A DNA stretch of 32,000 nt, taken from positions 480,001-512,000 of the forward strand of contig NW_008806276.1 of the NCBI RefSeq assembly GCF_000400465.1, read 5' to 3'. Below are positions 1-32,000 of the stretch, piece by piece. The first letter of the stretch is position 1, and the number at the start of each line of letters is the position of its first letter. Source of the stretch: Wallemia ichthyophaga EXF-994. Its lineage: Eukaryota; Fungi; Basidiomycota. Made by a program: the position numbers and the translations under genes. Under the pieces are notes generated by a model that was not told the DNA's origin, did no database searches, and worked only from the letters and a program-made list of their open reading frames with translations.

Positions 1-259
1 CGCCGACTTGAGCTTTAGCTTTTGGGCCTTTAGCTTTGCCTTTGTTGAGCTCCTTTGCAACTTCCTTTCCTTTGTTTTTATTGGCAGATTGCATAACATC
101 GAGAATAAACTGATCGTCATCATCGTCGTCCACCGTCTTCTTGGATGAAGATGGGAGCAAAGCGCTGGAGATATCGATATCTCTGTCATCGTTAAGTCCT
201 TGCCCGGAATTATCAACGTCCTCGTCGTCGCTATTCATAAAATCTAAATTTCCCTTCAT
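1..259 (-). CDS. DBP10: 5' end of a gene running off the window; probable ATP-dependent RNA helicase Dbp10 N-terminus
   Basis: Open frame from ATG at 259 to the edge: MKGNLDFMNSDDEDVDNSGQGLNDDRDIDISSALL...DDDDDQFILDVMQSANKNKGKEVAKELNKGKAKGPKAKAQVG. The acidic DISSAL/DDDQFI then Lys-rich order resembles the Dbp10 leader before the GGxFQSMGL Q-motif. The helicase core is outside the window. Confidence 0.5.
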   Translation of the reverse strand, partial: MKGNLDFMNSDDEDVDNSGQGLNDDRDIDISSALLPSSSKKTVDDDDDDQFILDVMQSANKNKGKEVAKELNKGKAKGPKAKAQVG

Positions 260-297
260 GACTGTCTGCGTTAAAGATTGGTTAAGCTTGAGCTGCC

Positions 298-1531
298 ATG
301 TTTACAAAATATTTTGGCAGGGGATACAGCGTTGCGAGGAATACTCTACAATTTGCATATACTCAAATAACTCAATCACCAGATGATCAGCCTGCAGAAA
401 TAAATCGTGAGACTGAGCACCAAGATAACGACTTTGAACGCGGCTCTGTGGATTCCAATTCGCAGGCAGACAGCGTGACCCACACTATCAGAGCTGGTAA
501 TCGAAAGAACTTGCGCGCGAACCCACAGATAGAGTCGGGTCCAAGTGCGATGCCTGGCGAGACGAATGACGTAGAATACACTTATAGACCCCAATTTGCG
601 ATAAACGAGTCCGAAGAGCTTGTCAATGGTGGGTAATATCGTATTGCACTGTTATTTGCTCATAAAATCTCAAGTCAAGTACACCACCCTTATCTGGCTA
701 CATATCGTAACTCCAATATCCCTGCTCGTGCATTTCTCAATATTGGCTGGTATCATATTACATGCCTTTCCGACACATTTCAACCCCTTCATACCCATCT
801 TCATTGGTGTCAGCGCTTGGATTGTTGCACAATCGCTGAAGCAGCCAATCTACCAATTTGTGGCGGCAGTTTCAAATTCAAGAAAGCTGCAAAACTCAAT
901 TAATACTGTCATTCACACTTTTGCGTTGGATTTGGTTCGCTGGCAATCCCTTCTTATCGCCGTTCCTGATATAAGGGAAAATAGGGGTAATCATTCCAGC
1001 AGCTCATTCACAAGCCTCTCATGGTTTACGTTCGGATGGATCGCAGTCTCGCTCACGTTTTCAACATTTCAAGAATTTAAGAATCTCGCCTTGTATAAGG
1101 ATTTGCTGCCTATTCAGAAGCCGTTGCTGCCAATGGTAGACAACGAGAGTGAATACAGCACCGAGACGGCTTCATCCGCTACTCAAGAGCCTGATGACCT
1201 TGAGCACCAATTAATCACACTTCATAGCATGCGTGACAGGTGCACTTTAAGCGCTACATACGGACAACCATTTCCAAACATTCCCCTTCCAGGTTTTCTT
1301 TTCCCATTGTGGAGACTGGACACCCTGTTACTCGGTAGTGGCGTAACGCTCATTCTCGGTGCGCGCCCCAATTGGATAACCTACTTAACCGTTGCTTTGA
1401 TCAATACAGTTCATTCTTTCATCTGGCAGTTACTCCTACCTAAATTTGGACTGGGTGGACTGACGTGGATTAGTTTCATGTTTGCGACTATTATCTTCTT
1501 CATAGGTTTGGATCAATTTGGAATTGTTTAG
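298..1531 (+). CDS. Hypothetical multi-pass membrane protein, 395 aa
   Basis: join(298..628,675..1531). The 46-nt intron GTGGGT...CTCAT...CAAG joins ORF 298..636 to ORF 620..1531 in frame. Hydrophilic N-terminus followed by about 6-7 hydrophobic segments. Confidence 0.7.
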
Positions 1532-1608
1532 CTATTTGGTTGAGCTACCTTGTTTTGATTTACTTTCACTGTTGTAATTTTTACATGTATGATCGTACAA
1601 ATGCGCGT

Positions 1609-2406
1609 TTATATGCTTCCATGCGTGCGTAACTCTATATACCAATTATCTTTTTCGTATCCTTCTTGTACCACCTGTATCTTCACCTTGGATTGTACAC
1701 TAGCCTCCTCTGTGATGCATCTGAGCTCGCCCCTTTCAAACAAATGGTAGTAGCGGTTGTACACTCTTCCATCAGCCTTGTTCACCCAAGGTACCCAAAC
1801 ATCCAGCCCTTTGGAATTTGACGATGTCGTCGAATTTTCAGGAACAGCTCGCCTGCTATCTTCGCCTTGCTCTAAGGCCCAGACGTATACGAGAATTCTG
1901 CCTCCATTGAGGCATACCGAGTTTAATAAAGACTGTACTGACTCCACCCGACGTTTTTCAGTGGCTAAATGATGAATTGTCGCAATACTAATGGCGTAGT
2001 CCTGGCGATAAGTTAGGTGGGAATGTTGAAGCTGTAAAATACCGACAAAGATATGTCTGCGAGTGACAGAATGTAGAGTATCAGCCAAAACGACTTGTTT
2101 ATCAGCGTCACCAGCTCTTTGAGCATGTTTGAGGAGATTCACGCTTCTATCCAACCCAAAGAGGTGCTCAGCCAGTGGGAGGTACTTGCCATTGCCGCAC
2201 CCAGCATCCAATCCCATCGCGTGCTTCTCTATCGACTGCAGGAATCGGCTGATGATAGGCCACGGTTTATACCTTGTAGACGAGAAGTGATTCGCTATCT
2301 CGTCATATATTTTGTGTACGTTATCGTCCTCGAACGTCGTTGGTGATTTGTGTAGCAGCGCGATATCTTCCTCGCTCGGCAAAGGCAGCTCGTGCTTCTT
2401 CACCAT
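1609..2406 (-). CDS. TRM9: tRNA (carboxymethyluridine(34)-5-O)-methyltransferase Trm9, 250 aa
   Basis: complement(join(1609..2001,2047..2406)). Motifs HFSSTRYKPWP, LDAGCGNGKY (SAM motif I), DYAISIATIHH, YVWALEQ, DVWVPW, RYYHLF. A 45-nt in-frame intron removes non-homologous VGILQLQHSHLTYRQ. Confidence 0.92.
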   Translation of the reverse strand: MVKKHELPLPSEEDIALLHKSPTTFEDDNVHKIYDEIANHFSSTRYKPWPIISRFLQSIEKHAMGLDAGCGNGKYLPLAEHLFGLDRSVNLLKHAQRAGDADKQVVLADTLHSVTRRHIFVGILQLQHSHLTYRQDYAISIATIHHLATEKRRVESVQSLLNSVCLNGGRILVYVWALEQGEDSRRAVPENSTTSSNSKGLDVWVPWVNKADGRVYNRYYHLFERGELRCITEEASVQSKVKIQVVQEGYEKDNWYIELRTHGSI

Positions 2407-2446
2407 CGCCGTCTTGTGCTAAGAGTTGATCACTAAGGAGGAAGAT

Positions 2447-3689
2447 ATGCCGTTGTCCAAGCAGCGATTCGCCCGTCCGCCAACGCCACCGGATACTGAC
2501 ACCACTCTGCGCCGCTCTGAGCGCTTCTACAAACGCAAGGATATCCCTTTAGATTTGAGCGATGCGTTTGACTGGTTGAGAGACGACAGCAGTGCTGTGA
2601 AGATTGGAGACAAGTGTTACACATTCGAAAACCACCCAGGTGTGCCCTATCGCTCTACTTGTCCATCTGCCCTGTTCTGACCATCCCAGGTTTGGTTTAT
2701 CTGCCCAATTATCTCAATGAACACGACCAGAAACGGATGATAAAGCTTAGCTTGAGGGACATCCCAGCACCACCTAACAGAAACAGTCTCGATGCTCACT
2801 ACAAGATTCCTACCGAAGGCTTGTGGCATCATTACGCTGCCAATACGAAAACTGATGTCGCGGTACCACGAGCAGCGACAGAACCACCTCGCGAGATGCC
2901 CTCTTACTATGCTCCGAGCGGTGAGCGGCCTCTGATCAACAATCAACCTAGCACATTCGAGGCATTGAAGCAAATAGCGCGCGAACATAATCCGGAAATT
3001 CCCCCAAGCCCTACTGTTAAACCACTTAATGGCGAAAGGGCCATGTATAAACTCCGCTGGACTAATATTGGCCACTACTACCACTGGGGATTGAAGCAGT
3101 ATGATTTCAGCGTCAGAGATCCACAAACTGCCGGCCCTATCGCTATACCGCAGCCTGTGGCTCAAGTGTGCAAGGGCGCTGTAGAAGCTATTCCCTGGCA
3201 GCGTACATGTGTTGCAGAAGCAGCCGAGGAGTGGAAAAAGGGATATAAACCAGATGCTGGCATCATCAACTACTATAACCTCAATGTGAGTTTGTGTTGC
3301 TATTTAATGCTTTTCTTACACTGCACAAGGACACACTCATGGCACACGTCGATAGGAGCGAGGTTACCTCCAGTCTTCCTTTGGTGTCGATAAGCTTGGG
3401 TCACTCTGCTGTTTTCCTTATCGGCGATGACGAGCGGGAGTCGATATCGCCTCCAACCCCAATTGTTTTGCGCAGCGGTGATGTCGTCGTCATGTCAGGT
3501 CCTACGCGAAGAAGCTATCATGGCGTGCCGCGTATATTAGAACGCAGTCTTCCTCCACACTTACAAAACGAACAAGAAGACGATGAATGGGAGCCTTTCG
3601 CGCGCTATCTCTCAACAGCACGTATTAATGTCAACGTTCGTCAGACTGGATTATCGGATCAGCAGATAGCAGAACTTGTATCAGTATAA
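2447..3689 (+). CDS. AlkB-family Fe(II)/2-oxoglutarate dioxygenase, ALKBH1/Abh1 type, 382 aa
   Basis: join(2447..2639,2690..3285,3330..3689). KLRWTNIGHYYHW, NYYNLNDTLMAHVDRSE (HxD), HGVPRI (distal His) and RINVNVRQ (2OG-binding Arg) match ALKBH1-type enzymes. Introns of 50 and 44 nt restore the frame. Confidence 0.88.
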
Positions 3690-3720
3690 ATGCATCGAGA
3701 AACATTAAAGTATCATAAAT

Positions 3721-6688
3721 TCATCTATAGTAAGGGTAGTTTTGATTGGGCGGTGGTGCTTGTTGGTAGTATTGCTGGTAGTTGGTTGGAGGTGGTGCGT
3801 GTGAGGGTTGTGAGGGTTGCGAGGAGTAAGGTGTTTGATTTTGAAATTGCTGTGGCAGTGGTGGGGGAAAGTTGTTTGGTGGCTGTTGATTATATGGTGA
3901 GCGCGGATGCTGTCCGTAAGGAGATCGTGGTGGAGGACTAGCATAACCTGCACCATAGTACGGCGAGGCAGGTTTGGGAGGAGGTTGAGGCATATGCCCT
4001 GACTGTCTTTGCTGGCCGTACAAGCTTTGATAAATACTTGGCTGAGGTTGAGGCGGTGGAGCTGGCATACCGCCATAACCATACGAGGCACTTGAAGGTG
4101 TTGAAGATGCAGGAGGACCAGATGAAATTGTGGGGGGAGACGTTGTGCCCGGCTTTGGAGGACGATGTGGTGTACTTACGCCAAGCCTGCTGAACTCGTT
4201 TTCGAACGAACTTCCACCTGCATCTGCAGCCTCCGCTTCGATAACTGCCTGTACGCGCTCCTTGGCTCTACTATTGACGTATACATCGACATCTCTCTTG
4301 AGTTCGCGTACGGCATTCTCGAGATCTTCGTAAAACATCATAGCTCTGCTGACACCGTTGGCAGCCTCGAAATACGTATCACCAGCTTTCTTGAACTTTT
4401 TCAGTACCTCTTTGCGACGTCTGTCAGATTCTGCATGTTTCGTGTGTATCTCCTTGGCCCGCGCTGAGCTGGTCAGCTGAATCCAAGCGCCATTCAACTC
4501 TTCCAATATTTTCAGCTGGTCAGCGATGGAGCCCTCTATAATCTTCTGGTCCTCTTTAAATTTGTCGAGCTCTGAGCCGAACATATCGGTTTCAACGTGT
4601 TGAGCTTTACGGTTGAGTATGAGAAGATGGGAGACATCATCATTCTGAATCTATAAGGGGGGATTGTCAGAAAGTCACTTCAGACAGAAATTTTCACCAA
4701 CTTTCTGACGCAATACTTGGATGTGTTGACTTCTAAACTTCTTCAAACCCTTCAAAGCATCCAATAACCTCGTAATTTCACGCGCATATGCTGTCATCTG
4801 GCGAGATTCCTGTTCCGAGTGCTCCTCAATACCTACATCGACATCGAGCAAAGATTGTTGGCGAGTGTGAGAGGGTGTCTGGCTTGAGACGTAATCTTTC
4901 ACATAAAGCGCTAGCTCGTTATCGCTGTCATCCAAATCAGACGCTGAGTCGTTTAACAGTCTTACGTCAGCATCTATGTATTGGTATACCTGTTTGATTG
5001 ATGCATCGGATTTACCCGCTTTCTCCAAGCCGTCGTAATGTGCCTTGAGTTGTTGGCGCCATTCTTTAGTTTGTCTCGCTGAAGGTGATTGTGAGAAGTT
5101 TGCGTGCTGCATCTTGATTTATATTTTAGTTGCGTACTTTAGCCAAGTCAGAAACTCACCCTAGCCTGCTCGCACTCTTTCGATTCAATGTCTAGTTCAT
5201 TTGATATCCAGTTCAGGTCAGCGAGAATACGTTCTCGCTTAGTCTCAGTGGTGCTTATCTGTCTAGAAACTTCACCCGAAGATTCCTGCGAATAAATTGT
5301 TTTAGCCAATTGCTTGATTTCCCCACTGACGTCGTAGTTGATCTCATTTGATGACTGCACAAACTTCCTCAAACTTCCTGGCAAACCAAGATGCTCGATC
5401 GCGGCTTCTAATTCAGTATCTGTTACCTCAACAGTCTCAGTAACCGCTCTGATTATCTTGGCCTTCTCTTCACTGTATATTGACGCTGCCTCGTGTACTG
5501 AGAATGGAACAAGATTGGCAAACAAATCAGAGCCAATACTCTTCTGTACCTCCGGATTTTGATATATTTCAGTGATCGTTACTGCGTTTGCTGCGTTAAG
5601 CTTATCTACCGTGGAGAGAAGGTTCTCAGCAGGGATTGCTTCATGAAAAATCAAGTCATTCTCCTTTATAAGTTCATTCTTGTACTCCGTGCATTTGGTC
5701 TGATGTGCTTTGCATAACGATGTGATCACGCTTGAAACATCGGCGGGGAGGGTATCACATGGGGCGAAGAAGGTGTTAAAAGTCGAACCAAGTCTATAAG
5801 ATTCCTTGGCGAGGCTTTCTGCGAGCTTTACTCTGGCTATAGCTTCGCCATGTTTATCCGATGCGTTGTCCACCATTGCGCGGTAATATTGAGTCTGTGA
5901 AGCAAAGTAATTGCTTTTTATCTGCAAAAAACTCCACCAATGTCGATCAAAGATGCTTTTATTGACATTCTCGCGTACTGGTTCTAGTAACGAGTTGTAT
6001 TGGAAAGAGCATTGAGAAGCAAGCTTCGCTACAATACCCATAGACTTTCCATCACCTCTGCCACCGCGCGTCTTTTCTTCGACAGTTTTCTCCAGAAAGA
6101 TTTCCTGTGCCTGCGCGAGCATGAGTGCACTCAAGAATCTGACAACGTCTCTGCTGAGATCTGTAGACGGGGCATGGAGGAAGTTGTTGGCTATATAGTC
6201 CCACAGCCCAGCTGCGACTCTTGTGTTGTAGAAAGCTGTCTTGATACCTTCGGGATCTGATCTGTTAGAAGACGAAGCTAGTACCGAGTACGTTGTAGCG
6301 AGATTGAAAAGCACAGAAGCCTTCTCGTAAGCAAGAGAATGCTGCGATACATCCTGGGCAGTGAATATATCACGCCAATTAAACGTTACTCGAAGCTCTG
6401 GGAATCGCAATTCAAGCATCTCAAGCTGACCGTAGTAGCTCTGGAGAAGATCTTTGCCTTGAGTCAGGTTAGCAAGGAGCAATAACGCCACTGGCGATTC
6501 CCACCTGTAGCATCAGTCGTCGAGCCTCTTGTCGCATCTTGCCTGAACCGATTCAGTGCGGCAACAGGATCTGTGTAGTTGGAGGGATCTTCGCCGTATA
6601 CATTTGCAATAGTTGTCTTAATCCCATAATTGAAATCTACGTCTTCTGTAGACTTGGTTTGCAGAAAAATCAACGGCGACTTGTCCAT
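3721..6688 (-). CDS. BRO1: BRO1-domain ESCRT accessory protein (Bro1/ALIX family), 940 aa
   Basis: complement(join(3721..4650,4702..5112,5160..6457,6505..6688)). N-terminal SPLI...TEDVD...YGEDP...RQDA, YYGQLEMLELRF, YEKASVLFN, KENDLIFHE, V-domain IQNDDVSHLLILNRK, Pro/Gln/Tyr-rich tail. Introns of 47, 47 and 51 nt. Confidence 0.9.
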
Positions 6689-6820
6689 AACGTGATGGTT
6701 GGTTGGTTCAAACGAGCTTGCGTCATAATTGGAAAATAAATATATTCATTTACAAGTATTATGTGATATCAGCGTGTCATCCAGACATAGTTTATATACT
6801 GCCTTTTCTAATGCGCTTCT

Positions 6821-8268
6821 TTATATGTGATTTCTTTTCGGGTCATGCTGCGGTGGGTATATCATACAGAACAGTAACGCGGCTGTTGCGGCTGCTGTGA
6901 GTGGGAGTATAAGAAAGTATCCAAGCGCGCTAGATAGGTTTTAGTTACGAACACAGACGAGCACCTCACTCACTCTGCAAATATTCCAAACGCAGGCGCG
7001 GCAGGGAGCTTATCGCGTACTTCTGGTATGGCGAAGAGAGCAGCTGAGGTGACAACGTATGTCTGGAATGTATTAGCGTTGAGTGTGGGGGCATCCGGAT
7101 ACACTTACCTCTCCCATTACTGGTCTGCGATAGATGACAGCAACTACAGCCGCCCAAACGATAGCTATAGTGAGAGCCCATAGCATAACGATGCTGTTAA
7201 ATGTGAGTACTAACGAAAAAATGGCAAAATATCTTCTCACATGGAGATAGCGAAAGCTCTGACTGCATTTGATCGCCTTATTGTTATCTTTATGGTCCTG
7301 CGCACATCATTTTCCAGCGTTGCGTAATCGACACTGCTAATGACATAATTTGGAAACGTGCCTGAAGTTCTGACAAAACTAATAGCGCTGAATTGGCCAA
7401 GGTCGGGCTCTGATACGTTTGACCCTGCATCCCAAGCGAGAAAGGTTATGTACGCGCTATACTCGTCGAATGGATAACTCGTTGGGTCAGATTTGAGTGA
7501 TGATCTGCTTTCTGTCCAATCGAATGGTATTTCAACTTGGAATGAGGGCGTGAATGTCAACTCGAGCGTGCTCATATCTTCAGGCTTGCGCGACCATATT
7601 ACTGAATCTGGTTCGTAAAATCCTACCGCGCCGTCTCTCAAGAAAACTGCCTCGTGGTCTATCTCGCTTTTTGATTCGAATTTAGACAGAGTCGCATTCT
7701 CGTTTATGTATGTAGTTATGTTCCTATTCAGTACCCCACAATCTGCTGCTGTTTGTGCGTCATTCGTGTAGCCTGGTCCGCAGCCTGAAAATGAGAAGCG
7801 CATTTCTGGGTGTAAGGGAGATTAGCTAGCATCATCATAAGTTTTGCCACACATACCAAGTTTTTTTTCGTCTATATCTACATCCGTTACGGAGCCATAG
7901 AGTGCCATCTATAGGACATGAGACAGAAACTAAAACAAGCGGCACACACTCACGCCAGATGTCATTTGACCGAGGTCAGAGCCCATTCCATCTCCCTTCT
8001 CTAATTGCACCGATGCTCTGTAGCCTAGATAGCTGCCTAGCGCGCTGAAGAAGACAAGAAGGATTACTGCAAAGATGAGTGCGAGAGGGGTATACCGCCA
8101 TTCGTGGAAAGTGTTGTACCATGCACTAAGTCTGTGAGCTGCTCGTTTAGAGCGCTTCTCAGCGCCGGGTTTAGGCACGGGCTGCTTCGACTCATTAAAG
8201 TCGCTGCTGTAGCTTCTGGTCGGCTGCGGGTAGTCTTTGAAACTGGAATCGGTGTTTGAGGTTGTCAT
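6821..8268 (-). CDS. DUF4436-like membrane protein, 404 aa, with pentameric ligand-gated channel-like motif order
   Basis: complement(join(6821..6929,6974..7062,7109..7193,7241..7805,7857..7908,7954..8268)). Five introns of 44-51 nt with GT donors, branch-like motifs and YAG acceptors give one open frame. One N-terminal TM, a beta-rich ectodomain with YPFDEY, then ITIRRS, three TMs and LFAIPEVRDKLPAAPAFGIFADALGYF, which recalls the DUF4436 LFAxPxxRNxxPGxPPxG...D pattern. Confidence 0.75.
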
Positions 8269-8488
8269 AGTGTGCGCAGTCGTCGCTGTAAGTTGGAGTC
8301 CGTGAACATTCCAGTGAGGATGATCCCTGTCTGTCACTTTGAAGCTCTATTCTGGGAACAGTGCATTCCTTTATGGTAAAGGGCAAATTAACTTAAACAT
8401 TATAGATACCCGTGTCTGTGAGCGTGATGAATATAGTGTGTGTGAGAGCGCGCCGCTGTCTTGCTTTCTTCCATGCTAGATTGCCACA

Positions 8489-8497
8489 TTACGTCAT
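8489..8497 (-). promoter_or_regulatory. CRE/ATF-type motif (ATGACGTAA) about 220 bp upstream of the DUF4436-like gene
   Basis: The plus strand reads ttacgtcat, matching the bZIP (Atf1/Sko1) consensus T(G/T)ACGT(C/A)A. A single short motif can occur by chance. Confidence 0.3.
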
Positions 8498-8585
8498 TGA
8501 AGGCGGCAACTTGGAATCGAGAATGCCGATTTACACTGGTACAAGGGAAATAAATGACTGATACTGATAAACTACATGCTAATCA

Positions 8586-10169
8586 TCACTCATCATCCTC
8601 GTCTGAGATGATAACCTTCTTGCGTCTGGGCGGAGCAGGGGCAAAGGCACTAAAGCTACTTTCAGCTTGGTTAGGCAGCCAATGGTCATATTCGTGGCGT
8701 TTTTCGTGGTTTTCTTCATGAGACTCTGCGTCATCTCTAATATTCCCATCATCTTCATCTGTGCTTAGTGCCTCTTCTTCTGAAGCGTCAACATTCGACC
8801 AGCTATCCGCGATTTCGACATCGTTACGGCTGTTGTTGATAAAGTCGTCCTCCTCATCATCTTCGTTGTATCGCTCCCAGCCCGGCCGTTCTGACACGCC
8901 AAAAAAGGCACTCGCTGGCGAGAGTCTTTGTGAAGTTGATGATACTGATGATACTGGGGTATTTGAGTGTGATTGAGATGATGGTGAGTTTGAATTTGAG
9001 TGTGAGTGGTCAGAGCGTTCTTCTGGGTGCTCTTGGCTGTTGCGTCTGTCAAATGAAGAGTCCCACGTTCTCCTCACTCGGTCGGTAGCTGTGAGTAGAT
9101 TCCTGACGCGTTCCCGCTCACTGCCACTATCGTCACCCTCGTCGCTCTCTCCATGCTCATCATGCTCCTCGCCATTCTCCTGGACCCAATTACCACGTTC
9201 ATCTCTCCTATTAGACCTACTTTCAAGCCCTAACGCAGATTCCATGGCATTTGTAACTCGAGTGGCCATTTCGTCCTCGCTCGAGTTCTCCTCTTCGCCG
9301 TCTTCTTCGCTCCATTCATCGGACTCTGCATCAGTATAAAGTTCTCCGCTTTGCCCAAATTAGCTGTGTATTAGAACCACAATAAACCCACCATTGCGTA
9401 CAAACGCCACCGACGAGCTCTCCTGTGCACCTGCCACAGCGCATAACACCATCTTCTCTATCCATCACTGGCTGGTACTCGCCGCCTGGTCTGAACACCT
9501 TGGCCCAGACATCGCCGTTGCGTGTGGGTGGCACATCGAGAGATTCACTGTGCGCGGCAGCGGTGATTTGCGCGAGCTCCTTGACGATAAAGAGCTCATT
9601 CGGTCTCGAGCGAATAGGGGCGCGACAGCTGGGACAGACTTTGGCAGTACGCGGGTTGCCGTTAGTATCGCGGGTAAACCACGAGTGTAAGCAGGAAAAG
9701 CAAGCGACATGACCGCATGTGAGGCTATTGCGCGGTGATTAGTGGGAATGCTGGTGTAGTGAAAGAAGAGCGTACCCGTATGGCTCAATCATGTATTCCA
9801 TGCATATTGAACATTGAAGAACGTTCCTGGGACGCGTTAGAGCCGCGCTCGCCGCTGCAGATCCACCCACTTGATCTTGTCTAGTGCTTCTCGGTGTGAG
9901 AATAAAGTGACGTAGCTGGATTAGTACTGCTCACACTGCGACTGGGCATTTATCGTAGCCTCCTTGAATTCCAACTCCTTCTTGAGACGCTCAGCCTCCT
10001 CGCTGCTCCGCTGCGTGCGCTCATCAACCGCCTTATCAAGCTCAAGTGCGAATGCTCTGCCCCCGGAAATCGGTGGCTGAGAGAGCGATTCTGTGCTGCT
10101 CTTGTCATTCTCTTTGTCTTTATTTCCTGCTGACATTCTCCGCCTTTTCTTATTCTCAGGTGAGGCCAT
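8586..10169 (-). CDS. C3HC4 RING E3 ubiquitin ligase with second C4 zinc finger and acidic tail, Psh1-like, 465 aa
   Basis: complement(join(8586..9348,9392..9724,9776..9826,9871..9886,9935..10169)). Spliced RING: CSICMEYMIEPYGLTCGHVACFSCLHSW...CPSCR. Then DREDGVMRCGRC...GVCTQC and an acidic low-complexity C-terminus, the layout of fungal Psh1. The exon 1/2 junction is the least certain. Confidence 0.75.
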
Positions 10170-10194
10170 ATGAGTGTTGTAAACAACCATCAAG

Positions 10195-11264
10195 ATGGAT
10201 TCTTCGCAGCACGTCAGACCGATCATCAGGACACAGCCCCCGAGTCCAGCAGATACTGGTGCCAGCGCAGGCACCGGCAGCGTTCCTCCGCGTTCCCAGA
10301 CGGTGTCTAATGATCGCATTGGCTATCGCCGCAAGGTGGGTGCGCCATCTGTGGATACGAGCATTCCTGAGTACATTTAGGTCGGATTCGATAGCATGGA
10401 TGAATATCTCACTGGGCATCCCTTATCCACGCTCACACTGCAGGTGTGTAGGCCTTTTAAGCTCAACCCAGCTCAAACAAGCGTACAATGTCGTTAATAC
10501 TCTACAGTCCACAACTTCCGATTACAAGAGGTTAAAGAACAGTCGCATTTTCCTCGTTGGAGCTTCTACGGACGTCAATGGCCAGAGGTGGGCGTGATGT
10601 TTGTCCCGAGTTTGAACAAGACGCTCACCACCTAACTAGAGCACTCGACTTCGTACTTATGAACTTGCTAGAGAATGGCGATGAGATTGTGGCTATGAGG
10701 GTTTTCGACGACGAGCAGCGTGCGTAATGCTTTCATTGGTTTGTGAACCCTCTCACACCACACAGGCAATCAGGATAATGCACGTGAGGAAGCCGAGGAG
10801 CTCCTCGAGAGTATTCGTGTTAAGAACGATGAATTTGACAACAGACAGGTGAGTCTGAAACGCCACTGTATCTGAAACCGCTCACGTTGCTCAGATATCA
10901 ATCGTTGTTGAGTTCATAGCAGGCAAGATAACCACAGCTATACGCTCGCTCATTTCGCTCCATCGCCCTGACTCGTTCGTTGTCGGCTCGCGCGGTAAAT
11001 CAGGTACGTGGACGCAGTTGTCGTCCGCGTTCGCCTCAGTCAGGTCAGGCGCAGGGACTGCTGGCGGTATGGGGTCGGTTTCGAGGTTTGTCGGAGTATT
11101 TGAGAGTAGCTGGAACAACACCTCTGACATTGCGTAGATGGAGTCTGAGTAACTCTAAGGTGCCCACTATTGTGGTTAGAAATGATGCCAAAGTGAAGGA
11201 ATCGCTGGCGAAGCGCGCCAATGACAGCAAGAGACGCTCATACCACTCGCTGCTACAAACTTAG
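10195..11264 (+). CDS. Universal stress protein (Usp) domain protein, 254 aa
   Basis: join(10195..10335,10381..10443,10508..10587,10640..10719,10766..10848,10895..11085,11138..11264). Spliced product has YRRKVGFDSM, SRIFLVG, GDEIVAMRV, VEFIAGKI, RPDSFVVGSRG, GSVSRW and VPTIVVR, typical of fungal Usp proteins. Six introns of 45-64 nt. Confidence 0.85.
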
Positions 11265-12094
11265 AGTGTATACTGTGGTGACTTGGCGCAGATCAGATAA
11301 TGACTTGTTGAGAAATAAAGCTCGCAAGGCACATAGAGTACACGACGGATAATCGTTATAATGATTTTTGTACGATATTTGAATGTAACTTTACTCATTG
11401 CAACTGATATGATTAGCGGGAAATTTTTGGTGATGCTTAGCTATGTTTTTAAGATTAAACTTATGTTTGTAGAATTATAGATTATATATATATAGTTTAA
11501 GACTAGTCTTGTAATCTTGTTCAAAGGGGGGACTGGCTGGCTGTACAAGGACGGAAGATTCATAAAATGCATTCGAAAATCACACTAGATTAGTTTTGTG
11601 AGTGACAAGATCATTTAAGTACCCTTAAATATTCTCAACTTGATATTAATGGCTTAGTGGTGAAATGTGCACTACAAAGATCTGAACTTTGGTGATGTAA
11701 TGATGCGTACAGAGAGTGGCTTAGAAGGTATTTGAGACAATCATTAACGTCTAATTAGTTGTTACTTTAATCTTTGTGTCATCCCTTGAAGCGCTTATCC
11801 GTCACCTCACGTCATTCCCTCTCTCGACCAACCTCCAAAAGAGTAAATCATGGCAATCAGATTTGCAGCTCAATCACCGCGGCAAACAGTAGATAATGAA
11901 AAACGACAAAAGCGCCCAAAAAAGTAGCTTAGACAGCCTCCTAACGAACAGTCGAGGTGCGCTTCCAAGTATTATTGATAGGATTACGACAACATGAAAA
12001 CGCTGAATATAGATACAAACAGGCCTCAACTGATTGATTTTCTTGTTATTCAAAACGACAAGAATATATAGTGGCAAAGAGAAAGGGATGACAT

Positions 12095-12207
12095 GTCAGT
12101 TTGGCCGAGTGGTTAAGGCGCTTGATTAGAATTTCATAAGTGGAGTTCTTCCAAAGCATACTATCAAGTACTCTTGTAGTGCGTAGGTTCGAATCCTACA
12201 GCTGACG
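12095..12207 (+). tRNA. tRNA-Ser(AGA) with 31-nt intron (12132-12162)
   Basis: Acceptor stem GTCAGTT/AGCTGAC with discriminator G. A-box TGGCCGAGTGG. Anticodon stem CTTGA/TCAAG with loop TT-AGA-A|intron|A. Long variable arm TACT-CTTGT-AGTG. T arm GTAGG-TTCGAAT-CCTAC. T-run at 12213-12216. Confidence 0.93.
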
Positions 12208-12374
12208 AATACTTTTGCACTTTCATCCGTTTATTTTTGGACTGGGCGGCTCCTACAAAAATCACATAAGTTGCTATTTATCTGAATTCACATTTGTGAT
12301 AATTTAAAGAATTTATTGTTATTTTACCAAGCTGGCCGATTAGCCACTGAGCTCGTTGGACTATCTCTTCGAGG

Positions 12375-13996
12375 ATGGGATTCAGCGGGGGACTCGTGAG
12401 TGGTGTGGAATGCACTAATTCAGCTCTACTCACTCAATACAGCAAATAACAGATCTCAACGATTTTATAACGCCTGGTCAGGAATGCATAAAGCCAGTCA
12501 AAGAATCGAATCAACCGGCGCAGACAGAGACAGCGCCAGAGCCTGCACCAGATGCGCCAACGACGCAAATATCGATTGGCGAGAACGGCGAGTATTTCGA
12601 GCAGAACCAAAAGCTCGAGAAGGCTGAAATAACCCTCAATGACTGCTTGGCCTGTTCTGGGTGCATTACATCAGCAGAGACAGTTCTGATAGAGTCTCAA
12701 TCACACAAGGAGGTGCAAAAGTACCTCAGTAGCACCTCCGATAAGAAAACTATGATCGCATCCATCGCTCCCCAGACTCTGGCGTCCATTTCGGCGTCGT
12801 TGGGCAGCACACCGTCAAACGAAATCTTACTACGGAGACTACGCCACCAACTCAAAGATATTGGTTTCGATTACGTTTTCGATACCACATTCAGTCGGCA
12901 TTTATCGCTGGTTGAGATTGTCAACGAGTTCAACTCGCTCGACCAATCAAACCGCCTCCTTCTCACTTCGGCTTGTCCCGGATGGATCTGTTACGTCGAG
13001 AAAACGCACGGTGAGCTTATCCCCTTCATCAGCACCACCAAGTCTCCCCAACAAATTATGGGGTCGCTTGTGAAATACTGGTTTAGTCAGCACATCAACA
13101 AGACACCCAGCGATGTCTACCACGTCACCATAATGCCCTGCTACGACAAGAAGCTCGAAGCATCGCGACAGGATTTCTACAGCGACTTGTATCAGACCAG
13201 AGATGTCGACTGTGTGTTAACATCAGGTGAAATCGGGTTGTTATTCGATACGCCAGTGAATTTAGAGGTGAACGTGCCAAATGAAAACAGTTTATCGTTC
13301 GAGGAACAAGTCATACCTCATCACATCCAACACCCTGGCACATCGTCGGGCTCATACCTCGAAAACATCCTTAACTTGCTACGTCTCCAAACACCAAACT
13401 TACGACTGGAAACTCATTCACCTCGCAACTTGGCAGATTCCGTAGAATATCTCCTCATCAATGACGAAAATGAATGTGTATTCAAGGGTGCAAAATGCTA
13501 CGGTTTCAAGAATATACAAAATTTAGTTCGTAAAGTAGGCAAAGAGAGGGGAGTAAGCAGCGGAAGGGGAGCTGCAGGTCGCATGGCAGCAAGTCGTGGC
13601 AGAGTACGTACTCGTAACACGGGCAATCCACACGACAGCAAGACATTAGATTTCGTCGAAGTGATGGCCTGTCCGTCAGGGTGCATTAATGGAGGAGGGC
13701 AACTAAAACCTGGAATTAGTACAGACAAGGAGGGTAATGAACGTGATTGGGATAGTGAGGGTGTGGCTGTAAATCCATCCAAGAACATCGAAGAGAGTGT
13801 GCGGTGGTCTACGAAGAATTGGATTGGTAGAGTTGAAGATATATATTGGCGGGCTAGTGAGGATTCGAAAACACTTACGGTCTCCCAAGTTGACGCCAAG
13901 GCGGGTGAGATGCTCGCGGCGCTTGCAAAAGAGCACCTCCGGACGGAGTATCATGCAGTCGAATCTGAAACTAGCGGATTAGCGGTACAGTGGTAG
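12375..13996 (+). CDS. NAR1: Cytosolic Fe-S cluster assembly factor Nar1 (Fe-hydrogenase-like), 524 aa
   Basis: join(12375..12395,12443..13996). MGFSGGLQITDLNDF...CIKP, ITLNDCLACSGCITSAE, SACPGWICYVEK, IMPCYDKKLEASR, EVMACPSGCINGGGQ. Confidence 0.95.
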
Positions 13997-14059
13997 CTGT
14001 CGTGCCTTATAGATTGTAACTTATATTTGCATTGTTGCATTTTTCACACTCATACCATA

Positions 14060-15457
14060 ATGATGAGGTCAGATCGGCGGGAATACTTGGTAGTGGGATT
14101 CACGAGTATCGTAGCGCTTTCTACGTTGTATGCCATGTACAAATTGAATAAAGAGAATAAGAAGAAGAAGGCTCAGTACAGCCCGATCATAATCGAGGAT
14201 CATCGACAGATTGCGGACGGGTTGACTGATTTGATTGGTGGGATGGGAGCTGTGTATTTTGGTACTAGCTTATACTCACCTCAGGCAACACACCTCTGAT
14301 ACGGATACCGTCGCTATCGAATGCGCTCGGCGTCGACATTCTGGTGAGCGCTGAGCTTGTACAATACCCGCGCTAATTACTGTTCAGGGTAAATGTGAAT
14401 TCATGAATCCTGGTGGAAGCGTCAAGGACAGAGTGGCGTTAAAGAGTGAGCTCTTACTGTAATTGGGAACTATCTGCTCACGCGCACGCACTATCCAGTC
14501 ATACAGGATGCGGAAGACAGAGGCGATCTCGCACCGCATACGAACTCGTGCATTTTCGAAGGAACAGTAGGAAGTACTGGGATATCAATAGCAATGGTAT
14601 CCAAAGCCAAGGGATACAGAGCAGGTAGGTTGGAATTGTGTACAACACACCCAAATTAACCCCCAGAAGCTATCATAATGCCAGACGACGTCTCGGCTGA
14701 AAAGGCTGACCTTCTTGTCAAACTTGGTGCCGAAGTGGAGAAAGTTAGACCAGCATCTATAATTGACAAGAAACAGTTTGTAAATCTAGCGAAAGTGCGC
14801 GCATCACAATATACCGAGCGTACGGACAAAGCAGTCGGTTACTTTGCAGATCAATTCGAGCGTCTGAGCAATTGGCACGCACATTATGACGGAACAGCCC
14901 CCGAGATTTGGAAACAAACTGAAGATGGTCAGTTCAGCGCATTCGTAAGCGGCGCTGGTACGGGTGGGACTATCAGCGGTTGTGCCACATACTTTAAACA
15001 GCGCAATAGCAATATCAAAACCATCCTCGCTGATCCTGAAGGATCAGGTTTGTACAACAGGGTCAAATATGGCGTTATGTTCGCTTCTCAAGAAAAGGAA
15101 GGCACAAAGCGACGCCATCAAGTTGATAGTATCGTCGAAGGTATTGGGATTAACAGGCTGACAGCCAATTTTGAGCAAGGGCTGGAACACATAAATGATG
15201 CTGTTAGAGTGAGCGATGAGGAAGCTGTTGCTATGAGCAGATATATCATGGCTAATGATGGTCTCTTTTTGGGCTCGTCATCCGCTTGCAATCTCGTGGC
15301 TGCGGTGCGAAGTGCAAAGAAGATGGAGAAAGGCTCATCGATTGTCACTATTCTATGCGATAGCGGTGGTAGACACCTTAGTAGATTCTGGGATGACAGC
15401 AGGCTGGAGGAGTTGGGCATAAAGGTTAGGAGCGATATATATGATATAATTGCATAG
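14060..15457 (+). CDS. Cysteine synthase-like PLP enzyme with N-terminal membrane anchor (Mcy1/Cys12 type), about 402 aa
   Basis: join(14060..14237,14285..14343,14388..14445,14499..14624,14670..15457). IGNTPL, KCEFMNPGGSVKDR (PLP lysine), EGTVGSTG, DQFE, GAGTGGT, EGIG, GSSS, TILCDSG. The last acceptor may be 14666 or 14669. Confidence 0.9.
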
Positions 15458-15516
15458 TTACAGATAGATTGATGCATATTTTGATACAGAATAAGGACCA
15501 ACAGTAACACTAGGCA

Positions 15517-16552
15517 CTAGAATCGTTTCGCTTGTTTTTGTTTCCAAACGGAGTGTGCAATCTTTGCGATAACCGCAAACAAAGCCAAAACAAAAGAATA
15601 AGTGATAAAGTTAACGATTGTCTTGAAGAATGTCTTGGATTTAGCTTTCTTAGTGTTGCGCATTTTTTCTTGAGCGCGATGATTTACGCCTCTCTCCGCA
15701 ATCTCGTTGGTGTCAACAGAGATGATATCATGGTTATCTGCGATTTCGCCTGTAATAGAACTGAAACCGAGGTAAGGGTGGAGTGGAAGTTGAACATCTT
15801 CAATCATAAAACACTCCTCCCACTCGCCCCACTTCTTTGTTTGTACTTCAAGCTTGATATATTTAGATTTCAAGTAAGAGAATCTAGCTTTTGGTGTAAC
15901 TTCCGCTTTACGGAACTTGAGAGAGCAGCCATCAAGGCTTTGATCCTGGCCGTCGGTGCTGGTATCGTAGAGAGTGCGGCCATCACCTAACATGGCAGAT
16001 ATTCTAGGGAAGGGGTATGAGTGACGACTGTTTGCGTACGTGTCGAAGAAGACACCGAGACCATAGAAGTTGTTGACGCTGCCAAAGACTTCGCCCTCTT
16101 TGTTCCTCCCCTGAGTGAGCCACATAGCGAATCCATCGCCATACATGTGATTGTTTCTCCCACCGACTTTAAACTCGAATTCAACTTGGTAGCTGGAAAC
16201 GGTGATTGGAAGCCTCGACCAAATCCAGCCACGCTCGGATTGCTTATCTTGTGTGAGGCGTATATGATTATTAGCGTCTATAATTGTCGATCCACCAAAA
16301 TCCCACCAACGATTGCTGGAGCCGTGTGAGTTGGCAGGAGAACGAGGAAACGGACTCACTTGAGCTCTTGATCAACGTAAGGAGCAGATATCGAGTGCGT
16401 GCGTAGTCTGTGGTTTTGATTAGGAATGCGGATGAGTAGAGAAGAAACGCAGACTTTGTGGTAACGTCGACATCCCTTGAACCGGGACTATCCTTGTACG
16501 TCGCAGACAGTACGAGACCAGCAAGGAATGAAATTCCAGCGAATAATTTCAT
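15517..16552 (-). CDS. L-type lectin cargo receptor (VIP36/LMAN2/Emp46 family), 314 aa
   Basis: complement(join(15517..16315,16360..16407,16455..16552)). Signal peptide, LRTHSISAPYVDQELNNRWWDFGG, GDGFAMW, GLGVFFDTYAN, YLGFSSITG, DNHDIIS, C-terminal TM and basic tail ending KRF. Confidence 0.9.
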
Positions 16553-16604
16553 TTACGATCGTCGTCGTCGGGTGTTGAGAAGGAAATGCTTCTTGATTCT
16601 GTCC

Positions 16605-17682
16605 ATGTCATTCATCGCAAGGGGAATCAAAAACAGAGGGATATCTCCTCGCTTTCAACCGATACGCACGTTCAAGTTATTTATTAGACTGTCAAATGGC
16701 TCATTTAGGTCTCCCTCAGAGGCTTTGACCGTCGCAAGAGTACTTGAGGAGAAATATGGACGCGTGACAAGCATACAGTTTGCTAGAAATCCTGATACAC
16801 ATCAGCTTCTCAATCATGGTTGGATTGAGTTTGATAATGATAGCCCTGACCTAGAAAAGCCTTTCATACAAGTCCCGATACCGAAATCCAGTCCGAAGAG
16901 TAACCTCACTACTTCATTGGAGGATATTAGGCAGGCTTTTACTAGAAATCCTGTCAACGATGCACAGAAGATATTGGAAATCAAATTAGAGCTTGCGATT
17001 GGTGAGTTAGATGGCTACAGAATCTACAGATACTAAATTCTGCTTAGAAAATCAAGTTGTTGATAAGAAAACGAGTACTATTGATTTAATCAGTCGGTAT
17101 GAGTCTATGTTGCGTTTTAACGGTTTCAAGGGCAGCTTAGAAGGTATTAAGAAGGATATCGAGTTGAAATTGGAGAGCAAAGGTGTTGATACAAACCAGC
17201 TCCAGCGGAAGTATCTCATTGAATTAGAGAATCAAAAGAAGTCTGAGGAAGCAACACCTGCTATAGAAACACAAACGAACGTCTCTGATCAGGACTACCA
17301 TACGCTTGCCACTCAATCTGCTTCATTCACACCTGCAACACCTAGATTACAGCTGAGTAGACGTAAGCAGGTTGTACCTGAGAAGACAGAGACGGAGACG
17401 GAGACAGAGACGGAGACACAAGCACAAAGACAAGCAGAAACAGATACTAATAAATCACCTGTTTCATCAACATCGACATGGACAGCGCCCGCATCTCATT
17501 CTGTAAAAGCAGATAACACAAAATCTGCTTCAGAAGAGAAAGCGTTCAGGGCAGGTATAGAAGCACATAAGCGAGCACTTGAATTGCAGGAACAGAAGGA
17601 AAACGAGCGTCTGGAGGCTGCAGAGAGTGAAAGATCTCAATCCAAGGAGAAAAAGAGATCAATTTGGAATTTATTTGGGTGA
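16605..17682 (+). CDS. Hypothetical protein, 343 aa; presequence-like N-terminus and degenerate RRM-like segment
   Basis: join(16605..17001,17048..17682). A 46-nt GTGAGT...CTAAA...TAG intron joins the two ORFs. The N-terminus is Arg-rich and acid-free. KYGRV..IQFARNPDTHQLLNHGWIEF is RNP-like. Confidence 0.6.
17383..17418 (+). repeat. Coding hexanucleotide microsatellite (GAGACR)n encoding (K/E)TETETETETET
   Basis: aagaca gagacg gagacg gagaca gagacg gagaca read directly. Confidence 0.85.
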
Positions 17683-17697
17683 TGAAGCAATGAGTGG

Positions 17698-18300
17698 CTA
17701 AATAGGATCAGCAATTGTACCACAAGATTCACACTTTCTTATAGATTCATTTGAAATCCAGTTGTTGATCAAAGGTTTCAGTTGAGTGCCGAGATCAGTA
17801 ACGTGGAATGATTCTTCGCGTATGATAGCGCCACCATTTGGATTATCAGCAGTGACATGTGAAGGGTTCTTGCAGTACCATCTCAGTCTATCGATGGATT
17901 TGCTAGGTCTGACTCGTTCAATGACGACACCGATAGTGTCAGCGAATCTGACTGGATTGTGGGGGGTATTCGGTGGGAGTAAGAACATGGAGCCCTCGTC
18001 GATGATAATGTCCTTGAATTCGCCATTGTCGACAACTTTAAGGCACATGGATCCCTGGTGGAGCGGAATAAGCCAGTGTAGCTAACAAGCCAAACACCGT
18101 ATACAGCCACCCACTTTATACTGATAAAACCATTCCTCCGTCTCATTTACGTGATAATCGTTTCGAGCATTTGGGCCACCGACGAGCATTACAATGTTAT
18201 CTTGCCCGGAGTACGCGCAGAAGTTGTTAACCGGTGGCTTCAGCTTGTCTTTATTCTCCTCGACCCATTTTTGAATATTTATTGGTGGCAACAGTGTCAT
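17698..18300 (-). CDS. BNA1: 3-hydroxyanthranilate 3,4-dioxygenase, 180 aa
   Basis: complement(join(17698..18054,18115..18300)). [57 protein letters not shown]-terminal CESCG. Confidence 0.96.
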
Positions 18301-18359
18301 CGCGGTTTGTAATAGACACTCACTAAGAGATCAGACTGGGATTTACTGGTATCTAGAAA

Positions 18360-20740
18360 ATGTAAATATTTGTAAAATAAACCTAAATGCCACTCACACC
18401 AACATCTTCAGGACAGCCCCCACTCAACCGCTCTCCTTCCCGTTACCGCCGACCAGGCAGAGCGAAATCACGCTGATGATTGATAACTACGACAGCTTCA
18501 CTTATAATCTTTATCAATATCTTACCATCTCCGGCGCTAACATTGTCGTTGCACGTAATGACAAGATATCCATCTCTGAAATCGAGGCATTGCGTCCGAA
18601 GAACATCGTAATTTCACCTGGTCCTGGTCATCCTAGCACTGATTCAGGCATTTCTAGGAATGTCATCAAACATTTTGCAGGTAAAGTTCCTATCCTCGGC
18701 GTATGCATGGGGATGCAATCTATGTTTGATGTTTACGGTGGCCATGTTAGCCATGCTGGTGAAATTATTCATGGAAAGACTTCAGCAGTTAAGCACGATG
18801 GTAGAGGTCTTTTCAAAGGCGTTGCTCAGGATATCGAATCAACCAGATATCACTCACTCGCACCTGAATTGACTTCTTTCCCTCCTGAACTAGCCCTTAC
18901 CGCTTCAACTAAGCACTCTGGCGTTGTTATGGGTATTCGTCATCGTAGATTCACCGTTGAAGGTGTCCAATATCACCCTGAATCTATCCTCAGTGAAGGC
19001 GGTAGAAAGCTTCTCGAAAACTTCCTCCTCTTGAAGGGTGGTTTATGGACTGAGAACCCTGAATTCGGCGTTGGTGACGAGAAAGCTCCAAAAGTTGAAG
19101 CTGATAAGAGCGTTAATGGCGTCGGTGCATCTCCACACTCAAAATCACAATCAAAACTACCAACGATACTCGACAAGATTAAGCAACAACGCTTATTAGA
19201 CATCGAAGAATCAATAAACACACCTGGCAAATCTCATTTCAACATCAACGAGTCTTTAGAGTTAGATTTAGCACCACCCCAGATCAGTTTCAGTGACAGA
19301 GTAAAACAAAATCCAGCAAGACCAGCTGTAATGGCTGAGATAAAGCGTGCATCGCCCTCTAAAGGTCTGATCGCGCCAAATGCAAACGCAGCGACTCAAG
19401 CCAAGTCCTACGCTCTCGCAGGCGCCTCAGTCATTTCCGTTCTCACCGAGCCTAAATGGTTTAAAGGCTCGCTTCAAGATATGAGAATGGCAAGGGCTGC
19501 GATAGACGGTATGGCGAATAGACCCGCCATCCTCCGCAAAGATTTCATTCTTGACATATATCAAATTGATGAAGCTAGATTATATGGTGCTGATACAATT
19601 TTGTTGATTGTTGCTATGCTGTCGAAAGAAAAGTTGGTAGAATTATTCGAATACGCTAGATCTAGAAGTATTGAAGCGTTAGTTGAGGTCAACAATGCAA
19701 ATGAAATGGAGCTCGCCATAGAGATTGGCTCAAAAGTTATTGGAGTGAACAACCGCAACCTACACGATTTCAACGTTGATATGTCGACTACTTCGAGACT
19801 AGCTGATATGGTAAAAGATAGAGACATATCATTATGCGCTTTATCAGGAATCACAGGCAGGAAGGATGTCGAAGCCTATCTTGAGCAAGGCGTAGATGCC
19901 GTTTTGGTTGGTGAATCACTGATGCGTTCATCTGATCCAGATGAATTCATAAGGGAGTTGACCAACACGCCAGCAAAAGAAGAGGATTACAAAGGACCAC
20001 TAGTTAAGGTTTGCGGGATTTCTACAATCACTGATGCGCTGGTAGCCAAAGATTCTGGTGCAAATTTTATTGGGATGATCTTCGCAGAAGGCAGCAAGAG
20101 GAAAGTGACGCTGCAGCAAGCCAGAGATATCTCATTAGCTGTGAAGAACTCTGCCAACGCTTCAAATACTGTGTTTGAAGGTGTGCATTCTTCCGAATAC
20201 AACGACACTTGGTTCGATTACCAAGCACGAGTGATAGAATCTGCGTCGAGAATACGTCCACTTCTCGTCGGAGTGTTTCAAAATGCCACACTCGAAGCAA
20301 TTCTCGAAGCAGTACACAATGTACCTCTCGACATTGTACAGTTACACGGCAACGAGCCTATAGAGTGGACTCGGATGATACCTGTCCCAACGATTAAAGT
20401 GTTCCACATATCAGGATCGGATGAGGCTCACCAGCTGCTTAACCTCCGTCAGAGCGGATACCACAGCATGAGTCTACTGGACACGGCTGTTCCCAACTCA
20501 CAGCTCAGCGGCGGCGCTGGTAAAGCGTTCGACTGGAAGATAACCAAACAGATAAATACACATCGCCTTAACTCAATTCCTCTCATTGTCGCCGGTGGAC
20601 TCACACCCGAAAATGTGCAGGAAGCCGTCGAGGTATCGAAACCATGGGCTGTGGATGTAAGCTCAGGTGTGGAGACGCAAAGCAAGAAGGATGTAGTTAA
20701 GATAGTAGAATTTGTGAAAAAGGCTAAAACTCTTAAATAA
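18360..20740 (+). CDS. TRP1: Trifunctional tryptophan biosynthesis protein (anthranilate synthase component II / IGP synthase / PRA isomerase), 776 aa
   Basis: join(18360..18361,18412..20740), or start at 18476 if the first intron is wrong. IDNYDSF, SPGPG, GVCMG, GVQYHPES (GATase). AEIKRASPSKG, SVLTEP, LRKDF, GVNNRNL (IGPS). VKVCGI, VQLHG, AGGLTPENV, VDVSSGVE (PRAI). Confidence 0.97.
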
Positions 20741-20786
20741 TTTATGTTTCTTTCATTGTTAGATACGCCCACGTCGACGGAGAAAG

Positions 20787-21574
20787 ATGGCGGAGAAGAA
20801 GGACGCGACGCGCACGCTTGGTGTCGGAGAGCTAGAATGGCCGCGGAAGATATTTCATTCGAGTATAGGTGGGTTTATAGTGTGCGGAGTGCATCACTAA
20901 CACACCAACGCACATGCACAGGTCCATTAGCAATCGGACTCTATGTTAGTAAGATTTCGATGACGCACATTCTGCGCATTCTCACGATCACTCTCTTGGT
21001 TATTCTCGTTATTGATCTCTTCCGCTTGCGTTCTACTACAATTGGCAAGGGGCGTTTCGCGAATGCGTACGAATCTGTGGTGGGTACGCTGATGCGCGAG
21101 AGCGAGCGCCAGAAACTCAACTCAACTATTTGGTATCTCCTCGGTGCGATCATATCAGTAGCGTCATTCAAACGCGATGTGGCTATTGCGTCTATATCTA
21201 TCCTTGCTTTCGCAGACACTAGCGCATCTACGGTGGGAAGAGTGTTTGGTAGATACACTGTTAGGTTGCCCTCGCCGCCTTTCGCCGAGAAGAAGAGTCT
21301 GGCTGGGTTCTTGGCAGCTTTCGCTGCTGGCGCTTTTGTTAGTTGGCTAATATGGGGTTGGCAGGTCGTTGACGGTGGGTCTATTGCTGAGGCTGGTCGT
21401 CACTCTTTGGATACACTTAGCTGGAATGCATCGGGTAAACTCACTTTGCCATCTTTGATGCTCGCTGTCGGCGCTATTAGCGCTTTTACTGAGTCGCTCG
21501 ATGTCCATGGCCTCGATGACAACCTTACGCTGCCTGTATTATCGGGTCTGCTTATTACTCTCTTGCTCAAGTAG
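20787..21574 (+). CDS. DGK1: CTP-dependent diacylglycerol kinase Dgk1, 244 aa
   Basis: join(20787..20868,20922..21574). Splicing yields EWPRKIFHSSIG, then LMRESERQKLNSTIWYLLG, ADTSASTVGR, KKSLAG, LDDNLTLP. Confidence 0.88.
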
Positions 21575-21760
21575 CCTGAGTAGCTGGAATCTCGTAAACA
21601 CCCTCGCATACCCTTTCAACAGGATAGATTGTACACACTAATATTTAATGACCCTAAGCTATATACAAAGATGCTTATTTATTTAAAATGTACAAACGAA
21701 ATTACAAAGTTTATCTGCTAAAAGTGAAAGGTTTCCATTTTACATAAGAATTAGCTAGTT

Positions 21761-22868
21761 TCACTTGCGTGGCTTTGACAAAAGCTCAACTAGACTGAAT
21801 GACGATAAGAGTGCAAGAAGTGTCAGCTCCACTTTAAGAGGCATATAGCTTTCCACGGCTGCCTGGCTATTGAACGAGACGATCAGAGCGAGTCTGACAA
21901 GAGTGAATGTCAATGGAGAGAACACACTCTTGTCGAAGTTTATTAAGACTGATGGAATGAAAGGAACGATTAAAGAGTAAATGAGAAACTTCTTGACGGG
22001 ATTGACAAAGGGTGGCGTAAGCAGTGACTTTGCATATGGTAGCTTTACTCTGATGTAGTTAGTGGTGTACTTTTGAACAGGCTCTGGGACGTCGATGCGA
22101 TGGATGCGGATTGGTGTGACGGAATAGAGAACCACGAAGAGTTCTAAGAGTAATCCAGCCAACAAGAGGTGCTGACTGTCAGATGTCCACCTTTGGACTG
22201 AATTTATAGTATTTATAGTGCACTTGCGCAGCTTTACGGCGTATTGGCTGAATGAATTGACCATATCTTGAGCCTCTGATTCTATTTCATGAGCAGCGTC
22301 TATGGTGTGCTCCTTGACAGCTTCGATGGAGTCATGCGCAGCTTCTTGTATGGTGTCAGCCTTGGCGATGCTAGCTCTCTTGACAGAGCTGAATGAGGTA
22401 GAGCTTGGTGACGCGTGGGGGATGTCCACTGAACTTTCTCTCGCCTGAACTGGGACGGAAGTGGCACGTGGCTGGACATGGACACGGGCATCAGGAGATC
22501 CCGATGAGCTGAGCTCACTTCCATCATCATCGACTTCTTCATTCACGGCGACAGATTTCCTTGATCTTTGTTTCAGTGTGAGTAGAATCTAAGTGAACAT
22601 AATTTTAACATACTTCCTACGCGTATCTGTAAAGTAAGGAGCGAAAAGTGGATCGTCCTTGAGGGAGTGCTCATTCTTACGTAGATGATCCCTTATATTC
22701 TCAATAAGTTTATCTCTGTTGAGTTGATCGGTTTCAACGCCTAGCTTTGTACCGAGATCGACGAGTTCTATGAAAAGTATATCAGCGCACACACAAAGAC
22801 GCGCGTATAACAATCTCACCTGCTTTCCTCTTAGATTTAATTCCCGTTAAGCTTATGTTATTTGCCAT
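21761..22868 (-). CDS. Hypothetical protein, 335 aa: small helical (SAP/HeH-like) N-terminus, disordered linker, C-terminal TM segments
   Basis: complement(join(21761..22565,22614..22767,22820..22868)). Introns of 52 and 48 nt give a continuous frame: KRKAELVDLGTKLGV...RDKLIENIRDHL...DDPLFAPYF, a Ser/acidic linker and about 4 hydrophobic segments. Confidence 0.65.
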
Positions 22869-22971
22869 TTTATTTTACTGATGAGTGTTGAGGAGAGACG
22901 GGCGACGCGCATTGAGTGCTCGTTTAGGTTAAAACTCAAGACGCGTTTGGAAATCTTTTACGACGACGACG

Positions 22972-25002
22972 ATGGACTCACGCAGACGGACGATATTATC
23001 ATCGCAGCAGTCGCAGCACGTGCAGGAATCAAACATACCAGTCCCGCCGTCTGCACTCAAACAGAAATCAAGATATCAGCTGCAGCAGCCACAGCGCTTA
23101 TCAACAATACCTAGGCATTCATTAGCACAGTCTAATAGCCAGGATAACTTTATGCCTTCTGCTTCACGTAACGATGCTGGTATATACGGCAGGCAGTCAC
23201 TAGCACCTCGTATGCCGCCACCCAGGTTAGTTTGGCGTGTAGATTAATACGCGTAGCACTCACACCCATGAAGCATTCAAAGATCATCCGTTTATGGAAG
23301 ACAGTCAATCGCTCCCTCAGCATCACACCACCAAATATCTTCCTTCTTACCACCACCGCGTCCTTTACCACGTGATCCACGCCCACTTAAAGACCGCAAC
23401 TACATCAATGAGCTTAAGGAGCTTGTCCACAAACACCTCCTCGAATGCGGTTATCCATTTCCAGTTACAGCGAAAACACTAACATCGCCAACTACGAAAG
23501 ACTTCCAATCCATGTTTAGATTCCTCTACACGGATATACTCGATCCTGCTTTCATTTGGGCTAAAGACTTTCACGGAAAACCTCGTAAATTCGAAGAGGA
23601 GGTTCTTATGATACTTCGGGATTTGAGGTATCCCGTTGCAGATTCTATTTCTAAAACTCAATTACAAGCAGCTTCTGCGCAACATATCTGGCCTAGTATG
23701 TTAGCAATGCTTTCGTGGCTCGCTGATATGACGCGCACAATGCAGCATTGGTATACACCTGATGTATGCGATGATCCTCAATTAGCACATCCCGCAGATA
23801 TTTATCCTCCTGATATCCCAAATTGGTATGAGAAAGTTAGCTACGAGTATGCCTCATCGACCTATGTTGCTTTCCTCCAGAATGAGGATGAGTTTCCTAA
23901 CGAGAATGCCGAATTGGAAGACATCTACAAAAGACAGGATGATGAAATACTCAAAGAGGTGGAAGAACTTGAGAAGGAGAACCAGATTCTTCGCAAGGAT
24001 TTAGAGAAACTCGAACAATCTCCTTCACCGCTAGCCGAAGCTACTGAGGAGTTACAAAAGATGAAATCTGATAAAGGGAAATTCAAACAGTTGATTCAGC
24101 ATTTCGAAGAGAAAAAGTCAAAGACGGAAACCATCATAAGCAAAATGCAAGCGGCGGTTGAGGCACTTGAGAAGGAGCTTAACGAGCAGGAAGCTGAGAA
24201 TGACAAGGTCAGCAAACAGGTAGAAGCGCAAAATCTCACGCCTGAGGAAATAGACCGGATGAAATCAACACGCGTGCAGCTCTCCGACACGCTCGACAAA
24301 CACCGTCAACAGATTGAGAAAATAAAGAAATCAAACTGGGATTTAGAAATAACTTCTACAAAAGTAGCAGATAATCTCGAGAGCGTTGTGAAAACATACA
24401 CGGAATTATGCGAGAGGATTGGTATAATTCCAGGTCCACCACCGGAAAAGTACATGAACATTCAATTTGACTTGGACTACAGTAGAGCAGCAGCTACGCC
24501 TTCGGAGATGTTCTCATCAACTGATATAAAAGGTGCAATCAAGAATGCTCTAATTGGAATGAGGAAAGATGCAACAGATAAACACGTCGAGGTGGAGAAT
24601 GACAACATTATCTATGCGGAGGATTTGCAGCGCGCTGAAGAGCTTGTCGTTGAATCACAAGAAAAAGTTCAAGATATACAAGCTAAATTGGAGACAACCA
24701 AGTCACAGACTGATGATGAAAAGTCACGGATGCAAGCTGAAGTGTCAGCATCTAACACAGAAATGAGAGAAGCTGAACAATTGCTACACGACGCTCAAGC
24801 TAATGCACGCAAAGGTGTACTTGCACTCGATCAACGCTACCAATCGCTTATGTTTCAGTATGACAATTTGCTCTCTACTACACAAAATACACAACAGGAG
24901 CTATCACAAGAGATTGTGTCTATCGTCACTGAAATAATCAACCTCAAGCAATACGTCGGTCGCGTTCTAGAAGATCTTCAGAAATTTGTCGAGGAGAATT
25001 AA
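22972..25002 (+). CDS. NDC80: Kinetochore protein Ndc80/Hec1, 660 aa
   Basis: join(22972..23225,23274..25002). Basic unstructured tail, RDPRPLKDRNY, PTTKDFQSMFRFLY, LRYP, WPSMLAMLSWL (CH domain), long coiled coil. Confidence 0.93.
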
Positions 25003-25119
25003 AACATTCACCTGGATTGCACACCTATTTAATAATCTGTTTAGTGTATAAATCTGTTGTAATAACAAAATTAATAAGGAAATAATACTTTTAAATCTTT
25101 TTGTCTAAATTCACCCACT

Positions 25120-27407
25120 CTACGCCCAAACGTTACCCATCACGTCATCAAGAGAGGTAGGATTAGCCGGAGGTGGTGCAGATGATGGAGGGGTGGGTGG
25201 TTTGTTGGCGCTGACTGACCAAATGTCGTCGACTTGAGGTGCGGATGTTGGTGCTGGGGAGCTAGCAGCGGTGAGTGAGGTGTGAGCAGTGAGTGAGGTA
25301 GGATCGTGCGCTGGCGCCGGTGCACTCCATACATCACCATCCAATCCCAGACTGTCGTTTGCAGGTACTTTTGGTGAAGGTAGGGAAGACGCGCCAAACG
25401 AGTCCCAAAGATCGCCCGAATGTGATTTAGTATTAGAAGAGGACGGATGCATCGATTGTGATGGTAATGCTGATGGTGGTGGTGATGTTGCTGGGTTTGC
25501 TTCTAGTGCGCCGGCCCCGTCAAATAATGAAGGTGTGGATACGACAGGCTCAGCCTTAGTCTCTGAATCAGACATTGGTATTGGATCTGGCGTTGACCAG
25601 ACATCCTTCTCGTGGCTGTCCGTGTCGGTTTTGATGTTGATGTCAGGCTCTGCCTCGGGAGATGGTATGGGGTCAGGTGTAGACCACGCGTTGTCAGCTG
25701 CGAATAGATCTCCGCTCTATAGTATATTCGTTAGCACACCATCAATGCACAATGGAATTTGCCACACTCACAACCGCGTTACCACTCTTCTTCTTCGGAC
25801 TGCTCACATCGATACTGCCACCCGAGGTCGACTGAAATGCGCTGAAGGGATCGGATGTCAGCTTAGATGGAGCTGGTATATCATTCAGATTGGACGGTAT
25901 ATCAGCAAATGGACTACCGCTTGAAAATTTGCTGCTTGTGTCTGAATAACCAGAATCATTGAGGTTGATATTGCTTGTACGTGAAGATGAGAAAAAGTCA
26001 TTGAATGACGTGGTGTTTGAGGTATTGAAAGATAATGAAGTCGTAGGTTGAGGTGGTGGTGCAGAGAAGTTATTCGTTAGTTCTATTTTCCCAGGTCTGT
26101 TTTTAGAGTCTACAGTTTGCGCCTTGTATGATTTGGTTGGATTGGGTGGAGGAGCTGCCCAGCTACTACTGCCCCAGTCGTCAAAAGCGTCGAAAGCTTC
26201 AGCGTTGCTATCGTCAGCACTTGTGGTAGGACCCCAGTCGTCGTCATCGAGGAGGTTCTTCTGTGGTGGTATAGGGGCTGTCGAAGCGCGCGGTGGTGCA
26301 TGTGTGTTTGTGTTTGTTTGCATTTGTGCTTGTGCAACGGGTGCACCTCCAAAGCCACTACCACTGCCACCTAGTAAATCAAATGAGTTGGCTGTGTTGG
26401 TTAGAGTGCTTGCCGTGTTCGTGCCCCACAACGCACTCAGTGCGTCAGAGCTCTGGCTTTGGGTTGTGGATTGAGGTTGTGAGCGTGAACCCGCACCCAA
26501 GTTGAGGCTGGAGAATGGATCGCTCATATCATTCGTCTGTGGCTGCACAGGTTTGGAATTACTTGGAGGTTTAGCGAAGAGGGACATGATGTCCTGCTTG
26601 TTTGCCTTCTTAACGGTGTTAGTGGGAGATGTTGCTGTCATATCGAGATCAAGGAGGCCGTTGTGAGGTGCTGTATCATTAGCGGTGGTGGTAGTACTAG
26701 TAGTGGTAGTAGTATTGGTAGTAGTAGCACCGCTTTTACCGCTTTTACCAGCTGGTTTAGTAATCTGCCGCGTGTTGATCTGCACTTTGGGCAGGGATTT
26801 GGGAGCAGGTGCGATATCGATGAGGGAGGATTGAGAGTGATCTTGGGTGGGAGCTTTACGTGGTGCGCTACCCGCACTGACACCCTTCTGTATTTGAGTG
26901 ATAGGGTTATTCACGCTGGCTGAAGTGCCACCGGAGCCAGTCTCTAGCATTCTGGGATCAGAAGGGAGGGGACCATTGCGAGCCCACTTTCTACCGTCGT
27001 ATTTAGAGCGAATGAAGGACTCAATTCTGTGATCTGGAACGACGTGGCCAGGTTTAAGATGAGCCTGCCAGTACATATTCGCAAGGCGGTTGCCCCACTT
27101 GAGCATGCACTGTATTTGCTCAGGCGTCCACATATCGAGATCAACGCTCTTTACGCGGGATATGTGTGTTCCCATGGAGCGGTGTACGCCTGAGCAGCGA
27201 ATACAGACAAATACACCGAGATTCCAACTTGCCCAGCGTGGATCTTTGTTGGAGCAGTCAGCGCACTTTCTGTTGTGTGGATCTCTGAGGAGTGTGCGGA
27301 GGATGTGGACTGGGAGATGGGGATTAGATTAGATTAGATTGCTTGCGCAACTCGAACTCACGATGCTTATCTGCAGTTGCCTTATCTTGTCGCTGGCGTG
27401 TGGACAT
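25120..27407 (-). CDS. ArfGAP-domain protein (Age2/SMAP-like), 726 aa
   Basis: complement(join(25120..25716,25772..27309,27362..27407)). CADCSNKDPRWASWNLGVFVCIRCSGVHRSMGTHISRVKSVDLD (C-x2-C-x16-C-x2-C-x4-R), FIRSKY, low-complexity tail with LLDL and DxW/DxF motifs. Confidence 0.92.
27323..27340. repeat. (ATTAG)n tandem repeat, read as three CTAAT branch-point motifs in ArfGAP intron 1
   Basis: The plus strand reads attagattagattagatt inside the 52-nt intron 27310-27361. Confidence 0.8.
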
Positions 27408-27439
27408 AAGCAGATGGTGGTTCAAGAACAACAACCAAG

Positions 27440-29005
27440 ATGAGAATCACGGTCGTTGGATTTATTTGTTTCCTGGGATTTTCATTGGCTATTCAATACA
27501 CTCCACGCACTCTGCGTAGCCATCTTAACCTGGATATCGATATTACCACTTTCCCCGCATACACCGCCAACCACTTCCACAACCGCGTAGACCACTACAA
27601 CGAATCCGACACGCGTGATTTTCCTCAGCGCTACTGGGTTAACAGCCGCCACTACGACGGTGCCCCCAATCCTCCTATTTTCCTCCTCGAGGCAGGTGAG
27701 ACAGACGGGGTAGCCCGACTCGACGCTCTCGACCGCGGGATTGTCAATCATCTTGCACAAGCCACCAATGGTATTGCAATTGTCCTCGAGCACCGCTACT
27801 ATGGTGATTCTCTCCCCTTCAAAATTTTCACCCAAGACACTCTGCGCTACCTAACCTACAACCAGTCATTAGAGGATAGTGTGAAATTTGCGCGTGATTT
27901 TCATACTCTGTACCACCCTCACAGTGCCAGCTTGAACACCGCACAATTGAACCACTCGCGCTGGATCGTCTATGGGGGCAGCTACGCGGGAGCACGAGCC
28001 GCACACCTACGCACGCTTCACCCTGACGTATTTTTTGGTGGGATAGGCAGCAGTGCTGTTGTGCACGCAGAGGATGATTACTGGCGGTATTTCGACATGA
28101 TACGGCTGCATCAGGATGGTGGCTGCGTTAATGCACTCAGTCAGGCCGTACAACTCATCGACGCTGTCCTCGATCTTCCCTTGGCTCTCCCCAAACACGC
28201 ACTCAAACGTCTCTTCGGTCTAAGCGGGCTGTCCGACGAGGACTTTGTCGATACCATCACATATCCCCTCGCTTTCGTGCAGGGTGAGAACTGGGATGAG
28301 GAGGTGTCTGCACATGAGTTCCAGTCGTTCTGCAACGCTACTGCGGGTGATGGACTGGTGAAACGACTGCTTACTTTCACTCCCAATTTCACTCTCATTC
28401 CTACTTGCCCACCCTCAGCCTCACTCCCACTTGGCCACGCGGCTTACGCTCTCGTACAGTATGCGTGCTGGATAGACAAGCACGTGGCAACGCAGCTGCG
28501 AGCGGCCCAAGTGAGAGACAGGGATGCAACCAACGCCGACGCCAGTGCACCATCGAGCATGCGCGCATGGGGGTATCAAGTATGTACGCAATGGGGGTAT
28601 TTCCAAGGAGCGCCTCCTGTGACAGCGCGTGAGGCCTATGCACACAGACTAGTATCGAAGCGGCTCACCCTAGAGCAGACGTCGAGCTACTGCCTGCGCG
28701 ACTACAATATTACCCACCGGCCGCATATAGAGGAAGTGAACTCGTTGGGTGATTTTCAAACACACGCCCATCGCCTCGCATTTATCGACGGTAGTGCAGA
28801 TCCATGGAGAGAGGCGACGGCGCATTCATCTCGAGCTGCTGATCGCCTCGATAGCATCGGTGAGCCTTCCATTGTGATTCCTAAAGGCACACACCACTGG
28901 GATGAGAATGGCTGGTTGGATCGCACGCAGGAGCCACCGCTTATTAGAAATGTGCATGACTACGCTGTTTCTTTCGTGTCGAGTTGGTTGGAGGAGCGTG
29001 TATAA
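27440..29005 (+). CDS. Secreted/vacuolar serine peptidase, family S28, 521 aa
   Basis: Single ORF with signal peptide. VDH, FPQRYW, LEHRYYG, GGSYAG (catalytic Ser), WGYQVCTQWGYF, DGSADPW, GTHHWD. Confidence 0.92.
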   Translation: MRITVVGFICFLGFSLAIQYTPRTLRSHLNLDIDITTFPAYTANHFHNRVDHYNESDTRDFPQRYWVNSRHYDGAPNPPIFLLEAGETDGVARLDALDRGIVNHLAQATNGIAIVLEHRYYGDSLPFKIFTQDTLRYLTYNQSLEDSVKFARDFHTLYHPHSASLNTAQLNHSRWIVYGGSYAGARAAHLRTLHPDVFFGGIGSSAVVHAEDDYWRYFDMIRLHQDGGCVNALSQAVQLIDAVLDLPLALPKHALKRLFGLSGLSDEDFVDTITYPLAFVQGENWDEEVSAHEFQSFCNATAGDGLVKRLLTFTPNFTLIPTCPPSASLPLGHAAYALVQYACWIDKHVATQLRAAQVRDRDATNADASAPSSMRAWGYQVCTQWGYFQGAPPVTAREAYAHRLVSKRLTLEQTSSYCLRDYNITHRPHIEEVNSLGDFQTHAHRLAFIDGSADPWREATAHSSRAADRLDSIGEPSIVIPKGTHHWDENGWLDRTQEPPLIRNVHDYAVSFVSSWLEERV

Positions 29006-29187
29006 CATGATAATAATATAATATAGCCACACTAGCAACACTAGTAGACATGATGCATGATATAGTATAGCACTAATGGGGTATATACACAGAATCGCAT
29101 ATTATGTTGCGTGTTTTCAAGCACGCGTAATTGACACGCTCTTAACCGCCATAACCGCCATTAAAATGACCCATTTACCACATTCAC

Positions 29188-30396
29188 TTAATCCATTTTC
29201 CAGCTTTTCACAATCACATCGTCATCTGCATACGCAGAGCTAAGGATGATTTCGACTACCCAGAGTGTGAGTGTCCACGCGACGTTGGCCCATCTCCACC
29301 ACAGCTGGGCGCCCTGATCGAGGACTGTGAAAAAGTTAGAGTGCGTCGGGCAAAGCAAAACACCCAACTCACGTAGGAGATGCGTATATACGAGTATCAG
29401 GATAGGTCTCGAGAAGGACACCAAGATGGTCATGATGAAGGTCGACGGCTCGTCGTCCTGTAGCCGTTTCTCGGCGTCGGGGTCAGCGGCATTCTCGAAC
29501 GAGTCAGTGAGGGAAGAGGAGGAGGAGCGGATGAGGGGAATGATTTTTGTGGCAAGATAGAGAACACTAGTGCGGAAGATGAGCGATACGAGGAGCGTTG
29601 GGGGGAGAGTAGCGAAAGCGAAACCAACGAATTCTATTGTGTCACCCAGGGCATTCTTGAGGAATACAAGGGCGTTGGAGAGAGACTGGATAACCCAGCG
29701 CTGGTTGTCGAATGACCACTGGAAACCAATCCACCCGGAAGCACCTTGGATGGCGTCGGCGCATAGCCAGATGGAGTAGGCAATGTAGGCGAACATTAGA
29801 CTGGTCTCGATGACGGTCGCGCGTCTGGCGGTGAGAGCCAATGCGGAGAGAGCGAGTGTTGCGACGAGAGCAGCGCCGATAAGAGAGGCGGAGAATGGAG
29901 TGGAGGCCGCAGCGGGGTAGGAGTGTATAAGCCATATGCCAGAGGTGACGTAGATTATGGAAGACAGGATTAAGAAGAAGACAGCGCCGGTTTCGCCTTT
30001 TCTGCGAACGAGGAGGCGAGAGAATTGGCCAGCAGCTTGTATGCAGAGGAGAGAGGAGGCGCCTTCGAGGAGAGAGAAGGTGGGTGAGGAGGCGTGTAGA
30101 ATCGATTCAAACGAGTCGGTGATGATGGAGAGTGCGGTGCACGGCGGGGACTGGAGGTGGAACGAGGTGAGGAGGAGCAAGGGGATTACGAGTGGCTGTA
30201 TGGCGCTGATTAGGGCAGTGAGCACACCGATCCACCTGCTGTTAAACAGCCTGAGTGTGCACACCAGAGTGTAATAGCAAGTCAGAAATAGCGAGAGCGT
30301 CAAGAAGGTCTGCTTGTTTGAAATATTCAAGGTCAGCGGTAGAAACAATAGAACCTCTATAAAAGAAAGGAAACGCTTGAAATTATTAAGTATCAT
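29188..30396 (-). CDS. ICE2: ER membrane protein Ice2, 386 aa
   Basis: complement(join(29188..29324,29373..30396)). SPTFSLLEGASSLLCIQAAGQ, IYVTSG, VIETSLMFAY, SLIFRTSVLY, PILILVYTHLL, WWRW. A 48-nt in-frame intron restores HLLLLDQ. Confidence 0.85.
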   Translation of the reverse strand: MILNNFKRFLSFIEVLLFLPLTLNISNKQTFLTLSLFLTCYYTLVCTLRLFNSRWIGVLTALISAIQPLVIPLLLLTSFHLQSPPCTALSIITDSFESILHASSPTFSLLEGASSLLCIQAAGQFSRLLVRRKGETGAVFFLILSSIIYVTSGIWLIHSYPAAASTPFSASLIGAALVATLALSALALTARRATVIETSLMFAYIAYSIWLCADAIQGASGWIGFQWSFDNQRWVIQSLSNALVFLKNALGDTIEFVGFAFATLPPTLLVSLIFRTSVLYLATKIIPLIRSSSSSLTDSFENAADPDAEKRLQDDEPSTFIMTILVSFSRPILILVYTHLLRELGVLLCPTHSNFFTVLDQGAQLWWRWANVAWTLTLWVVEIILSSAYADDDVIVKSWKMD

Positions 30397-30600
30397 GGTG
30401 GTTTGTAGGATAGCTGAGGTAGCTGTGCTACCTTCTCTACGGCCAACGTCGAATACTTCAAAATTAATAGGCTAAATTCATTATTCAATAAACTCAGCTC
30501 AAAGGATTCTGGGGGGAGCAATACACCTGACAAGAGACCGCCTTCTCCACCGCCGCCGCCGTTGCATCACGTGGATGGACCGAGTACTTCGTTGCAGGAA

Positions 30601-31668
30601 ATGCAGCAGTCGCAGCAAATACAGCAGTCACAGCAGTCACAACAATCGCACAACTCCCACCAATCGCACCATCCTCCAGACGACCCCACCGCGGGATCCA
30701 TCGACATCGACGACATGATCCAGAGACTTCTTAACATTGGCTACAGCGCAAAGTACTCCAAATCACTCCCCATAAAGCCTGAAGAGCTCACGCAGCTCCT
30801 CCAACTCAGCCGAAACCTCCTCCTCAACCAGCCAACACTCATCGAACTAAACCCTCCCGTAAAAATCGTTGGCGACGTACACGGCCAGTACTCTGATCTC
30901 ATTCGCCTATTCGATATGTCTGGTTTTCCCCCTCAATCCAATTACCTCTTCCTCGGCGACTACGTTGACAGAGGTAAGCAATCTCTCGAAACTATCCTCC
31001 TTCTTCTCTGCTACAAGCTAAAATACCCTGAAAACTTTTTCCTTCTCCGTGGTAACCATGAGTGCGCCAATGTTACTAGAGTCTATGGCTTTTACGATGA
31101 GTGCAAGAGACGCTCCAATGTTAAAATCTGGAAACAGTTTGTTGATGTCTTCAACAGCTTTCCAATAGCTGCAGTGGTAGCCTCCAAGATATTCTGCGTC
31201 CATGGTGGTTTATCGCCCAACCTCACAACCATGGATGACATTAGAAGGATACAGCGACCTTTAGATGTACCCGATTATGGTCTGCTTAATGATCTTCTCT
31301 GGTCTGATCCATCCGATACTGCTTTCGATTGGGAGGAGAATGAACGAGGTGTGAGCTACTGCTTTGGGAAGAGCGTCATCAATGATTTTCTAAGTCGATA
31401 CGAGTTTGATCTCATTTGCAGAGCTCACATGGTCGTTGAGGATGGTTATGAATTCTGGAATGACAGAACTCTCGTTACCATCTTCAGCGCACCAAACTAT
31501 TGCGGAGAGTTTGATAACTTTGGTGCTATCATGTCCGTCTCTCAGGATTTGCTCTGCGCATTCGAGCTGTTGAAACCACTAGACAGCCAAGCACTCAAGA
31601 AGGAGATGCACAAATCACGCAAAAGGAGAAACCAGCAACTGGCCCACACTAATGATTCCAATCAATGA
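30601..31668 (+). CDS. PPZ1: Ser/Thr protein phosphatase, PP1-like PPZ/PPQ subfamily; true start uncertain (frame open from 30418)
   Basis: [54 protein letters not shown] and [10 protein letters not shown] are PPZ-type. The first in-frame ATG is at 30601. Confidence 0.85.
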
Positions 31669-31744
31669 GCTATATCAGAACATATTTTTAATCACCCTAT
31701 TTGTAAATTGATTTCCAAATTACATGAATCTATGTCAAATTACT

Positions 31745-32000
31745 TTACAGGTTGTCAGCGGGAGCCAAAAAACCAAATGGAGTGACTATTCTCTTGAGTG
31801 ACCAGAGTTGAGGAGGAACGACGTATCCCAGTGTACCACCGTGCAGCCAATGTCTCATCATGGGTATGCCAGTGAGGAGGAGAAAGGACCAAGCCCAGAG
31901 TGCACCGAGTGCGCCACCAACTCTACGTCCGCTGAGGTGTTGAATTGTGGTTTCCAATGCAACAGCCGCAGCTGAAGCCTGGAAGAAGGCGATGGAGGGG
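31745..32000 (-). CDS. 3' end of an MBOAT_2 / wax-synthase-like O-acyltransferase
   Basis: Frame open from the window edge: ..IAFFQASAAAVALETTIQHLSGRRVGGALGALWAWSFLLLTGIPMMRHW.., resembling the FFxxQ..xED...GRRVGGxxGxxWxW C-terminus of fungal MBOAT_2 proteins. Confidence 0.6.
   Translation of the reverse strand, partial: PSIAFFQASAAAVALETTIQHLSGRRVGGALGALWAWSFLLLTGIPMMRHWLHGGTLGYVVPPQLWSLKRIVTPFGFLAPADNL

Follow-up and report, generated by a model that had tools for sequence, protein, structure and literature searches.

Ligand-gated ion channels of the pentameric type (pLGICs) have an almost universal distribution, with multicellular plants and fungi as the exceptions, according to the broadest published survey of the superfamily (Jaiteh et al. 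2016, PMC4795631), which is also where the premise of the first-pass annotation, that fungi are described as lacking these channels, is stated. Seven superfamily signature residues are listed in that survey. The tip of the beta6-beta7 loop carries an [F/Y]-P-x-D motif whose proline is 100% conserved, and an arginine in the pre-M1 linker, conserved at 94%, pairs by a salt bridge with the aspartate of this Pro-loop. Conserved prolines are also found in the M2-M3 loop (88%) and at the M1 kink (77%), and a buried aromatic residue (W/F/Y) in beta9 is a further signature position (PMC4795631).

The window analysed in this study is a stretch of 32,000 nucleotides from the salt-loving fungus Wallemia ichthyophaga EXF-994. 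On its minus strand (8268..6821) lies a gene whose six exons join to 1215 nt, predicted to encode 404 amino acids plus the stop codon. The contig is that of W. ichthyophaga EXF-994, with housekeeping genes as neighbours, in agreement with the earlier view that the gene is native to the fungal nucleus and spliced; a search of the rest of the window gave no paralog. The encoded protein belongs to DUF4436, a family that the first-pass annotation described as best known in mycobacteria and for which no fold or function is assigned in the sources examined. The features of the gene are as follows.

6821..8268, minus strand: whole gene for the DUF4436-family protein, start codon 8268-8266, stop TAA 6823-6821; collinear orthologs in L001, L002 and W. 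hederae
7954..8268, minus strand: exon 1 of the splice model, residues 1-105, comprising the basic cytosolic tail (1-59), TM0 (60-83; 8091-8020) and a linker
7909..7953, minus strand: intron 1, 45 nt, GT..AG, missing from ortholog L002, where the frame continues across the junction
7857..7908, minus strand: exon 2, predicted beta1 strand and beta1-beta2 loop (ALYGSVTDVDIDEKKL) with invariant G110 and D116 (7878-7876)
7806..7856, minus strand: intron 2, 51 nt, missing from L002
7241..7805, minus strand: exon 3, bulk of the ectodomain, with C131/C145, the sequons NIT, NAT and NVS, predicted beta7-beta10 and the start of M1
7476-7459, minus strand: Pro-loop YPFDEY, in exon 3
7275-7273, minus strand: invariant R300 of the pre-TM1 peptide IKITIRRS, in exon 3
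7194..7240, minus strand: intron 3, 47 nt, missing from ortholog L001
7109..7193, minus strand: exon 4, remainder of M1 with W316 invariant and proline absent, followed by the short basic M1-M2 loop RRPVMG and E339
7063..7108, minus strand: intron 4, 46 nt, missing from L002
6974..7062, minus strand: exon 5, M2 (TYVVTSAALFAIPEVRDKL) with invariant P352 and R355, M2-M3 loop LPAAP (7008-6994) and the start of M3
6930..6973, minus strand: intron 5, 44 nt, interrupting the codon of invariant D369, missing from L002
6821..6929, minus strand: exon 6, M3, 12-residue basic C-terminal tail and stop codon, with no fourth helix after M3

All five introns are of the GT..AG type, 44-51 nt each, with CTAAC/CTAAT-like branch sites. 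Introns 1, 2, 4 and 5 are missing from the ortholog locus L002 and intron 3 from L001, and in both loci the reading frame is continuous across the intron-less junctions, with the residues as predicted. Furthermore, the NCBI-annotated ortholog of Wallemia hederae (TIA91300.1) is 82% identical, with no gaps at any junction. Because of these intron-lacking orthologs and this independently annotated ortholog, the five splice junctions of the 404-aa protein are validated, and both the exon chain proposed by the first-pass annotation and the observation of a six-exon gene are confirmed at the level of sequence comparison. In the core of the protein, synonymous sites are saturated (pS about 0.86) against a nonsynonymous pN of 0.095, which indicates strong constraint by purifying selection; pN in the cytosolic tail (residues 1-59) is 0.51. 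Long, fast-evolving cytosolic tails of low complexity are found in many family members.

Membership in DUF4436 was borne out by a Pfam match (PF14494) of 52 bits against a gathering cut-off of 23.2 (E 8.2e-14, residues 225-388), and all 12 of the relatives tested also matched above the gathering score (best E 9.3e-18). The W. hederae ortholog is named 'DUF4436 domain-containing protein' in UniRef. Of the 255 profile positions only 93-249 are matched, so that in the Wallemia lineage the N-terminal ectodomain diverges from the Pfam model. Word-indexed homolog searches returned 2, 2 and 8 proteins, and an exhaustive HMMER scan of 1.84 billion representatives returned 10 at E up to 1e-3; these small numbers indicate that the Wallemia lineage is very divergent, and they make the alignments used for modelling shallow. 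No relatives were found by a family-profile search of metagenomes, and an NCBIfam search gave no match. The named relatives found and compared are all Basidiomycota. No paper that connects DUF4436 with pLGICs emerged from literature searches, in which the family was mentioned only in a row of an expression table for Aspergillus flavus. In the family alignment of 16 sequences, 14 residues are invariant, and nine of these belong to elements that make up the interface between ectodomain and membrane in pLGICs.

Every peptide listed in the first-pass annotation was found in the 404-aa protein in the order given, namely SVTDVDIDEKKLEMRF (residues 111-126), FYEPDSVIW (185-193), YPFDEY (233-238), FPNYVISS (273-280) and IKITIRRS (294-301), followed by TM1, a linker ending in GE, a segment ending in VRDKLP, PAFGIFAD and TM3. 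The three sequons were likewise located in the ectodomain (NIT151, NAT159 and NVS252). The YPFDEY motif is present, and its position required correction, since 7465-7476 spans YPFD alone and the complete YPFDEY is at 7476-7459. The earlier description did not mention that a basic tail of 59 residues leads into a hydrophobic helix near the N-terminus (TM0, residues 60-83), that no fourth helix lies beyond TM3, or that the ectodomain has a conserved cysteine pair (C131/C145).

The order of hydrophobic segments, together with the pattern of charges and sequons, suggests the topology of the protein. In place of a signal peptide, a signal-anchor helix within the chain (residues 60-83) lies ahead of the ectodomain; three hydrophobic segments follow it and the protein ends in a 12-residue tail, so that the four helices M1-M4 of a pLGIC are not all present. 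The cytosolic helix ends are bordered by basic residues, and both the sequons and the cysteine pair fall in the ectodomain, a pattern that fits the M1-M3 topology of pLGICs. All aligned family sequences have an N-terminal hydrophobic segment at the position of TM0, and the full-length relatives among them share the same architecture of anchor helix, ectodomain and three hydrophobic segments.

The protein has five of the seven pLGIC signature residues, namely the Y, P and D of the Pro-loop, the pre-M1 arginine and the M2-M3 proline. In the Pro-loop (Y233-P234-F235-D236), P, F and D are invariant and Y occurs in 15 of 16 family sequences; YPFD was aligned by hhalign to GLIC Y119-D122, and in the AlphaFold2 model a strand directly follows the motif. 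R300, which aligns with GLIC R192, is invariant (16/16) and stands about three residues ahead of the hydrophobic M1. In the M2-M3 loop, P359 occurs in 14 and P362 in all 16 of the sequences, and L358-P359 and P362 align with GLIC L246-P247 and P250. The spacing from YPFD to the pre-M1 arginine is 64 residues compared with 70 in GLIC, and that from the arginine to LP is 58 compared with 54. The idea that M2 is too short for the membrane was rejected, since with R300/R192 and L358-P359/L246-P247 as anchors, the M1-to-M2 stretch of 58 residues against 54 in GLIC is of adequate length.

The remaining two signature positions are the M1 kink and the beta9 aromatic residue. No aligned family sequence has a proline in M1, where GLIC P204 corresponds to V313; an invariant tryptophan, W316, is found in the M1 of the family. 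In beta9, GLIC W160 aligns with V281 in an unconserved column, with Y283 and Y276 nearby, in a low-confidence part of the alignment. A relaxed hhalign run placed D116 on GLIC D31, adjoining D32, again where the alignment is of low confidence. M2 contains the invariant P352 and, in most members, a second proline, which is atypical for a pore-lining M2; its conserved hydrophobic position is L348, with no clear 9' leucine, and its charge pattern differs from that of pLGICs. The proposed equivalence of YEPDSVIW with GLIC YEPEAIW received no support from hhalign, the N-terminal half of the ectodomain being without significant signal, and Y186-x-P188 is conserved within the DUF4436 family.

When the family HMM was searched against 177,635 PDB sequences, the top three matches were the pLGICs 8eis, 9e6b and 8eiz (E 0.025-0.17), with a nearly gapless alignment of 93 residues from YPFD to M1. 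In profile-profile comparison by hhalign, the family matched five prokaryotic pLGICs with a probability of 56-68% (P 5e-5), and with GlyR alpha1 and nAChR alpha7 added (seven pLGICs) the probability was 80-88% (P 3e-6 to 1.5e-5), with about 155 aligned columns that stay collinear between the Pro-loop and M3. The GLIC, ELIC, GlyR alpha1 and nAChR alpha7 sequences used are 100% identical to PDB chains. For the seven-pLGIC comparison the real score was 49.2, against 19.7 for reversed sequence and 24.5 for the best of 50 block shuffles, and for the five-pLGIC comparison it was 43.9 against 31.4 for the best block shuffle; the block-shuffled controls leave the YPFD block intact. The segment from the Pro-loop to the pre-M1 arginine alone, without any transmembrane portion, gave P 1.1e-4, and the transmembrane region alone gave weak or no hhalign signal. 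The sequence signal is thus confined to the C-terminal half of the ectodomain and the transmembrane region, and for the N-terminal half of the ectodomain hhalign found no signal above shuffles.

Other searches were negative. An hhalign comparison with GLIC alone was insignificant (probability 1.5%), and phmmer with the single 404-aa protein against the PDB returned nothing relevant. The seven-sequence pLGIC HMM scored single family sequences at 5-8 bits, at best equal to one random ORF; a scan of genome contigs for pLGICs returned only 4 loci. In the Pfam search, neither Neur_chan_LBD (PF02931) nor Neur_chan_memb (PF02932) was matched by the 404-aa protein or by any of 12 relatives, even with E allowed up to 10.

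Structure prediction was carried out by template-free AlphaFold2 on stand-ins, the full-length homolog P0011 (20% identical) and the truncated ortholog P0002 (66% identical), which comes from the Wallemia lineage and consists of the ectodomain without M1-M3. The fold looked for was the ten-stranded beta-sandwich typical of pLGIC and AChBP (acetylcholine-binding protein) ectodomains. The P0011 model showed beta1, beta2, the YPFD loop, beta7-beta10 and three helices in that order. In a Foldseek search of the PDB with this model, 297 matches had E below 1e-3, and all 50 of the 50 matches listed were pLGICs (E 5e-6 to 7e-5), with no other fold among them. Among the matches listed for the P0002 model, most were pLGICs and AChBPs (E 1e-4), with a few antibody Fabs lower down. 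The proposed AlphaFold and Foldseek check therefore gave pLGIC matches for both stand-ins, with TM-scores of 0.2-0.33 and rmsd of 7.5-26 A for both; model confidence was modest to low (pLDDT 64 for P0011 and 53 for P0002), the YPFD region being poorly modelled and the mid-ectodomain unmodelled. As the modelling alignments held only 9-12 sequences, AlphaFold2 may have been steered by the motif.

Taken together, the PDB search with the family HMM, the hhalign comparison with its controls and the AlphaFold2/Foldseek results support, with moderate-to-good confidence, the proposal of a divergent Cys-less pLGIC relative. Sequence-profile and predicted-fold similarity lead us to place the probability that the 404-aa DUF4436 protein is homologous to pLGICs at about 0.78. 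With M4 and the M1 proline missing and an extra N-terminal helix present, it is not a canonical pLGIC subunit and looks like a remote, rearranged relative, so that the original interpretation as a whole is partly supported.

The best explanation starts from a DUF4436 protein predicted to be glycosylated and membrane-bound. Its layout would be a cytosolic N-terminal tail, the TM0 signal anchor, an extracytosolic beta-sandwich with a Cys-less YPFD Pro-loop, the pre-M1 arginine, M1, a short basic loop, M2, an LPxxP loop, M3 and a short cytosolic tail, with no M4. Subunits would assemble into a ring, probably a pentamer, in which the variable upper ectodomain may sense a ligand or a physical cue. 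The resulting change would be relayed to M2 via an invariant interface cluster, consisting of D116 in the beta1-beta2 loop, Y233-P234-F235-D236 in the Pro-loop, R300 ahead of M1 and P352/R355/P359/P362/D369 around the M2-M3 loop, and M2 would gate the flow of ions across the membrane. Like M4, TM0 is predicted to cross the membrane from inside to outside, and it may occupy the peripheral place of M4. For this mechanism in its entirety, including oligomeric state, pore, gating and the role of TM0, we put the chances slightly below even. It is rather doubtful that TM0 has replaced M4 in a permuted four-helix bundle and that the family forms gated pentameric channels by which fungi sense extracellular chemicals, pH and ionic or osmotic conditions.

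The same homology evidence would fit a true descendant of the pLGIC fold that does not conduct ions, now or ever, and whose coupling apparatus serves as a sensor, receptor or scaffold, for example a stress sensor at the cell surface or in endomembranes, with an oligomer that need not be pentameric. The loss of M4 and of the M1 proline kink points this way, as do the invariant proline in M2, its altered charge pattern and L348 in place of a clear 9' leucine, and the long, fast-evolving, low-complexity cytosolic tails of many members would suit partner binding. However, conservation is highest at the residues that in pLGICs link binding to the opening of the pore, which is harder to explain if nothing is gated, and no partner, signalling domain or phenotype is known. 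This explanation is a real, if minority, possibility.

Alternatively, DUF4436 could have a separate origin, its members combining a beta-sandwich ectodomain with three helices, and YPFD, the arginine before TM1 and LP after TM2 could have arisen by convergence or chance and biased AlphaFold2 towards a memorised fold. Consistent with such an origin are the failure of profile-to-sequence searches in both directions, the silent N-terminal half of the ectodomain, TM-scores below 0.35 with low pLDDT, the antibody Fab beta-sandwiches among the weaker P0002 matches and an hhalign probability under 90%. This reading is nevertheless unlikely, in view of a collinear score over about 155 columns that is about twice the best of the 50 block shuffles even with the YPFD block kept, the climb of that score as more diverse pLGICs are added, the P of 1e-4 for the TM-free segment, the spacings close to those of GLIC and the uniformly pLGIC matches listed for P0011. 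An artefactual exon chain or a pseudogene is highly improbable at this locus: intron-lacking orthologs confirm the five junctions, the annotated protein of W. hederae aligns collinearly with the model, the reading frame is unbroken and nonsynonymous change is under strong constraint.

If the proposed relatedness to pLGICs is true, it would fill the fungal gap in the phyletic distribution of the superfamily and give DUF4436 a fold and a testable mechanism, the family-invariant residues coinciding with the pLGIC coupling interface. It would also introduce a new subunit architecture, TM0 plus M1-M3 without M4, that bears on the role of M4 in folding and gating, and would indicate a possible class of fungal cell-surface receptors. 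Should the family form gated pentameric channels, the view of fungi as lacking this receptor class would be overturned.

Among known systems, the octopus and squid chemotactile receptors, which are canonical four-helix animal Cys-loop receptors, gave the top PDB matches of the family HMM, and one of them (8eis) shares the YPFDE motif. AChBPs, which are soluble, were among the best structural matches of the ectodomain-only P0002 model. The AChBP and chemotactile receptor matches are all marginal (E 0.004-0.17). Compared with GLIC and ELIC, to which its sequence identity is about 13-15%, the 404-aa protein has a 59-aa cytosolic tail and TM0 anchor instead of a cleavable signal peptide, prolines within M2 and a conserved cysteine pair early in the ectodomain, and it is without M4, the M1 proline and a Pfam Neur_chan match; the beta9 tryptophan of GLIC is replaced by valine in the low-confidence alignment. 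It shares with them the Cys-less beta6-beta7 loop with a Y/F-P-F-D tip, the arginine ahead of M1, the L-P-x-x-P loop after M2, the order beta7-beta10, M1, M2, M3 with similar spacing, and a matching predicted topology. GLIC and ELIC are both its best profile-profile partners and its best Foldseek matches.

The DUF4436 gene of the window is encoded on the minus strand, and splicing of the reverse complement of 8400-6700 at GT..AG sites gave six exons.

8268-7954, minus strand, exon 1, GT..AG splicing
7908-7857, minus strand, exon 2, GT..AG splicing
7805-7241, minus strand, exon 3, GT..AG splicing
7193-7109, minus strand, exon 4, GT..AG splicing
7062-6974, minus strand, exon 5, GT..AG splicing
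6929-6821, minus strand, exon 6, GT..AG splicing

The spliced frame of 1215 nt encodes 404 aa followed by TAA, and each of the five introns spans 44-51 nt and has a CTAAC/CTAAT-like branch site. The five-intron chain proposed in the first-pass annotation was matched at its junctions by intron-less orthologs at two related loci, L001 (Logan SRR33769984), which lacks intron 3, and L002 (ENA ERZ27248985), which lacks introns 1, 2, 4 and 5 and carries a private intron in its last exon, near the 3' end. The residues predicted across each junction were exactly those encoded by the uninterrupted ortholog, and a Wallemia hederae protein (NCBI TIA91300.1, named 'DUF4436 domain-containing protein' in UniRef) aligned without gaps over all junctions at 82% identity. 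That the exon chain is an artefact is essentially excluded. All peptides listed in that annotation were found in the same order, and its N-glycosylation sequons were located at N151, N159 and N252; the YPFDEY motif placed at 7465-7476 is there, but this interval covers YPFD only. Intron presence varies between close Wallemia-lineage orthologs (window 6930-7953; L001 559-1208; L002 691-1664, 1720-1967 and 1968-2028), which points to introns being gained and lost rapidly in a compact genome.

Both the five introns with ortholog support and the neighbours, which are usual fungal housekeeping genes (BRO1/ALIX, Nar1-like, trifunctional Trp enzyme, NDC80, ArfGAP, S28 peptidase and ICE2), agree with the claim of a native fungal nuclear gene. 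No second copy of the DUF4436 gene was found within the window. Another product of the window, 754 aa long, has the identical sequence of a protein on KE007226.1 (assembly GCA_000400465.1, W. ichthyophaga EXF-994). Three neighbouring features were as follows.

About 3700-6688, minus strand, BRO1 + ALIX V gene (Bro1/Rim20-type), its start 132 bp downstream of the stop codon of the DUF4436 gene
8586-9269, minus strand, acidic Ser/Asp/Glu-rich ORF of 227 aa without a Pfam match, upstream of the DUF4436 gene, whose start codon is about 320 bp from the end of this ORF
18476-20740, plus strand, intronless GATase-IGPS-PRAI trifunctional tryptophan-biosynthesis gene, its product identical to a W. ichthyophaga EXF-994 protein

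Rim20/PalA is a component of the fungal pH-signalling pathway. The BRO1-domain neighbour is retained at L001 (1641-3101) and L002 (2222-2567), for which close phylogeny may be a sufficient cause.

The assignment to a DUF4436-like family was borne out by a Pfam match to PF14494 (E 8e-14, residues 225-388). Relatives were hard to reach from the Wallemia lineage, with 2-8 proteins recovered by word-indexed searches and 10 when HMMER was run exhaustively over 1.84 billion representatives. Named relatives were found only in Basidiomycota (Pluteus, Rhizopogon, Trametes, Suillus, Punctularia, Tulasnella and Wallemia), and an Aspergillus flavus DUF4436 gene is listed in one paper. Full-length relatives share an N-tail, an N-terminal signal-anchor helix (TM0), an ectodomain, three helices (M1-M3) and a variable tail. 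Family alignments comprised only 12-16 sequences. Across 16 sequences, 14 residues were invariant (G105, G110, D116, P234, F235, D236, Y238, P256, R300, W316, P352, R355, P362 and D369), and those conserved in 13-15 include Y233, C131, C145, N252 and P359. Nine of the invariant residues lie at the beta1-beta2 loop, Pro-loop, pre-M1, M2 end, M2-M3 loop or M3 start, which in the pLGICs (pentameric ligand-gated ion channels) form the interface coupling ectodomain and membrane; the upper ectodomain varies greatly in length and sequence among members.

The N252 sequon (N252-V-S-E-P256, 7405-7419) is kept in 14 of the 16 members and is followed by the invariant P256. A Cys pair missed by the first-pass annotation, C131 (7780-7782) and C145 (7738-7740) in the early ectodomain, is likewise kept in 14 of 16, which suggests a disulfide. 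The description of the protein as Cys-less thus stands in that no Cys flanks the Pro-loop, but not for the ectodomain as a whole.

Between the window gene and L001, synonymous sites were saturated (pS = 0.86), and pN was 0.095 over the core, which runs from residue 105 onward, versus 0.51 in the N-tail. Judged from these coding sequences, the gene is functional and under constraint. The cytosolic N-tail (residues 1-59; 8092-8268) accumulates nonsynonymous change about five times faster than the core, and the tails of other relatives are long and of low complexity.

When the family HMM was searched against all PDB sequences, the top three matches were pLGICs, namely chemotactile receptors of octopus and squid (8eis, 9e6b and 8eiz; E 0.025, 0.029 and 0.17). 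The 93-residue alignment was almost gap-free and placed YPFD on the Cys-loop, the pre-TM1 Arg on the pre-M1 RR and TM1 on M1. Profile-profile comparisons used GLIC, ELIC, GlyR alpha1 and nAChR alpha7 (each 100% identical to a PDB chain) and three bacterial genome-derived pLGICs. One of these (L007, Gracilimonas halophila NZ_JBHULI010000025.1) has an in-frame stop at about position 990 of the locus, six codons past YPFD, which was entered as X in the alignment and means that this gene is either a pseudogene or misassembled. The family matched GLIC alone at a probability of 1.5% (P 0.035), the five prokaryotic pLGICs at 56-68% (P 5e-5 to 1e-4, 151-157 columns) and all seven at 80-88% (P 3e-6 to 1.5e-5, about 155 columns). 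The seven-pLGIC score of 49.2 compared with 19.7 for the reversed target and 24.5 for the highest-scoring of 50 shuffles in blocks of 20 columns, and the five-pLGIC score of 43.9 with 19.0 for the reversed target and 31.4 for the best block shuffle. The seven-pLGIC alignment began at the Pro-loop, took in beta7-beta10, the pre-M1 Arg and both M1 and M2, and after the LPxxP loop extended into M3. Aligned alone, the TM-free piece from Pro-loop to pre-M1 gave P 1.1e-4, the transmembrane part was weak (P 0.005), and the N-terminal half of the ectodomain gave no signal above shuffles. No Neur_chan Pfam match was found for the window protein or among 12 family members, and the seven-sequence pLGIC HMM gave the family only 5-8 bits.

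Two stand-ins for the window protein were modelled by AlphaFold2 without templates from alignments of family members only: P0011, a full-length Pluteus homolog of about 20% identity, and P0002, a Wallemia-lineage ortholog of 66% identity comprising TM0 and ectodomain only. In the P0011 model (pLDDT 64, pTM 0.51), a long helix at the N-terminus preceded a beta1-beta2 hairpin and a middle part that was poorly modelled; four strands came directly after the YPFD loop, and then three helices (predicted at 244-274, 281-300 and 305-344). Its best 50 listed Foldseek matches in PDB were all pLGICs (E 5e-6 to 7e-5, probability about 1.0), including ELIC, GluCl, GABA-A, GLIC, DeCLIC, GlyR and nAChR, among 297 matches with E < 1e-3. 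For P0011, the AlphaFold and Foldseek check proposed earlier returned pLGICs throughout the matches listed, but with low TM-scores (0.22-0.33). For the P0002 model (pLDDT 53), pLGICs and AChBPs, which are soluble, were the best matches (E 1e-4 to 3e-2); a small number of antibody Fabs ranked lower. These predictions agree with the sequence evidence; their quality is modest, given shallow alignments and low-confidence models.

We consider it likely that DUF4436, including the Wallemia gene, belongs to the pLGIC superfamily as a distant and rearranged branch. The earlier claim of a divergent relative is favoured by the profile-profile and Foldseek matches, but not by the Neur_chan Pfam search or the N-terminal ectodomain half. 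Non-homology, with a convergent motif that also biased the predicted model, would be an unlikely explanation; the scores against the larger pLGIC sets lay above those of reversed and shuffled targets. If homology holds, the most likely mechanism, put forward tentatively, would be an oligomeric ring, probably a pentamer, in which a variable sensing ectodomain would be coupled to M2 via the conserved D116/D236/R300/Pro-rich interface and M2 would gate an ion pathway. The main alternative, possible though still more doubtful, is that the protein kept the pLGIC fold to act as a sensor or scaffold that does not conduct ions; the missing M1 proline would favour it, whereas the conserved interface is harder to reconcile with it. 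In public annotations the name is still either 'DUF4436 domain-containing' or 'hypothetical protein', and our literature search found no DUF4436-pLGIC link, although structure-based classification resources beyond that search may already group both.

The first-pass annotation had overlooked TM0, a hydrophobic helix at residues 60-83 behind a 59-residue basic tail, and had not mentioned that TM3 is followed by 12 residues and no further helix. Basic residues were found before TM0 (KRSKRAAHR), after M1 (YRR) and after M3 (KR), and the sequons and Cys pair both lie within the ectodomain; therefore, M1 would run out-to-in, M2 in-to-out and M3 out-to-in. The statement that fungi lack pLGICs agrees with Jaiteh et al. 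2016 (PMC4795631), who did not detect them in Fungi and who gave seven superfamily-wide positions.

Superfamily-wide pLGIC positions in the window protein
Pro-loop F/Y: Y233, present
Pro-loop P: P234, present
Pro-loop D: D236, present
pre-M1 Arg: R300, present
M2-M3 Pro: P359, present; P362 also corresponds to GLIC P250
M1 Pro: V313, absent; W316 conserved in the family instead
beta9 Trp: not evident

Since it has neither M4 nor the M1 proline and gives no Neur_chan Pfam match, the protein was not treated as a canonical pLGIC but placed with pLGICs as a related variant with a new architecture. The M1-M3 topology of pLGICs agrees with its charge and sequon pattern, and pLGIC M4 and TM0 both run in-to-out; TM0 may take M4's place. 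The spacing is in keeping with GLIC as well: the YPFD Asp and the pre-M1 Arg are 64 residues apart, compared with 70 in GLIC, and the pre-M1 Arg and LP are 58 residues apart, compared with 54.
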